A stretch of 64,000 bases of DNA from Oscillospiraceae bacterium (GTDB lineage Bacteria; Bacillota; Clostridia; Oscillospirales; UBA644). The notes beneath the pieces are model-generated. The model was not told where the DNA came from, ran no database searches, and worked only from the letters and a program-made list of their open reading frames with translations. The stretch covers positions 36,759-100,758 of the forward strand of contig SVMT01000002.1 in NCBI GenBank assembly GCA_015067305.1, written 5' to 3'. Numbering within the stretch: the first letter of the stretch is position 1; each line of letters begins with the position of its first letter. The position numbers and the translations under genes were made by a program. Below, in pieces: positions 1 to 64,000 of the stretch.

Positions 1-1034
1 AGATTGCCTTCATTTTCTTTCACAACATAATCATACTTAGATTTTTTAACCCAGATAACTGTTTCACAAAGATTCCTTATACCTTGCTGAACATACTGGC
101 CAAGAGAGTGGAGGTCTGTTGAGAATATCATCGCAGAAGGGAAGAGTCCCTTATTATCTTTGCCTTCACTTTCACCGTAAAGCTGTTTTATCCATTCACC
201 AAAACACCAGAATGCAGGCTCATAAGAAACTGTTACTTCTGTTGTAATGCCTTTTCTATAAAGAATATTTCGAAGAGCTGCATATTTATATGCATCATTT
301 TCATCCATATTGGGATTAGAATAGAGCTTCTGAGCGTCTGCAGCGCCCTGCATGAGAGAATCAATGTCGATACCTGCAACAGCAATGGGGAGCAGCCCTA
401 CAGCTGTAAGAACACTGAAACGACCACCAACATCATCAGGAATAACAAAACTTTCATAACCTTCTTCGGTAGCAAGTTTTTTGAGAGTGCCGCGAGCTTT
501 ATCTGTTGTAGCGTAAATTCTCTTTTTAGCACCTTCTTTACCGTATCTGGTTTCAAGATATTCTTTCATAACACGGAAAGCGATCGCAGGTTCAGTTGTT
601 GTACCGGATTTAGAAATAATGTTTACGGAAACATCTTTACCTTCACAAAGAGACATTATTTCTGTAAGATATGTAGAACTAATGTTATTACCAAGGAAAT
701 AAATTTCCGGTGTATCTTTTTTAAGACTGTTATAATAGGGAGATTTTATAAGCTCAATAACAGCTCTCGCACCAAGATAGGAACCTCCTATGCCTATAAC
801 AATAAGTACCTGGCTGTCAGATTTAATTCTTTCAGCAGCTGCTTTGATACGTACAAACTCCTCTTTGTCATAATTTACTGGAAGATCAACCCAACCAAGA
901 AAATCATTACCGAGACCTGTTTTGTTTTCAACCATTTCATGAGCTGTTTTAATAAAAGGTTTAATAGCTTCAAATTCATGGTCTCCAATAAAGTCCTTAA
1001 GATATTTTGTGTTGAGTTTAATTGCCTGATTCAT
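1..1034 (-). CDS. pgi: Glucose-6-phosphate isomerase (5' part; runs off window start)
   Basis: Not in ORF track. Read manually from ATG at 1034 behind AAGGAG: [11 protein letters not shown]...[13 protein letters not shown]...[13 protein letters not shown]...[15 protein letters not shown]...[18 protein letters not shown]. Confidence 0.96.
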
Positions 1035-1072
1035 AATATAGACTCCTTTTTACTTATATAGTAAATAATATA

Positions 1073-1291
1073 TTATATACTGAATTCCAGATCCTCATGA
1101 TTCGGTAGGTCAGGCGTTCTGTGAGGTACTCGTTTCAGCGGATCATATTTAAATTTCTTACAACCTGTAACAGCAGTAATTATTCCATATTTATCGCAAA
1201 GACACTCTGTACCATTTGACAAAATATAACCGCGCATACAGTAAGCACAATTTTTTTCAATGTTGTTTTTAAACAAACGTCTCACTCCCAA
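1073..1291 (-). CDS. Small Cys-rich hypothetical protein (probable metal-binding)
   Basis: CAYC...CLC...C-KKFKYDPLKRVP; co-oriented 38 bp upstream of pgi; start codon uncertain. Confidence 0.65.
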   Translation of the reverse strand: MGVRRLFKNNIEKNCAYCMRGYILSNGTECLCDKYGIITAVTGCKKFKYDPLKRVPHRTPDLPNHEDLEFSI

Positions 1292-1396
1292 TCAAAAAGA
1301 TCATATAACATATGATATTATACCACCTAATTTCGAATTTGTAAAGATGTAAAATAAAAAAAACAGAAATTGTCAACAGAATTTTGGAAAAAGTCA

Positions 1397-1425
1397 TTTA
1401 CAAAATCAATCTTTTATTATATAAT
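1397..1425 (+). promoter_or_regulatory. Sigma-A promoter of the miaB operon
   Basis: TTTACA(1397-1402)-17 nt-TATAAT(1420-1425). Confidence 0.65.
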
Positions 1426-1460
1426 ATATACTGAGGAATAATCTAAAAGGTGAAACGCTA

Positions 1461-2879
1461 TTGAATAACACATTTACATATGGTTCTTATGAACTCATTG
1501 AAAAAGAATCTATAAAAAAAGTACAGGCTTTGACATACTCACGGTTTACCGAAACCGGGAAAAAAATGAAATACTATACTCAGACTTTCGGTTGTCAGCA
1601 AAATATAAGCGATACTGAGAAGATAAACGGAATGCTTTCTGAAATGGGATTTGAACCTACAGACGATAAATGGGACGCAGATGTAATTATATATAATACC
1701 TGCGCCGTCAGAGAACATGCAGAGCAACGAGTATTCGGCAAGATAGGAGAGCTTGTACAATTTAAAAGAAAAAAACCTGATCTTATAATAGGCATATGCG
1801 GATGCATGATGCAGCAGGAGTATATAGTAGATGATATCAGAAAAAAGTATAAGCACATAAATATGGTCTTTGGAACATCTGCAATATACAGATTACCGAC
1901 AAATCTTTATACAGTTCTTTCAAGCGGTGAAAGAGTTTTTGATACGGATCTTTCAGCCAATGTCACAGAAGATGTCCCGATCCGACGCACAAGCAAATTC
2001 TCTGCCTGGGTATCAATAATGTATGGGTGTAACAACTTCTGTTCATACTGTATAGTTCCTTATACAAGAGGAAGAGAAAGAAGCCGCCCCCCACAGGTTA
2101 TTCTTAATGAAGTCCAACAGCTTATAAAAGAAGGATATAAAGAGATCACCCTTCTCGGACAAAATGTAAACTCTTACGGTAACGGTACTGATTGGGGATA
2201 CAATTTTTCAAGACTCTTAAAAGAAATCTGCGAAATACCGGGAACTTTCAGAATAAGATTTATGACATCTCATCCCAAAGATGCAACTCGTGAACTTATT
2301 GATACTATAGCTTCTAGCGATAAGATATGTAAACATTTGCATCTTCCATTCCAATCAGGTAACAACAGAATACTTGAAAAAATGAACCGTCGTTATACAA
2401 AGGAATCCTATTTGGATCTTATCAGATATGCAAAAGAAAAAATACCTGATATTGTTTTGACAAGTGATGTAATCGTAGGTTTTCCGACAGAAACAGATGA
2501 AGAATTTGAAGATACGATAAATCTTATAAAAGAAGTTGGATTTGGAGGTCTTTTCACTTTCATTTATTCTATAAGAAAGGGAACACCTGCAGAAAAAATG
2601 GAACAGGTTCCTGACGAAGATAAAAAAAGACGGTTTGAAAGACTAATTCAACTGCAAACTGAAAAATCTTTTGAATTCAATTCAAAGTATATGGACAAGA
2701 CCGTCAATGTATTATGTGACGGAGCCGCTGAAAACAAAGAAGGAATTTTCACCGGAAGAACGGAAGGCGGTATAATAGTAAATTTCAGCGGAGAGAATAT
2801 TTCCGCAGGAGAATTTTACGACATAAAAATAACGAAAACGCTCAATTGGGCATTATTCGGAAATACAGTTAATAATTAA
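1461..2879 (+). CDS. miaB: tRNA-2-methylthio-N6-dimethylallyladenosine synthase
   Basis: TFGCQQN, NTCAVRE, GCNNFCSYC radical-SAM motif, C-terminal TRAM domain. Confidence 0.96.
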   Translation: MNNTFTYGSYELIEKESIKKVQALTYSRFTETGKKMKYYTQTFGCQQNISDTEKINGMLSEMGFEPTDDKWDADVIIYNTCAVREHAEQRVFGKIGELVQFKRKKPDLIIGICGCMMQQEYIVDDIRKKYKHINMVFGTSAIYRLPTNLYTVLSSGERVFDTDLSANVTEDVPIRRTSKFSAWVSIMYGCNNFCSYCIVPYTRGRERSRPPQVILNEVQQLIKEGYKEITLLGQNVNSYGNGTDWGYNFSRLLKEICEIPGTFRIRFMTSHPKDATRELIDTIASSDKICKHLHLPFQSGNNRILEKMNRRYTKESYLDLIRYAKEKIPDIVLTSDVIVGFPTETDEEFEDTINLIKEVGFGGLFTFIYSIRKGTPAEKMEQVPDEDKKRRFERLIQLQTEKSFEFNSKYMDKTVNVLCDGAAENKEGIFTGRTEGGIIVNFSGENISAGEFYDIKITKTLNWALFGNTVNN

Positions 2880-2895
2880 AAGGAGATATACGAAC

Positions 2896-3297
2896 ATGAA
2901 TCAGATCGTAGAAAAAGCAAAAGAACTCGGAGAACTTCTCAAACAGAGTGATGAGTTCAAAAATTACAACGAAGTTAAGGCAAAGTATGAAGCAGATACT
3001 GAACTTCAGACTCTTATCAGCGACTTCAATCTTAAAAAGATGGCAGTTATGAATCAGATGCAGAATGAAGAGAATCCTGACGAAGAAAAACTCAAGAAAC
3101 TTCAGGAAGAAATGCGTACTGCATATTCTGCAGTTATGACAAATGAAACAATGTCAGAGTTTGTTAAGGCAAAAGAAACATTCGAAAACCTTGTAAACGA
3201 AATGTACGGAATCATCAATTTTGCAGTAACAGGCGTAGCTCCCGGAGGTTGTGACGGTTCCAGCTGTGCTTCCTGCGGCGGCGGTTGCCACGGCTGA
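2896..3297 (+). CDS. YlbF/YmcA (Ric) family regulator with Cys-rich tail
   Basis: Helical AKELGELLKQSDEF start; sits between miaB and mutS like B. subtilis ymcA; ends CDGSSCASCGGGCHG. Confidence 0.85.
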   Translation: MNQIVEKAKELGELLKQSDEFKNYNEVKAKYEADTELQTLISDFNLKKMAVMNQMQNEENPDEEKLKKLQEEMRTAYSAVMTNETMSEFVKAKETFENLVNEMYGIINFAVTGVAPGGCDGSSCASCGGGCHG

Positions 3298-3327
3298 TCG
3301 AATATTATAAAATAAAAAATACAATCT

Positions 3328-3360
3328 GACGGCTTAAGGGTCAAAAAGACCCTTACCGTC
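3328..3360 (+). terminator. Strong hairpin between the ylbF-family gene and mutS (weak U-tract)
   Basis: GACGG-CT-TAAGGGTC AAAAA GACCCTTA-CCGTC. Confidence 0.55.
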
Positions 3361-3385
3361 TTGTCGTGAAGACACGGGGGAAAAT

Positions 3386-5980
3386 ATGGCCAAAACAGGA
3401 TTATCGCCAATGATGCAACAATATGTAAACATGAAAGAGGAGTATAAAGACGCTATCCTCTTCTACAGACTTGGCGATTTCTATGAAATGTTCTTTGATG
3501 ATGCAATACTTGCAAGTAAAGAATTAGACATCACTTTAACAGGAAGAGACTGCGGTCTTGAAGAAAGAGCACCTATGTGTGGTGTTCCGTTCCATAGTGT
3601 TGACGGATATATTGCACGTCTTGTTTCAAAGGGACACAAGGTTGCAATCTGTGAACAGTTCAAAAATGAAAATTCAAAAGAAGTTTCAGAGCGAAAAGTC
3701 GTCAGAATAATTACTCCGGGAACAGTAACAGAACCCGGAATGCTTGACGAAGCAAAAAACAGCTATATTCTTGCGATCAACCAGATCGAAAAGGAAATAA
3801 CTCTTTGCTTCGCAGATATTTCAACGGGTGAGATCTATATTTCTGACGAATATGAAATCTCGGATCCACATTTTGTCAATGAGATAACAAGATTTTCCCC
3901 AAAGGAAATATATATAAAGCAAGAACTTAAAAACAATCTGCTGATAAAAAATTATGTCTCCATGACAAATGAATGTACATTGTCTGTTTGTTTTAATGAA
4001 AAAACAGACAACGACTATATTGAAATCGTATATAATCATTTAAAGGAAGACAAGCTCCATGGAACAAATAAAAAACAAATTATTTGCTTCGGATTTTTGC
4101 TTGATTATTTACACAGAACCCAACTTTGCGATTTAAAACACCTTACTGATATTTCACTTTTGGGGAATCGACAATATATGGAGTTGGATAGCTTCACTTG
4201 GAGAAATCTTGAACTGACTGAAACAATGCGTTCTAAAGAGAAAAAAGGGTCACTTCTTGGTCTTCTTGACAAAACAGAAACCCCAATGGGAGCAAGACTT
4301 CTCAGAAGATTTCTTGAAAAGCCACTTACAAACGTCGAAGATATAAATAAACGTCTTGAATCAGTAAGAACTTTTACTCAAAATATTTTTGAGACAGGCG
4401 AGATTTCTGCAAATCTGAAATACGTAAAAGACACTGAAAGACTCATTTCAAAAGTCGTTTACGATACAATTACACCAAGAGATATCAGGAGTCTCATAGC
4501 CTCACTGAAAGTTTTACCGCAGATAAAACATAATCTTCAAGATATCAAAGACAACTCTTCACTTTTGTCTTTTATTTATGATGAGATCGGAGATCACCAA
4601 GAGCTTGCTGATCATCTTGACAGGGCCATAAAAGACACACCACCGGCTATTACAAGAGAAGGAGATTTCATCAAGGACGGATATAACGACCGCATAGACG
4701 AATTGAGAGCCCTCAGAGATAATTCTGCAGCTGTCTTGGCTCAAATGGAAGCTGATGAAAAAGAAAAAACAGGTATAAAGAATCTCAGATTTAGCTATAA
4801 CAAAGTGTTTGGATACTATATTGAGGTTACAAACTCGTATTTAAATCTTGTACCCGATAACTACATCAGAAAACAGACTCTCGTGAATGCTGAAAGGTTT
4901 ATTACTTCAGAATTGAAAGAGCTTGAATCGAAGTTACTCTCGGCAGGAGATGAAATAGTATCATTAGAACTTTCTCTTTATGAAAAGATCAAAGAACTTC
5001 TGAGAGAAAATACAGAAACTATTAAACGAACATCTACAGCTATTGCATATCTTGATGTCCTTGTTTCTTTTGCCGAAATTGCACAGAAACAAAACTATTG
5101 TGAGCCTACTGTAAATTACGGGAATATTCTTGACATCAAAAACGGACGCCATCCCGTAATCGAATCAATTCTGAAAAATGAAGTATTTGTACCCAATGAT
5201 GTGTATCTTGATACTTACGAAAATCGAAGCGCACTTATTACAGGTCCAAACATGGCAGGTAAATCCACATATATGAGACAAACGGCTCTCATTACAATAA
5301 TGGCACAGATCGGATCTTTTGTACCTGCATCTTCTGCAGTTATTGGTATTGTAGATAAAATATTTACAAGAGTCGGAGCTTCTGACGACTTAGCTTCAGG
5401 GCAATCAACATTCATGGTAGAAATGAATGAAGTAGCTTATATCCTCGATAATGCAACTTCAAAAAGTCTCCTGATTTTTGATGAAATTGGTAGAGGTACA
5501 AGTACATATGACGGTATGAGTATAGCCAGAGCTGTCCTTGAACATGTAACAGAAAAAATAAAAGCAAGGACTATGTTCTCTACCCATTACCATGAACTCA
5601 CGAGACTTGAAGGAGAACTCATAGGGCTCAAAAATTATAATATTGCCGCAAAGAAAAAAGGACAAGATATTCTATTTTTGAGAAAAATTCTCAGAGGCGG
5701 AACAGACGACAGTTACGGAATTGATGTAGCTCGTCTTGCTGGTGTTTCAAACGATGTAATAAAAAGAGCTGAAAAAATATTGCAAACTCTGGAATCTGAC
5801 AGTCCGCAAATTACAAAAAATAAAACAGTTGATGATTTTCAATTAGCTTTGCAACCATTGGAAAATGATGAAATAATTGAAGAATTAAAGAAAACTGATG
5901 TAACAGTACTCACCCCACTGGAAGCTATGAATGTTCTTTACAGACTATCTGAAAAGGCGAAAAATGCTGAAATAAAATAG
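3386..5980 (+). CDS. mutS: DNA mismatch repair protein MutS
   Basis: PMMQQY, YRLGDFYEMFF, TGPNMAGKSTY, DEIGRGTST. Confidence 0.98.
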   Translation: MAKTGLSPMMQQYVNMKEEYKDAILFYRLGDFYEMFFDDAILASKELDITLTGRDCGLEERAPMCGVPFHSVDGYIARLVSKGHKVAICEQFKNENSKEVSERKVVRIITPGTVTEPGMLDEAKNSYILAINQIEKEITLCFADISTGEIYISDEYEISDPHFVNEITRFSPKEIYIKQELKNNLLIKNYVSMTNECTLSVCFNEKTDNDYIEIVYNHLKEDKLHGTNKKQIICFGFLLDYLHRTQLCDLKHLTDISLLGNRQYMELDSFTWRNLELTETMRSKEKKGSLLGLLDKTETPMGARLLRRFLEKPLTNVEDINKRLESVRTFTQNIFETGEISANLKYVKDTERLISKVVYDTITPRDIRSLIASLKVLPQIKHNLQDIKDNSSLLSFIYDEIGDHQELADHLDRAIKDTPPAITREGDFIKDGYNDRIDELRALRDNSAAVLAQMEADEKEKTGIKNLRFSYNKVFGYYIEVTNSYLNLVPDNYIRKQTLVNAERFITSELKELESKLLSAGDEIVSLELSLYEKIKELLRENTETIKRTSTAIAYLDVLVSFAEIAQKQNYCEPTVNYGNILDIKNGRHPVIESILKNEVFVPNDVYLDTYENRSALITGPNMAGKSTYMRQTALITIMAQIGSFVPASSAVIGIVDKIFTRVGASDDLASGQSTFMVEMNEVAYILDNATSKSLLIFDEIGRGTSTYDGMSIARAVLEHVTEKIKARTMFSTHYHELTRLEGELIGLKNYNIAAKKKGQDILFLRKILRGGTDDSYGIDVARLAGVSNDVIKRAEKILQTLESDSPQITKNKTVDDFQLALQPLENDEIIEELKKTDVTVLTPLEAMNVLYRLSEKAKNAEIK

Positions 5981-6008
5981 AAATCAACATATGAAAGGAA
6001 TTTGAAAA

Positions 6009-8114
6009 ATGCCCGATATACATCTTCTGACTAATGAAATAAGCGACCTTATTGCCGCAGGTGAAGTTATTGAACGCCCATCTTCGGTAGTTAAAGAGCT
6101 TGTAGAAAACTCAATAGATGCCGGAGCAACTCAAATTACCGTTGAGATACTAAGCGGTGGCTTAAAGAAGATCAAAGTTTCCGACAATGGCTGTGGCATG
6201 AATAAAGATAATGCAGAAAAATGTTTTCTTAAACACGCTACAAGTAAAATTAAAAACGTAGAAGATCTGTTTTCCATAAAAACACTTGGTTTCAGAGGCG
6301 AAGCTATACCTTCAATAGCCGCTGTATCACAAATCAGGCTTATTACAAAAGAAAAAAATTCTCTATTAGGCTATGAAATAGTAAACGAAGCAGGAGAAAT
6401 TAAAAGTAAAAAAGAAATAGGTTCAGCAGACGGTACAACATTTGAGGTTTCAAATCTCTTTTTCAATACTCCAGCAAGACTGAAATTCATGAAGAGTGAG
6501 CAGTCTGAAACAGGTGTAATAAACTCTCTAATTGAAAAACTTTCATTATCTCATCCCGATATTTCATTTAAGTTTATATCAAACGGAAATATTAAACTGT
6601 TTACCCCCGGAAACGGAAAAATATCAGATGCAATATATGCTGTATACGGAAGAGATTTTGCATCGAGGCTTTTGCAGGTAAATTATGAAGAAGGAAATAT
6701 AAAAGTTACAGGGTTTACTGGAAAACCACTTTTGAATAAACCAAACAGAAATTTCCAGCTTTTCTTTGTAAACGGAAGACTTATAAGATCAAGAGTTTTA
6801 CAACAATCACTTGAGCAATCTTACAAAAATGCTATGCTGGTAGGACGGTATCCTTGCTGCATAATATTCCTTACAGTACCTTTTGCAGAAGTCGATATAA
6901 ATGTTCACCCCAACAAAACCGAGATCAAATTTGCTGATGATTCTTATATATCAAACCATATATCCAGAGCAATAGCAATGTCGCTGAGAAATGATGTCAA
7001 TATTTTTCAGGTAGAAGAAAACAGACCTAAAAAACATGAAGAACCAACCGTTCAGAAAGTTTCAGTCTCTGAGCAGTTTTCAGAGCATAAACCTGAAATT
7101 AAATTAGAAGAAATAAAAGCAGAAAAATCAAAGCAGACAATAGTCGAAAAAAAGGTTCAAAATGAAATAGTCACACCCACAAATGCTGCTGAAATTCATC
7201 ATATTAATAATAACAAAATTGTTGAAGTATCAGAAACATTCGGAAAATGGCAGATTTCAACTGAAAAAGAAATCGCAGAACCTAAGCAAGTCATTGAACC
7301 TATAAAGGATAACAATATTCCGACTTATCAAGAACTCAGCGTTGCTTCAGAAATTGTACCACTCATTTCTGATAAAACAGAATCCAATAATGAAGTTTTG
7401 AACGAAGAAAAAAACTTGACTATGGAGAAAAATGACATACAAAATCTTCCGCAACAAGAAATGCTATTTACGGAACAGATTTTAGCATCTCCTGACACTG
7501 ACCCAGTTCCTAAAGAAGATCTTCAAACAGAACTGATACCTGTCAAAGATGAAATATTCAGAATAATCGGCGAAGCATTCAAAACATACATTATTGTTGA
7601 AAAAGATGAAGAAATGCTGTTATTTGATAAACATGCACTTCATGAAAGAATGATATTTGAGCACATAAAAAAAGATTCAGGTGTTTCTTCTCAAATATTA
7701 TTAACTCCTTATGTTTGCAATTTAGGTACATCTGAAAATGAAATAATTGTATCACACAAAGAAGATATGATTAAATTAGGCTTTGATATCAGCGATTTCG
7801 GAACAGCCTTGATGATAAGAGAGATTCCAAGCATAGTGAACACCGAAGATATAGAATATATACTCTCAAAGGCTGCTGAAAATTTCAGAACCAATAAAAT
7901 CATTACAGAAGAGATATTCGATGAACTTTTATATATAGTGGCGTGCAAAGCTGCAATAAAAAGTGGTTACAATACTTCTGAAGCAGAACTTCAAGCTCTG
8001 ATACAGGAGTATCTCAACAATAAAGAAAATCTGAGATATTGCCCTCATGGAAGACCTATCACAATAAGCTTTACCGAAAAATTTATAGAAAAACAATTTA
8101 AGAGGATCATATAA
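6009..8114 (+). CDS. mutL: DNA mismatch repair endonuclease MutL
   Basis: IAAGEVIERP, GFRGEA, DKHALHER, ACK and CPHGRP endonuclease motifs. Confidence 0.98.
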   Translation: MPDIHLLTNEISDLIAAGEVIERPSSVVKELVENSIDAGATQITVEILSGGLKKIKVSDNGCGMNKDNAEKCFLKHATSKIKNVEDLFSIKTLGFRGEAIPSIAAVSQIRLITKEKNSLLGYEIVNEAGEIKSKKEIGSADGTTFEVSNLFFNTPARLKFMKSEQSETGVINSLIEKLSLSHPDISFKFISNGNIKLFTPGNGKISDAIYAVYGRDFASRLLQVNYEEGNIKVTGFTGKPLLNKPNRNFQLFFVNGRLIRSRVLQQSLEQSYKNAMLVGRYPCCIIFLTVPFAEVDINVHPNKTEIKFADDSYISNHISRAIAMSLRNDVNIFQVEENRPKKHEEPTVQKVSVSEQFSEHKPEIKLEEIKAEKSKQTIVEKKVQNEIVTPTNAAEIHHINNNKIVEVSETFGKWQISTEKEIAEPKQVIEPIKDNNIPTYQELSVASEIVPLISDKTESNNEVLNEEKNLTMEKNDIQNLPQQEMLFTEQILASPDTDPVPKEDLQTELIPVKDEIFRIIGEAFKTYIIVEKDEEMLLFDKHALHERMIFEHIKKDSGVSSQILLTPYVCNLGTSENEIIVSHKEDMIKLGFDISDFGTALMIREIPSIVNTEDIEYILSKAAENFRTNKIITEEIFDELLYIVACKAAIKSGYNTSEAELQALIQEYLNNKENLRYCPHGRPITISFTEKFIEKQFKRII

Positions 8115-9064
8115 TGCGAAATAATACAGTAGTGGTAATATTCGGTCCAACAGCTTCAGGAAAAAGTAAACTTGCTATTGATGTCTGTAAACAGTTGAAC
8201 GGTGAGGTTGTTTCCGCCGATTCAATGCAGATTTACAGAAAGATGGATATCGGAACTGCAAAGGCTTTACCTGAAGAACAGCAGGGAATACCACATCATC
8301 TTATTGACATCATTGAACCAAACGAAAACTACAGTCTGGAAAATTTTCTCAAAGACTGTGAAAGCACAGTAGATGATGTACTGAGCAGAGGAAAACTTCC
8401 TGTAATTGCCGGAGGGACAGGCTTATATATCTCATCATTTATCAATGGCGTAGAACTCGCTGAAGCCAAAATAGATGATGATTATCGAAAAACGATGGAA
8501 ACTATTGCAGATACTGAAGGAAATCTTTCCATAAAACAGCTTCTGTACGGAATAGATAAACAAGCGTATCTTAAATTAAAAACAAATGATAGAAAAAGAA
8601 TAATCAGAGCTCTTGAAGTTTACAGAGCAACAGGAAAAACTATCAGTCAAAACAATGAAGACTCTCAAGGCAATTCCAAATACAATTTTATAATTTTCGG
8701 TCTGAACTGTGAAAACAGAAACGTTCTTTATGAAAGGATCAATTTAAGAGTCGATGAAATGATGAAAAATGGTCTTGAACAAGAAGCACGAATGCTTTAT
8801 AACTCAGATTTATCAGATACAGCTCGTCAAGCAATCGGATATAAAGAACTGTTTGGATACTTCAATGGAGATAAATCTCTAGAACAGGCAGTAGAAGAGA
8901 TTAAACAATATAGCAGAAATTATGCAAAAAGGCAAATTACATGGTTCAAAAAGGAACTAAATGTAACATGGATACCTATTGACGAAAAAAATTATGAAGA
9001 AATTCTGAAAAATACTGTCAACGGTATAGTAAAAAATGCAAATGTATGCTATAATAAAGAATAA
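8114..9064 (+). CDS. miaA: tRNA dimethylallyltransferase
   Basis: [37 protein letters not shown]. Confidence 0.97.
9047..9055 (+). promoter_or_regulatory. Extended -10 promoter for hfq inside the miaA 3' end
   Basis: TGCTATAAT about 30 nt upstream of the hfq ATG; no clear -35. Confidence 0.5.
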
Positions 9065-9083
9065 AAACCTAGGAGATAAAAAA

Positions 9084-9365
9084 ATGAACATAAATGAAAT
9101 AAAAGATACGGAAGAAAACTCCGTTTCAACGAATTCAAAATCGAAAAGCATCAATCTTCAGGAGCTTTTCCTCAATAGCTCCAGGAAAGAAAAAATGCCT
9201 ATTACAATATTTCTCACGAATGGCGTACAACTTAAAGGAACAGTAAAAGGTTTCGATAATTATGTTGTTATCCTCGAAAGTGAAGGCAAATCAAGCATGA
9301 TATATAAACATGCAATCTCAACAATCATCCCATCAAAAAATATTCCTATTTTCTCAAATGATTAA
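9084..9365 (+). CDS. hfq: RNA chaperone Hfq
   Basis: INLQELFLN...[10 protein letters not shown]...FDNY...IYKHAISTI; start moved to ATG 9084 behind AGGAG. Confidence 0.96.
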
Positions 9366-10596
9366 GTACGATAAAATATTTATTGGTATATTCTATGCCT
9401 TTGCATTGTTAGCAATACTTTATTTTTCGGTTTCAATAGTAAACGGGTCTTTCTTCACGGATGAACTTACTTCAGAAACATTGGATGAAATATCATACGA
9501 CAAATCTATCGCAATTGACGGAATAGCGCTGCGAAATGAGACTATGTTATATTCCAATGAACCATATTATTCCATTCGTTATTTAGCTAAAAATGGTTCC
9601 AGAGTAGCAAAATCGTCTTCATACGCTGCATACCTTACAAGTCAGCCCGATGAAGAAAACAGAGAGAAGCTTCTTTACTTATATCGAAAAATAAACCAAC
9701 TTGAAGATACTATCAGAAGAATAACCCAATATGATATAATAACTATTGACGAAAAGATCAAGGATGAAATTCAAGGGTACTTAGAGTTATCTCACAACAG
9801 CACTTTTGATGACAGATTAGAAAAAATAGACAATATCCAGATATCCATGAACCAAAAAATGATATCAACAGAAGGCAGTACATATTTTGAGTATACACTA
9901 AATGAACTCAGGACTGAACAGCAATCTGTTATATCTCAGAGTTCAGCGAATGAAAAACATTTATATACCAACTCTGCTGGTTATTTTACTTCGTTGTATG
10001 ACGGATATGAATATCTAAATTATAAAGATTACGTAGATATAACTGTAGCAGATTATAGTCAGTTGATTACGCAAAAAGCCATGGATCTTCCTGAACTTTA
10101 TGTCGGAAAAATTCAAAATGAACCGATATGGAAGTATTATTCTCTTATTTCTACCGACGATGCAACCACATTGTATGTTGGTAAGACAGTATATCTTGAA
10201 TTTGATTCCAAGCAAAATGAGAAATTTAAAGTCCGTACTCAAGTTGAGTATATATCCAAGCCTGTTGACGGAAATGTAGCAGTTACGTTTTCGTGCAATA
10301 TATTGAATAACAATATTTTTGATGTCAGAAAAGACTCATGCAGAATGATAATGGAAACCTATACGGGATTTAAAGTTTCTTCTGAAGCATTAAGAGTTAA
10401 CAACGGTGAAACAGGTGTTTATGTTCTTTCAGGTCAAAGAGTAATCTTTAAACCTGTTGAGATACTTTATTCAACCGAAGATTTTTCTGTAATTACATCA
10501 AAGAACAAAACAGGAAACAAAATATTGAAGGCAAAAGATGAAGTTGTAATTGGTGGACATGACTTGTTTGACGGAAAAATATTGAATCTATCTTAA
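9358..10596 (+). CDS. Membrane-anchored HlyD/periplasmic-adaptor-like protein typically found upstream of yggS in Clostridia
   Basis: N-terminal TM, NGSRVAK, coiled coil, SAGYF..YDGYE, GVYV..G..V.FKPV; start moved to ATG 9358. Confidence 0.7.
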
Positions 10597-10611
10597 AAAG
10601 AGGTCTTTACA

Positions 10612-11250
10612 GTGTTTACACAAAGGCTAAACAAACTGAAAGAATTAATAAACAATGCAAATCCGTATCAAAGAGAGATCACTATTGTAGGTGTAACAAA
10701 ATACACTGAAATATCTCAGATAAATGAAACGGTCAATGGTGAACTTAACGACCTTGCAGAGAATAAAGTTCAAAGACTCATTGAACTGAAAGCACAAAAT
10801 ACATCTGCAAAACTGCATCTGATAGGTCATTTGCAAACCAATAAAGCAAAACAGGCTGTAGCCTGTGCCGATCTTATACAATCTGTAGATTCGCTGAAAA
10901 TATTAAATGAGATCAGCAAAGAAGCAAAAAAAATCAATAAAATACAAAATATTTTAATTCAAGTAAATATAGCTCATGAAGATGCCAAATTCGGTCTTTA
11001 TGAAAATGAAGCCTCTGAGCTTATTAAGCAAGCATCAGAAACCGAAAATATAAATCTTTGCGGGCTTATGACTATAATGCCTATTGAGTTCAACGAAAGC
11101 TACTATAAAAAAATGGAAGAATTCTACGAAAAGCAAAAGACCATATGTCCGAATCTTAAAATTCTCTCAATGGGAATGACTAACGATTTTGAAACTGCAA
11201 TACGTTACGGTTCAACCATGATTCGAGTAGGATCGTATTTATTCAAATAG
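10612..11250 (+). CDS. yggS: PLP homeostasis protein (YggS family)
   Basis: VGVTK, ENKVQ, HLIGHLQTNK, LSMGMTNDF, IRVGS. Confidence 0.95.
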   Translation: MFTQRLNKLKELINNANPYQREITIVGVTKYTEISQINETVNGELNDLAENKVQRLIELKAQNTSAKLHLIGHLQTNKAKQAVACADLIQSVDSLKILNEISKEAKKINKIQNILIQVNIAHEDAKFGLYENEASELIKQASETENINLCGLMTIMPIEFNESYYKKMEEFYEKQKTICPNLKILSMGMTNDFETAIRYGSTMIRVGSYLFK

Positions 11251-11272
11251 ATAAAATGAAAGGAAGTATATT

Positions 11273-11653
11273 ATGAGCCTCTTAAAGAAATTCCTCGGCG
11301 ATGAAGACGAAATGAACGAAATGGAATCCGAATCCACATTACAAGGGTACCAGGATCCATCAGCACCTGAAGATTACAGTAAACCTAAGCCACAATTTGT
11401 ACTTGCAAAACCCGAACAAAGAGACGAGCTTCTCAATATTGCAGACCAGCTGCTTAACAGAAAAACCGTCATTTTGAATCTTGAGTTGGTAACTCAGGAT
11501 ACACGCCGTTTTGTGGACTTTCTCAGTGGTGTCGCATATGCATTGAACGGTCAAGTAAAGAAAGTTGCTGTTCATACATATTTGATAATTCCAGGTGGAC
11601 TTGAGATCTCCGGAGACATCTTCGATGATATCGAAGGCGACATGAACTTCTAA
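11273..11653 (+). CDS. sepF: Cell division protein SepF
   Basis: VILNLE...RRFVDFLSGVAYALNG. Confidence 0.93.
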   Translation: MSLLKKFLGDEDEMNEMESESTLQGYQDPSAPEDYSKPKPQFVLAKPEQRDELLNIADQLLNRKTVILNLELVTQDTRRFVDFLSGVAYALNGQVKKVAVHTYLIIPGGLEISGDIFDDIEGDMNF

Positions 11654-12406
11654 ATGCAATCAGAAGAAAAAGAACTGCTTTTAAAAAAAGTAGACCATAT
11701 GATTTCAGTTCTGAATAAAAGCGGAAGAGCTCAGTATTTTGGTTTTATTTCTGAAGAAGATGTTGACTATATAGCCAACTATCTGACTAAACGAAAGATA
11801 AACTTTGATACTTTTGGAGGAATTGAAGATTCAGAAAGATCCTATTTGAGCATATATGACGATTTTCCTCCAGACAGGACAGATTATCCTGTTTCCGTTA
11901 TAAAAATAGAACTTGCAAAGAATGCAAAGGAACAATCACACAGAAACTATTTGGGTAGCTTATTAGGATTGGGAATTGACAGACGAGTAATCGGTGATAT
12001 ACTCATTAATGATAAAACAGCATACGTATCAGTCAATTACGACTTTGTCAATTTTATCAAATCAGAACTGACGAAAATCAGCAATGAATCCTGTGAAGTA
12101 TCTGAAATTGAAGATTTTTCAGAACTCAAACGCAAAAGAGAGTTCAAAGAAATTACAATATCAGTCGCATCGAAAAGACTTGACGCTATTGTATCTGAAC
12201 TGACGAACTTATCAAGAGATGATTCAAAAAATCTCATAACCAAAGGTCTTGTTTCCGTAAACGGAGAAGAGGTACTTTCTCCTGTAAAGGAAATCAAGCC
12301 TGACAGTAAAATATCTGTCAGAAAACACGGTAAATTTATCTTTGTCGCAGAACAAGGTAATACAAAAAGCGGCAGGTTAAGATTAACATTTAAAAAGTAT
12401 ATGTAA
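11654..12406 (+). CDS. ylmH: YlmH-family S4-domain RNA-binding protein
   Basis: HRNYLGSLLGLG..R..IGDI, SKRLDAIVS, ISVRKHGKF. Confidence 0.92.
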   Translation: MQSEEKELLLKKVDHMISVLNKSGRAQYFGFISEEDVDYIANYLTKRKINFDTFGGIEDSERSYLSIYDDFPPDRTDYPVSVIKIELAKNAKEQSHRNYLGSLLGLGIDRRVIGDILINDKTAYVSVNYDFVNFIKSELTKISNESCEVSEIEDFSELKRKREFKEITISVASKRLDAIVSELTNLSRDDSKNLITKGLVSVNGEEVLSPVKEIKPDSKISVRKHGKFIFVAEQGNTKSGRLRLTFKKYM

Positions 12407-12429
12407 ATAATAAAGAAGGGGTGTACTTG

Positions 12430-13407
12430 ATGCTTTCTCCCAAAGACATCGAAACAAAAGAATTCAGTCGCTCTAAAATGGGTGGCTACAAGCCTGAAGA
12501 AGTTGACGATTTTCTGGATCAGATACTTTCCGACTATGTTGTTTTGCTTGAAGAAAAAGAACTTCTTAACAAGAAAATCACTACATTAACGGAAAAAATT
12601 GAAGTTTATCGTGACGAACAGGATAAGCAAAAATATTCTGCTGTAAACAATCAGAGAAATTATGACGATGTAATTGCCAATGCTAAGAAAAAAGCTGACA
12701 AACTCGTTTATGAAGCTCAGGATTACGCAAAGAAACTCATAGAAGCAGCAAAGGTTGAAGCTGAAAGACAGCAGCAGGTTAAGAGCCAGTTGACAGCTGA
12801 GGTTGAAGATTTCAAATCAAAGCTTCTCTCAATCTATGAAAATCATGTAAAACTGATATCCAGCATTCCTGTAATTAAGAGAGATGAAGAATATCAGACA
12901 TCAGCAACACTTGAAATGCTCAAAGTTGCAACAGCTGATGTTCAGGAAATGAAAAATGAAGCATCCGATATTGATGAAATGGAATCGGAGGCTGATGATC
13001 TTATTTCTGAAATTGAAGATAGAAGCTCTACAATAATTATGCCTTCTATCAGTGCAAAAATAAATGAGAACAAAGCTGACATTGAAAAAGATGAAGTTCG
13101 TAAATTCTCAAGAGTAAGACATATTGAAAATACAAAATCTGAGCTTTTTGATGAAGATGACGATGATTATCTTGAAGATGAATACAAAAAAGCTTCAAAA
13201 CGTTTAGTAAACACAAAAGACCTTGAGGAAGAAGATGAAGAGAAATCTGAAAAAGTAAGAGGTCTCTTTGACAGTAAGCCGAAAAGAGGACTTTTCGGAA
13301 ACAAAAAAACAAAACCCGTAAAAAAGAAGAAATATGAAGACGATGACGATGATGACGATCTCGACTTCGATGATGATGACGATTTTTACGATGACGATGA
13401 TGAATAA
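12430..13407 (+). CDS. divIVA: DivIVA-domain protein with long acidic C-terminus
   Basis: LSPKDIETKEF...GGYKPEEVDDFLD, coiled coil; ATG 12430 lies 8 nt behind AAGAAGGGG. Confidence 0.9.
   Translation: MLSPKDIETKEFSRSKMGGYKPEEVDDFLDQILSDYVVLLEEKELLNKKITTLTEKIEVYRDEQDKQKYSAVNNQRNYDDVIANAKKKADKLVYEAQDYAKKLIEAAKVEAERQQQVKSQLTAEVEDFKSKLLSIYENHVKLISSIPVIKRDEEYQTSATLEMLKVATADVQEMKNEASDIDEMESEADDLISEIEDRSSTIIMPSISAKINENKADIEKDEVRKFSRVRHIENTKSELFDEDDDDYLEDEYKKASKRLVNTKDLEEEDEEKSEKVRGLFDSKPKRGLFGNKKTKPVKKKKYEDDDDDDDLDFDDDDDFYDDDDE
13336..13404 (+). repeat. Low-complexity (GAY)n tract encoding a poly-Asp tail
   Basis: EDDDDDDDLDFDDDDDFYDDDDE with mixed GAT/GAC codons. Confidence 0.85.
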
Positions 13408-13433
13408 TTAAAACAGGGGAGTCAGACTTTATA

Positions 13434-16208
13434 ATGGATTATAATTCTACATTGAATTTACCAAAAACAGATTTTCCCATGAGAGCAGGTTTGCCTCAGA
13501 GAGAACCTGAAATGCTTAAAAAATGGAATGAAGGGGAGGTTTATCAGAAACTTCAGGAAAAGAATAAAGATAAGCCTAAGTTTGTACTTCACGACGGTCC
13601 TCCATTCTCTAACGGCAACATTCATATGGGTACAGCTATGAACAAGGTTTTAAAAGACTTTGTTATGAGATATAAAGCTATGAATGGTTATTGCACACCG
13701 TACACACCCGGTTGGGATAACCATGGTATGCCCATTGAAAGTGCTATTATCAAAAAGAATAAATTGGACAGAAAAAAGATGTCCATTCCTGAATTCAGAA
13801 ATGCTTGTGAGCAGTTTGCGAAAGACTTCGTTGATATTCAGAGAAATCAGTTTATAAGACTTGGTGTTCTTGCAGATTGGTATAAACCTTATCTTGCAAT
13901 GGATCCCAAATTTGAAGCAAAAGAAGTCAAAGTATTCGGCGAAATGTATAAGAAAGGATACATCTACAAAGGACTTAAACCTGTTTACTGGTGCCCAGTG
14001 GATGAAACAGCTCTTGCAGAAGCTGAAATCGAATACAAAGATGCTCCTTGTACATCTATTTATGTTAAATTCAAAGTTGAAGATGATAAGGGAAAACTTG
14101 CTCAGTATGGTGATATCAATAATATGTATTTCATCATCTGGACAACTACCACATGGACACTCCCCGGAAACCTTGCAATAGCTCTCCATCCCGCTGAGAG
14201 TTACGTACTTGCTGAAGCTGCAAACGGTGAAAAGTATATTCTTGCTGAAGCTCTTCTTAAAAAGACAATGCAAGCAGGAGGTATAGATGATTACAAAATC
14301 GTTGAATACTTTAAAGGTTCAGATTTTGAATATATGACCGCTAAACATCCTTTCATTGACAGAACAAGCCTTCTTGTAACAGCAGATTACGTTACAATGG
14401 AAAGCGGTACAGGATGCGTCCATACAGCTCCAGGTTTCGGTGCTGACGACTACAACACATGTCGTAGATACAAAATGGACATGATCGTTCCTGTTGACGG
14501 AAGAGGCTATCAAACAGAGGATGCAGGTAAATTTGCTGGTCTCAGATACGATGAATCCAATGAAGCTATTCTTGCAGATCTTAAAGAATCCAAAGCTCTT
14601 TTCGCAAGTGAAGATGTAATCCACTCTTATCCCCATTGCTGGAGATGTAAGAATCCTATTATCTTCAGAGCAACACCTCAGTGGTTCTGCAGCGTAGAAT
14701 CTTTCAAAGAAGATGCAGTAAAAGCTTGTAAGAATGTTACATGGTCACCTGAATGGGGCGGTGAAAGAATCACACAGATGATTACAGAACGTGCCGATTG
14801 GTGTATCTCCAGACAAAGACATTGGGGGCTTCCTATCCCTGTATTCTATTGCAAAGATTGCGGAAAACCTATTTGCGATGAAACTACAATAAATGCGATC
14901 TCTGAACTCTTCGGAGCTGAAGGTTCTAATGCTTGGTACCTTAAAGAATCTGAAGAGATTCTCCCCACAGGATATAAATGTCCTCATTGCGGTGGTATAC
15001 ATTTCACAAAAGAAACAGATACTCTTGACTGTTGGTTCGACTCTGGTTCAACACATTACTGTGTGCTTGGCGAAGATGAATGGCCTGCAGATATGTATCT
15101 TGAAGGTGCTGACCAGTACAGAGGTTGGTTCCAGTCATCACTCCTTACAGCCGTTGGAGCTCTCGGTAAAGGCGCTCCTTACAAAATGGTACTCACTCAT
15201 GGCTGGGTAGTTGACGGTGAAGGCAAAGCAATGCACAAATCCCTCGGCAACTCCATAGCTCCCGAAGAGATAATCTCCAAATACGGTGCAGACCTTCTCA
15301 GACTTTGGGTTGCTTCTTCAGACTACAGAGCTGACGTAAGAGTTTCCGATGACATATTCAAACAGCTCTCTCAGGCTTATCTCAAAATTAGAAACACTGC
15401 AAGATATTTCCTCGGAAATCTTGACGGATTTGATGCTAATAACCTTGTTAAACCCGAAGAAATGCTTCCCCTTGATAAGTGGGCGGTTTCAGCGCTTAAC
15501 GATCTCATGAAGAGAGTTAAAGCAGGCTACGAAGCATATGAATATCACATTGTGTATCATGCTATCAGAAACTTCTGCGTAGTTGAAATGTCTAACTTCT
15601 ATATGGACGTTATCAAAGACACTCTTTATTGCGAAGCAAAAGACGGTCTTAAGAGAAGAAGTGCTCAGACAGCTATGTATCTTATCCTTGATGCTATGGT
15701 AAAAATGCTTGCACCTATTCTTTCATTTACTGCTGACGAAATCTGGAAGGCTATGCCCCACAGAGATGGCGATGATGCGGAAAATATTGCATTCAACCAG
15801 ATGGCAGTTCCTTACGAAGAATATCAGCTTGATGTTAATACAATGTACGAATTCGGCGAATACATCAAACTCAGAGATGACATCAATCTTCTTCTTGAAG
15901 AAGCGAGAAGTGCAAAACTTATCGGTAAACCACTTGAAGCAGCTATCACACTTTATTGTGATGATAAAGCTTACGATAAACTTTCAGAAAAAATAGATAT
16001 GATCAAGATGATCACAATCGTTTCTGATGTTAAGATCGTAAAAGGTTCCGATGGTAAAGCATGCGAACACTTTGAAGGAGTATCCGCAGTTGTAACGAAA
16101 GCTGAAGGCGAAAAGTGTGAACGTTGTTGGATGTACAGCAAAGATGTAGGTTCAGACAGTGAACACCCCACACTTTGTCCCAGATGCGCAGCTGTAGTCA
16201 AAGAATAA
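13434..16208 (+). CDS. ileS: Isoleucine--tRNA ligase (type 1)
   Basis: LHDGPPFSNG-HMGT, WCISRQR, AMHKS, C-terminal CERCW...CPRC zinc motif. Confidence 0.98.
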   Translation: MDYNSTLNLPKTDFPMRAGLPQREPEMLKKWNEGEVYQKLQEKNKDKPKFVLHDGPPFSNGNIHMGTAMNKVLKDFVMRYKAMNGYCTPYTPGWDNHGMPIESAIIKKNKLDRKKMSIPEFRNACEQFAKDFVDIQRNQFIRLGVLADWYKPYLAMDPKFEAKEVKVFGEMYKKGYIYKGLKPVYWCPVDETALAEAEIEYKDAPCTSIYVKFKVEDDKGKLAQYGDINNMYFIIWTTTTWTLPGNLAIALHPAESYVLAEAANGEKYILAEALLKKTMQAGGIDDYKIVEYFKGSDFEYMTAKHPFIDRTSLLVTADYVTMESGTGCVHTAPGFGADDYNTCRRYKMDMIVPVDGRGYQTEDAGKFAGLRYDESNEAILADLKESKALFASEDVIHSYPHCWRCKNPIIFRATPQWFCSVESFKEDAVKACKNVTWSPEWGGERITQMITERADWCISRQRHWGLPIPVFYCKDCGKPICDETTINAISELFGAEGSNAWYLKESEEILPTGYKCPHCGGIHFTKETDTLDCWFDSGSTHYCVLGEDEWPADMYLEGADQYRGWFQSSLLTAVGALGKGAPYKMVLTHGWVVDGEGKAMHKSLGNSIAPEEIISKYGADLLRLWVASSDYRADVRVSDDIFKQLSQAYLKIRNTARYFLGNLDGFDANNLVKPEEMLPLDKWAVSALNDLMKRVKAGYEAYEYHIVYHAIRNFCVVEMSNFYMDVIKDTLYCEAKDGLKRRSAQTAMYLILDAMVKMLAPILSFTADEIWKAMPHRDGDDAENIAFNQMAVPYEEYQLDVNTMYEFGEYIKLRDDINLLLEEARSAKLIGKPLEAAITLYCDDKAYDKLSEKIDMIKMITIVSDVKIVKGSDGKACEHFEGVSAVVTKAEGEKCERCWMYSKDVGSDSEHPTLCPRCAAVVKE

Positions 16209-16211
16209 ATC

Positions 16212-16748
16212 ATGAAAAAAACCAACATTCTAAAATATATCAGCTTTGCAGTGATTGCGATCATTGGCATAGCTATTGATCAGATAGTAAAGGCTTGGGC
16301 TTATAATGAGCTCAGGCCTGTTGGTTCTATACCACTTATAAAAGATGTTTTCCATTTCACATACAGGGAAAATACAGGCGCTGCTTTCAGTTTTCTTGAA
16401 GGAAATAATGTTTTTTTCATAATACTGACTTCCTGTGTTATTTTGGTGCTTCTCTGGTTGCTTTTATCAGGACGGGTAACAAATAAAATAGCTGAATATT
16501 GCGTACTGTTTATTTCTATGGGTGGAATAGGAAACCTTATAGACAGATTCAATTATGAGTTTGTTGTGGATATGTTTGATTTCACTTTGATAAATTTTGC
16601 TGTATTCAATGTCGCTGATATTTTTGTGACCTGTGGCAGCATACTTTTTCTTATAATTTTCCTTTTTACCAAAGGAGAAGTAATTGATCTCGAATCAAGA
16701 AAGAAAAAAGTTTCCTCAGAAGAAAATGTAATAAACAATGAAAACTGA
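16212..16748 (+). CDS. lspA: Lipoprotein signal peptidase II
   Basis: DQIVK, NTGAAFS, GGIGNLIDR, VVD, FNVAD. Confidence 0.96.
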   Translation: MKKTNILKYISFAVIAIIGIAIDQIVKAWAYNELRPVGSIPLIKDVFHFTYRENTGAAFSFLEGNNVFFIILTSCVILVLLWLLLSGRVTNKIAEYCVLFISMGGIGNLIDRFNYEFVVDMFDFTLINFAVFNVADIFVTCGSILFLIIFLFTKGEVIDLESRKKKVSSEENVINNEN

Positions 16749-17679
16749 ACTTGAAACTGAAATTCTTTCCGTGACAACAGGAGAGAATGACGAAAAGAAA
16801 AGACTTGACAGTTTCTGTTCCGAATCTTTTGAATTAACTCGCTCAGGAGCAGTGATCCAAATAGAAGAGGGAAACATAACAGTTAACGGTAAAGTCGAAT
16901 CAAAAAATTACCGCATAAAAAATGGTGATATAATTGAATTTGAACCACCGGAACCAAAATCAACAGAAATAATTCCGGAGGATATACCACTTGATATCGC
17001 ATATGAAGACAAACACATTATCGTGGTCAATAAACCTCAGGGAATGGTTGTTCATCCCGCATACGGTAACGAGTCAGGGACTCTCGTAAACGCGCTCCTG
17101 CATTACTGTGGAGACTCTCTTTCAGGAATAAACGGAGTTATTCGTCCGGGAATCGTTCACCGCATAGATAAAGATACAAGTGGTTTGCTTATAGTGGCCA
17201 AAACCAATGACGCACATTTAGGGCTTGCTGAACAGATAAAGGAACACAGCTTTACGAGAAGATATCAAGCCATAAATGTGGGCTATTTTAAAGAGTCTAC
17301 GGGAACCATTGATCTACCCATAGGTAGACATCCTGTTGATCGGAAAAAGATGGCTGTAACCAGCCAGAATTCCCGAAATGCAGTTACACACTACAAAACG
17401 ATCGAAGAGCTTTGCGGTTTTTCACATATGGAGTTTGATTTGGAAACAGGAAGGACTCACCAGATCAGAGTACATACGGCACATATGGGACACCCCATAC
17501 TCGGCGACCCCGTGTACTCAAATACAAAAAAATATTCGGAGAAATTCCACCTGCAAGGTCAATGCCTTCATGCTAAATTTATTGAGTTTGTTCACCCAAT
17601 AACAAACGAAGTCATTTCTCTAGACAGCGAAATTCCCGAATATATGAAAGATGTAATTGAAAAACTTAGAAATAATTAA
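16738..17679 (+). CDS. rluD: RluA/RluD-family pseudouridine synthase
   Basis: S4 domain, NKPQGMVVHP, GIVHRIDKDTSG, LETGRTHQIRVH. Confidence 0.93.
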   Translation: MKTELETEILSVTTGENDEKKRLDSFCSESFELTRSGAVIQIEEGNITVNGKVESKNYRIKNGDIIEFEPPEPKSTEIIPEDIPLDIAYEDKHIIVVNKPQGMVVHPAYGNESGTLVNALLHYCGDSLSGINGVIRPGIVHRIDKDTSGLLIVAKTNDAHLGLAEQIKEHSFTRRYQAINVGYFKESTGTIDLPIGRHPVDRKKMAVTSQNSRNAVTHYKTIEELCGFSHMEFDLETGRTHQIRVHTAHMGHPILGDPVYSNTKKYSEKFHLQGQCLHAKFIEFVHPITNEVISLDSEIPEYMKDVIEKLRNN

Positions 17680-17686
17680 ACATGAA

Positions 17687-17716
17687 AAGACAGAGAGTCC
17701 GAAGATTCTCTGTCTT
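17687..17716. terminator. Hairpin between convergent rluD and fucO
   Basis: AAGACAGAGAGTC CGAA GATTCTCTGTCTT. Confidence 0.8.
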
Positions 17717-17734
17717 AAACTTGTATTATTAATA

Positions 17735-18880
17735 TTAGAGAAGGCTGTTGTAAAGAGCAGTGATCTCTTCAACGCTTGTTTCTCTGGGGTTACCGGGACG
17801 GCAAGCATCGTCATAAGCGGACTGTGCAAGGAATGCAACGTCTTCGGGTTTAACGATATCTTTGAGGTCGGCAGGGATGCCAACATCAGCAGAAAGTTTC
17901 TTAACAGCATCGATAGCAGCTTTTCTGTATTCTTCAACTGTCATATTTTCTGTGCCTTCAACACCCATAGCAGCTGCGATATATTTGTATTTGTCGCCTG
18001 TAGCAGGAGCGTTATATTCCATAACTGTAGGAAGAATAATAGCGTTAGCTACGCCGTGAGGTGTATCGTAAAGAGCACCAAGAGGGTGAGCCATTGAGTG
18101 AACGATACCAAGACCTACGTTAGAGAAGCCCATACCTGCAACGTACTGACCGAGAGCCATACCGTCTCTGCCTTCTTTTTCGTTGTTTACAGCACCGCGA
18201 AGGGAAGCAGCGATGATTCTGATAGCTTCAATGTGGAACATATCGGAAAGAGCCCATGCGCCTTTTGTGATGTAACCTTCAATAGCGTGTGTAAGAGCAT
18301 CCATACCTGTTGCAGCTGTGAGACCTTTGGGCATTGTAGCCATCATATCGGGGTCAACAACAGCAACTACGGGAATGTCGTGTACGTCTACGCAAACCAT
18401 TTTTCTGTTCTTTTCAGCGTCTGTGATAACGTAGTTGATAGTTACTTCAGCAGCTGTACCTGCAGTTGTGGGAACTGCAATGACAGGAACACACTTGTTC
18501 TTTGTGGGAGCAACGCCTTCAAGAGAACGAACGTCAGCAAATTCGGGGTTTGTGATGATGATACCGATAGCTTTAGCTGTGTCCATGGAAGAGCCGCCGC
18601 CGATAGCTACGATACAGTCAGCACCGCAAGCTTTGAAAGCTTCAACGCCTGCTTGTACGTTTTCGATTGTGGGGTTGGGTTTGATTTCAGAGAATACGGA
18701 GTATTCAATAGCCGCATTGTCAAGAACGTCAAGGACTTTCTTTGTAACGCCGAACTTAATAAGGTCGGGGTCTGAAGCTACAAATACTTTCTTGAAATTT
18801 CTTGCCTTTACTTCATCAGCGATAGCAGCAATAGCTCCTGCACCGTGATAAGATGTTTCATTTAATACAAATCTGTTCAT
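17735..18880 (-). CDS. fucO: Lactaldehyde reductase (Fe-dependent alcohol dehydrogenase)
   Basis: MNRFVLNETSYHG, GGGSSMDTAK, PTTAGT, DALTHAIE, HSMAH..PHG; start moved to 18880 behind GAAAGGA. Confidence 0.92.
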   Translation of the reverse strand: MNRFVLNETSYHGAGAIAAIADEVKARNFKKVFVASDPDLIKFGVTKKVLDVLDNAAIEYSVFSEIKPNPTIENVQAGVEAFKACGADCIVAIGGGSSMDTAKAIGIIITNPEFADVRSLEGVAPTKNKCVPVIAVPTTAGTAAEVTINYVITDAEKNRKMVCVDVHDIPVVAVVDPDMMATMPKGLTAATGMDALTHAIEGYITKGAWALSDMFHIEAIRIIAASLRGAVNNEKEGRDGMALGQYVAGMGFSNVGLGIVHSMAHPLGALYDTPHGVANAIILPTVMEYNAPATGDKYKYIAAAMGVEGTENMTVEEYRKAAIDAVKKLSADVGIPADLKDIVKPEDVAFLAQSAYDDACRPGNPRETSVEEITALYNSLL

Positions 18881-18980
18881 TGGAGTGATATCCTTTCTTT
18901 TATAAATATTTACTCTTATAGTATATACCAAAATAAACGGAAAGTCAATAGCAATTTACAGACAATTTTTTAAAAAACAG

Positions 18981-19010
18981 AAAAAACCTCTTACCGGAAA
19001 GGTAAGAGGT
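18981..19010 (-). terminator. Intrinsic terminator of the 19018-19476 gene
   Basis: ACCTCTTACC/GGTAAGAGGT stem followed by a U-run on the minus strand. Confidence 0.85.
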
Positions 19011-19017
19011 GTAGATA

Positions 19018-19476
19018 TTACTGATTATTTTTCAGATCATCATACAGCTTTTCGTAAAATGAAAGCAATTTGTTTAAAGTTTCTTCTCTTTCACAGAAAA
19101 CAGCAGTAACACTGTTTACACATTCATAAATGTAAGAATCACCCTCGACATTTGTATTTGCAAAAATACTCTCTAAAGAATCACCCATCCTGTGAAGTGA
19201 AAAATTTGAGTTTTCAGTCAACTGTTTTTGCAATAACACTATCTGGTTAAAAACTTCTCTGAGTGTAAGTTCATTTTTATTCTCTGTTGTTTCAATATAC
19301 ATATTATCTGTCATTTTATTATCCTCCAAAAATTCTTTCGGCGGACACGCAATGCATATTGTATTTTCATCAATAAAGCGCGCCCTGCCGTTTTTAACAA
19401 GACCTTTAGCCCTTTTAGGGTAGGTCGCACCGTACTCATTTCCTTGCTCATCAACAACAAGAATGTTTTTTGTCAT
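19018..19476 (-). CDS. Hypothetical protein with PLMP/RRXRR-like N-terminal domain and helical C-terminal part
   Basis: MTKNILVVDEQGNEYGATYPKRAKGLVKNGRARFIDENTICIACPP; ATG 19476 behind AGGGGGA; has its own promoter and terminator. Confidence 0.8.
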   Translation of the reverse strand: MTKNILVVDEQGNEYGATYPKRAKGLVKNGRARFIDENTICIACPPKEFLEDNKMTDNMYIETTENKNELTLREVFNQIVLLQKQLTENSNFSLHRMGDSLESIFANTNVEGDSYIYECVNSVTAVFCEREETLNKLLSFYEKLYDDLKNNQ

Positions 19477-19542
19477 GGGTTCCATCCCCCTTGTTTGATA
19501 GCTTAAAGTGAACTTTTGTTTTTTGTTATGGGTGTCGTCCCC
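19465..19542 (-). repeat. Two imperfect 25-nt direct repeats in the leader/start of the 19476 gene
   Basis: mRNA sense GGGGACGACACCCATAACAAAAAAC (19542-19518) and GGGGATGGAACCCATGACAAAAAAC (19489-19465); 21/25 identical, 53-nt period. Confidence 0.85.
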
Positions 19543-19555
19543 AATTCACATAAAC

Positions 19556-19584
19556 AGTATAACATATTATAACACAAAAGTAAA
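19556..19584 (-). promoter_or_regulatory. Sigma-A promoter of the 19476 gene
   Basis: TTTACT-17 nt-TATACT with extended TG. Confidence 0.55.
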
Positions 19585-19723
19585 GACTTTATATGTAACA
19601 AATCATCTACAAATAAACAATACAGATCAATAAAGTGAATACATCCACAAAAGGCAATCGCTTATATGTCACAAATACAACATATTCAAACCCAGAATTT
19701 ACAAATTGTTTCCATTTGTGGGC

Positions 19724-19752
19724 TTGCAAAATCTTAAAAAGTGTGATATAAT
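19724..19752 (+). promoter_or_regulatory. Sigma-A promoter of tRNA-Arg/tRNA-Gln
   Basis: TTGCAA-17 nt-TATAAT with TG extension. Confidence 0.8.
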
Positions 19753-19778
19753 ATATGAGCTGTGAAAAACAAGCATAT

Positions 19779-19855
19779 GTATCCGTAGCTCAGCAGGATA
19801 GAGCAACTGCCTTCTAAGCAGTAGGTTGGGGGTTCGAGTCCCTCCGGGTACGCCA
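19779..19855 (+). tRNA. tRNA-Arg(UCU)
   Basis: Cloverleaf; anticodon arm ACTGC-CT-TCT-AA-GCAGT; GGTTCGAGT; encoded CCA. Confidence 0.97.
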
Positions 19856-19857
19856 GA

Positions 19858-19912
19858 TGAGAGGTAATAGTTGAATAGATAGTGGAAATTATCTATTATC
19901 TGTTATCTCTCA
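19858..19912 (+). other. Long hairpin in the tRNA spacer
   Basis: TGAGAGGTAATAG/CTGTTATCTCTCA plus AATAGATAGT-GGAA-ATTATCTATT. Confidence 0.75.
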
Positions 19913-19924
19913 AAAATTTTATAT

Positions 19925-20000
19925 TGGGGCATCGCCAAGTCGGTAAGGCACAGGACTTTGACTCCTGTACTCGCTGGTTCGAGTCCAGCTGTCCCAGCCA
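19925..20000 (+). tRNA. tRNA-Gln(UUG)
   Basis: TGGGGCA acceptor; CAGGA-CT-TTG-AC-TCCTG; GGTTCGAGT; CCA. Confidence 0.97.
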
Positions 20001-20031
20001 ACCCCGATGCTATAAGCATCGGGGTTCATTT
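20000..20031 (+). terminator. Terminator after tRNA-Gln
   Basis: AACCCCGATGCT ATA AGCATCGGGGTT. Confidence 0.8.
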
Positions 20032-20073
20032 ATTGGTATAAAAATGATTTCAACGTAAAGGATATCTAAAATA

Positions 20074-20616
20074 ATGTTTAGCGGTATTAAATATATTACT
20101 ATAACCAATCTTGGATTGAGTCAGATTTATCTTAATGAGAAAAAGTTGTTGAATATTGAAAAATGGTTTAAACCTAATGATTTATCAAATTTTTCTCCGA
20201 TTCCCGTACATGATTTTGGGAATGGCAGATTAACAATAACTGATGGTCATAGCAGAGCATTTATTGCACACAAACATGGTCTCGAAAAAATACCCGTTTT
20301 GTACGATACAGATGATATAGTGACCTCTCAAATAGGTCAATTACTTTACAAAAATGATATCATTTGGTGTGAAAGATTCAATCTGAATGATATACGCGAT
20401 TTAGGATCACGCATTATTACGAATGAGGAATATCAAACGCTATGGATAGGTAGGTGCGACAAATCATACAACCTGTTAACACAAACAACAGCAAAACAAA
20501 GGGCTGATTTTAATTTATTGCATCCCAATCTGTTTTTATTTGGATCAAACGAGAATTTAGATACTCTATTTTTTGAAGATAAAGCCGGAGAAGTTTTTAA
20601 GTATTTAATAAAATAA
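20074..20616 (+). CDS. ParB/Srx N-terminal-like domain protein
   Basis: LGLSQIYL...PIPV...LTITDGHSRAF (DGHxR motif). Confidence 0.65.
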   Translation: MFSGIKYITITNLGLSQIYLNEKKLLNIEKWFKPNDLSNFSPIPVHDFGNGRLTITDGHSRAFIAHKHGLEKIPVLYDTDDIVTSQIGQLLYKNDIIWCERFNLNDIRDLGSRIITNEEYQTLWIGRCDKSYNLLTQTTAKQRADFNLLHPNLFLFGSNENLDTLFFEDKAGEVFKYLIK

Positions 20617-20633
20617 TTTTCAAAGGAGAATAT

Positions 20634-20948
20634 ATGAACACTTATATAATGGATTCATTAAAGAAAATAAAAAAAACACTTACATCATGTAACGGTATAC
20701 CTTATGAAAAAATTGGTCCAATAATGGGGGTGCTTGAAATGATGAAAATGGAAATCGAACAACATATTTCCAACATGAACCAAACCGATGTGAATAATGA
20801 ATTAAGATCTTCCGCTAAAAATACTGTAGAAAAACTTACAGAAATATGGGATATTATTGAAGGTCTGAACGATGCAAATATATCAGATATTGAATATAAA
20901 AATCTTATTGACGAAATATCGGACTTAATTGATGAAATCAGCTATTAG
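20634..20948 (+). CDS. Hypothetical acidic helical protein
   Basis: AAGGAG RBS, 104 aa, no recognised motif. Confidence 0.7.
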   Translation: MNTYIMDSLKKIKKTLTSCNGIPYEKIGPIMGVLEMMKMEIEQHISNMNQTDVNNELRSSAKNTVEKLTEIWDIIEGLNDANISDIEYKNLIDEISDLIDEISY

Positions 20949-20960
20949 TTTTAACGCAAC

Positions 20961-21839
20961 ATGAAAGAGGTTACGAAGATGGATATTGAACATATAGCAA
21001 ATATTAAGCCGGGACAAGACGGTGCAATTTGGAATAATTATTTATTTCGCTTTGATGATCAAGGGAATTGTTTTGTATATGATATCAAGAATCTTAAAGA
21101 GTCCAACGAAACACTTAAAGAACTTGATTGGTTTATTTTAGATAAAGCACAAATAATTGTCCCTCACTGTAATTCTGTAGTTTTCGGCAATGAATATTAT
21201 GATAAAAACGATGAATTCCCACTATTATACTGCAACATCTACAACAATTATGCAAATTCAGATGATAAATTAAAGGGAACTTGTTGCGTTTACAGAATAA
21301 AAAGAAACGAAAATACATTTTCGTCCAAACTTGTTCAGATAATAAAAATCGGATTTGTTGAAAATGAAACTCTATGGAACTCTGAAAACAGGGAAGATGT
21401 TCGACCTTACGGAAACTTTGTTATTGACAGAGAACAAGGGTTATACCATGCATTTACTATGATAGATACCCCATGTATTACAAGATATTTTTCTTTTAAA
21501 TTACCTAAAATTTCTGATGGTACTTATGATGAAAAATATGGAGTAAATATTGTCATATTAACAGAAAACGATATTGAAAACAGTTTCGATTGCGAATATC
21601 ATAGATATATTCAAGGTGCTTGCACTAATAAAGGCAAAATCTATTCACTTGAAGGATTTTATCACGGTAATGAAAATGAACCTGTACTCAGAATAATTAA
21701 CCCTACAACAAAAAAGCAGGAACTTTGCGTTGAATTTTCAAGTTTCGGTTTAGTGAATGAACCTGAATTTATTGATTTCAAAGACGGAACATGCTATTAT
21801 GGAGATGGCAGCGGAAACTTATATATCATAGAATTTTAA
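20961..21839 (+). CDS. Hypothetical protein, probable beta-propeller
   Basis: Blade-like motifs GQDGAI, HCNSVVFG, IQGAC, EPEFIDF; start may be ATG 20979. Confidence 0.6.
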   Translation: MKEVTKMDIEHIANIKPGQDGAIWNNYLFRFDDQGNCFVYDIKNLKESNETLKELDWFILDKAQIIVPHCNSVVFGNEYYDKNDEFPLLYCNIYNNYANSDDKLKGTCCVYRIKRNENTFSSKLVQIIKIGFVENETLWNSENREDVRPYGNFVIDREQGLYHAFTMIDTPCITRYFSFKLPKISDGTYDEKYGVNIVILTENDIENSFDCEYHRYIQGACTNKGKIYSLEGFYHGNENEPVLRIINPTTKKQELCVEFSSFGLVNEPEFIDFKDGTCYYGDGSGNLYIIEF

Positions 21840-21911
21840 TGAGAATCGTATTGTCATACAACATAAATCTCATGATGATTCAGTATAACTATATAGTTCA
21901 AGAGGTAGCAA

Positions 21912-22388
21912 ATGGATATTTCTTTTAAATCAGACAATCAGAAATTTAATTACAGGGTATGCGCTATGATAATATCTGAAGGTAAAATCTTGGCAATGAA
22001 AGATGAGAGATCTCCTTATTATTATCTTCCGGGCGGAAGGGTTGAGATTGGAGAAACAGCCGAAAATGCAGTTGTAAGAGAGGTTCAAGAGGAATTAGGG
22101 ATTACAGCTAAAATTCTCCGTCCAATCTGGTTAAATCAAGCCTTTTTCACAGAAGATGTAGACAATATTCATTATCACGAATTATGTATTTACTTTTTAA
22201 TGGATACAACCAATACAGATCTGCTATCGAGAGGAAAAATTTTCACTACAAAGGAAGGTCTCCGTACTCATACATTTGAATGGTTAGAATTTGATAGACT
22301 AAAGGATGAATATTTTTACCCTCTGTTCTTGAAAAAGGATATTTTTAATCTTCCAGAAGTATTTACAATACGCACAGAAATCGAATAA
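21912..22388 (+). CDS. NUDIX hydrolase
   Basis: Nudix box GGRVEIGETAENAVVREVQEELG. Confidence 0.93.
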   Translation: MDISFKSDNQKFNYRVCAMIISEGKILAMKDERSPYYYLPGGRVEIGETAENAVVREVQEELGITAKILRPIWLNQAFFTEDVDNIHYHELCIYFLMDTTNTDLLSRGKIFTTKEGLRTHTFEWLEFDRLKDEYFYPLFLKKDIFNLPEVFTIRTEIE

Positions 22389-22405
22389 AAAATCCCTTTA
22401 TACAA

Positions 22406-23383
22406 TTATATAAAAAACTGTATAAAACAGAATACTGTATAGATCATAAGCAAAAATGCTCCTTGAATTCTGTACACTTTACCTTTCATTAAAGCAGGAA
22501 TACATAATAAAAGCATTGAAATTATCATTATTGGCATATCCAGAATCAAAGATGAATTCATTCCTAAAAGCAGCTTATCTGATGGAAGATCAAACGGAGA
22601 TAATGAAACAGATAAACCGCTGACAAATACGATATTCAATAAATTTGCTCCGATAATATTTCCTAAAGAGAGTGATCCGTGCCCTTTAATAAGTGAAGTT
22701 ACAGCAGTTGTCAATTCCGGCAGGGAAGTGCCAAGCGCTATAAAAGTCAAAGCAATGACAGTTTCAGGGATTCCCAGTGCATAGGATAACTTAATTCCGT
22801 TATCTATTAAAAGATTTGCACCTAATGAAATCAGAACGGCACCTATAACTAAAGTTAATATATTTTTAAAAAGAAGAATATTTTCACTTCCTGTTACAGA
22901 GTCTTTCTTCAGAACCAGATCAGAAGAAAGGCTGTCTTTTGATTTAAAAACCGTAAAAAACATGTAGATCAAAAACAATAAAAGCAAAATAAAGCCTGTG
23001 AATCGGCTGAAAGTTCCAAAACAATATGCCGATATCACATAAAAAGCAGAAGATATAAAAAAGAATATAGCAGGTATTTTAAATAACTTCCGATCAATTT
23101 CAGATGGTCTGATAAAAATACTTAAAGCCGCAATCAATGCTGTATTACAAATTATTGAGCCAACAGCGTTTCCGTAAGAAATCTCGCCATAGCCTCCTAG
23201 AGCCGATCCCACAGAAACAAAAGCTTCCGGAAGCGTTGTACCTAATGAAACTACAGTAGCGCCTATTATCAACTCAGACAAACCGAAACGACGAGCTATA
23301 CCAACAGAACTGTCGACAAATATATCCCCACCTTTTATAAGTAAAATAAGACCGACAATAAATAATAAAACATGAATTAACAT
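22406..23383 (-). CDS. Calcium/sodium antiporter (CaCA, YrbG-like)
   Basis: Two alpha repeats GTTLPE...GNAVGS and GTSLPE...GNIIGAN; ATG 23383 behind GAGGTG. Confidence 0.92.
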   Translation of the reverse strand: MLIHVLLFIVGLILLIKGGDIFVDSSVGIARRFGLSELIIGATVVSLGTTLPEAFVSVGSALGGYGEISYGNAVGSIICNTALIAALSIFIRPSEIDRKLFKIPAIFFFISSAFYVISAYCFGTFSRFTGFILLLLFLIYMFFTVFKSKDSLSSDLVLKKDSVTGSENILLFKNILTLVIGAVLISLGANLLIDNGIKLSYALGIPETVIALTFIALGTSLPELTTAVTSLIKGHGSLSLGNIIGANLLNIVFVSGLSVSLSPFDLPSDKLLLGMNSSLILDMPIMIISMLLLCIPALMKGKVYRIQGAFLLMIYTVFCFIQFFI

Positions 23384-23449
23384 TTTTTCCACCTCATTAA
23401 ATTCTATAATAAAGAGATGGGTTTTATTACTTATTGTCGGTCCTAAAAT

Positions 23450-24055
23450 TTAAAAGATTCCGGTTAGAAATATCTCTACTCCAATAACTATAAGAATTAT
23501 TCCACCTATTATGGTGAATTTACCCGAAAGACTTTGACATCTTTTTCCTATCTCAGTCGCACATAATCTGCCAAGCTCAACACCTGAAATACAGATAATA
23601 AATGTAACTACAGCAATTATTAAAGCACAAACAACAGCCATAGTCAAGCCATAATCTGCTATCGTAAAACCTACAGATAGTGCATCAATCGAAGTTGCTA
23701 CCCCTTGAACAAGAAGTCCGAGGATTCCCGTTTTTTTCTTATCGCAATCACAGTCTTCACCTTTAAAACTATCATAGATCATCTTTCCACCTATATAGCA
23801 AAGAAGAATAAGCGCTATCCAAGGAATAAACTTTTCAAATGCTTTAAAATACTGAACAATGGTATGTACACATATCCATCCTATTATCGGCATCAAAGCT
23901 TGAAATACAGCAAAGACCCCTGCAATACCAAATCTTTTATTGATTCTCATTTCAGGTTCGTTCAATCCGTTAGCCAAAGATACAGAAAAAGCATCCATGG
24001 CAAGTCCCACTCCAAGAAGAATACTATTGAAAAAAAACATAAAATTCCAATCCAT
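23450..24055 (-). CDS. mntP: Manganese efflux pump MntP
   Basis: GLAMDAFSVS, FQALMP, ATSIDALSVG; start moved to 24055 because the upstream part is the riboswitch. Confidence 0.93.
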   Translation of the reverse strand: MDWNFMFFFNSILLGVGLAMDAFSVSLANGLNEPEMRINKRFGIAGVFAVFQALMPIIGWICVHTIVQYFKAFEKFIPWIALILLCYIGGKMIYDSFKGEDCDCDKKKTGILGLLVQGVATSIDALSVGFTIADYGLTMAVVCALIIAVVTFIICISGVELGRLCATEIGKRCQSLSGKFTIIGGIILIVIGVEIFLTGIF

Positions 24056-24078
24056 TTTTATAACCGTCCTTTTAATAT

Positions 24079-24107
24079 AATAAAACGGTACAGACGAAAC
24101 TGTACCG
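24079..24107 (-). terminator. Expression-platform terminator of the Mn riboswitch
   Basis: mRNA CGGTACAG-TTTCGT-CTGTACCG-TTTTATT just before the mntP RBS. Confidence 0.8.
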
Positions 24108-24159
24108 AGATCCTCAATTATTTTAACTCGACACATGTACAGCCATAATACCACCATAC

Positions 24160-24244
24160 ATGAGTCTCGCAATTTAAAACAAGCCAGGCTTAAAACCAGT
24201 ATGTTGACTTGTTACGCAATATAAGCGCTCGCTACTCCCTCACG
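24160..24244 (-). ncRNA. yybP-ykoY manganese riboswitch
   Basis: mRNA TGAGGGAGTAGC...GTCAACATACTGG...CCTGGC...GCGAGACTCA, upstream of mntP. Confidence 0.92.
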
Positions 24245-24257
24245 GAAATACCAAGAT

Positions 24258-24286
24258 AGTATATCAAATTCAACACATATTGTCAA
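24258..24286 (-). promoter_or_regulatory. Sigma-A promoter of riboswitch-mntP
   Basis: TTGACA-17 nt-TATACT. Confidence 0.8.
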
Positions 24287-24403
24287 TAGAGTTTTCAGAA
24301 TTGTAGAAAACGAAATTTACATTTTTTACTCATCTCATATTGACTAAGTATTAAAACTATGATAAAATTATGGTAATATATTTCAATTCCAAGGAGATAC
24401 AAA

Positions 24404-26596
24404 ATGAAATACAAAGAACTATTTGATACAGCAAAATGGGTCTCACCAAACGGAAAAAGTGACACTCCGTATATCAGGGGAGAATTCATTACCAAAAAGG
24501 ATGTAAAATCAGCACAAATAACGATTTGCGGTCTTGGTTTTTTCGAACTTACAATAAACGGGGAAAAGGTGAGCGATGACTTATTTACGCCCGCAAACAC
24601 AGATTATCATCCTGCAGACAGACATTGCACCAAAGAATATGGAGAAATTCTATCCCACAGAATATATTCTATGAGATATGATATAAAAGAATACCTAGAC
24701 AGTAAAAACTGTATTGGTATAATATTAGGTCCGGGTTGGTACAAAAACGATGGGTATGACACATTTGGCTGGAACTTCTCTTACGGAGAAGTAAAACTCA
24801 CATTTAAAATAGACATTGAATATACAGACGGAGAAAGAGAAAAAATAGTTTCATCAACAGAAAATCTTAAATGGACTCAAAGTCCCTATGTAATTTCACG
24901 AATTAAAAAAGGGGACTATCAGGATTTTAATACATACAGACTTGATGGATGGAATCTTTATGGATTTGATGATTCCGAATGGAATAACCTTGAAGTTGTG
25001 GAAATTCCGGAAACAGAGTTTTACGTACAGGATTGCCCTTCTGACAAAGTTATCAGAAATATCAAACCTAAACTTATCAAAGAGACTGACGATAGCTTTA
25101 TATATGATATGGGTGAAAACATTACAGGAACTCCAGTTATAAAAGCTAAAACTAAGGACATATGCAAAATAGACCTCGTATGTTCCGAAAGACTCGACGA
25201 ACAAGGAAACATTGAAGATTACACAACTCACGGTCAAAAAAGCACCTTTGTAACAGACGGAACCGACAGGGAATATAAACTTAAATTTGCTGTTTACGCA
25301 TTCAGATATGCAATGGTAAGTAAAAATGCCGAAATCATTGACTGCGAAGTTATTCACACAGATCTTCCCGTAACCTCATCCTTTAAGTGCGATAATGAAA
25401 TTCTCAATTGGTATTATGATGCCTATATCAGGACTCAACTTGATAACATTCATTGTTGTGTTCCCTCTGACTGTCCGCATATAGAAAGACTTGGCTACAC
25501 CGGAGACGGAGAGCTTACTTGCGAATGCGCGATGATGATGCTTGATTCCGAAAAAATGTATCGAAAATGGATCGAAGATATTTCTGACTGTCAGGATACA
25601 GTAAGCGGTCATGTACAGTATACAGCACCTTATTCACAAAGTGGCGGCGGTCCAGGTGGTTGGGGCTGCGCAATAATAGAAGTTCCTTACACTTTCTATA
25701 AGATATTTGGAGATATTTCTGTTCTTGAAAAGTTTATACCTAAAGCCTTGAAATACTTCGAATACCTTGACGCACACAGCGAAAACAACCTTGTAATAAG
25801 CGACCAACCGGGACTTTGGTGTCTCGGCGACTGGTGTACACCTGAAGAAATTGCAATACCCCAACCTTTTGTTAATAACTATTTCTATATCAAGAGCATC
25901 AACAGAGTTCTTGAATACTGCGAACTTACAAACAATTCCAAATTATTGAAAAAAATGGAAGAATTGAAAACCAGAAAAGTAAAAGCTCTCATTGATAATT
26001 ATTTTGATTCTGAAACAGGAAATTTTGCTAATAATATCCAAGGAGCAAATGCTTTTGCTTATGATATAGGTCTTGGAGACGAAAGAACATTTGCAAATAT
26101 CGTAAAGCGTTATAAAGAATACGGTATGTATGATACCGGTATATTCGGTACTGATATCGTAACAAGAGTTCTTTTTGAAAACGGTCAGGAACAGCTTGCG
26201 TACGACCTTATGACCTCGAAAAAGCTTTATTCATTTAATACATGGATGAAGTCAGGAAGCACAACACTGCCCGAATATTGGACTTTTAAACGTTCTCAGA
26301 ATCATCCAATGTTCGGAGCTGTAGCTAAGTACCTGTTCACCTATCTTCTCGGCATAGTAAATGACGACAACGCTTACGAATCGGTTACCATTGAACCTAA
26401 GTTTGTAGACGGACTTAATTGTGCTGAAGGATATTTAACCGTCAAAAACGGAAAGATCGGTGTTAAATACGAAAAAACAGAAAGCTCCATACATATGGAA
26501 ATTGAAATACCCGAAAACACAACAGCAATACTTTCATACAAAGACAAGATCTATGAGCTTGAATGCGGTTTAACTAAATTCATTCTTAGCAAATAG
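24404..26596 (+). CDS. GH78 alpha-L-rhamnosidase-family glycoside hydrolase
   Basis: ICGLGFFELTING, PSDCPHIERLGYTGD, LGDWC, TTLPEYW, SQNHPMFG. Confidence 0.9.
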   Translation: MKYKELFDTAKWVSPNGKSDTPYIRGEFITKKDVKSAQITICGLGFFELTINGEKVSDDLFTPANTDYHPADRHCTKEYGEILSHRIYSMRYDIKEYLDSKNCIGIILGPGWYKNDGYDTFGWNFSYGEVKLTFKIDIEYTDGEREKIVSSTENLKWTQSPYVISRIKKGDYQDFNTYRLDGWNLYGFDDSEWNNLEVVEIPETEFYVQDCPSDKVIRNIKPKLIKETDDSFIYDMGENITGTPVIKAKTKDICKIDLVCSERLDEQGNIEDYTTHGQKSTFVTDGTDREYKLKFAVYAFRYAMVSKNAEIIDCEVIHTDLPVTSSFKCDNEILNWYYDAYIRTQLDNIHCCVPSDCPHIERLGYTGDGELTCECAMMMLDSEKMYRKWIEDISDCQDTVSGHVQYTAPYSQSGGGPGGWGCAIIEVPYTFYKIFGDISVLEKFIPKALKYFEYLDAHSENNLVISDQPGLWCLGDWCTPEEIAIPQPFVNNYFYIKSINRVLEYCELTNNSKLLKKMEELKTRKVKALIDNYFDSETGNFANNIQGANAFAYDIGLGDERTFANIVKRYKEYGMYDTGIFGTDIVTRVLFENGQEQLAYDLMTSKKLYSFNTWMKSGSTTLPEYWTFKRSQNHPMFGAVAKYLFTYLLGIVNDDNAYESVTIEPKFVDGLNCAEGYLTVKNGKIGVKYEKTESSIHMEIEIPENTTAILSYKDKIYELECGLTKFILSK

Positions 26597-26609
26597 GATA
26601 CCATATAAG

Positions 26610-26640
26610 AAAAGGCAGAGATTATTTTTCTCTGCTTTTT
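26610..26640 (+). terminator. Terminator after GH78
   Basis: AAAGGCAGAGA...TCTCTGCTTTTT. Confidence 0.8.
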
Positions 26641-26705
26641 CCATAATTGCTTTCTTAATACATATGCAGTTCATATTTATTTAAAGAAAAACCTCCACAA
26701 AAGAT

Positions 26706-26743
26706 TAACCGATACAAACTCTCTGACACTATATAAGTGAAAG
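26706..26743 (+). promoter_or_regulatory. Putative ECF autoregulatory promoter (copy 1)
   Basis: TAACC-15 nt-ACACTATATAAGTGAAAG; 18-mer identical to that upstream of the paralog. Confidence 0.7.
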
Positions 26744-26767
26744 CTTTCAAAAGACAGGAGAACAACA

Positions 26768-28339
26768 ATGACAGACAAAAAAGCATTTGAATTACTGTCC
26801 GAAAATCTGACGGCAATCTACGGTTACGCTTTTTCAAAGCTCTATGATAAAGATAAGGTGGACGACCTTACATCCGAAATTGTATATGAGATCATTGTTT
26901 CAGCACGCAATCTGCAAAATGAGGAAGCCTTTTGGGGCTTTGCTTGGAAAATTGCGGAAAATACTTTCAGACGCTTTATCCGTAAGACAGAGCTTACAGC
27001 ACAATCCGTAGAACTGACAGAAGAAAACATCGGCGTGTATGATCTTTCACCAGAACAGGAATATATACAAAAGGAAACTGAAAGTGAAGAATTATATCTG
27101 CTTCGCCGAGAGCTTTCTCTTTTGAAGAAAACACACAGGGAAGTATGCGTTGCTTATTACGTCGATAACAAGAGTTGTTCTCAAATCGCAAAAGAACAAA
27201 ACATAAGTGTTGAAATGGTAAAATACCATTTGTTCAAAACTCGCAAATTATTGAAAGAAGGTATCGGTATGACAAGAACACTTGGAGAAAAAAGCTACAA
27301 CCCCGGAACGTTCAGACTTGATTTTTGGGGTGACTGTAACAAATATAATGATTTATTCAAAAGAAAATTGCCCGGTTCTATTGTACTTGCCGCATATTAT
27401 GAATCTATGACAGCAGAGGCACTTTCTATGGAACTTGGTGTTTCAATGCCTTATCTTGAGGAAGAAATTGAAATTTTGGAAGCTGCAGGAGTGCTGAAAA
27501 GAACAGGGAACAAGTATCAGACTAATATTGTAATCATTACGGATGCGTATGAAAAAGAATTTGTAAAAAACACCTCTGCGATATATTCAGATATTGCGAA
27601 TTCAATATTTGATAATGTATCAAAACGCTTACCCCAAATTCACACACTTGATTTCAAGGGAAACGATTACGATGACAACAGACTATTATTTGGAATCTTG
27701 AACATCGCATTTGTCAGAGGGTTTCTTTTAGCAAGTGAAAAATCATCTCTTGGCACCCCAAATAAACTTGCATTAGGGGGTAATGGTTGGATTTTTGGAT
27801 ACGACAACGATTATGTAAATCATCATTTTCACGGTGTTTCATTGGAAACATGGAATGAAAGCGGTACAGCTTGGTTCTCGGCAGAAAATTATAAAGTAAT
27901 AAAAAAATCGCAAATATATGACCACTACGACTTCCGCAACAAAGCGAACGCTATATGGGATGCGATTCTTAATAAAAATGCTGATAAAAACAATCCTACA
28001 CTTCCGTGGTTGATTGAAAACGAATTCATTCATTGCTCAGATAATAAGCTTTCCGCCAATTTCCCCGTATTTAGCAAAAAATCATTCGATCAGATTTGTC
28101 AGATACTGTCAGATATAATTGATGAAGTGGCAAATTGTATGATTGATATTTCAGATAAAGCTGAAAGAATTCTTGCAGAACACGCGCCAGCATCTGTAAA
28201 AAAACAATGCGGAGACATTGCGAAGATCCATCACCGTCTTGACGTAGCAGCTTTCTTGTTGGAGGAGCTTATCAAAGAAAACAAACTTATAGTTCCGAAC
28301 GAAAAAACGCCTCTCTGTATTTGGGGTGTCAAAAACTAA
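26768..28339 (+). CDS. ECF sigma factor fused to a winged-helix and a large C-terminal domain (paralog 1)
   Basis: Region 2 (DDLTSEI...FAWKIAEN), region 4 (SCSQIAKEQNISVEMVKYHLFKTRK), wHTH TAEALSMELGVSMPYLEEEI. Confidence 0.88.
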   Translation: MTDKKAFELLSENLTAIYGYAFSKLYDKDKVDDLTSEIVYEIIVSARNLQNEEAFWGFAWKIAENTFRRFIRKTELTAQSVELTEENIGVYDLSPEQEYIQKETESEELYLLRRELSLLKKTHREVCVAYYVDNKSCSQIAKEQNISVEMVKYHLFKTRKLLKEGIGMTRTLGEKSYNPGTFRLDFWGDCNKYNDLFKRKLPGSIVLAAYYESMTAEALSMELGVSMPYLEEEIEILEAAGVLKRTGNKYQTNIVIITDAYEKEFVKNTSAIYSDIANSIFDNVSKRLPQIHTLDFKGNDYDDNRLLFGILNIAFVRGFLLASEKSSLGTPNKLALGGNGWIFGYDNDYVNHHFHGVSLETWNESGTAWFSAENYKVIKKSQIYDHYDFRNKANAIWDAILNKNADKNNPTLPWLIENEFIHCSDNKLSANFPVFSKKSFDQICQILSDIIDEVANCMIDISDKAERILAEHAPASVKKQCGDIAKIHHRLDVAAFLLEELIKENKLIVPNEKTPLCIWGVKN

Positions 28340-28346
28340 ATAAAAA

Positions 28347-28383
28347 ATCGCCGAGAACTACCGTTTTTAGTGTTCTCGGCGAT
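28347..28383. terminator. Hairpin between convergent ECF-1 and XRE genes
   Basis: ATCGCCGAGAAC/GTTCTCGGCGAT 12-bp stem. Confidence 0.8.
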
Positions 28384-28423
28384 AATTATTTATATTTGAA
28401 TTAGATAATTACCAGTATAAATA

Positions 28424-29584
28424 TTAAGCATTATAAAGAACTTTCTTGATTTCCTTAACAGCGTTTTTATATCGTTCCGAGTTTGTAAAATCATTATCTT
28501 CGCTTGAATACAAACCGCTAAAACTAAATGCCCAATTAGGTGTTCGCTCAGCAAAGAACTTGTAATCTATCAAAATTTCTTTATCTTGTGTCTTGCTTTT
28601 TACCCACAAATACATTTCACACGCAGTTTTTGCGGCTTTGTCAAGTGCTGTATATGCAGCATCGTAATCGATATTCAACAAATGCATTTTGCACTGCATT
28701 GTATATGCCGTAATCAGATAACAATATGGCATCTTTTCATAAGAATTAACATCAAGAGTTGTTGCATCCAAATATAAAGATACTGCCATTTTTGCAATAC
28801 TTTCGGCGTGCTCCAACACTGAGATAGATTTGTCTTTTTCATATGCACCGGAATTTACGCTCTCATACAATGCCATCAGGTAATCCAAGCATTTTTCTTT
28901 ATCCGCAAGCAATTTCACTTGATTTGCCCTATCAATTGATTTTTGAGCATAGAACACTTTGCTTTGTGCCGTGCATTTGATTCCGCATGTTTCCGGAAGC
29001 ATTTCAACAAAGTGCAGAGCTTCATCAAAGTTATCGTCCAAGAGCATCAGCCCGATCATCAACTGATTGGCTTGTATCTGAAGTACTATGACCAAGGTGT
29101 TGTTACAAATCGAAGAAAGCATTGATTTGCACTGAGTGTAGATTGATTCATAGGTATCTGCTTCAATATGGAATTTTCCTCTTACCTTGCCTACTAAGAG
29201 ATAATCATATAAAGCTAATGCGCATTTATATTTTACTTCATAATCGGTAGGATACTTGCGCAGATACTCCTTATACAGATTAGCTACCAGCAAATCGGCA
29301 TTATTTTCTTTTGTGTTGACGGAATAATTCGCCCAAACGGTATTCACGTTGCGGATGAGTGTTTCATGATCGGCTTTCTCGTCAAATCCGACTCCAAGTA
29401 AATAATCGGTTGAAACGCAAAGGATGCTTGCAAGCGGAACAATTTGAGATATATCCGGCATTGTATTGTTACATTCCCAGTTGGATATAGACTGAACCGA
29501 AACACCAATGTGTTCAGCAAGCATAGCTTGCGACAAGCCTGCATCCGTGCGCAGCTTTTTAATTTTTTGACCAAAATTCAACAT
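28424..29584 (-). CDS. XRE-family HTH regulator with helical (TPR-like) C-terminus
   Basis: FGQKIKKLR..AGLSQAMLAEHIGVSVQSISNWE...PDI; start moved to 29584; promoter TTGTAT-17-TATAAT at 29669-29641. Confidence 0.88.
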   Translation of the reverse strand: MLNFGQKIKKLRTDAGLSQAMLAEHIGVSVQSISNWECNNTMPDISQIVPLASILCVSTDYLLGVGFDEKADHETLIRNVNTVWANYSVNTKENNADLLVANLYKEYLRKYPTDYEVKYKCALALYDYLLVGKVRGKFHIEADTYESIYTQCKSMLSSICNNTLVIVLQIQANQLMIGLMLLDDNFDEALHFVEMLPETCGIKCTAQSKVFYAQKSIDRANQVKLLADKEKCLDYLMALYESVNSGAYEKDKSISVLEHAESIAKMAVSLYLDATTLDVNSYEKMPYCYLITAYTMQCKMHLLNIDYDAAYTALDKAAKTACEMYLWVKSKTQDKEILIDYKFFAERTPNWAFSFSGLYSSEDNDFTNSERYKNAVKEIKKVLYNA

Positions 29585-29732
29585 ATTTCTTCCTTCTTTC
29601 ATGATTTGATTGAAAGATCGTAGCTACTCTTTCTGATTACATTATAGCAGTAAATAACCTGAAATACAATACAGTAAACCGTTAGCCTAATTATAAACGT
29701 ATTTATATTCACCATGTTGAGATTTATAAGCC

Positions 29733-29762
29733 GCCGAGAGTAACCATTTGGTCACTCTCGGC
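29733..29762 (-). terminator. Hairpin after the ABC exporter
   Basis: GCCGAGAGT-A-ACCA/TGGT-C-ACTCTCGGC. Confidence 0.75.
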
Positions 29763-29768
29763 AGTAAA

Positions 29769-31655
29769 TTATTTCTTTGAAAGCTGATCCTTATGATACT
29801 GAAGCATATACAGACCGTAATAACGACCTTTTTGTTCAAGGAGTTCAAAATGGTTACCTTGCTCAATTATCTTACCTTTAGAAAGGACAATAATATTATC
29901 AGCGTGCTGTATAGTTGACAAACGGTGTGCAACGATAAGCATAGTACCGATATTCATCATTTTTTCAAGAGAATCCTGAATCAGAAGTTCTGTCTCGGTG
30001 TCTATATTTGCTGTAGCTTCGTCAAGGATCATAACTTCAGGTTTATGGATTATTGTTCTTGCAAAAGAAAGAAGCTGTCTCTGACCTGCAGAGAAGTTGT
30101 TACCTCTCTCTCGAACCTCTTCATCAAGACCGTTTGGAAGCTTATCTATAAAGTGATCGGCATTTACATATCTGCATGCTTCAAGGATCTCTTCATCAGA
30201 ATACTTCTCTTCACGCAAAACGATATTTGAACGTATTGTGCCTGAAAACAGAAATACATCCTGGAGCATCTGTCCGAAATGTTTACGCAGTGAAGATATC
30301 TTGATCTTTCTGATATCTGTTCCGTCAACAAGTATCTGACCTTTTTGAATATCGTAGTTTCGGCAAAGCAAGGAAAGTATTGTAGTTTTACCTGAACCCG
30401 TTGAACCTACAAAGGCAACTGTCTGACCGGCTTTTACCTTGAAGGAAACATCCCGAAGCACCCATTCTTCATCATTGTATGCAAACCACACATTTTTAAA
30501 TTCAATATCTCCGTTAACTTTTTCAAGCTCGATAGAATCCTCGTCATCTGTTACAAGAGGTTTCATATCAAAAATAGTAAATATTTTTTCAGCAGAAGCG
30601 AATGCAGACTGTAACCAGTTAAACTGCTCTGCAAGGCTTTGGATGGGGTTGAAGAACTTTGAAATGTACATATAAAAAGTAACAACAACACCACCCGTAA
30701 TAGACTGACCTAAAAATACAGCGTTATCTATATAACCCTTACCGCCAAGATAAAGCAAACATAAAACAGAGGATATGTAAAGCATATAAACAATGGGACG
30801 GAAAATACCAAAAACGAATATCTGCTGTCTTTTAGCGTGTCCGAGGTTTGTATTTTTATCGGAAAACTCCTGCATTTTACGATCTTCACGGTTAAATATC
30901 TGAGTTATCTTCATACCAGAGAGATTTTCAGAAAGATAAGTATTGATATCAGTTGTTCCGTCTTTTACTTTTCGGTAAGCTCTTCTTGAGAATTTCCTGA
31001 AAATAACAGTAAATAAAACAATGAATGGTACAAAACAAAGAACCATAAATGTAAGCTTATAGTTAAGACAAAACATTGCAACGAGCACACCGATGATAAT
31101 AAAAGAGTTCTTTACAAGGTTTACGATAATATTTGTAAACATCATCGAGATAGCATTCGTATCGTTTGTTACACGAGTAACAAGTTTACCTACAGGAATA
31201 GAATTAAGCTGTGCATGTGAAAGACTCTCGATATGCACAAACAAGTCTTCACGAATCTTTGAAACAATTTTCTGTCCTGTTTTTTGAAGAACGATAGCTT
31301 GAATGTAAGAACAGAAAAGTGATACCAAAAGAATCCCTGCATATACAGCCACAAGTATCAGGAGAGGTTTCATCTCGAAATCTGCCTTTATCAGTTCTTC
31401 AATGTAACCTATCAATAACGGCGAAATTATATCATAAGCAATTGAAAAAAGCATTACTAAACCAACAAATACAAAACTCCATATATGAGGTTTTGCATAC
31501 TTCAACAAACGTTTTGTAATCTCTCCGTCTTTCATATTTCGATCAAAACCGATAGCTTCTTTTTTATCTTTCATTAAAGCGAATGCCACAATAAAAATAA
31601 TAGAAATTATGCCTATTATCGAAGCTACAAGTATTATCGGATAGTACTCATGCAT
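29769..31655 (-). CDS. ABC exporter, permease-ATPase subunit B (MdlB/YheH-like)
   Basis: GSTGSGKT, FSAGQRQ, ILDEATANID, AHRLST; start moved to 31655. Confidence 0.93.
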   Translation of the reverse strand: MHEYYPIILVASIIGIISIIFIVAFALMKDKKEAIGFDRNMKDGEITKRLLKYAKPHIWSFVFVGLVMLFSIAYDIISPLLIGYIEELIKADFEMKPLLILVAVYAGILLVSLFCSYIQAIVLQKTGQKIVSKIREDLFVHIESLSHAQLNSIPVGKLVTRVTNDTNAISMMFTNIIVNLVKNSFIIIGVLVAMFCLNYKLTFMVLCFVPFIVLFTVIFRKFSRRAYRKVKDGTTDINTYLSENLSGMKITQIFNREDRKMQEFSDKNTNLGHAKRQQIFVFGIFRPIVYMLYISSVLCLLYLGGKGYIDNAVFLGQSITGGVVVTFYMYISKFFNPIQSLAEQFNWLQSAFASAEKIFTIFDMKPLVTDDEDSIELEKVNGDIEFKNVWFAYNDEEWVLRDVSFKVKAGQTVAFVGSTGSGKTTILSLLCRNYDIQKGQILVDGTDIRKIKISSLRKHFGQMLQDVFLFSGTIRSNIVLREEKYSDEEILEACRYVNADHFIDKLPNGLDEEVRERGNNFSAGQRQLLSFARTIIHKPEVMILDEATANIDTETELLIQDSLEKMMNIGTMLIVAHRLSTIQHADNIIVLSKGKIIEQGNHFELLEQKGRYYGLYMLQYHKDQLSKK

Positions 31656-33432
31656 TGATTTCACCCCCGTGTTCTTCATCAAGTTTCTGAAGATCAACCA
31701 TTGTCTTGTATTCAGCACAAGTATTCAAAAGCTCTGTATGTGTACCGATTGCTGATATACTGCCGTCATTGATAAATATGATCTTATCCATTTTTTCAAT
31801 AGTAGTGATCCTGTGAGCAATAAGAATAGTGGTCTTTCCCTGTCTGTTCTCTCTCAGATTATCGAGGATAGTTTTTTCGGTTTTTGTATCGACAGCGGAA
31901 ACCGAGTCGTCAAGAATCAAAATCGGAGCATTTTTCATTAAAGCTCTTGCAATAGAAATTCGCTGTTTCTGTCCGCCTGAAACGGTAACACCTCGTTCAC
32001 CAAGAACAGTTTTATAACCTTCGGTAAATTCAGAAATATTTGTATCCACATCTGAATTTTTTGCCGCTGCTACAACATCTTCAATAGAAACCTCATCCGA
32101 TGCGAAAGCTATGTTATTCTCTATCGTATCACTAAAAAGGAAATTATCCTGAGGAACATATGCCGCATATTTTCTGACGGATTTTATAGGAATTGTATTT
32201 ACGTCATGACCATCAATGAAAATAGTACCGTCAGGTACATTATATGTACGAAGAATAAGATCCACTATGGTAGTTTTACCTGAACCGGTTTTACCTATAA
32301 TACCAACATTTTCTCCTGCAGATATCTTGAATGAAACATTATTAAGAACATCATAACTGCCATCAGGATACCTGAATGTGAGATTTTTGAATTCTATATC
32401 ACCTTTGATCTCTCCCGGATCAATAACTCCGTCATTATCCTTTACATCTAAAGGTGCATCGAGAAGCTCACTTATACGTGAAAGTGAAGCTTGCCCTCTG
32501 GACTGCATTTCAATAAGCTGAGATACTGCCATTACAGGCCAAACAATTGATGTAAAATAACTGATAAATTCAATCAATTCTCCTGCATTGAAAGTATCGT
32601 TGTATACCAAATAACCGCCGTATCCGAGAATAATACAAATAACGGATTCAACGAAAAGAGTAACAGATATATTCAAAAGTGTGGAAGCCTTTGTATAAGC
32701 GACGTTTGCATTTTCATTTTTTACGTTAAGCTTCTTAAACGCAAGCAACTCCAGAAATTCTTTTACGAAAGCTTTTACAACTGCAATTCCTGAAAAGTTT
32801 TCCTGTGAAAAATCGGAGAGGTCAGAAAATGCAGCCTGACGAATTTCCCACTTTTCACGCATATATTTACCAACAATAGTTCCCACTAAAAGCAAAAGTA
32901 CCATTGGTATAAGTGTCAACAGCGCCAAAAACCAGTTCATCATCCACATTTTGTAGATAGCTAATCCACCGAGAAGCAATGCGTCAAAGAACATCAGAAT
33001 TCCCGAACCGAAGCAATCCTGAACAGTTTCAAGGTCATTTGTAAAAAGAGACATCATATTACCAACTTTGTTTACCTGGTAATACTGCTGTGAAAGGTCT
33101 CTGCAATGATCAAACATTCTCCTACGGATATCAGTTTCAACTTTTATACCTGAACCGAAGAAGCATATACGCCAAAGAAAACGACCGATGACCATGAATA
33201 AAATAATAAAGATCATTGGCAAGCATACCTTGTCCAAAAGAAAATCCGTATTAAATTCATGCAAAACTCCGTCGATTTCAACTACTCCGTCATTAATACC
33301 GTTAATAACCATTTTGTAAAGTCTCGGAACTTCAAGTTGTAAAACGTCAACAAGAACGAGGGCAAGAATACCGAGAGTAAGAACAGGGGAGTATTTCAGA
33401 TAATATCTGTTTATATGTTTTCCGAATACCAT
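31648..33432 (-). CDS. ABC exporter, permease-ATPase subunit A (MdlA/YheI-like)
   Basis: GKTGSGKT, VSGGQKQR, degenerate Walker B ILDDSVSAVD; overlaps its partner. Confidence 0.93.
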   Translation of the reverse strand: MVFGKHINRYYLKYSPVLTLGILALVLVDVLQLEVPRLYKMVINGINDGVVEIDGVLHEFNTDFLLDKVCLPMIFIILFMVIGRFLWRICFFGSGIKVETDIRRRMFDHCRDLSQQYYQVNKVGNMMSLFTNDLETVQDCFGSGILMFFDALLLGGLAIYKMWMMNWFLALLTLIPMVLLLLVGTIVGKYMREKWEIRQAAFSDLSDFSQENFSGIAVVKAFVKEFLELLAFKKLNVKNENANVAYTKASTLLNISVTLFVESVICIILGYGGYLVYNDTFNAGELIEFISYFTSIVWPVMAVSQLIEMQSRGQASLSRISELLDAPLDVKDNDGVIDPGEIKGDIEFKNLTFRYPDGSYDVLNNVSFKISAGENVGIIGKTGSGKTTIVDLILRTYNVPDGTIFIDGHDVNTIPIKSVRKYAAYVPQDNFLFSDTIENNIAFASDEVSIEDVVAAAKNSDVDTNISEFTEGYKTVLGERGVTVSGGQKQRISIARALMKNAPILILDDSVSAVDTKTEKTILDNLRENRQGKTTILIAHRITTIEKMDKIIFINDGSISAIGTHTELLNTCAEYKTMVDLQKLDEEHGGEINA

Positions 33433-33585
33433 AAAGATCTCCATTCATTTTTATTTTTCAAGTTTATATATTATATCATTTTAATAAGTAAGAATCAACA
33501 GAAAATTATTTATTTCATAATTTTCTGCGGATTTTTTCATTATATTGCAAACTTCCCATGATACAATATGTCAAAAATAATATTA

Positions 33586-33671
33586 AACTGCCACCGGGTA
33601 GATAAATGTAATTATTTACATTCGTTAACATATCGTTAGGTCTTTGAAGATATGTTTGCGAATGTTTTTTT
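33586..33671 (+). promoter_or_regulatory. Structured pnuC leader ending in a terminator-like hairpin (putative attenuator)
   Basis: ACATTCG..AACATATC/GATATGTT..CGAATGT plus a U-run immediately before GGAGG. Confidence 0.65.
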
Positions 33672-33685
33672 ATTGGAGGAAAATC

Positions 33686-34372
33686 ATGAAATTTAACCCA
33701 TTCAAAGAATTGAATAAATTTGAAAAGAACCTATGGTTCATATCGGTAAGTACTATCCTTATATCTTATTTATGCCTTGGAGGTTCTGACTGCCTTACAC
33801 TTACGGCATCACTTATAGGCGTAACCGCGTTAATTTTTGTAGCAAAAGGATTTGTTATCGGACAGGTTCTTACAGTAGTCTTTTCAGTTTTTTACGGAAT
33901 AATTTCTTATTTTTTCTCATATTACGGAGAAATGATAACATATCTTGGAATGACAACACCTATAGCAATAATGGCTATAATTTCATGGATGCATCATCCA
34001 TACAAAGGTACACGGGAGGTTGCCGTACATAAAGTAACAAAAATGCAACTGATCGTTATGATATTACTTTCTTTGATCACAACAATAATTTTCTACTTTA
34101 TCCTTAAAGCGATTGGAAATGCAAACCTCTTTGTCAGCACCATTTCAGTTACAACAAGTTTCATTGCATCTTATCTTACATTTTTGAGAAGTCCTTACTA
34201 TGCATTAGGATACGCAGCCAACGATATTATCCTGATAATATTATGGATACTTGCAACGATCGAGGATTTCTCTTATTTCCCGATGATAATATGCTTCATA
34301 CTGTTTTTAATAAACGACCTTTACGGATTTTATAATTGGATAAAAATGGAAAAACGACAGAATAATACATGA
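33686..34372 (+). CDS. pnuC: PnuC-family (nicotinamide riboside/nucleoside-type) transporter
   Basis: ASLIGVTALIFVAKG...YYGEMITY...RSPYYALGYAAND...NDLYGFYNW; start 33686 behind GGAGG. Confidence 0.85.
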   Translation: MKFNPFKELNKFEKNLWFISVSTILISYLCLGGSDCLTLTASLIGVTALIFVAKGFVIGQVLTVVFSVFYGIISYFFSYYGEMITYLGMTTPIAIMAIISWMHHPYKGTREVAVHKVTKMQLIVMILLSLITTIIFYFILKAIGNANLFVSTISVTTSFIASYLTFLRSPYYALGYAANDIILIILWILATIEDFSYFPMIICFILFLINDLYGFYNWIKMEKRQNNT

Positions 34373-34441
34373 TCAGATATTCAGAAAAAACCATATTTCC
34401 CGTCAAATTTCGGAGTTTTATAGAAATTTATAAGACATAGA

Positions 34442-34470
34442 TTGACAATGAAATAGTAATTTGTTATAAT
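34442..34470 (+). promoter_or_regulatory. Consensus sigma-A promoter of the SPFH operon
   Basis: TTGACA-17 nt-TATAAT with TG extension. Confidence 0.85.
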
Positions 34471-34521
34471 AAAAGAGTAAAATAAACCATGCAAACAATT
34501 AAATAAAAAGGAGATATAAAT

Positions 34522-35841
34522 ATGGGACTTATTAAAGCAGGACTTGGTGCATTAGGCGGCACATTGGCAGATCAATGGAAAGAGTTTTTCTATTGCGATG
34601 CTATGGACGCAAATGTTCTTGTAACCAAAGGTCAGAAAAAAACAAGCAACCGTTCTTCCAACACTAAAGGTGAAGACAATATCATTTCAAACGGTTCCGG
34701 TATCGCAGTTGCCGATGGACAGTGTATGATAATTGTAGAGCAGGGAAAAGTTGTTGAAGTATGTGCTGAACCAGGTGAATTTACATATGATAAATCCACC
34801 GAACCCAGTATTTTTGCGGGAAATCTTGGCCAGTCAATCCTTGACTCTTTCAAGACTATCGGTAAAAGATTTACTTATGGCGGCGATACCGGCAAGGACC
34901 AGAGAATCTATTATTTCAATACAAAAGAACTTATTGATAACAAATTCGGTACCCCGAATCCTATTCCGTTCAGAGTAGTAGACAGATCCATAGGATTGGA
35001 TATTGATGTTTCTGTAAGATGTTCCGGTATTTACTCTTACAAAATTGTAGACCCGATCCTTTTTTACACAAATGTTTGCGGAAATATAGAAGATCAATAT
35101 ACAAGAGACACTATTGAGGGTCAATTAAAAACTGAATTTATAAGCGCTCTCCAGCCCGCATTTGGTAAGCTTTCTGAAAAAGAACTCAGACCTAATCAGA
35201 TAATTACACACAATACCGATCTTGAAAACGCAATGAATGAAGCTCTTTCATCAAAATGGGGAACCCTCAGAGGTCTTAAAGTTGTAAGCGTTGCACTCGG
35301 TTCTGTAACATTACCCGAAGAAGATTCCGAACTTATCAAACAGGCACAGCGTACCGCAATAATGAGAGATCCTACTATGGCAGCGGCAACGCTCGTTGGG
35401 GCTCAGGCAGATGCAATGAAGGCTGCTGCATCCAACGAAGGAGGCGCAATGACAGGGTTTATGGGAATGGGTATGGCACAGAACGCCGGTGGATTGAACG
35501 CTCAGAACCTGTTTGAAATGGGCGCAAAAAAGAAAGCAGAAGCTCCTGAAGTAAAAGAAGAAACGATCATAAACACATGGAAATGTCCCACTTGCGGTGC
35601 TGAAGCTTCCGGTAAATTCTGTACTGAATGTGGAACTAAAAAACCTGAAATAAATGGTTGGACCTGCAAATGCGGTTCTGTAAACAAAGGTAATTTCTGT
35701 CCCGAATGCGGTTCCAGGAGACCTCCCAACGAACCTCTTTACAAATGCGATAAATGTGGTTGGGAACCTGAAGATCCTAAAAATCCACCTAAATTCTGTC
35801 CCGAATGCGGTGACAGATTCACAGATGATGACATCAAATAA
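34522..35841 (+). CDS. SPFH/band-7 domain protein with C-terminal zinc ribbons (YdjI-like)
   Basis: LADQWKEF, IISNGS, KFGTPNPIPF, repeated W.C..CG...FC.ECG. Confidence 0.88.
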   Translation: MGLIKAGLGALGGTLADQWKEFFYCDAMDANVLVTKGQKKTSNRSSNTKGEDNIISNGSGIAVADGQCMIIVEQGKVVEVCAEPGEFTYDKSTEPSIFAGNLGQSILDSFKTIGKRFTYGGDTGKDQRIYYFNTKELIDNKFGTPNPIPFRVVDRSIGLDIDVSVRCSGIYSYKIVDPILFYTNVCGNIEDQYTRDTIEGQLKTEFISALQPAFGKLSEKELRPNQIITHNTDLENAMNEALSSKWGTLRGLKVVSVALGSVTLPEEDSELIKQAQRTAIMRDPTMAAATLVGAQADAMKAAASNEGGAMTGFMGMGMAQNAGGLNAQNLFEMGAKKKAEAPEVKEETIINTWKCPTCGAEASGKFCTECGTKKPEINGWTCKCGSVNKGNFCPECGSRRPPNEPLYKCDKCGWEPEDPKNPPKFCPECGDRFTDDDIK

Positions 35842-35852
35842 GGATGATGTAA

Positions 35853-36938
35853 ATGGCCAATTTAATTGAATATAAATGCCCATGTTGCGGAGGCGCAATA
35901 GAATTTGACAGTTCTCTTCAAAAAATGAAGTGTCCGTACTGTGACACAGAATTTGAAATGGAAACTTTAAAGAATTATGATGAAGAACTGAAAACTCAAA
36001 AACCAGACGATCTCACATGGGAGAAAAAAGTAGGCTCTGAATGGAATGCTGAAGATGAGGATAGTCTCATCTCTTATATCTGCAATTCCTGCGGCGGTGA
36101 GATATTAACTGATAAAACAACTGCGGCAACTCACTGTCCTTTCTGTGGTAATCCCGTAGTCATGAAAGAACATTTTAAAGGTCATTTGAAACCGGATTAC
36201 GTTATACCTTTCAAGTTAGATAAAGAAGCTGCTAAAAAAGGGCTAAAAAAGCACCTTGAGGGTAAAAAACTCTTACCTAAAATATTCAAAGACGAAAATC
36301 ACATTGAAGAGATCAAGGGAGTTTATGTTCCTGTCTGGCTTTTTGATGCAAATGCAAATGCCGATATCAGATATAAAGGAACAAAGATCCGAGTCTGGAG
36401 TGACTTTAACTACAATTACACCGAAACATCTACATATTCTGTAGTAAGACAAGGCTCATTGGAGTTCAAAAGTGTTCCTGTAGATGGATCGTCTAAAATT
36501 GATGATGATCTTATGGAATCCATAGAACCATTCAACTTTGACGAAGCAGTCGATTTTCAAACGGCATATCTTGCAGGATATCTTGCAGATAAATACGATG
36601 TCAGCGAAGAACAGAGCATCACAAGGGCAAACGAAAGAATTAAAAAGAGTACAGAAGCAGCATTTGCGTCAACGGTAAACGGATATAATTCTTTAATGCC
36701 TGAAAACAGTAGTGTTCAACTCACAAAAAGCGAAGCTAAATATGCATTATATCCTGTATGGCTATTAAATACAAAATGGCAAGATAAAACTTATACATTT
36801 GCAATGAACGGACAGACAGGAAAGTTCGTAGGAAACCTACCTATGGACAAAAACGCATATTATAAATATCTCTTCGGCTTGACAGCTGGAATCGGAGCTG
36901 TAGTATTCGCGCTTCTGACCCTACTTTCATTTATGTAG
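35853..36938 (+). CDS. Zinc-ribbon membrane protein (YdjG-like)
   Basis: CPCCGG..CPYC, CNSCGG..CPFCG, PDYVIPF, YVPVWLFD, MNGQTGK, C-terminal TM. Confidence 0.85.
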   Translation: MANLIEYKCPCCGGAIEFDSSLQKMKCPYCDTEFEMETLKNYDEELKTQKPDDLTWEKKVGSEWNAEDEDSLISYICNSCGGEILTDKTTAATHCPFCGNPVVMKEHFKGHLKPDYVIPFKLDKEAAKKGLKKHLEGKKLLPKIFKDENHIEEIKGVYVPVWLFDANANADIRYKGTKIRVWSDFNYNYTETSTYSVVRQGSLEFKSVPVDGSSKIDDDLMESIEPFNFDEAVDFQTAYLAGYLADKYDVSEEQSITRANERIKKSTEAAFASTVNGYNSLMPENSSVQLTKSEAKYALYPVWLLNTKWQDKTYTFAMNGQTGKFVGNLPMDKNAYYKYLFGLTAGIGAVVFALLTLLSFM

Positions 36939-36949
36939 GAGGATAGACC

Positions 36950-37789
36950 ATGAAAAAGATCACATTTTTACTTATTGCGTTTATTCTTTTAACAACATCA
37001 ATTCCTACATTTGCAATGAATTCAAGATTGAATGACGGTGCTGACCTTCTTACATCAAGCGAAGAAGATTTAATAATATCAACACTTGATACCGTAAACC
37101 AATCGTATGGATTTGACCTCGTTATTGTCACAACAAATGATACCAACGGAAAATCCGTAATGGAATATGCTGACGATTATTACGACAGTAACGGTTACGG
37201 TAACGATGGAGTCTTGTTGCTTGTTGACATGGGTGGCAGAGAATGGTGGATATCTACGGCAGGAAAAGGAATTGATTATTTCAGCGACAGTACATTGGAC
37301 TACATCGGTTCTGAAATGGCATATTACCTTGGCGAAAGTAATTATCTGGAAGCATTTCAATGTTTCATATCATTAACCGAGTCTTATATCTCAATGGGTG
37401 AAGAAGGTTATGATACAAACTATGATTACGATTATGGATATGATTCTAATTTCGGTGTTGATTCTGATTTCACTTATGAAAGTGAATACAGTTTTGGTAC
37501 AACATTGATAGTATCGCTTATTGCAGGTTTTATTATAGCACTGATATATGTTTCCTCACTTAAAGCAAAACTCACATCAGTGGGTGCTCAAAAAGAAGCT
37601 TCCAATTATGCTGTAAACAACAGTCTGCAAATCGCGGCAACAAGAGATAATTTCCTTTACAGAAATGTCTCAAGAGTTCCGAGACCTAAATCCAATTCAA
37701 GCTCACGCTCCGGTCGTTCAGGTGGAAGCCATTCCGTTCACCGTTCATCTTCAGGAAGAAGTCACGGCGGACGCGGAGGAAAGTTCTAA
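36950..37789 (+). CDS. TPM-domain protein (YdjH-like)
   Basis: Signal peptide, DGADLLT..EE, YADDYYD, TM, Ser/Gly/Arg tail ending HGGRGGKF. Confidence 0.88.
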   Translation: MKKITFLLIAFILLTTSIPTFAMNSRLNDGADLLTSSEEDLIISTLDTVNQSYGFDLVIVTTNDTNGKSVMEYADDYYDSNGYGNDGVLLLVDMGGREWWISTAGKGIDYFSDSTLDYIGSEMAYYLGESNYLEAFQCFISLTESYISMGEEGYDTNYDYDYGYDSNFGVDSDFTYESEYSFGTTLIVSLIAGFIIALIYVSSLKAKLTSVGAQKEASNYAVNNSLQIAATRDNFLYRNVSRVPRPKSNSSSRSGRSGGSHSVHRSSSGRSHGGRGGKF

Positions 37790-37802
37790 TTTAAAAAAAT
37801 TT

Positions 37803-37832
37803 ACAGCCAACGGGAAACCGCTGGCTGTTTTT
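37803..37832. terminator. Terminator between the TPM gene and ECF-2
   Basis: ACAGCCA-A-CGG GAAA CCG-C-TGGCTGT-TTTT. Confidence 0.8.
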
Positions 37833-37843
37833 CTATCAAATTG

Positions 37844-39469
37844 TTACACACGAAGAAACGCACCGACTGTATCGCTTGTATTTTCATCATACTTGATCCA
37901 ACCTGTATTCAATGCGTGCATAAATACATATCTTCTGTCAAAAGCTTCATCATGAGATGCAAACTGAGTAAGCTTTTTATTGTCTCGTATTGCTTTCGGA
38001 AGATCTTTTTTTACTATCTCATTACCGAAATCGTATGCAATTTTAAAATATGCAGTAATATCTTCAATCATATCGTTAACGATCTTCTGATCTGCTTCGG
38101 AAAAACCTTTAATTACGGAATCCAAATCTTCAAGGACTAAAATCTGAAGTTCATAACCGATATCCGATTTTTTCAAGTAGCCGTATTTCACAAGATTTTC
38201 TACGATGTAAGGCTTGACCTCATCAATTTTGCCCTCATGGATAAGCTTCATTGAATAAGCTTCTTCCTGAGAAATTTTTCCGGGAGTCTTATTGCATATA
38301 TCATCCATAGAATATCTATACTGACCCCAATATACATACGGTTCATTTTCATTATGACTGAGTCCAGCATTTAATCCAATAAAAGGTAAGGATTCAATTC
38401 CGGTATCTTCAAAACCGACAATGTCCCATGCACCGTTATCGGGACGTTTTGTATAAGTGAAATCTTTCATCCAATATTTACGTCTGAAATAATCGAATGC
38501 AATCGGAAGCAATGTCCATTTTGCGTCTTCGTAAGTTTGATAGTTTCCGTAGAGAGATTTACCGTTTTTCTCGCAAATGGAGCAAATTGTATCAACAAAA
38601 TTCTCGAGCATTTCAGTAGCTTTGGGAGTCCATGCATCAACTTCTTCCTGAAGTCTTATCTGAGCATCTTTACTGATTATAGGGAATGAAGTTTCGTATT
38701 TATCACCGTTTTTGATAAGAAATGTTTCTTTTACCAAGTATTCAAGTTCATCTTCCATGTAGGGAAGTGCGATGCCGAGTTCAAGAGCCAACTGTTCAGC
38801 AGTTTCGGGATTTCCGTAAACTTCAAGGAAAATATTCTTATACATAGAGTGATTCAATATTGTCCAAGGCTGACCGTTATCACCAAACGCATCACAACTG
38901 TTGGAAAAACTAACATTTTCGGGTTTATAACTTCTTCTACCAAATTCTCTTGCCATGTCTATACCTTCTTTCAAAATTTTACGCGCACGGAAGAGCTTCG
39001 TCTTCACTGTGCCTTCGGGAAGTCCCAACGAAGATGCAATATCCTGAACCTTACGGTCCTCAAGATAAAACGCCACAAGAATGTTTCTGTAATCCGATGA
39101 AATAAACGCAAGTTCGCGTTTCATAAGCGCAAGGAGCTCCTCATCAACAAGCGTTTCTTCAAATCGGTAATCGTCTTCAAAATCGAATCCTTCAACATCG
39201 GAACTTTCAGTACGTTTCAGTTTTCTGGACTTGCCGGCAGCCCATTTACTGTACTTGTTCCGAGATATCTGCCACACCCAAGCGGAGAAATTACGGGGGA
39301 TAGTACCTTTACCGAGAGCTGAAATAATATCCAATGTTATTTCAGAAGTAAGATCCTCAGCCTCGTAACTGTCACCTGTCTTGCGTAAGCAGAAATAGAA
39401 AACCTTTCCCATGTAGTTTTCGGTGAAATCTTTTATAAGCTTTTCCGAAATCGTTTTATTGTCAATCAT
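37844..39469 (-). CDS. ECF sigma factor fused to a winged-helix and a large C-terminal domain (paralog 2)
   Basis: AEDLTSEI...AWVWQISRN, VQDIASSLGLPEGTVKTKLFRARK, TAEQLALELGIALPYMEDEL. Confidence 0.9.
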   Translation of the reverse strand: MIDNKTISEKLIKDFTENYMGKVFYFCLRKTGDSYEAEDLTSEITLDIISALGKGTIPRNFSAWVWQISRNKYSKWAAGKSRKLKRTESSDVEGFDFEDDYRFEETLVDEELLALMKRELAFISSDYRNILVAFYLEDRKVQDIASSLGLPEGTVKTKLFRARKILKEGIDMAREFGRRSYKPENVSFSNSCDAFGDNGQPWTILNHSMYKNIFLEVYGNPETAEQLALELGIALPYMEDELEYLVKETFLIKNGDKYETSFPIISKDAQIRLQEEVDAWTPKATEMLENFVDTICSICEKNGKSLYGNYQTYEDAKWTLLPIAFDYFRRKYWMKDFTYTKRPDNGAWDIVGFEDTGIESLPFIGLNAGLSHNENEPYVYWGQYRYSMDDICNKTPGKISQEEAYSMKLIHEGKIDEVKPYIVENLVKYGYLKKSDIGYELQILVLEDLDSVIKGFSEADQKIVNDMIEDITAYFKIAYDFGNEIVKKDLPKAIRDNKKLTQFASHDEAFDRRYVFMHALNTGWIKYDENTSDTVGAFLRV

Positions 39470-39481
39470 CGTTTTGACCTC

Positions 39482-39519
39482 CTTTCACTTATATAGTGTT
39501 GCAAGATTTGATTTGGTTT
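39482..39519 (-). promoter_or_regulatory. Putative ECF autoregulatory promoter (copy 2)
   Basis: AAACC-15 nt-ACACTATATAAGTGAAAG, running into GGAGG RBS. Confidence 0.7.
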
Positions 39520-39531
39520 CAAAAAAAATTA

Positions 39532-40254
39532 TCAAAGCCAATTCTTATTTTCTATAAGAATCATATCAGGATCACCATTAACAAGGTCTTTCAGAATTTT
39601 CAAGTGAGAACTACCGATCAACAATAAAACCCGATCTCCGTCCTTGCATATATTCTGTAAATTTGAAAAGATTCTTAGATTACGATCGTACCATTGAAGA
39701 ACATATTGTGTTCCTTCATAGTTTCCTAAATTTACTTTATTCATTTTACTGAACATTCCATTGTCAACAAATATATATTCTTCACTATTGTGTATTCGGT
39801 ATTTTGAAATAATATCTTCAGAAGAACCATTCATTTTGCGAATCATAGAAAGATCTTTTTCGTAATCACTGTATTCACTTTTGATTTTTTCTTCTAATTC
39901 ATCTGAAAGCTCAGTAGGATAGTCTACCGCATATATTTTTTCAAGCCCTAACTTTCGTCCCGAACGAAAGGCTACTTGAACAACTTCATTTACTGATTTA
40001 AAAGAAAATTGATGTCCCCAAAACTCAACTGTTCCAAGAATAAAGTTCTTTTCAATATCAGCAAGCATAAAATCAGCATAAAACGAATCAAGTTCATTCT
40101 GAAAGATTTTTGGAATTTCAACCGCTATCTTAGTAGGCTTTATCTCTTTAATCTTATCAGTAAAAACGTCAAGTTCTTGTTGTACCTTTTGAGAAAAAAT
40201 ATATTCAGGCATACTGTTGAAATGAAATGTACCTAAAATAATAATCTCTGTCAT
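39532..40254 (-). CDS. DUF5694-like protein
   Basis: IIILGTFHF, IAVE, NEVVQVAFR, WYDRNLRIFSN, LIGSSH; start moved to 40254. Confidence 0.7.
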   Translation of the reverse strand: MTEIIILGTFHFNSMPEYIFSQKVQQELDVFTDKIKEIKPTKIAVEIPKIFQNELDSFYADFMLADIEKNFILGTVEFWGHQFSFKSVNEVVQVAFRSGRKLGLEKIYAVDYPTELSDELEEKIKSEYSDYEKDLSMIRKMNGSSEDIISKYRIHNSEEYIFVDNGMFSKMNKVNLGNYEGTQYVLQWYDRNLRIFSNLQNICKDGDRVLLLIGSSHLKILKDLVNGDPDMILIENKNWL

Positions 40255-40348
40255 ATTCGTCACCTTTCCATGTTTTTTATTTGATTTTATTGTCATGCGC
40301 CGAAAACTGATGTATAATATGATTATAATCAGCTTATGCCCAATCCGT

Positions 40349-40403
40349 CACCGTTTTGGTCTCCTTTCAATAGTGTAGAAAGATTTGATTTGGTTTCAAA
40401 AAA
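40349..40403 (-). repeat. Degenerate duplicate of the ECF-2 promoter/RBS/start region (39467-39526)
   Basis: 24 identical bp (40380-40403 = 39503-39526), then ACACTAT-----TGAAAGGAG.CCAAAACGGTG vs ACACTATATAAGTGAAAGGAGGTCAAAACGATG. Confidence 0.9.
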
Positions 40404-40412
40404 TATTATTTT

Positions 40413-40832
40413 TTATTCTTCAACTACGACGACATGTTTCCAAGCAAATGGCAGCAGATCCTTTATTCCGACTTTAATCAAATTACCGTTATCATCATTC
40501 AATATAACTTTAATATTAGGAGCGTATTCCAAAAGCATTTGACGACAATTTCCGCAAGGAGAAACAACACAATTCTCGGCTTTATCATGAACAGCAACGA
40601 TAGTATCAAAATCTCTTTCGCCCGCAGATATCGCAATACCCACAGTTATATATTCTGCACAAGAACCATGAATTCCGTCGCAATTTACCCCTGTATATAT
40701 TTTACCGTTTTTACAGCGAAGCGCCGCACCTACTGTATGGTTATAGATTCCGTCATCAAAATTCTTTTCAAGAGTTTTAAGAGCAGAGGTTATAAGCTCT
40801 TTGTCTGCATGTGTTATTTCATAAAATATCAT
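40413..40832 (-). CDS. Cytidine deaminase family, blasticidin-S deaminase (Bsr)-like
   Basis: HTVGAA, CAE, RDFDTIVAV, VVSPCGNCRQ. Confidence 0.85.
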   Translation of the reverse strand: MIFYEITHADKELITSALKTLEKNFDDGIYNHTVGAALRCKNGKIYTGVNCDGIHGSCAEYITVGIAISAGERDFDTIVAVHDKAENCVVSPCGNCRQMLLEYAPNIKVILNDDNGNLIKVGIKDLLPFAWKHVVVVEE

Positions 40833-40935
40833 AAATTCTGACCTCACTTTTTATTTAATTATATCATAAAAATATATTGATTTCAAGCCTTAAATAGAAA
40901 TATCTAAAAATTGTTTGACATGATGCATTAGGTTA

Positions 40936-40988
40936 TTGACATATGCCGAAAACTATGCTATAATATAACTATAATTGGCATATGCCAA
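40936..40988 (+). promoter_or_regulatory. Sigma-A promoter with two palindromic operators
   Basis: TTGACA(40936)-17-TATAAT(40959); TTGACATATGCCGA over the -35 and perfect TTGGCATATGCCAA at 40975-40988. Confidence 0.8.
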
Positions 40989-41008
40989 AAATATAATGAG
41001 GTTTAATT

Positions 41009-41368
41009 ATGCCACGACCCAAAAAATGCAGAAAAGTATGCAGATTACCGCAAAACATTGAATTTACGCCAATACTCAAAACCTCCGAGGAAAAAATCAT
41101 TATAACAGTTGATGAATACGAAACAGTAAGACTCATTGACATGGAAGGATTTTCGCAGGAAGAATGCGCTGTATATATGCAAATAGCAAGAACTACGGCG
41201 CAGCAGATATACAATTCGGCACGAAAAAAAATCGCAATAGCTTTAGTCAACGGTCTTTCAATTAAAATCGAAGGCGGAGACTATATACTTTGCGACGGAA
41301 AAGAATCTAATTGTAATTGCGGCGGATGCAGAAAGCACAGATTAAAATTAAAAAAGGAGATACAATAA
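41009..41368 (+). CDS. DUF134 (UPF0251) DNA-binding protein
   Basis: [38 protein letters not shown]. Confidence 0.92.
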
Positions 41369-41369
41369 A

Positions 41370-41795
41370 ATGATCATTGCAGTAACATACGAAAACGGAG
41401 AAATTTTCCAGCACTTCGGTCACACGGAACAGTTCAAACTCTACGAAGTTGAAAACGGAAAAATTGTTAAATCAGAAATAATGAATTCAAACGGAAGCGG
41501 TCATGGCGCACTTGCAGGACTTCTTAAAATGTTCGGCGTTGATGTTCTCATTTGCGGTGGTATCGGAGGTGGAGCCCAGACAGCACTTGCAAATGCAGGA
41601 ATAAAGCTTTTCGGCGGAGTAAAAGGTGATGCAGACGAAGCTGTTGAAGCATATCTTGCAGGAGTTCTGGAATTCAACCCTAATGTTAAATGTAACCACC
41701 ACGGTGAAGGTCACACTTGTGGCGACCATCATCATGAAGACGGACATGAATGCGGAAACCACACCTGTGGCGGAAATTGCGGAAATCACAACTAA
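41370..41795 (+). CDS. NifB/NifX-family metal-cluster-binding protein with His/Cys tail
   Basis: IFQHFGH, VDVLICGGIGGGA, HxCG-repeat tail. Confidence 0.9.
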   Translation: MIIAVTYENGEIFQHFGHTEQFKLYEVENGKIVKSEIMNSNGSGHGALAGLLKMFGVDVLICGGIGGGAQTALANAGIKLFGGVKGDADEAVEAYLAGVLEFNPNVKCNHHGEGHTCGDHHHEDGHECGNHTCGGNCGNHN

Positions 41796-41801
41796 AATTT
41801 T

Positions 41802-41832
41802 AACGGAGAGAGGTTCTCTCCGTTTGTTTTTT
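41802..41832. terminator. Terminator between convergent NifX-like and ZIP genes
   Basis: AACGGAGAGA GGT TCTCTCCGTT-TGTTTTTT. Confidence 0.8.
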
Positions 41833-41833
41833 A

Positions 41834-42586
41834 TTAACCAAGTAAGACATCGGTAACAAGCATTAAGCAAAAACCTACAAGTAAAGAGTAGGTTGCTCCT
41901 CGTTCACACCCGTGTGCGTGAGTTTCGGGAATCATTTCATCGCTGATCACATAAAGCATCGTCCCTCCCGCAAAAGCCAAGGCAAAAGGCAAAATAGCAG
42001 ATGCTATACTTACGGCAAAATAACCGAGTAATGTACCTACGACCTCAACGATCCCTGTAATCATAGCGCAAATGAAAGTTTTCTTTGGTGTAACACCTGC
42101 GGCTATCATGGGACCGATTATTACCATTCCTTCGGGAACATTCTGCAACGCTATACCACCTGCAATTATAAGAGCCTGAGAGACATCACCCGAACCGAAA
42201 CCGACACCTGCTGCAATACCTTCGGGAAGATTATGAATAGCAATCGCCATAACAAAAAGTAAAACTTTACTCAAATTCGCATTATTATGAGATTCTATAT
42301 CAGGACCGATCAGTTTGTGTAAATGTGGAACCAGTTTATCCACAACATTTAAACAGAGCGCACCTGCAAAAATTCCGACAACAGTTATCAGTAATCCAAA
42401 CTTTCCACCATATTCAAGAGAGGGGAGTATAAGTCCAAGAACAGCAGCTGCCAACATAACTCCTGCGGCAAAAGATAATACTATATCCGTAAATTTATGG
42501 GTTACATTTTTAAATATAAATCCTATTAAAGCTCCAATAACAGTTGCACCGCCGACACCTGCGGCTGTAAGTAATACCATTTCCAT
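41834..42586 (-). CDS. ZIP (ZupT/GufA) metal transporter
   Basis: FAAGVML, AIHNLPEG, LQNVPEG, EMIPETH. Confidence 0.93.
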   Translation of the reverse strand: MEMVLLTAAGVGGATVIGALIGFIFKNVTHKFTDIVLSFAAGVMLAAAVLGLILPSLEYGGKFGLLITVVGIFAGALCLNVVDKLVPHLHKLIGPDIESHNNANLSKVLLFVMAIAIHNLPEGIAAGVGFGSGDVSQALIIAGGIALQNVPEGMVIIGPMIAAGVTPKKTFICAMITGIVEVVGTLLGYFAVSIASAILPFALAFAGGTMLYVISDEMIPETHAHGCERGATYSLLVGFCLMLVTDVLLG

Positions 42587-42596
42587 ATTTTCAACC

Positions 42597-43073
42597 TCAT
42601 ATTTTTATTACATACCATGATTTTACAAGTTTCTCAATTGACCAAGCTGCATTTGCAGGAGATGTTGACGGCAAACAGAGCGCAGGTCTTCCAATCAATG
42701 GTAAGACATATTTATTATAATACTTTTCTGCAGTTTTACCGTTAACAAATATCTGCTTAATATTAGCTTTATTCAGAATAATACTCAGATCATTCGGAAG
42801 AACATTCCGTATTGAACTGTCGGAACTTCCCGAGATCTCACAAGAAGAAATAACATCCCATACCGCAATTCCGTAATCAAGAAGAAATCTACGCTTTTTC
42901 TCAATAGTATCAGGAACTTCAGTATCAAATACAGTTGCGACAACTTTCCAAAAACGATTCTGCGTATGACCATAGAAAAAACCGACTTCACGGGATTTTA
43001 CGGAAGGGAAGCTTCCTAAAATCAAAATTCGGGAATTTTCATCAAAAACAGGTTCTATCGGATGTATGACCAT
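42597..43073 (-). CDS. DNA-deoxyinosine glycosylase (UDG superfamily)
   Basis: LILGSFPS, FYGH.QNRFW, WDV, LPSTSPANA; promoter TTGACT-17-TATAAT at 43134-43106. Confidence 0.9.
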   Translation of the reverse strand: MVIHPIEPVFDENSRILILGSFPSVKSREVGFFYGHTQNRFWKVVATVFDTEVPDTIEKKRRFLLDYGIAVWDVISSCEISGSSDSSIRNVLPNDLSIILNKANIKQIFVNGKTAEKYYNKYVLPLIGRPALCLPSTSPANAAWSIEKLVKSWYVIKI

Positions 43074-43136
43074 AGACGACCTCGATTCATTTTATTAACA
43101 ACATAATTATACTACATTTAAAAGAAAAAGTCAAGC

Positions 43137-43162
43137 AAAAAAGCAGCCAAATGACTGCTTTT
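43137..43162 (-). terminator. Orphan intrinsic terminator in a divergent intergenic region
   Basis: Minus strand AAAAGCAGTC ATTT GGCTGCTTTTTT. Confidence 0.6.
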
Positions 43163-43350
43163 ATAAAAAATATTCATAATGCTTTCTATATTCACTCACA
43201 GAATAACGATTCTTCGATAAAATATATTCAACTTGCAATAGTAAATATATTGAATTAACAATTATTTTCCCAACTCACAGTTGAATTATTATAGTTCTGA
43301 ACACTTGATTTTTCATAAGAAATATGTTATAATGTATATGGTGATAAAAT

Positions 43351-44220
43351 GTGGATATAAACAAATGGTTTTCTGAAAACACATATCCTATAAAAGATAA
43401 AACTATTGCAATAACAGGGGCTACAGGCGGCTTGGGCAGAGAAATTTGCAAACATCTTGCATATCTCGGTGCAGATCTTATTTTTGTAGACAGAAACAGA
43501 GAAAAATCTGAAAAATTCGGAAATGAACTTATATCTGAATTTCCAAATATTTCAATCACATATATCACCGCAGATATGGAAGATATTGAATCAGTAAAAG
43601 AAGCCACAGAGAAATTGAACAATTCAAATATTGACATTTTTATTGCGAATGCAGGAGCTTTTCGTATCCCACGTAAAAAATGCTCTACAGGATTCGATAA
43701 TATTTTTCAGATAAACTATATGTCCCCGTATTATATTATAACTAAAATTTTACCTGTATTGAAAAGTAAGAAGGGTAAAATCATTGCAGTTGGAAGCATT
43801 GCACATAAATTTACAAAAATAAACAAAAACGATATAGAACTTCTGAATTGCAAGAATGCTGAAAAGGTATACGGAAACGCAAAACGTATTTTTATGTTTT
43901 CTCTATACGAGCTTTTTCAAAATGAAAGGGAAGCCTCTCTCAGCATAGTTCATCCCGGAATTACATATACGAATTTAATGGCGAATTATCCGAAATGGTT
44001 ATCTGTAATTATAAAATATCCGATGAAAATAATCTTTATGTCTCCCAAAGAAGCATCTTTATCAGTGATTAAAGGCATATTTGACAAATGCAATAGTTAC
44101 GAATGGATAGGTCCGCGAGTTTTCGGAATATGGGGTAAACCGAAGGTGTCAAAGCTTAAAAGGGCTGACGATAAGGAAATAACTATATTAAAAACAATAT
44201 ATAATGAGGAAATATTATGA
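43351..44220 (+). CDS. Short-chain dehydrogenase/reductase
   Basis: ITGATGGLG, ANAG, YGNAK, VHPG. Confidence 0.9.
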   Translation: MDINKWFSENTYPIKDKTIAITGATGGLGREICKHLAYLGADLIFVDRNREKSEKFGNELISEFPNISITYITADMEDIESVKEATEKLNNSNIDIFIANAGAFRIPRKKCSTGFDNIFQINYMSPYYIITKILPVLKSKKGKIIAVGSIAHKFTKINKNDIELLNCKNAEKVYGNAKRIFMFSLYELFQNEREASLSIVHPGITYTNLMANYPKWLSVIIKYPMKIIFMSPKEASLSVIKGIFDKCNSYEWIGPRVFGIWGKPKVSKLKRADDKEITILKTIYNEEIL

Positions 44221-45029
44221 AAAATACAAAAATGTACGTAATGACAGAAACAAGTCTATTTATGATGTCATACGTTTTTATAACAAATAAAGGTAATTGT
44301 ATTATTGTTGACGGTGGACGTCCTGAGGATGTACCACTCTTGCGTGAAAAAGTTAAAGGACATCCTATCAAAGCATGGTTTTTGACCCATCCTCATTTTG
44401 ATCACATTTCGGCATTTAATGACTTAACAAAAAATCAAGATCCTGACTTTACATTCGAAAAGGTTTATTACAATTTCCCGTCATTGGAATTTGCAAAGAC
44501 AACCGCAGATGACGACGAAGAATCTCTTCCCAATTTTTATAATTTGCTCCCATGCTTAGAAGAAAAAGCACAGAAAGTACATACAGGAGATGTAATTACC
44601 ATAGACGATATTACGATTGAAATCCTGTACCATTTCGACGAAAATGACAAAGCCTATGACTTTATATATAAAACAATCAATGACACTTCAATAGCATTTC
44701 GCATTAATACGCCCAACTCATCTGTAATTTTTTTAGGAGATCTCGGACCTGAAGCGGGGGAGATTCTCGCTGAGCAGGGAGAAGAAAAACTCCATGCAGA
44801 ATATTGCCAAATGGCTCATCACGGACACTCAGGCGTTGGCGCAGATGTTTATATTCTGATCAACCCCCGTGTATGTATGTGGAATGCGCCAGAGTGGCTG
44901 TGGGAAGAACCGGGGGATCTTGTAGACTACCGTCGTTATGGACTGAAAAGAACAAGGCTTTGGATGGAACGACTCGGAGTCAAGGAACACATTGTAACTA
45001 AAGACGGAACGGCAGAAATAGATTTATAA
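44217..45029 (+). CDS. MBL-fold metallohydrolase (ComEC/Rec2-like)
   Basis: VDGG, LTHPHFDH, NDTS, GDLG, QMAHHG. Confidence 0.88.
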   Translation: MKNTKMYVMTETSLFMMSYVFITNKGNCIIVDGGRPEDVPLLREKVKGHPIKAWFLTHPHFDHISAFNDLTKNQDPDFTFEKVYYNFPSLEFAKTTADDDEESLPNFYNLLPCLEEKAQKVHTGDVITIDDITIEILYHFDENDKAYDFIYKTINDTSIAFRINTPNSSVIFLGDLGPEAGEILAEQGEEKLHAEYCQMAHHGHSGVGADVYILINPRVCMWNAPEWLWEEPGDLVDYRRYGLKRTRLWMERLGVKEHIVTKDGTAEIDL

Positions 45030-45127
45030 TAAAGAAAACTTAAAAACAGAGGTGGATGAAGTTTAGTAGTCCATCTCTAAAGCTTTCAAGCAATTTATGA
45101 ACTATTTATGTCTTTACACTTTACCTA

Positions 45128-45156
45128 TTGACAAACACGAATCTTTGTGATATAAT
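45128..45156 (+). promoter_or_regulatory. Sigma-A promoter of tRNA-Leu/tRNA-fMet
   Basis: TTGACA-17 nt-TATAAT with TG extension. Confidence 0.88.
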
Positions 45157-45184
45157 ATATGAGCACTAAATGAGTTGCACATCT

Positions 45185-45273
45185 GCCGGTGTGGCGGAAT
45201 TGGCAGACGCCCGGGACTTAAAATCCCGTGAAACGAGAGTTTCGTACCGGTTCAAGCCCGGTCACCGGCACCA
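45185..45273 (+). tRNA. tRNA-Leu(UAA)
   Basis: CGGGA-CT-TAA-AA-TCCCG, long variable arm GAAAC-GAGA-GTTTC, CCA. Confidence 0.97.
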
Positions 45274-45299
45274 ATATGCCGAACCGGAAAATTAAATAT

Positions 45300-45376
45300 C
45301 GCGGAGTGGAGCAGTCCGGCAGCTCGTTGGGCTCATAACCCAAAGGTCGTAGGTTCAAATCCTGCCTCCGCAACCA
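45300..45376 (+). tRNA. Initiator tRNA-fMet(CAU)
   Basis: C1:A72 mismatch, GGG-CTCATAA-CCC anticodon arm, CCA. Confidence 0.97.
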
Positions 45377-45383
45377 AAAAAAT

Positions 45384-45413
45384 TCCTCGGACTTGTTCCG
45401 AGGATATTTTTTA
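45384..45413 (+). terminator. Terminator after tRNA-fMet
   Basis: TCCTCGGA CTTGT TCCGAGGA-TATTTTTT. Confidence 0.8.
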
Positions 45414-45532
45414 CCTCTTTACATTACACTCTTCATTAATCTCTGCAAGGAAATTTTTGGGGAAATAATAAGTAATTTGGAGATTTTCATTACTATTTGG
45501 GCGGACACTTTAGCGACAGAATGGAGATTAAA

Positions 45533-46969
45533 ATGAAAAAGACTTATGTTACTTCTATGCCAAACCACATCGGTGCTTTTCTTAAAGCCAGTAGGTGCTT
45601 TTCCTCTTTAGGTATAAATATAACGAGAGTCAGCTACAATAAAGCAGTTGACTCGCATACACTTTTTATTGATGCAGAGGGAACTGATGAACAATTAAAA
45701 AAAGCTGATGTTGAACTTGAGAAGATTGGATACTTACAAAACGGTGGAAATAAGACAAGCGTAGTTTTAATTGAGTTTTGTCTTAAAGACGAACCTGGTA
45801 GTGTTACCAATATTTTAACATTAATTAATGACTTTAATTTCAATATTTCATATATAAGTTCTCAGGAAAACGGAACTGATTATCAGCTATTCAAGATGGG
45901 ACTATATGTTGAGGATCACGAAAAAATAACTAAATTTTTAAAAGAAGCAGAAAAGCTGTGTAAAGTCAGAATCATAGACTATAACAGTTCGGAAAAAATT
46001 TATGACAACAGCATTTTCTATAACACTTATGTACTTGGATTATCTCAAACAATGGGATTATCCGAAGACATTCGCAAGAACTTGTTAGTTCATGTAAATC
46101 TGGCGATGCAGACACTTGATGAGCAAGGTCTATCTCCATATAGAACATTTGATAGTATAAGTAAATTCGCTGAATTACTCGGAACATATAAAAATAAAAA
46201 ATTCATTCCAAGAATCAGCACGCACAAAATAACAGATAATACCGAGATTACATTGATAGAGCCTCCATGCGGAAGCAATACAATAATAATTAAAAGTAAT
46301 GAAGAATTTTTGTTTATAGACAGCGGATATGCCTGCTACAGCGAAGAAATGATTCAAATTCTGACTAAAATAGTACCCAATTTTCATACTATGAAGAAAA
46401 CTGTTCTCGTAACCCATTCCGATGTTGACCATTGTGGTTTATTACCAATCTTTGATGAAATAATAGCTTCACATAAAACAGCTCAATGTTTGAAAAATGA
46501 GTATTTCGGAAACGATGGATATAGAGAAAAAAATCCTATACATAAACCTTATATCAATATTTGTAAGATTCTAACATCGTATACGACAGTTGATCCTAAA
46601 AAAATAACTTCATTATGGAATGATATTGAGCATTTAACAGAACCTCTTACCCAAATAGGATTTTATGACTTTGGGGAACTTCATTTTGAAGTATATGAGG
46701 GGAAAGGCGGACATTTACCGGGAGAAATAATACTCATTGACTATACAAATAATATTGCAATAACAGGAGATATATACATTAACGTACATGGTTTAACCGC
46801 TGAACAAGCTGAATATAACCAATATGCACCAATCCTTATGACCTCTGTGGATACAGATCCAAAACTCTGTGCTGAAGAACGCAAGGCAATTATGCAACGT
46901 TTAGGTGTTGGAAATTGGCAGATATTTGGTTCGCACGGATTCAAGAAAGATTATTCCGTCAATATATAG
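45533..46969 (+). CDS. Tandem ACT-like domains fused to an MBL-fold hydrolase
   Basis: MPNHIGAF..LGINITRV and LKDEPGSV..FNFNISYI (ACT-like); IDSG, THSDVDH, GGHLPG, TGD; start moved to 45533. Confidence 0.75.
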   Translation: MKKTYVTSMPNHIGAFLKASRCFSSLGINITRVSYNKAVDSHTLFIDAEGTDEQLKKADVELEKIGYLQNGGNKTSVVLIEFCLKDEPGSVTNILTLINDFNFNISYISSQENGTDYQLFKMGLYVEDHEKITKFLKEAEKLCKVRIIDYNSSEKIYDNSIFYNTYVLGLSQTMGLSEDIRKNLLVHVNLAMQTLDEQGLSPYRTFDSISKFAELLGTYKNKKFIPRISTHKITDNTEITLIEPPCGSNTIIIKSNEEFLFIDSGYACYSEEMIQILTKIVPNFHTMKKTVLVTHSDVDHCGLLPIFDEIIASHKTAQCLKNEYFGNDGYREKNPIHKPYINICKILTSYTTVDPKKITSLWNDIEHLTEPLTQIGFYDFGELHFEVYEGKGGHLPGEIILIDYTNNIAITGDIYINVHGLTAEQAEYNQYAPILMTSVDTDPKLCAEERKAIMQRLGVGNWQIFGSHGFKKDYSVNI

Positions 46970-47088
46970 ATTCGGCACAATAACAAAAACAAAATATTTT
47001 TAAATATTATACGTAAACTATTGATATTTCACTAAAAATATTGTATTATAAATATGGTTACAAAACAACTTAAATTTAGAGGTGACTT

Positions 47089-48513
47089 ATGAGTAAAACA
47101 GTACAAGACATCCTTGAAATGATCAAGGAAAAAGACATTCAAATGGTTGATTTCAAAATGGTCGACATCAACGGTCAATACAGACACGTTACTATTCCGG
47201 CTCAGAACTTTTCAGAGGAAACGATGAAAAACGGTATAGGATTCGATGCTTCAAACTACGGTTATGCTGTAGTTGAAAAGAGTGACATGGTATTCATTCC
47301 TGATCCAGACACGGCGGTCATCGATCCTTTCTGCACTATTGCTACGCTGTCTATGACAGGTAATGCAATGATCATTGATACTCCGGAAAACAGACCTTTG
47401 CCCCAATACCCCAGAAACATTATCAAGGCTGCAGTTCAACAGATGAAGGATAGTGGAATTGCCGATGAAATGTATATTCTGCCTGAATTTGAATTCTATC
47501 TTTTCGACAATGCAGGATGGGAAGTCAGCGGTAGGGAAATCAGCGCTCACGTAGATGCACAGCAGTCTTATTGGAACAGCAAAACAGAAGGTCTTGGCGT
47601 TGTAGTTCCCAAACAGAAAAACTACCACATCGCTAAACCTTTTGATATTTCATATGAATGCAGAAGTGAAATGTGTCTGCACATGAAAGACGCAGGTATT
47701 GAAATTAACTATCATCATCCCGAAGTTGCAGCTTCCGGCCAGTTTGAGATCGAACCCCAGCTCGGTGAAGTCGTTCATATGGCTGACGCTACAATGATGA
47801 TCAAATACATAATCCACAATACAGCTCTTCAGTACGGAAAAACAGCAACATTCATGCCAAAACCCATTTACGGCGAAGCAGGTAGCGGTATGCATGTTCA
47901 TATGCTTCTCATGAAAGACGGTAAGCCCGTATTTTCTGACGATAATGGCTACGCACATCTCAGCGAAACAGCTCATTATTTCATGGGTGGTCTTTTGAAA
48001 CACATTGCATCACTTTGCGCTCTTACAAACCCAAGCACAAACTCATTCAAGAGACTTGTTCCCGGATTTGAAGCTCCTGTTACAGTTGGGTATGCAACAT
48101 CCAACAGAAGTGCAGTAATCAGAATCCCCGCATATGCAAAGACTCCCGAAAAACGCAGATTTGAGCTTCGTAATCCCGATGCAACCTGCAATCCCTATTT
48201 CTGCTATGCAGCAATTCTCATGGCAGGTCTTGACGGCGTAAAGAACAAGGTCGATCCTCACGCAAACGGCTGGGGTCCCTACGATGTTAACCTTTACCAC
48301 CTTCCCGAAGAAGAAAAAGCAAAACTTCAGGGATTGCCAACATCTCTTGACGAAGCACTCAACGCACTTGAAAAGGATCACGACTACCTCACCGCAGGCG
48401 GAGTATTCCCCGAAGAGCTTATTAAAAACTTCGTTAAAACAAAACGTGAAGAATGCAGACAGATGGCGGCTATTCCTCACCCCGCAGAATACGACAAATA
48501 CTTCAATCTTTAA
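47089..48513 (+). CDS. glnA: Glutamine synthetase type I
   Basis: FDAS, PEFEFY, HHPEVA, TFMPKP..GEAGSGMHVH, KRLVPGFEAP, NRSAVIRIP, ELRNPD. Confidence 0.97.
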   Translation: MSKTVQDILEMIKEKDIQMVDFKMVDINGQYRHVTIPAQNFSEETMKNGIGFDASNYGYAVVEKSDMVFIPDPDTAVIDPFCTIATLSMTGNAMIIDTPENRPLPQYPRNIIKAAVQQMKDSGIADEMYILPEFEFYLFDNAGWEVSGREISAHVDAQQSYWNSKTEGLGVVVPKQKNYHIAKPFDISYECRSEMCLHMKDAGIEINYHHPEVAASGQFEIEPQLGEVVHMADATMMIKYIIHNTALQYGKTATFMPKPIYGEAGSGMHVHMLLMKDGKPVFSDDNGYAHLSETAHYFMGGLLKHIASLCALTNPSTNSFKRLVPGFEAPVTVGYATSNRSAVIRIPAYAKTPEKRRFELRNPDATCNPYFCYAAILMAGLDGVKNKVDPHANGWGPYDVNLYHLPEEEKAKLQGLPTSLDEALNALEKDHDYLTAGGVFPEELIKNFVKTKREECRQMAAIPHPAEYDKYFNL

Positions 48514-48527
48514 TATTCAAACAATAG

Positions 48528-48553
48528 AGACGGGTCGAAAAGACCCGTCTTTT
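48528..48553 (+). terminator. glnA terminator
   Basis: AGACGGGTC GAAAA GACCCGTCT-TTT. Confidence 0.85.
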
Positions 48554-48566
48554 CTATGTGAAAGTA

Positions 48567-48595
48567 TTGACAAAAGCATTTCGTTATGATATAAT
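48567..48595 (+). promoter_or_regulatory. Sigma-A promoter of the hydrolase cluster
   Basis: TTGACA-17 nt-TATAAT with TG extension. Confidence 0.85.
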
Positions 48596-48627
48596 TAAGA
48601 AAATAACAAAAAGAGGAAGGATTCCCT

Positions 48628-49302
48628 TTGAAAATCACATTTCTTGGTACAGGAGCCGCAGACTGGGATTTTTACAGAGACGGACATCTTGACGGGTACA
48701 GACGAAATGCATCAGCGCTTTTAGACGATATATTTTTGATTGACCCAGGTCCATTGGTGCTTAATGCTCTTGAAACATTTGGAAAAGATCCGAATAAAAT
48801 ACTCTACATTATCAATACCCACAAGCATCCCGACCACTACAACGAAGACACAATTGAAGCCCTTAAAAACGCTAAATTCTATTACATCGCACCTGATACG
48901 GAAATCCAAATAGGAAAACACTTTATAAAGGCGTTAAAAGGAAACCATGCCACTTGCAATGAAGTAGTTCATTTTATAATTTCTGATGGCGAAAAGAAGT
49001 TATTTTACGGATTAGACAGCTCTTGGCTGATGTACAACGAATTTCAAGCTATCAAAAATACAACTGTGGACTATGCGGTATTTGACGGAACTTTAGGTGA
49101 TGTTGACGGAGATTTCAGAATATTTGAACACAATAATTTGAGAATGATTCGCGAAATGAAATTAACTCTTGAGCCCTATATAAAAAGATTCTGCCTCTCA
49201 CATATGGCAAAAGAAACACATCTTCCACACAATGAACTTGCTGAACTAATGAATAAGGTTAACATCGAAACAGCTTTTGATGGTTACGAAACTGAAATAT
49301 AA
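48628..49302 (+). CDS. MBL-fold hydrolase (PhnP-like)
   Basis: FLGTGAA, LIDPG, THKHPDH, GNH, EHNN, LSH; TTG start behind GAGGAAGG. Confidence 0.85.
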   Translation: MKITFLGTGAADWDFYRDGHLDGYRRNASALLDDIFLIDPGPLVLNALETFGKDPNKILYIINTHKHPDHYNEDTIEALKNAKFYYIAPDTEIQIGKHFIKALKGNHATCNEVVHFIISDGEKKLFYGLDSSWLMYNEFQAIKNTTVDYAVFDGTLGDVDGDFRIFEHNNLRMIREMKLTLEPYIKRFCLSHMAKETHLPHNELAELMNKVNIETAFDGYETEI

Positions 49303-49339
49303 CTAAATTTTAAAAATATTCTAAAGGAGAAAACTCAAA

Positions 49340-50131
49340 ATGGACTGGAACAAAGAACTTTATGGGGAAAATGAAAAGCCTCTCGACAGGTTAGTAGATG
49401 GATACAGCTACACATCTATATTCAGAAAAATCGCATTTATCGGCGACAGCTTGTCTTCAGGAGAATTCGAAACAAGAGATGAAAACGGTAATGCTGGATA
49501 TCATGATCTTTTTGAATACTCTTGGGGGCAGTACATTGCAAGAAAAAACGGTCTTACCGCGTATAACTTTTCAAGAGGCGGAATGACAGCAGTTGAATAC
49601 CTTGACAGCTTTGCTGAGAATAATGGCTTCTGGAACAGAGATAAAGCCTGTCAGGCGTATGTTATAGCACTTGGAGTAAACGATATTCTTAACTGCAATA
49701 TGGACATTGGCTCTATTTCAGACATAGATGAAAATGATTACAATAATAACAAACCCACATTTATTGGAAATTACGCGAAAATAGTCAGCAAATATAAAGA
49801 GATCGCTCCCGATGCAAAATTCTTTTTTGTAACTGTTCCAAAGGAATCATCACGCGGAGATGAAAGAAGCAACAGAGCTCTGAATCTCAATTCTGCAATC
49901 AAAGCATTGGCTGAATATTTTGAAAACGCATACCTTATAGACCTTTATGAATACGGTCCGGACTACGATGAAAAATTCAGAGAAAAATTCTTCCTTTACG
50001 GACATCTCAATCCAATCGGATATATTTTTACAGCACGAATGATCGACTCCTATATTGACTATATAATAAGACATAACCCCAAAGACTTCTATTGTGCAGG
50101 ATTTATCAATACAGATATAAAATATAAATAA
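49340..50131 (+). CDS. SGNH/GDSL hydrolase
   Basis: GDSLSSG, SRGG, LGVND, GHLNPIGY. Confidence 0.88.
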   Translation: MDWNKELYGENEKPLDRLVDGYSYTSIFRKIAFIGDSLSSGEFETRDENGNAGYHDLFEYSWGQYIARKNGLTAYNFSRGGMTAVEYLDSFAENNGFWNRDKACQAYVIALGVNDILNCNMDIGSISDIDENDYNNNKPTFIGNYAKIVSKYKEIAPDAKFFFVTVPKESSRGDERSNRALNLNSAIKALAEYFENAYLIDLYEYGPDYDEKFREKFFLYGHLNPIGYIFTARMIDSYIDYIIRHNPKDFYCAGFINTDIKYK

Positions 50132-50373
50132 TGAAAAAGATATCAGTCAAAAAGTTGGTTGGAATTATATTATCTGTTATCGTAACAACAGTTATAATAT
50201 GGATATTTTGGGCGAATACGACTCTTGAGTTAAATACTTACAAGGTCTACAATCCAAGCTCAAAGAATAATTCAACAATGATCGTCAGCAGAGGAATTAG
50301 CAACAGTTTATTTCCGTTAAGATTCAACAACAGACCTGAAGTTGCACTCATAGAATTAATAAAAGAAAAATAG
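50131..50373 (+). pseudogene. Internally deleted YkuE/YaeI-type metallophosphoesterase
   Basis: Family N-terminus (TM + WANTTLELNTY) joined in frame to family C-terminus (MIVSRGISNSLFPLRFNNRPEV); all metal-binding motifs absent. Confidence 0.8.
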
Positions 50374-50423
50374 CAAATGTTTCCATACATGATATAAAAA
50401 CACTTATAATTAGGAGAACCTAT

Positions 50424-51422
50424 ATGTGCACTTTAACCTATCCCAAAAACAACGAAATAATCGATCTCTACACACCGATTCAAAACAAATTTATTAAAAG
50501 AATCAATAAATTCGGTACAGAATCTGCTTTGGAATGGTTACTTACTGTGAAAAATGGAATAGAAAGATCCCACCCACAAGATATAAACTTTAAATGGTGT
50601 GATAACAATTCTAGCGAATATATTTTTGAATTGAGTAAAAACCAATATTTCAACGAACCAATAATAATGAAAACAAAAGATTCATGCTGTACTATAACAA
50701 ATCTTGAAAATGGGACACGCTATTATTGGAGAGTCAATAACAGCAAATACAACACCTTTACAACAAAAGAAAAAAGTCAAAGGTTCATAAAAATTGGCGG
50801 ATTACTTAATGTAAGAGATATCGGTGGAAAAAATATCAGACAAGGATTGATATACAGAGGCTCAGAGCTAGACTGCAAATTCAATATTACAGAAGAAGGA
50901 AAGCATACTTTCTGTAAAGAACTTGGAATCAAAACAGATCTCGACTTACGTTTTGAACCCCATGAACATGTAAATGATTCACCAGCCGGCGAAAGTGTTA
51001 CTTTGCGAAAGATTAAATACAGACCTTATATGGAAATTTTCGAAGAACAATACAGAAAGAATATCTGCGCAATAATGGAGCTTTTTGCTGATAAATCAAA
51101 TTATCCTATCTATATTCATTGTATGGGTGGAGCCGATAGAACGGGAATGATAGCGATATATCTGAGAGCCATTGCAGGGGAATCTGAAAATGATATACAT
51201 CTTGACTACGAACTTACAGGTCTCTCGACCTATGGTGCAGGAGCTTCAGAAGGAGCAGACGGTTTCAGGAGCAGAAACAACTGTTATTATAAAGAGTTTA
51301 TCTCAGCACTTGACAAATTTGCACCATCAAAAACTTTAAACGAAAAAGTTATAGGTTTTCTTAAAGACTGCGGAGTTTCTCAAAACTGTATTGATACTAT
51401 TTATTCTATAATTAAAGCCTAA
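50424..51422 (+). CDS. Tyrosine/dual-specificity-type phosphatase with N-terminal Fn3-like domain
   Basis: NLENGTRYYWRV, NVRDIGG, YRGSE, DLR, HCMGGADRTG. Confidence 0.88.
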   Translation: MCTLTYPKNNEIIDLYTPIQNKFIKRINKFGTESALEWLLTVKNGIERSHPQDINFKWCDNNSSEYIFELSKNQYFNEPIIMKTKDSCCTITNLENGTRYYWRVNNSKYNTFTTKEKSQRFIKIGGLLNVRDIGGKNIRQGLIYRGSELDCKFNITEEGKHTFCKELGIKTDLDLRFEPHEHVNDSPAGESVTLRKIKYRPYMEIFEEQYRKNICAIMELFADKSNYPIYIHCMGGADRTGMIAIYLRAIAGESENDIHLDYELTGLSTYGAGASEGADGFRSRNNCYYKEFISALDKFAPSKTLNEKVIGFLKDCGVSQNCIDTIYSIIKA

Positions 51423-51436
51423 AATGAGGAATCAAC

Positions 51437-52207
51437 ATGACTGAGAACAACACAACCTCAACCTCGCCACAATATATCAGTGAGATCAGATTTAAAGGTA
51501 ACATCGAAACGAAATCATATCTTTCAAATCTTCCTATCGTAAAGTTTCTTTCCCAAAATAAAAATCTCAGATTTAATAAAAGCGTAACCTTTTTCGTTGG
51601 TGAAAACGGAACAGGGAAGTCAACCTTGCTTGAAGCAATAGCTGTGGCTTACGGTTTTAATCCCGAAGGAGGAACAGTCAATTTCAATTTTTCCACAAAC
51701 GCCACTCATTCCGATCTTTGGAAAAATCTGACGCTTGTAAAACGGGAATATCCCAAGGATGGATTTTTTCTAAGGGCTGAGAGCCTCTACAACGTCGCCA
51801 CAAACATAGACGAACTTGACAGCATTCCATCATACGGAGGGAAAATAATCTCAAGCTACGGCGGTATATCACTTCATAATCAATCCCATGGAGAAAGTTT
51901 TCTGTCAATCGTCAAAAACAGATTCGGAGGAAAAGGTCTTTATATTCTTGACGAACCTGAAGCAGCACTTTCACCTATGAAATTGATGACTCTTATGGTC
52001 AGAATCAACGATCTCGTAAAGGACAACTCTCAGTTTATAATTGCTACTCATTCACCAATACTGATGACTTTCCCTGATTCTGAAATTATTGAATTTACTC
52101 AAAATGGAATAAGTCGCGTAGAATACAGAGAAACCGAGCATTACAGAATTACAAAAAGTTTTTTGGATGATCCGGAGAGAATGCTCAGATATCTGCTTCA
52201 AGAATAA
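51437..52207 (+). CDS. Stand-alone ABC/AAA-type ATPase (COG3910-like)
   Basis: GENGTGKST, FFLRAES, SHGESF, ILDEPEAALSP, ATHSP. Confidence 0.9.
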   Translation: MTENNTTSTSPQYISEIRFKGNIETKSYLSNLPIVKFLSQNKNLRFNKSVTFFVGENGTGKSTLLEAIAVAYGFNPEGGTVNFNFSTNATHSDLWKNLTLVKREYPKDGFFLRAESLYNVATNIDELDSIPSYGGKIISSYGGISLHNQSHGESFLSIVKNRFGGKGLYILDEPEAALSPMKLMTLMVRINDLVKDNSQFIIATHSPILMTFPDSEIIEFTQNGISRVEYRETEHYRITKSFLDDPERMLRYLLQE

Positions 52208-52228
52208 TGTTTCAAAGGAGTATAAGGA

Positions 52229-53809
52229 ATGAATACGATAAAACTTTCAGATTTCAAACGCGAAAATGACACGGAAACATTTGCTACGGCAATGAATTAT
52301 ATGAAAGAACATCCGAAAACCACATTGATCGTTGAACCTGGAATATATAACATAACAACAGAACAGGCGAGAGCAGCTCAAACGGCAGTAATGAACGGAG
52401 ATTTTGGTGATAATCCAGAAAAAACAATGTTCAACCCTGACTATAAATATTCCAGAGGAATCTCTTTTGAATGTCAAAAGGGAAGTACAATCATCGCATA
52501 CGGAGTAACACTCATAATCGACGGGTTTATGGAGCCTATATCAATTACCGGTTGCGAAGATATTGAAATTCAAGGAATTACTATAGACCACAAGAGAAAA
52601 CCGTACTCAAAAGGTATAGTAACAACTATATCAGAACCTGATGAAAACGGAACATGCAAATATGTCGTAAAGCTTAATAAGTCATGTCCTATCACAGAAA
52701 GAACTCCAATAAATTTGAGGTGCGCCTTTTTTAATTCAAGCGAAGATCAAGTCATCAGAGCGAAACCTAAAGCAGAATTTGTAAACACATACGAAATACT
52801 TCTTTCAATGCAAAAAAATGATCGAATACATGTTGGAACGGAGTATTACACCATACATACTTACCATTCAAGACCTGCAATTTTGCTCGAACGGTGCAAA
52901 AATATTAGCCTCACAAATGTAACTATCCATTCTCAGCCGGGAATGGGAATTGTAGGTAACAGGAGTGAAAATGTTTTACTTTCAGGCTTATCCGTCATAC
53001 CGTCTGCAGGTGACCGATGGTCAACAAATACAGATGCGACACATTTCACATCAATGAAAGGAACGCTCAGATACGAAAACTGCAGATTTGAGGGACAAGG
53101 TGATGACTCTTCAAACGTCCATACATATTATCACGCAATAACAGAAAAAGAATCTGACACTGTATGTACGATACAAGAAAAGACACCAAGCGGAACCCAT
53201 GCTCAAACGCTTGATTATCCCGATGAGGGAGATACACTTGAACTGACCGATATAAACACATTACAGACAATAGATAAATTCAAAGTGCTGAATGTATACC
53301 CAAATCATAATAAAATGAACTGCAAAGTAGTATTGGATCATCCTTTACCGTCCAATACAGAAAACCTTGTATTTGCTGATATAACGAGACTTCCGAGACT
53401 TGAACTGATAAATTGCTATGCCGAAAAACATTTCGCAAGAGGTTTTCTGGTAAAATGCAGAGAGGCACTAATCGAGGGAAATACCTTCAAAAATATTTCA
53501 CTTGCGGGAATTGAAGCGGCCGCTGAATCATATTGGTATGAAGGTGTCACACCGTCAAATATTGTTATAAGAAGAAACCGCATAGTTAATTGCGGACTGG
53601 GTATTCTTGTAAAATCCGACTGTAAAAATCCGAAAGGGCAGAGCATTTTCAACATAACGGTCGAAGATAATCTGATAGATTGTCCAGATGCTGAATACGG
53701 AATATACGCAAAAAATATTGATGGATTGACCATTAAGAGAAATAAAATAGCGGTAAAAGGAACAGACATAGAGTGTGTAGACTGTGTAAATGTAAAGAAA
53801 GAGGTTTAA
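52229..53809 (+). CDS. Right-handed beta-helix protein (GH110 alpha-galactosidase-like)
   Basis: IHSQPGMGI, STNTDATHF, FEGQGDD..NVH, ARGFLV, repeated IEGN/IRRN/VEDN coils. Confidence 0.75.
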   Translation: MNTIKLSDFKRENDTETFATAMNYMKEHPKTTLIVEPGIYNITTEQARAAQTAVMNGDFGDNPEKTMFNPDYKYSRGISFECQKGSTIIAYGVTLIIDGFMEPISITGCEDIEIQGITIDHKRKPYSKGIVTTISEPDENGTCKYVVKLNKSCPITERTPINLRCAFFNSSEDQVIRAKPKAEFVNTYEILLSMQKNDRIHVGTEYYTIHTYHSRPAILLERCKNISLTNVTIHSQPGMGIVGNRSENVLLSGLSVIPSAGDRWSTNTDATHFTSMKGTLRYENCRFEGQGDDSSNVHTYYHAITEKESDTVCTIQEKTPSGTHAQTLDYPDEGDTLELTDINTLQTIDKFKVLNVYPNHNKMNCKVVLDHPLPSNTENLVFADITRLPRLELINCYAEKHFARGFLVKCREALIEGNTFKNISLAGIEAAAESYWYEGVTPSNIVIRRNRIVNCGLGILVKSDCKNPKGQSIFNITVEDNLIDCPDAEYGIYAKNIDGLTIKRNKIAVKGTDIECVDCVNVKKEV

Positions 53810-53814
53810 ACTTT

Positions 53815-54177
53815 ATGGGTTTTTGGATATATATGACTTGCATGACGTGCTTGCTTCCAATAACGATGATATGCTTCGGAAGATATTTCATAAAAACAGC
53901 CCCTAAAAAAATCAATTATACTTTTGGTTACAGAACTTCAAGATCAATGAAAAGTGAAAGTACATGGGTATTTGCCCACAAATACTGTGGCCGAATTTGG
54001 TTTATATGTGGGATTATATCCCTGATATCATCACTTGCAATTATGTTTTTTGTTTTTGGAAAAGATACTGATACTGTTGGATGCGTAGGTGCAGCCTGCA
54101 TGTTTTTACCAATAACAAAAATAATCATATCAATTATTGCAACTGAAAAAGCTTTAAAGAAAAATTTTGATAATTAA
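53815..54177 (+). CDS. SdpI/YhfL-family membrane protein
   Basis: PKKINYTFGYRTSRSM...W.FAH; start moved to 53815 behind GAGG. Confidence 0.88.
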   Translation: MGFWIYMTCMTCLLPITMICFGRYFIKTAPKKINYTFGYRTSRSMKSESTWVFAHKYCGRIWFICGIISLISSLAIMFFVFGKDTDTVGCVGAACMFLPITKIIISIIATEKALKKNFDN

Positions 54178-54205
54178 GCAATTTAAATTATAGAGGAGAA
54201 AAAAC

Positions 54206-55054
54206 ATGAGATATCAATTTTTAAGATTTCCCGGCGGAAAAGCAAAAGCATTAACATTCAGCTACGATGACGGATGTAGTGAAGACTTAAGATTCGCAGA
54301 TACATTGACAAAATACGGATTAAAAGGAACATTCAATTTAAACAGCGTAGAAATGAAAAAGGAATTGAGTGTTGAGGATATTGAAGAGCATATTCTTTCA
54401 AAAGGTCATGAGGTCGCAGTACACGGATATTTCCACAGAGCAAACGGAACACTGAGAAGCATTGAAGGAATACAGGATGTTCTCAACTGCAGACTCGAAC
54501 TTGAAAAAACATTTGGCAGAATTATCCGAGGAATGGCATACCCCGATACAGGCATCACAAGGTTCCACAATGGTTCTTCATATGAAAAGGCAAAACAATA
54601 CCTCACAGAGTTAGATATCGCCTATGTACGCACTCTGGGCGGTGACAACAACAGTTTCACACTTCCGACTGACTGGCACGCATGGATGCCTACAGCCCAC
54701 CATAACAATCCCAACATTTTGGAATACCTTGATGAATTCGTCAATATGGATATGTCCACAAACGTATACGCTCCGATGAGATATCCGAGACTTTTCTATA
54801 TCTGGGGCCACAGTTTTGAATTCCCCATAAGAAACAACTGGGAACATCTCGATGCGATCTGCGAAAAAGTTGCAAACAACAATGAAATATGGTTCGCCAC
54901 CAACATTGAAATTTACGATTACGTAAAAGCCTATGAATCCCTCATATATAGCGCGAACGGAAAAATAATTTACAACCCGACACTCATAACAGTCTGGTTC
55001 GATATTGACGGCAAGCTTTATATGATAAAACCGGGTGAAACACTTAAAGTATAA
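54206..55054 (+). CDS. Polysaccharide deacetylase (CE4/NodB)
   Basis: TFSYDDG, GHEVAVHGYFH, GMAYP, YIWGHSFEF. Confidence 0.9.
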   Translation: MRYQFLRFPGGKAKALTFSYDDGCSEDLRFADTLTKYGLKGTFNLNSVEMKKELSVEDIEEHILSKGHEVAVHGYFHRANGTLRSIEGIQDVLNCRLELEKTFGRIIRGMAYPDTGITRFHNGSSYEKAKQYLTELDIAYVRTLGGDNNSFTLPTDWHAWMPTAHHNNPNILEYLDEFVNMDMSTNVYAPMRYPRLFYIWGHSFEFPIRNNWEHLDAICEKVANNNEIWFATNIEIYDYVKAYESLIYSANGKIIYNPTLITVWFDIDGKLYMIKPGETLKV

Positions 55055-55063
55055 ATAAAAACA

Positions 55064-55093
55064 GGATCCGCACAAATTTTTAAATGCGGATCC
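55064..55093. terminator. Hairpin between convergent genes
   Basis: GGATCCGCA/TGCGGATCC. Confidence 0.75.
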
Positions 55094-55099
55094 CATTTC

Positions 55100-55510
55100 T
55101 TATTCAGAAACAAAAATTATATCTCCTGCGTGATATATCTCCATAAAACACTCATAAAAACATTTATTAGCAGTCAGATAACCATCTAACTTAAGACGAT
55201 TATACCCATATGTTATATCATATATTGAAAATCCAAAAACTTTATAGGAACCAATAAAATCTTTCAAGTACATTTTCTTTCCGGAAAAAGGACCTATATT
55301 CCCATTTCCATCAAGCAAATACACATAACAAAAGTCCCAATCAATATTTTTCACCTCAATATAACCATCAATTTGAGAATATGGCGGGGAAGTCTTGACC
55401 ATTCCTGATTGAGTCATTAAACACAGATCATTACCGTCAACTTTAATCTTATTGAGGTTCATATCATGAAGGCCGAAAGGAGGCTCATTAAATTTATAAG
55501 TATTTTTCAA
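55100..55510 (-). CDS. Hypothetical protein
   Basis: TTG start behind AAGGAG, 19 bp after xerC; LHD near the N-terminus. Confidence 0.7.
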   Translation of the reverse strand: MKNTYKFNEPPFGLHDMNLNKIKVDGNDLCLMTQSGMVKTSPPYSQIDGYIEVKNIDWDFCYVYLLDGNGNIGPFSGKKMYLKDFIGSYKVFGFSIYDITYGYNRLKLDGYLTANKCFYECFMEIYHAGDIIFVSE

Positions 55511-55529
55511 TATCCATTTCTCCTTGATC

Positions 55530-56531
55530 CTATTGTTTTTTCTTGATTTTTTTATTCAAAGGATTAGAATCCAATGCTTCAGTTATTTCTTTGTCAGCTA
55601 AATGAGTATATATCTGAGTTGTTCCGAGGTTTGAATGCCCGAGGATTTCCTGTAAAACCCTGATATCCACGCCTTCTTGATGCATGAGAGTTGCGGCAGT
55701 ATGCCGAAGTTTGTGAGGGGAGTATATAGTCTTATCCAAACCACTTTGCTGTAAATGCTTATCTACAAGAACCTCAACCATTCTGCGAGAAATACGTCTT
55801 CCGTTTCTACTGATAAAAACCGCTTTTTTGGCATCAGGATCATTTAAATCCTTGGGACGTATCTTCAAATATTCAACCAAAGCATCAATGCAAGATTGAT
55901 TGAGGTGAATAAGTCTTTCCTTATTGCCTTTGCCGACAACCCTGAGAACGCTGCCATTTATATCATTGAGGTTCATTCCAACGAGTTCAGACAAACGCAA
56001 ACCACAATTTAAAAAAATGGTAATTATGGCAAAATTTCGAACTTGATTTTTACCATCGATATTTTCTAATAATCCAACACTTTCTTCAACATTTAAATAA
56101 ACAGGGAGACGTTTCTTGATTTTTGGAGCTTCCAGATATTCAGTAGGATTATTTTCAATGATCGCATTTTTATTCAGATGTTTATAAAAACCTTTTAAAG
56201 AAGATATTTTACGTGAACGAGTCGTTGCATTATTTTGACGCTCATCATTTGCGTAATTCAAATAAATATAGATATCAGATAATGTAAGACTCGCAACAAT
56301 GTCAAGGCTTAATCCAACAGGATTAATCTCATCAATGGGAAGATCTGATAAATTCTTATAAGAAACAAGAAATCTGAAAAAGCCACGAAGGTCAATGTAA
56401 TACGCATCGACAGTTCGACTTGAAAGGTTTCGAACATTTTTCAGATAAAACAAATAGTCACGTGCGTATGTGGGAACATCTCCGTAATTATTATATCGTT
56501 CGCCGCGAACAGTCTTAGAAGTGCTTGCCAT
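55530..56531 (-). CDS. xerC: Tyrosine recombinase XerC/XerD
   Basis: SAM domain, GLRLSEL, GKGNKER, HKLRHTAAT, LGH..LGTTQIYTH; start moved to 56531; no mobile-element context. Confidence 0.88.
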   Translation of the reverse strand: MASTSKTVRGERYNNYGDVPTYARDYLFYLKNVRNLSSRTVDAYYIDLRGFFRFLVSYKNLSDLPIDEINPVGLSLDIVASLTLSDIYIYLNYANDERQNNATTRSRKISSLKGFYKHLNKNAIIENNPTEYLEAPKIKKRLPVYLNVEESVGLLENIDGKNQVRNFAIITIFLNCGLRLSELVGMNLNDINGSVLRVVGKGNKERLIHLNQSCIDALVEYLKIRPKDLNDPDAKKAVFISRNGRRISRRMVEVLVDKHLQQSGLDKTIYSPHKLRHTAATLMHQEGVDIRVLQEILGHSNLGTTQIYTHLADKEITEALDSNPLNKKIKKKQ

Positions 56532-56646
56532 AAGAGCCTCCAAATAATAAATATGGTCTGTTGGGAATAGGTAATTTAAATACATATATAATTTCGTTAA
56601 ATGAATATTTAGCGCAATTCAGGGTATATAAAATAGACATATTATA

Positions 56647-56675
56647 ATTATATCAAATCTTTTCTATAATGTCAA
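56647..56675 (-). promoter_or_regulatory. Sigma-A promoter of xerC
   Basis: TTGACA-17 nt-TATAAT. Confidence 0.8.
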
Positions 56676-56730
56676 GCCTCTGTAAATATAAATTACAATT
56701 AAACTTTGCCGCACAAGTAAAGATTTCTAC

Positions 56731-56759
56731 TTGACAAAACCAAATTATTATGATATATT
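56731..56759 (+). promoter_or_regulatory. Sigma-A promoter of yhhQ-queL-trmO
   Basis: TTGACA-17 nt-TATATT with TG extension. Confidence 0.78.
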
Positions 56760-56799
56760 TAGACAGAAATAAATTTTATAAATCAATAAGGAGTTTATT

Positions 56800-57468
56800 A
56801 TGAAACAACAGGTATCGGAAAACCCTGCAAAAAACCGAGATGAATTCAGTTATCTTTTGATAATTACAGCACTTATGGTTACTTGTTATCTGACATCAAA
56901 TATTATGGCTGTAAAATTGATTGATTTCGGAGGGATAACAGGCTTTGATGCAGGAACAATAACATTCCCTCTTGCATATATGCTAGGAGATGTTTTAACA
57001 GAGATTTGGGGTTTTAAAACCTCACGAAAGGTTATATTCTTAACATTTACGTGTAATATATTTTTAATTATATTCACATTTATAGGTATCTATTTACCGA
57101 GTCCAGATTATATGTCAGAAATAAATAATGCTTATGCAATGATTTTTACCTACACACCGAGAATCCTGATAGCGTCATTGATTGCTTTTATTTTCGGGGA
57201 AATATCTAACGCATGGGTAATGGAAAGAATCAAATTTCTTACTAAAGGAAAATTTTTATTTTTGCGTACTATTCTTAGTTCTGCAGTAGGATATACTTTT
57301 GACACTGTATTATTTGTTGTAATCGCATATATTGGTAACGTACCGATATTCGATATACTATCTATGATATTTGTGCAATATGCAGTTAAAATGCTCATAG
57401 AAGCTGTTTGCTCTACCCCACTCACCTACGGGTTTGTAGCATTTTTAAAAAAGAAAGTAGAGAAATAA
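56800..57468 (+). CDS. yhhQ: Queuosine precursor transporter (YhhQ/VUT family)
   Basis: SNIMAVK, FPLAYMLGDVLTEIWG, PRILIAS..AF, RTILSS..G...DT. Confidence 0.92.
   Translation: MKQQVSENPAKNRDEFSYLLIITALMVTCYLTSNIMAVKLIDFGGITGFDAGTITFPLAYMLGDVLTEIWGFKTSRKVIFLTFTCNIFLIIFTFIGIYLPSPDYMSEINNAYAMIFTYTPRILIASLIAFIFGEISNAWVMERIKFLTKGKFLFLRTILSSAVGYTFDTVLFVVIAYIGNVPIFDILSMIFVQYAVKMLIEAVCSTPLTYGFVAFLKKKVEK
56809..56839 (+). ncRNA. preQ1-I-like H-type pseudoknot inside the yhhQ coding sequence
   Basis: CAGG-TATCGGAAAAC-CCTG-CAAAAAA-CCGA: P1 CAGG/CCTG, P2 TCGG/CCGA, A-rich loop 3. Confidence 0.6.
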
Positions 57469-57474
57469 ACTGAT

Positions 57475-58167
57475 ATGGATGAACTTGAAAGATATTCTGT
57501 CATAGATAGCCATATGAAAAGAGAATTTTTACTCTTACAAGGTACAGGATGTATTTGGAAAAAATGTACTTTTTGTGATTATCACAATGATATCAGCAAA
57601 AATCCTTATGAGGTAAATAAAGCAGTTATTGATAAAATATCAGGCAAATATAGCGTTATAGATATAATCAATTCAGGATCCATTTTTGAACTTGACATTA
57701 AAACGCTTGAATATTTAAAAGACAAAATAACAGAAAAAAACATAAAAACTTTATGGTGTGAATCTCATTGGTTATATCATAAAAGGCTTGACGAGATAAG
57801 AAACTATTTTAAAGGTGTCAATGTAAAGTTCAGAATTGGTGCTGAAACCTTTGATCAGATCATGAGAAAAAAGTGGAATAAAGGTATCCCTGAAAATATT
57901 ACAGCGAAAAAAATAAGCAACTTTTTTGACGGCGCTTGCCTATTGGTCTGCGTACAAGGACAAACTAAAGAATCAATTCTGAAAGATATAGAATTAGCTA
58001 AAAATAATTTTGAATATTTCAATGTGAATGTTTTTGGTGAAAACAGTACCGATGTCAAAGCAGATAAGGAACTTAAGAAATGGTTTACTGAAGAAATTGC
58101 CCCACAATTGGAAAAATATAACAATATTGAAGTATTGATAGATAATACAGATTTAGGTGTTGGTTAA
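57475..58167 (+). CDS. queL: Small radical-SAM enzyme, probable queuine lyase
   Basis: ERYSVI...REFLLLQGTGCIWKKCTFCDYH, INSGS, ESHW, GAETFD; 230 aa; adjacent to yhhQ. Confidence 0.8.
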   Translation: MDELERYSVIDSHMKREFLLLQGTGCIWKKCTFCDYHNDISKNPYEVNKAVIDKISGKYSVIDIINSGSIFELDIKTLEYLKDKITEKNIKTLWCESHWLYHKRLDEIRNYFKGVNVKFRIGAETFDQIMRKKWNKGIPENITAKKISNFFDGACLLVCVQGQTKESILKDIELAKNNFEYFNVNVFGENSTDVKADKELKKWFTEEIAPQLEKYNNIEVLIDNTDLGVG

Positions 58168-58832
58168 TGAAAATAATAGCTAAAATTGAAAATGAATTCA
58201 CATCCAAATTCGGAATCCCAAGACAAAGCGGTTTAATTGAAACCGAATCAAAAATTATATTTGAGCCCCAATATCGCGACCCTGATGCCATTCGCGGTAT
58301 AGAGGGCTTTTCTCATTTATGGATCATATGGGAATTCAGTATGTCGAAAACTGAGAAATGGAAGCCTACTGTCAGACCACCAAGACTTGGAGGAAACAAA
58401 AGAGTTGGTGTTTTTGCGACACGTTCTCCTTTCCGCCCAAACCCAATAGGACTGTCCTGCGTAAAGATCAAATCAGTTGAAAAGACTACTGAGTATGGAC
58501 CGATAATAACAGTCATAGGGGCTGACATGATGAACGGTACTCCAATATATGATATTAAGCCATACATACCATTTTCTGACGCTCACCCGGAAGCTCTTGG
58601 AGGTTTTGCAGAAGAAAAATTTTATAAAAAACTTTCAGTTTCATTTTCAGAAGAGTCCCTGAAAGAACTCTCCCCAAATGACCTAACAATTCTTACTAAA
58701 TTACTTGAACAAGATCCTCGACCAGCTTATCAACACGATCCTACAAGAGAATATAGTTTTGAATACGGCAATTTAAGCATTAAATTTAATGTAAAGGATA
58801 ACAACTTGACAGTAAAATCAATAATAAAATAA
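58167..58832 (+). CDS. trmO: tRNA t6A37 N6-methyltransferase
   Basis: KFGIPRQSG, FSHLW, VRPPRLGGN, GVFATRSPFRPN, DIKPY, QDPRPAY. Confidence 0.93.
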   Translation: MKIIAKIENEFTSKFGIPRQSGLIETESKIIFEPQYRDPDAIRGIEGFSHLWIIWEFSMSKTEKWKPTVRPPRLGGNKRVGVFATRSPFRPNPIGLSCVKIKSVEKTTEYGPIITVIGADMMNGTPIYDIKPYIPFSDAHPEALGGFAEEKFYKKLSVSFSEESLKELSPNDLTILTKLLEQDPRPAYQHDPTREYSFEYGNLSIKFNVKDNNLTVKSIIK

Positions 58833-59014
58833 AAAGACCTCACAAAAACCCTTTAAAATCAACACTTTTCAAGATGTGTAAAATTAAACACCTTTACATA
58901 CATTCCTTACAAACTTCAATGTAATGTGATATAATTTTACACGACAAGAAACAACCCACTTCTCACATACACCTCTCAAAATGCGAAATTATTTGCAACT
59001 TTAAGGTTTGCCAC

Positions 59015-59043
59015 TTTACTTTTATAAATTAACGTGTTATAAT
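59015..59043 (+). promoter_or_regulatory. Sigma-A promoter of the oxidoreductase operon
   Basis: TTTACT-17 nt-TATAAT with TG extension. Confidence 0.65.
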
Positions 59044-59102
59044 ATACTTTATCAATGTTGTAAATACATATTTATATATTCTAAGAAAAGGATGATGAAA
59101 AG

Positions 59103-59309
59103 ATGGCTAAAGTTACCATAAATCAGGACCGTTGTAAAGGTTGCGGACTATGTGTTGAAGCATGTCCAAAGAAAATACTTGTCATCGATGAAAACACCGT
59201 TAACGCTAAAGGTTACAGTCCTGCAGCAATGACAGATCAGTCCAAATGTATAGCTTGTGCATTTTGTGCAAGAATGTGTCCGGACTGCGTAATTACGGTT
59301 GAAAAATAA
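59103..59309 (+). CDS. 2x[4Fe-4S] ferredoxin (delta subunit of 2-oxoacid oxidoreductase)
   Basis: CKGCGLCVEACP and CIACAFCARMCP. Confidence 0.93.
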   Translation: MAKVTINQDRCKGCGLCVEACPKKILVIDENTVNAKGYSPAAMTDQSKCIACAFCARMCPDCVITVEK

Positions 59310-59330
59310 TCATAGGAGGAAAAAACTTAT

Positions 59331-60398
59331 ATGAGCAAACAGTTAATGAAAGGTAACGAAGCTCTTGCAGAGGCTGCTATGCGTGCAGGTTGCAAACATT
59401 TCTTCGGATACCCTATCACACCTCAAACTGAAGTCGCTGCATATTTTGCTAAAAAAATGCCAAAGATCGGCGGAACATTCCTTCAGGCAGAAAGCGAAGT
59501 TGCCGCTATTAATATGGTTCTCGGTGCTGCATCAGCAGGCGTGAGAGCTATGACCAGTTCTTCTTCACCTGGTATTTCCCTTAAAACAGAAGGTATTTCA
59601 TACCTCGCAGGAAGCGATCTTCCCTGCCTTATTATAAATGTACAGAGAGGCGGTCCAGGTCTCGGCGGTATCCAGCCTTCCCAGTCCGACTATTTCCAGG
59701 CAACAAAAGCTCCCGGTCACGGTGACCTTCACTTGTTGGTATATGCACCCGAAAGTGTACAGGAAATCATTGCTTATGTATTCGAAGCGTTTGATAAAGC
59801 TGAACAGTACAGAGTGCCCGCAATGCTTCTCCTTGACGGAACACTCGGTCAGATGATGGAACCTGTTGATTTTGATCTCCTTCCCACCGCAAAACCAGCA
59901 GATAAGCCTTGGGCAACAAACGGACATAAAAATAAAAGAGAACACAATATCGTAAACTCTCTTTATCTCAAACCTGAAGAACTTGAAATCAAGAACTTCG
60001 AAAGATTCGAGAGATATGAAGTTATTAAACAGAACGAGCAGAAAGCTGAAGAATACATGCTCGACGATGCAGAAATAGTAATTGCAGCAGTAGGACTTTC
60101 CGCACGTGTTGCAAAATCAGCTATAAATCAGGCAAGAGCTGAAGGTATCAAAGTTGGCCTTATCAGACCTATAACACTCTTCCCCTTCCCTGTTGATTAT
60201 TTTACAAAAATCAAAAACAATCCTAACGTAAAAGAAATTCTTACAGTAGAAATGAACATGGGTCAGATGATCGACGATGTTCGTCTTGCTGTAGAATGTA
60301 AAAAACCTGTATCCTTACTTAACCGTTCAGGTGGAATCGTTCCTTCCCCCTCCGAAGTTTACAATAGGATAGTTGAATTGAACGGAGGTAAAAAATAA
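59331..60398 (+). CDS. vorB: 2-oxoacid:ferredoxin oxidoreductase alpha subunit (VorB-type)
   Basis: GYPITPQ, QAESE, TSSSSPG, RGGPGLG, VEMNMGQ. Confidence 0.9.
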   Translation: MSKQLMKGNEALAEAAMRAGCKHFFGYPITPQTEVAAYFAKKMPKIGGTFLQAESEVAAINMVLGAASAGVRAMTSSSSPGISLKTEGISYLAGSDLPCLIINVQRGGPGLGGIQPSQSDYFQATKAPGHGDLHLLVYAPESVQEIIAYVFEAFDKAEQYRVPAMLLLDGTLGQMMEPVDFDLLPTAKPADKPWATNGHKNKREHNIVNSLYLKPEELEIKNFERFERYEVIKQNEQKAEEYMLDDAEIVIAAVGLSARVAKSAINQARAEGIKVGLIRPITLFPFPVDYFTKIKNNPNVKEILTVEMNMGQMIDDVRLAVECKKPVSLLNRSGGIVPSPSEVYNRIVELNGGKK

Positions 60399-61150
60399 TG
60401 GCTATCGTTTTTGAAAAAACCAAAGGACTTACCGATGCAGTAACTCATTATTGCCCCGGATGTACTCACGGTATCGTACATAGACTTGTTGGCGAAAGCC
60501 TTGAAGAGCTCGGAATCATAGGTGATGCTGTAGGCGTTGCACCAGTTGGATGTTCCGTTATGGCGTATAATTATTTTTCATGTGATATGGTGCAGGCTCC
60601 TCATGGCAGAGCTCCCGCAGTTGCTACAGGACTTAAAAGAGCCCTTCCCGATAACATCATATTTACTTATCAGGGTGACGGAGACCTCGCGGCTATTGGT
60701 ACTGCTGAAACAGTTCATATTGCAGCAAGAGGTGAAAATGTAACTATAATTTTCATAAACAATGCAATTTATGGTATGACTGGCGGTCAAATGGCACCGA
60801 CAACTCTTCCTGGTCAGGTTACACAAACAACACCTTATGGAAGAGATACAAGTTATTCCGGTAACCCCATCAGAGTATGTGAAATGATCTCAACTCTTGA
60901 CGGTGCAGCTTATGTAGAACGTGTTGCCGTCAACAACGTAAAAAATGTTATAAAAGCAAAAGCTGCTATCAAGAGAGGATTTGAAATGCAGATGCAGAAA
61001 AAAGGACTTTCTCTTATAGAAGTTGTAAGTACTTGTCCTACAAACTGGGGACTCACTCCTGTAAATGCACTCAAATGGCTCGAAGAAAACATGCTCCCCT
61101 ATTATCCCCTCGGCAACTATAAAAATACAAAATTGGAGGGTGAAGAATAA
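60398..61150 (+). CDS. 2-oxoacid:ferredoxin oxidoreductase beta (TPP-binding) subunit
   Basis: YCPGCTHG, HGRA, YQGDGD...NNAIYGMTGGQ, CPTNW. Confidence 0.92.
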   Translation: MAIVFEKTKGLTDAVTHYCPGCTHGIVHRLVGESLEELGIIGDAVGVAPVGCSVMAYNYFSCDMVQAPHGRAPAVATGLKRALPDNIIFTYQGDGDLAAIGTAETVHIAARGENVTIIFINNAIYGMTGGQMAPTTLPGQVTQTTPYGRDTSYSGNPIRVCEMISTLDGAAYVERVAVNNVKNVIKAKAAIKRGFEMQMQKKGLSLIEVVSTCPTNWGLTPVNALKWLEENMLPYYPLGNYKNTKLEGEE

Positions 61151-61686
61151 TGGCAACTAAAATCGTTTTTGCAGGTTTTGGTGGACAGGGTGTACAGTTC
61201 GTTGCTAAAGTAACAGCTTATGCAGGTATGATTGCAAACAAAGAAGTTTCATGGCTTCCCAGCTACGGTCCTGAAATGCGTGGCGGTACTTCAAACTGTT
61301 CTGTATGTATAGATGAATCCCCTATTGCTTGTCCTATCGTAAATGATCCAGATATTTTAATGGCACTCAATACACCTTCTTTTGATAAATTTGAAAGCAT
61401 GGTAGTTCCTGGAGGTACAATCGTATACGATTCTTCCCTTATAAATAAAACTTCCGATAGAACCGATATATCATGCAAGGGTATACCCGCTACAAAAATG
61501 GCAAAAGAAAAGGAACTTCCAGGCCTTGCAAATATGATAGCTCTCGGATACATGCTTAAACTTACTAAGTTCATGGATGCAGACATTATCAAATCTGCTA
61601 TAGAGAAAATGGTTCCTGCTTCCAAGGCTGCTCTTATCGCTAAAAATGTCGCAGCTATTGATCTTGGTTATAATTATGCAGAATAA
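61150..61686 (+). CDS. 2-oxoacid:ferredoxin oxidoreductase gamma subunit
   Basis: AGFGGQG, PSYGPEMRGG, NMIALG. Confidence 0.92.
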   Translation: MATKIVFAGFGGQGVQFVAKVTAYAGMIANKEVSWLPSYGPEMRGGTSNCSVCIDESPIACPIVNDPDILMALNTPSFDKFESMVVPGGTIVYDSSLINKTSDRTDISCKGIPATKMAKEKELPGLANMIALGYMLKLTKFMDADIIKSAIEKMVPASKAALIAKNVAAIDLGYNYAE

Positions 61687-61697
61687 AGCTTGATTTA

Positions 61698-61733
61698 TTA
61701 TGGCAGGCTTACGTTATTGTAAGCCTTCCATAA
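61698..61733 (+). terminator. Hairpin after the oxidoreductase operon (no U-tract)
   Basis: TTATGG-C-AGGCTTAC/GTAAGCCT-T-CCATAA. Confidence 0.6.
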
Positions 61734-61770
61734 ATCTATAAACAGATAACAAAGAATGGAGGATGATACT

Positions 61771-62322
61771 ATGGCAATAATGAATTCCGAAATAGCTCAA
61801 AGACTTAAGGGAATAAGATTATTGTCCGACGTCTCAGTTGCCGAGATGGCAAAAGTTACAGGAGTCACGGAAGAAGAATATCTGAAATTGGAGAACAATG
61901 AAACTCCCCTATCCGTGAGTATCCTATTAGATGCTTGCGCATATCTGAATATCAGCATGACTGAACTTCTTACAGGTGAACGCGCGAGATTACACACTTA
62001 CTCTTTTGTTAAAAACGGCAGAGGACTTTCGGTTGACAGATCAAAAGCTTATAAATACGAAAATCTTGCATTCAATTTTGTAGACAGAAAAGTGGAACCT
62101 CTTCTTGTTACAGTTGAATATAATGAAAGCCCAGAAATACACCTGAACACACATCAGGGTCAGGAATTCCATTACTGTCTTGAGGGGAGCTTTGAGCTTC
62201 AGATTGGTGACCATGTAGTTACAGTAGAAGAGGGAGACTCTGCTTATTTTGATTCAAGACAGCCTCACGGAATGAGGGCTCTCAACGGTAAGTGTGCGAA
62301 AATATTGGTAATTACCATTTAA
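61771..62322 (+). CDS. XRE HTH-cupin transcriptional regulator
   Basis: IAQRLKGIR HTH; H.GQEF, GDSAYFDS..PHGM cupin; ATG 61771 behind GGAGG. Confidence 0.9.
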   Translation: MAIMNSEIAQRLKGIRLLSDVSVAEMAKVTGVTEEEYLKLENNETPLSVSILLDACAYLNISMTELLTGERARLHTYSFVKNGRGLSVDRSKAYKYENLAFNFVDRKVEPLLVTVEYNESPEIHLNTHQGQEFHYCLEGSFELQIGDHVVTVEEGDSAYFDSRQPHGMRALNGKCAKILVITI

Positions 62323-62359
62323 CAAACTATACTCAAAAAGAACGGAAAATACAAATACA

Positions 62360-64000
62360 ATGAACTTACTTAATAGATTCGTACAGACGGAATATTCATC
62401 ATACGAAGATTTTGAAAAAAATTTTAAGATAAATATACCTGAGAATTTCAACTATGGCTTTGATATCGTTGATGAACTCGGTAAAAATTCACCTGATCAG
62501 AAAGCTCTTAAATGGTGCAATGATAAAGGCGAAGAAAAGATATTTACATTCGGAGACATTTCCAAACTATCAAATAAAGCAGCAAATGTATTTAAAGAAA
62601 TAGGTATAAAAAAGGGCGACACCGTAATGCTTATTATGAAACGCCGCCATTACTTTTGGTACTTTATGCCTGCACTTCATAAAATTGGAGCAGTTGCAAT
62701 TCCTTCAACTCATATGCTCACAGAGCAAGATATTGAATATCGTATAGGAGCTGCAGATATAAAATATATTATATGTGTAGGCGACGAAGGTGTTGTAACC
62801 CATGTAAATAAAGCTACAGTAAACACTGACGTTGTTAAACTATGTGTGGGGAATGCTGTTGAGGGATATATTCATATTGATCCTCTTCTTGAACAGGCTT
62901 CAGATTCTACACCTGAAAGAGTTACTGTTAATGATGACCCAATGTTGATATACTTCACGTCAGGAACTACTGCACACCCGAAAATGGTTGAACACGTTCA
63001 AACATATCCTTTAGGACATATTCTTACCGCAGGTTTTTGGCAGAATCTTAAAGATACAGACACTCATTTCACTCTTGCAGACACAGGGTGGGCTAAGTGT
63101 GCATGGGGAAAGATATACGGACAGTGGATATGTGGTGCATGCGTTTTTGTTTATGACTATGACGACAAATTCCCATCTGCAGACATACTCAAAATGCTTG
63201 AAACAAAAAAGATAACCACTTTCTGTGCCCCTCCAACAGTATACAGATTCCTTATAAAAGAAGATCTTGATTCATACAATCTAAGAAATCTAAGAGCTTG
63301 TTATATTGCAGGAGAACCTCTTAATGCAGAAGTATACAAACAATGGCTTGAACACACAGGAATCGAACTGAGAGAAGGTTTCGGTCAATCCGAAAGTCCT
63401 GTACTTATAGCTGTTTTTCCATGGCTTACTCCCAAGCCAGGATCAACAGGACGTCTCTCCCCAACTCTTGGAATTAAACTTCTTGACGATAACGGTAATG
63501 AAGCACAGGTTGGTGAAGAGGGCGAGATATGTATAAACATTAAAGACGGAATTCCCGCAGGTATTTTCCACGGATACAGAAATGATCCCGAAGCCACTGC
63601 TGAAGTTATGTACGACGGTTGGTATCATACCCACGATATGGCATGGAGAGACGAAGACGGCTATATTTGGTTTATTGGCAGAGGTGACGATGTTATCAAA
63701 TCAAGTGGATACAGAATCGGTCCTTTTGAAGTTGAAAGTGCACTGCTTGAGCATCCAGCAGTTATCGAAACAGCTATCACAGCTGTACCCGACCCGGAAA
63801 GAGGTCAGGTTGTAAAGGCTACCATTGTTTTAGCAAAGGGATACACTCCTTCGCCTGCTCTCACAAAAGAACTTCAAAACCACGTAAAAAGAACTACGGC
63901 ACCTTACAAATATCCGAGAATCATTGAATACGTTGACGAACTTCCCAAAACTATTTCAGGAAAGATCAAGCGTAAACAAATCAGAATCTCAGACGAGAAA
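62360..64000 (+). CDS. AMP-forming acyl/acetyl-CoA synthetase (stop just beyond window)
   Basis: Not in ORF track. Read manually: MNLLNRF...PENFNYGFDIVD...YFTSGTTAHPKMV...EGFGQSE...DDVIKSSGYRIGPFEVE...LPKTISGKI. Confidence 0.93.
   Translation, partial: MNLLNRFVQTEYSSYEDFEKNFKINIPENFNYGFDIVDELGKNSPDQKALKWCNDKGEEKIFTFGDISKLSNKAANVFKEIGIKKGDTVMLIMKRRHYFWYFMPALHKIGAVAIPSTHMLTEQDIEYRIGAADIKYIICVGDEGVVTHVNKATVNTDVVKLCVGNAVEGYIHIDPLLEQASDSTPERVTVNDDPMLIYFTSGTTAHPKMVEHVQTYPLGHILTAGFWQNLKDTDTHFTLADTGWAKCAWGKIYGQWICGACVFVYDYDDKFPSADILKMLETKKITTFCAPPTVYRFLIKEDLDSYNLRNLRACYIAGEPLNAEVYKQWLEHTGIELREGFGQSESPVLIAVFPWLTPKPGSTGRLSPTLGIKLLDDNGNEAQVGEEGEICINIKDGIPAGIFHGYRNDPEATAEVMYDGWYHTHDMAWRDEDGYIWFIGRGDDVIKSSGYRIGPFEVESALLEHPAVIETAITAVPDPERGQVVKATIVLAKGYTPSPALTKELQNHVKRTTAPYKYPRIIEYVDELPKTISGKIKRKQIRISDEK

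Follow-up and report, generated by a model that had tools for sequence, protein, structure and literature searches.

The fourth to thirteenth codons of a queuosine-precursor transporter gene (yhhQ/QPTR) coincide with a predicted RNA pseudoknot that has the layout and the pocket positions of a class I preQ1 riboswitch. The gene lies in a window of 64,000 nt from an Oscillospiraceae bacterium (assembly GCA_015067305.1, contig SVMT01000002.1, positions 36,759-100,758 of the forward strand). The window here means this whole stretch of DNA, and coordinates refer to it. We consider it likely that the element is an aptamer of the preQ1 class I type that is locked by its ligand and represses initiation of the operon. 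Within this reading we infer the binding of a ligand, the identity of the ligand, the OFF direction and initiation as the step that is blocked. The original prediction of a class-I-like preQ1 pseudoknot in the translated 5' end of yhhQ is borne out, at the level of sequence comparison, by covariation in both helices and by frozen synonymous sites.

The element and its operon

The string at 56809-56838 reads CAGG-UA-UCGG-AAAAC-CCUG-CAAAAAA-CCGA and spans codons 4-13 of yhhQ/QPTR. The layout and coordinates first proposed match it exactly, as do the Shine-Dalgarno (SD) sequence and the promoter. The hairpin loop UAUCGGAAAAC (56813-56823) ends in C56823, the putative specificity cytosine, which is also the third base of an Asn codon. 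The features of the element and its operon are listed below; alignment refers to the 48-row alignment described in the next section.

56731..56759, + strand: promoter of sigma-70 type, TTGACA-17-TATATT, TG-extended, 11/12 consensus matches
56788..56793, + strand: Shine-Dalgarno sequence AAGGAG, 6 nt before the ATG and 5' of the aptamer
56800..56802, + strand: ATG start codon of yhhQ/QPTR, 9 nt 5' of P1
56800..57468, + strand: yhhQ/QPTR queuosine-precursor transporter, 222 aa (Pfam Vut_1 2.3e-43; TIGR00697 1.4e-31)
56809..56812, + strand: P1 5' strand CAGG; pair types CG/AU, AU/GC and GC/AU in the alignment
56813..56814, + strand: L1 UA; U56813 (alignment T8) invariant, 48/48
56815..56818, + strand: P2 5' strand UCGG, complementary to the tail CCGA
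56819..56823, + strand: L2 AAAAC; AAC invariant (alignment A16, A17, C18)
56824..56827, + strand: P1 3' strand CCUG, pairing with the P1 5' strand
56828..56834, + strand: L3 CAAAAAA, A-rich; 6, 7 or 10 nt among relatives
56835..56838, + strand: P2 3' strand CCGA, without SD sequence
57475..58167, + strand: small radical-SAM-like protein, 230 aa, QueL-like candidate, 6 nt past the yhhQ stop
58167..58832, + strand: trmO, tRNA m6t6A methyltransferase; its start overlaps the preceding stop (TAATG)

The promoter would give a leader of about 34 nt. yhhQ would be both the regulated gene and the host of the putative aptamer. The Pfam Vut_1 domain of its product begins only at residue 50. The gene at 57475..58167 is probably co-regulated with yhhQ, and its product would be QueL-like. 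This product has no Pfam or NCBIfam match, and its relatives (best 120 of 2718) are nameless or called 'radical SAM protein', some of them with PF04055. A QueL-like radical-SAM gene follows yhhQ in 20/62 related loci. Because the start of trmO overlaps the stop of the radical-SAM gene, trmO probably belongs to the same operon as these two genes. The genome of the organism encodes tgt (523 bits), and the QueC family is represented only by a 28-bit match. This genome, 84.7% complete, yielded no catalogued preQ1 riboswitch, whatever the class.

A predicted folding energy no better than that of shuffles is typical of such tiny aptamers. The minimum free energy (MFE) is -1.9 kcal/mol for P1 alone, -2.3 kcal/mol for the 30-mer and -10.9 kcal/mol for the 95-nt 5' region, with z of about 0 against shuffles. 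This is neutral because it is what tiny aptamers usually give, and MFE folding, which models neither pseudoknots nor ligands, neither supports nor contradicts the element.

Conservation of the fold and of its position

Among the 61 genomes compared, yhhQ is present in 5 (that of the window included) and in 0/15 of the same genus. This scarcity made a comparison of close kin impossible, and genome and metagenome collections were used instead. Forty-eight instances were aligned, namely the window, locus L016 and 46 of 57 homologous loci, giving 41 distinct rows. Rows were obtained with a structure-aware finder (P1 4/4 and P2 at least 3/4 paired); the imperfect rows L028, L030 and L033 were included manually, and L037, which is decayed, was left out. 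The 48 loci that carry the element belong to Bacillota, Bacteroidota and Fibrobacterota.

Standard pairs make up 97.3% of the pair cells, a percentage somewhat inflated by the pairing requirement of the finder. Two-sided, compensatory changes occur in 6/8 pairs, 3/4 per helix, and involve 42 cells. Shuffles as high as the observed pairing and covariation numbered 0/500, although many of the aligned sequences are kin and the shuffle counts are not probabilities. When the pairing partners are slid along the alignment, at most 57% are paired. Among the 41 rows the first P2 pair is UA in 17, CG in 11, GC in 4, AU in 2 and UG in 1, with 6 unpaired, and the second is CG in 36 and UA in 5. On a protein tree built with the N-terminal columns left out, the minimum number of state changes is 12 for the first P2 pair, 7 for the outer P1 pair and 3 for the second P2 pair. 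The pair changes are thus repeated events. The proposed check on ortholog 5' ends came out positive, with codons 4-13 conserved at the nucleotide level and covarying across the 48 loci.

A context-free pattern, in which the helix-variable positions were left open, retrieved 80 metagenome loci, and the counts at its open positions are free of the bias of the finder. An in-frame YhhQ homologue follows the motif in 73/80, the open P1 pair is standard in 78/80 and both open P2 pairs are standard in 76/80. A descriptor written after the motif had been seen (4-bp Watson-Crick P1 closed by G-C, U, 4-bp P2, L2 ending AC, A-rich L3 ending AA) has a single match on both strands of the 2.33-Mb genome, at this site; the mean over ten first-order Markov genomes was 0.1 matches. 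The original prediction had allowed that the element could be a fossil. A decayed relic would not keep compensatory changes over three phyla, and the fossil is therefore rejected. We regard it as confirmed that the element is neither a chance occurrence nor a fossil.

A model of the element, R1, scores 53.5 bits at the site versus 18 bits for the next best match in the genome. Strong R1 matches occur in at least 4 of 151 Clostridia-class genomes, all at yhhQ starts, and matches occur in at least 2 of 151 genomes of the order around genome G208, with 45 candidates per genome scored in both searches. Five matches of 24-28 bits in the Clostridia-class search were dismissed as spurious, the P1 3' strand or the A-run being missing.

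The element is missing from 11/57 close homologues, with at least 5 presence/absence changes on the tree. The transporter thus works without the aptamer. Rfam searches of 15 motif-less loci at gathering thresholds returned one tRNA only, so no catalogued leader riboswitch substitutes for the aptamer in these homologues. In the same 15 loci the best R1 match with filters off reached 12.1 bits, and none lay at a yhhQ start.

The codons of the element show that the predicted RNA fold is under selection independent of the peptide. Synonymous choices are frozen at two AAC codons (48/48 and 40/41), at AAA for Lys (47/47) and at CCU (42/43). AAU never appears at the Asn codon of C56823 in the 48 loci. 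Elsewhere in the gene the share of the top codon is 0.24-0.81, Asn columns split 25/23, 24/14 and 24/22, and Lys columns split 20/25 and 23/25. Covariation links the first base of a Ser/Pro/Ala/Thr codon to the silent third base of an Arg codon, and likewise CUG (Leu) to CAG (Gln). In the Fibrobacter copies the helices are kept and the peptide differs (ENLGKTD) because L3 is one nucleotide shorter.

The predicted fold always lies just 3' of the real start codon of this transporter family, as had been proposed. In 48/48 loci the motif is in frame with the long ORF and has an ATG 3, 6 or 9 nt upstream. This ATG is preceded by an SD-like sequence in 24/25 Bacillota or unlabelled loci. In the window, no start codon other than ATG 56800 occurs from the in-frame stop on its 5' side up to the motif. 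The first in-frame start further downstream is the TTG of codon 20, which no SD-like sequence precedes, in agreement with the earlier remark that no start with a ribosome-binding site (RBS) follows the motif. Among the 48 loci only one has an SD-like sequence before the next in-frame start, which is often within the first membrane helix. In 16/23 Bacteroidota and Fibrobacterota loci 5-34 nt separate the end of a TAnnTTT[G/A] box from the ATG, which leaves no room for a leader aptamer.

Relationship to known preQ1 riboswitches

The element is an H-type pseudoknot with covariation in both helices, and its putative specificity C lies just 5' of the P1 3' strand (A17 and C18 invariant, 48/48). The specificity dinucleotide is AC in types II and III and UC in type I of the class (PMC11625349, in excerpt). 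The positions that would form the pocket are G7-C19, U8, A17-C18, A27/A28 and G13-C33 (ceiling), and they are invariant or nearly so; their roles are taken from excerpts of PMC11625349. T8, A27, A28, G7 and C19 are invariant, so that the L1 U, the two adenines in the 3' part of L3 and the G-C floor are all present. The putative floor, the closing G-C pair of P1 (G56812), is unchanged in 41/41 distinct rows. U56813 would be the counterpart of the L1 uridine that contacts the ligand in class I (excerpts of PMC11625349). The link to queuosine genes is also found, with a TIGR00697/Pfam Vut_1 host here and a YhhQ homologue in 73/80 pattern matches. preQ1 riboswitches control yhhQ, queT, queL and queK (PMC11625349 and PMC12519234, in excerpt).

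The Rfam model of the class does not recover the element. The suggested Infernal check with the PreQ1 model, RF00522 (gathering threshold 39 bits), gave no match at the site, either over the whole 64-kb window at the gathering threshold or at E<=10 in stretches of 401 nt and 61 nt that contain the motif. In the genome RF00522 has 6 matches at E<=10, none of them at the site, and three other motif-bearing Clostridia genomes have no match at E<=0.001. RF01054 (preQ1-II) has none at the site (its best match in this genome, 18.8 bits, is elsewhere), and RF02680 (preQ1-III) has no match in this genome. The element is thus not a member of RF00522 as the model defines the family, and its class-I likeness rests on the layout and the key positions. 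P1 has 4 bp, as originally noted, one fewer than the 5 pairs of the RF00522 consensus. A fifth pair would have to join columns 3 and 23 on the flanks, which by eye are non-complementary in the window and in most rows.

The closest known system is preQ1-I type II (RF00522), known from the Thermoanaerobacter tengcongensis and Bacillus subtilis aptamers (excerpts of PMC11625349). Both have the same H-type pseudoknot layout, a 2-nt L1 starting with U, a P2 formed by the loop and the 3' tail, an L2 ending in AC, an A-rich L3, a P1 closed by G-C and a link to queuosine-precursor genes. However, the element has no RF00522 score, whereas a type-II-like match in a related genome reaches 31 bits. Its P1 has one pair fewer, its L3 is 6-7 nt long, and its tail is CCGN or CCAG rather than purine-rich and SD-like. 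A preQ1-I riboswitch as a regulatory unit sits in the 5' leader, with the RBS in or just after the 3' tail; here the aptamer is wholly 3' of the SD sequence and the start codon and is translated.

Two further class I aptamers bear on the comparison. The E. coli type III riboswitch of yhhQ shares the transporter family, translational control and the class-I pseudoknot, but it lies in the 5' leader and buries the SD sequence in P2 (PMC10622847 and PMC11625349, in excerpt). In our element the SD sequence is free and upstream, and the aptamer covers codons 4-13. The type I aptamer of Carnobacterium antarcticum, described as set apart from its ribosome-binding site, is also class I and exerts translational control without full SD sequestration (excerpts of PMC10018353). 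It lies in a 5' leader and binds two ligands, with UC before P1, whereas the element described here has AC and is inside the ORF.

We found no description of a preQ1 aptamer within a coding sequence in the literature searched, although variants might be listed in McCown et al. 2014 and its supplements, which lay outside the search. None is described in the available portions of PMC11625349, PMC11130926, PMC11570991, PMC12632869, PMC12519234 and PMC2258182. In a 2024 review of the family the terms 'coding region', 'coding sequence', 'open reading frame' and 'start codon' have 0 occurrences each.

Proposed mechanism, alternatives and implications

The same 30 nt would also be translated into the N-terminal tail of the transporter. 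An abundance of preQ1 or of a very similar 7-deazaguanine would lock P1 and P2. The aptamer starts 3-9 nt after the start codon (+10 in the window), which would place its 5' half inside the mRNA stretch threaded by the small subunit at initiation. The folded aptamer and an initiating ribosome would then be mutually exclusive, and the yhhQ, radical-SAM and trmO operon would be translated less (an OFF switch). With no ligand the fold would be weak, and the strong SD sequence and ATG would operate freely. Small-RNA targeting has a 'five-codon window', and structure in the early coding region lowers expression. The proposed point of action is likewise the mRNA at about +7 to +15, a stretch that must be single-stranded for the 30S subunit. 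The blocker here would be a cis-encoded pseudoknot locked by a metabolite, in contrast to an antisense RNA or a fixed hairpin.

The same architecture and mechanism could respond to queuine, preQ0 or another 7-deazapurine or guanine-like base. We think this unlikely, although it would suit the lack of an RF00522 match and the shorter P1 and L3, and the QueL-like gene found next in 20/62 loci suggests queuine as the imported substrate. QPTR members also vary in substrate, preQ0/preQ1 or queuine (excerpts of PMC11130926). However, all positions with which class I reads preQ1 are kept, namely the A-preceded specificity C, the L1 U, the L3 adenines and the G-C floor. All three types of class I bind preQ1 despite their different consensus sequences (PMC11625349, in excerpt), and in salvage logic the end product of QueL is preQ1. 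A conserved pseudoknot without a ligand is quite unlikely, whether it damped initiation constitutively, affected mRNA stability or was a structure sensitive to temperature or Mg. Covariation reveals structure and not a ligand, there is no Rfam match and the helices are weak; but the most conserved positions are the unpaired U8, A16-A17-C18 and A27-A28, as expected of a pocket and not of plain structure. These positions coincide one-to-one with the class-I pocket, and the exclusive link to queuosine-precursor transporters (73/80) fits a signal from the Q pathway.

The remaining explanations have been considered and rejected. An effect on elongating ribosomes, by ligand-dependent pausing or by -1 frameshifting at A AAA AAC with a truncated product, is very improbable. 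Engineered preQ1 pseudoknots can stimulate -1 frameshifting, and the zero-frame reading of L3, here as in many relatives, is A AAA AAC. The slippery-like run, however, is inside the pseudoknot instead of 5-9 nt upstream of it, is not followed by a conserved structure and is not kept, with UUC AAA AAC in several Bacteroidota and GGC AAA ACC in Fibrobacter. We give hardly any weight to an ordinary 5'-UTR riboswitch whose start was mis-called, the true start lying beyond 56838, even though aptamer-ORF overlaps were screened out as start-codon errors in earlier surveys (excerpts of PMC2258182). In 48/48 loci the ORF continues through the motif without a change of frame, L3 inserts are 3 nt long, the upstream ATG has the SD sequence (the next in-frame start has one in 1/48 only), and in 16/23 Bacteroidota and Fibrobacterota loci the TAnnTTT[G/A] box is too close to the ATG. 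Equally far-fetched is a conserved N-terminal peptide motif, ENPxKNR, to which the RNA likeness would be a coincidence or a dead relic. The peptide is indeed alike in most Bacillota and Bacteroidota copies. Synonymous sites are nevertheless frozen, a first codon position covaries with a silent third position, Fibrobacter retains the RNA pairs with another peptide, and the Pfam domain starts downstream of this tail.

We retain the ligand-locked aptamer of the preQ1 class I type. That it is a dual-coding riboswitch, in which one stretch of 30 nt serves both as a metabolite-binding aptamer and as ten codons of the controlled protein, with the ribosome footprint past the start as the expression platform, is a reading that we favour with moderate confidence. 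If it is true, neither a leader nor SD sequestration is required, and the layout fits initiation that is SD-less or nearly leaderless, as for example in Bacteroidota and Fibrobacterota. The regulator would move together with its ORF in horizontal transfer. Each translating ribosome would unfold and reset the sensor, which could give history-dependent (bistable) control.

Riboswitches are defined, sought and catalogued as leader elements. At least one survey threw out aptamers overlapped by ORFs as annotation errors (excerpts of PMC2258182). If the dual-coding reading is true, a layer of riboswitches has escaped searches restricted to intergenic regions. The element described here appears to be a class-I-like aptamer selected inside translated sequence in three phyla and invisible to the Rfam model. 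In gut bacteria it offers a practical marker of a queuosine-precursor transporter subfamily, and for structural work a 30-nt minimal putative aptamer variant whose P1 has 4 bp. Should binding and regulation be confirmed, an aptamer and codons can share nucleotides over long evolutionary times, with the RNA setting the codons of an N-terminal tail and even its amino acids. A block of the ribosome-binding site in its downstream part would then be a natural riboswitch output, usable where the SD sequence is absent, and coding regions would merit systematic searches for riboswitches.

The yhhQ locus and its pseudoknot

The string CAGG-...-CCUG-CAAAAAA-CCGA is present at 56809-56838 exactly as in the original prediction, and its parts are listed below with the neighbouring features.

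Features of the yhhQ locus (window positions)
55530-56585, minus strand: tyrosine recombinase/integrase gene (Phage_integrase 2.3e-39), head to head with yhhQ
56647-56675, minus strand: recombinase promoter, TG-extended, perfect 12/12
56731-56759, upstream of yhhQ: near-consensus promoter (TTGACA, 17 nt, TG-extended TATATT)
56788-56793: AAGGAG Shine-Dalgarno (SD) sequence, 6 nt 5' of the yhhQ ATG
56800-57468, plus strand: yhhQ/QPTR queuosine-precursor transporter, 222 aa (Pfam Vut_1 2.3e-43; TIGR00697 1.4e-31)
56809-12, plus strand: P1 5' strand, CAGG
between the P1 and P2 5' strands, plus strand: L1, UA
56815-18, plus strand: P2 5' strand, UCGG
ending at C56823, plus strand: L2, AAAAC
56824-27, plus strand: P1 3' strand, CCUG
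between CCUG and CCGA, plus strand: L3, CAAAAAA
56835-38, plus strand: P2 3' strand, CCGA
57475-58167: 230-aa ORF starting 6 nt past the yhhQ stop; relatives are named 'radical SAM protein'
58167-58832: trmO, its start overlapping the stop of the 230-aa ORF

Pfam and NCBIfam searches with the 230-aa ORF gave no match. The yhhQ gene is scarce in related genomes (5/61 including the window's own, and 0/15 in the same genus). Because of this absence from the genus and the recombinase adjoining head to head, the yhhQ/radical-SAM/trmO block looks recently acquired. Elsewhere in the window are four tRNA genes in two pairs, at 19779-19997 and 45185-45373 (Rfam tRNA, 54-68 bits). In the minimum free energy fold of 56768-56799 the SD region is paired with the AU-rich 5' leader; the z-score of the whole region, -0.11, does not set it apart from shuffles. 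Read in the zero frame, the A-run of L3 at 56830-56836 is A AAA AAC, which has the form of a -1 slippery heptamer. This run is absent from some copies and is placed within the pseudoknot, not upstream of it.

A layout descriptor, composed after the motif was seen, matched once on both strands of the whole 2.33-Mb genome, at this site, and a mean of 0.1 times in ten Markov-simulated genomes. The decisive case against chance is the comparative evidence.

Selection on the RNA within translated sequence

A scan of one genome per species yielded 57 loci from Bacillota, Bacteroidota and Fibrobacterota, with proteins 53-67% identical. The element directly follows the start codon in 46 of these and in L016, a locus from the search of kin. 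The other 11 have a different or shorter N-terminus, and R1, our own model of the element, found no trace of it there with filters off (best 12.1 bits).

In the 48-row alignment 97.3% of pseudoknot pair cells are paired, with both sides changed in six of the eight pairs (42 cells). None of 500 shuffles matched this pairing, and slid-partner controls were at most 57% paired. The first P2 pair occurs as U-A, C-G, G-C and A-U, the second as C-G or U-A, the outer P1 pair as C-G or A-U, and the third P1 pair as G-C or A-U. With the N-terminal columns excluded from the protein tree, these require minima of 12, 3, 7 and 1 changes, respectively, so the covariation is not a single inherited event. The rows were chosen by a finder that requires pairing; three imperfect rows were added by hand and a decayed locus, L037, was excluded. 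As a check free of this bias, metagenome contigs were scanned with the variable helix positions left open. Among the matches listed (80 loci), the open P1 pair is standard in 78, both open P2 pairs are standard in 76, and at least six complementary P2 combinations are seen.

In 48/48 loci the element shares the frame of the ORF, so a conserved peptide could mimic conservation of the RNA. This is ruled out by frozen synonymous sites, by covariation involving first and silent codon positions, and by a frame shift in Fibrobacter. The two Asn columns of the element use AAC in 48/48 and 40/41 cases, with AAA for Lys in 47/47 and CCU for Pro in 42/43. Across about 100 other well-conserved columns of the same genes the top codon share is only 0.24-0.81, and Asn and Lys are about evenly split. 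The first position of UCG/CCG/GCG/ACG (Ser/Pro/Ala/Thr) covaries with the silent third position of Arg (CGA/CGG/CGC/CGU), as does Leu CUG with Gln CAG. In Fibrobacter L3 is 1 nt shorter, so the P2 3' strand is read in another frame and the peptide is ENLGKTD, not ENPAKNR. These copies keep the helices, with CAAG/CUUG in place of CAGG/CCUG. On the evidence of the codons, the amino acids here follow the RNA. The alignment of orthologous 5' ends, proposed with the original prediction, thus revealed both helix covariation and frozen synonymous sites, and from these comparisons it is close to certain that an RNA pseudoknot is under selection inside the yhhQ coding sequence.

Judged by sequence, the true start codon lies upstream of the element. 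In the window, no start other than ATG 56800 lies between the motif and the stop upstream of it. Of the 25 Bacillota or unlabelled loci, 24 have an SD-like sequence ahead of the equivalent start; the exception, L031, has AAAGGA, seen by eye, ahead of an ATG 6 nt further upstream. None precedes the start in the 23 Bacteroidota and Fibrobacterota loci, groups in which such sequences are expected to be absent. The claim that no in-frame start with a ribosome-binding site follows the motif agrees with the homologues: the next in-frame start, placed within the first membrane helix in many loci, has an SD-like sequence ahead of it in only 1/48. Of the 23 Bacteroidota and Fibrobacterota loci, 16 carry a TAnnTTT[G/A] box upstream of the ATG, with 5-34 nt between the end of the box and the ATG; in 5/5 Fibrobacter loci this distance is 5-7 nt. 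We take the box to be a possible promoter element of the group; if so, the mRNAs would have a very short leader or none, leaving no space for a leader aptamer. Among the metagenome matches listed, an ATG lies 6 or 9 nt upstream in 75/80. Four of those listed have no near ATG; in each of the two inspected, a TTG with AAAGGA ahead of it lies 9 nt 5' of P1. Counted from the A of the ATG, P1 begins at +10 in the window. Most copies from Bacteroidota and Fibrobacterota have it at +7, and L073 at +4. Two Bacillota loci have an L3 longer by 3 nt.

The presence of the element changes at least five times on the tree. Nearly identical Fibrobacter transporter genes occur with the aptamer module (L035, L039, L040, L042, L077) and without it (L036, L038, L041, L043, L045, L050, L055). 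In L039 the module and a linker are prefixed to the N-terminus at which module-less genes begin (EFDIGAKRDPFSPL). The N-terminal codons of L037 (1484-1530; KQIPTTPAEQKH) resemble a decayed motif in which P1 and P2 complementarity is lost. R1 gave no match on L037, which may be a real fossil of the element. In L044 (also L106) a second aptamer copy lies at 1494-1600, 1005 nt 5' of the complete gene. This copy belongs to a yhhQ fragment that immediately follows prfA, retains about 30 codons of the 5' end and is cut short by a short-chain dehydrogenase gene on the opposite strand. The same upstream sequence is followed in L056 by an intact yhhQ, a sign of local rearrangement around the element.

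Relationship to class I preQ1 riboswitches

Class I preQ1 riboswitches are H-type pseudoknots in which an A-rich L3 comes after a canonical P1 and docks in its groove (PMC11625349). As described there, a conserved G-C pair closing P1 forms the pocket floor, the specificity cytosine lies just 5' of the P1 3' strand and is preceded by A in types II and III, and the ligand edge is read by a uridine of L1 together with an adenine from the 3' part of L3. Each has an invariant counterpart in the element, at alignment columns G7-C19, A17-C18 (C18 is C56823), U8 and A27/A28; G13-C33 is the pair above the putative pocket. Because the most conserved nucleotides are the unpaired ones, the conservation pattern is the signature of a putative pocket, not of a mere hairpin.

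The proposed search with the Rfam preQ1-I model (RF00522) went the other way: the 61 nt around the element gave no match even at E<=10, placing it outside the family as modelled. The RF00522 consensus has a 5-bp P1, a different loop sequence and an SD-like tail, and the element differs in all three. Since it has class I architecture and pocket features while lacking the 5-bp P1 and the leader location, we file it as a putative class-I-like variant, nearest to type II and new in placement and output. Unlike every described preQ1 riboswitch, its 3' tail holds no ribosome-binding site and its expression platform would lie 5' of the aptamer. RF00522 is itself a narrow model: its 13 matches (E<=0.001) from 151 genomes of Clostridia included only one that passed the gathering score of 39 bits, and a type-II-like example scores 31 bits. 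As the 28-33-bit matches shown (L089-L100, genomes G066-G201) have the full class I layout adjoining an SD, this threshold probably misses many genuine class I riboswitches in Clostridia.

Searches of the main texts of papers turned up no natural bacterial aptamer, for preQ1 or any other ligand, described as sitting entirely inside translated sequence. A 2024 review of the preQ1 riboswitch family never mentions coding regions or start codons (PMC11625349), and a classic survey dropped aptamers overlapping an ORF by more than 60 nt as mis-annotations (PMC2258182).

Queuosine salvage and a proposed OFF switch

Known preQ1 riboswitches control yhhQ, queT, queL and queK (PMC11625349, PMC12519234). 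The element is found essentially only on the YhhQ/QPTR transporter. Among the context-free matches listed, 73/80 are on a YhhQ homologue, six are cut or broken and one is unrelated, and all strong R1 matches in 151 + 151 sampled genomes are on this transporter. The sole unlinked match among those listed (L159, 5406-5435) lacks a start codon close by, falls in an unrelated 90-aa open frame and has a G-U-rich 'P2'; it is probably chance. The window's genome (84.7% complete) encodes tgt (523 bits), has only a marginal 28-bit match to the QueC family, in a 369-aa ORF, and no catalogued preQ1 riboswitch was found in it. These findings fit a salvage lifestyle, for which preQ1 would be the natural feedback signal.

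The core of the original prediction, a class-I-like preQ1 pseudoknot in the translated 5' end of yhhQ, is supported by the covariation, the frozen synonymous sites and the upstream start. A preQ1-type sensor that blocks initiation is the best explanation of the pseudoknot, and we consider it likely. The 30S subunit requires a single-stranded stretch of about 15 nt at the beginning of the coding region, as indicated by ribosome footprinting and by the 'five-codon window' of antisense repression, and because of this a ligand-locked pseudoknot at +10 should exclude the initiating ribosome. The helices are marginal without ligand (about -2 kcal/mol), and the strong SD and the ATG would then be free. 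The result would be an OFF switch for the transporter, and given the tight gene spacing the radical-SAM gene (a QueL-like candidate) and trmO would probably be under the same control.
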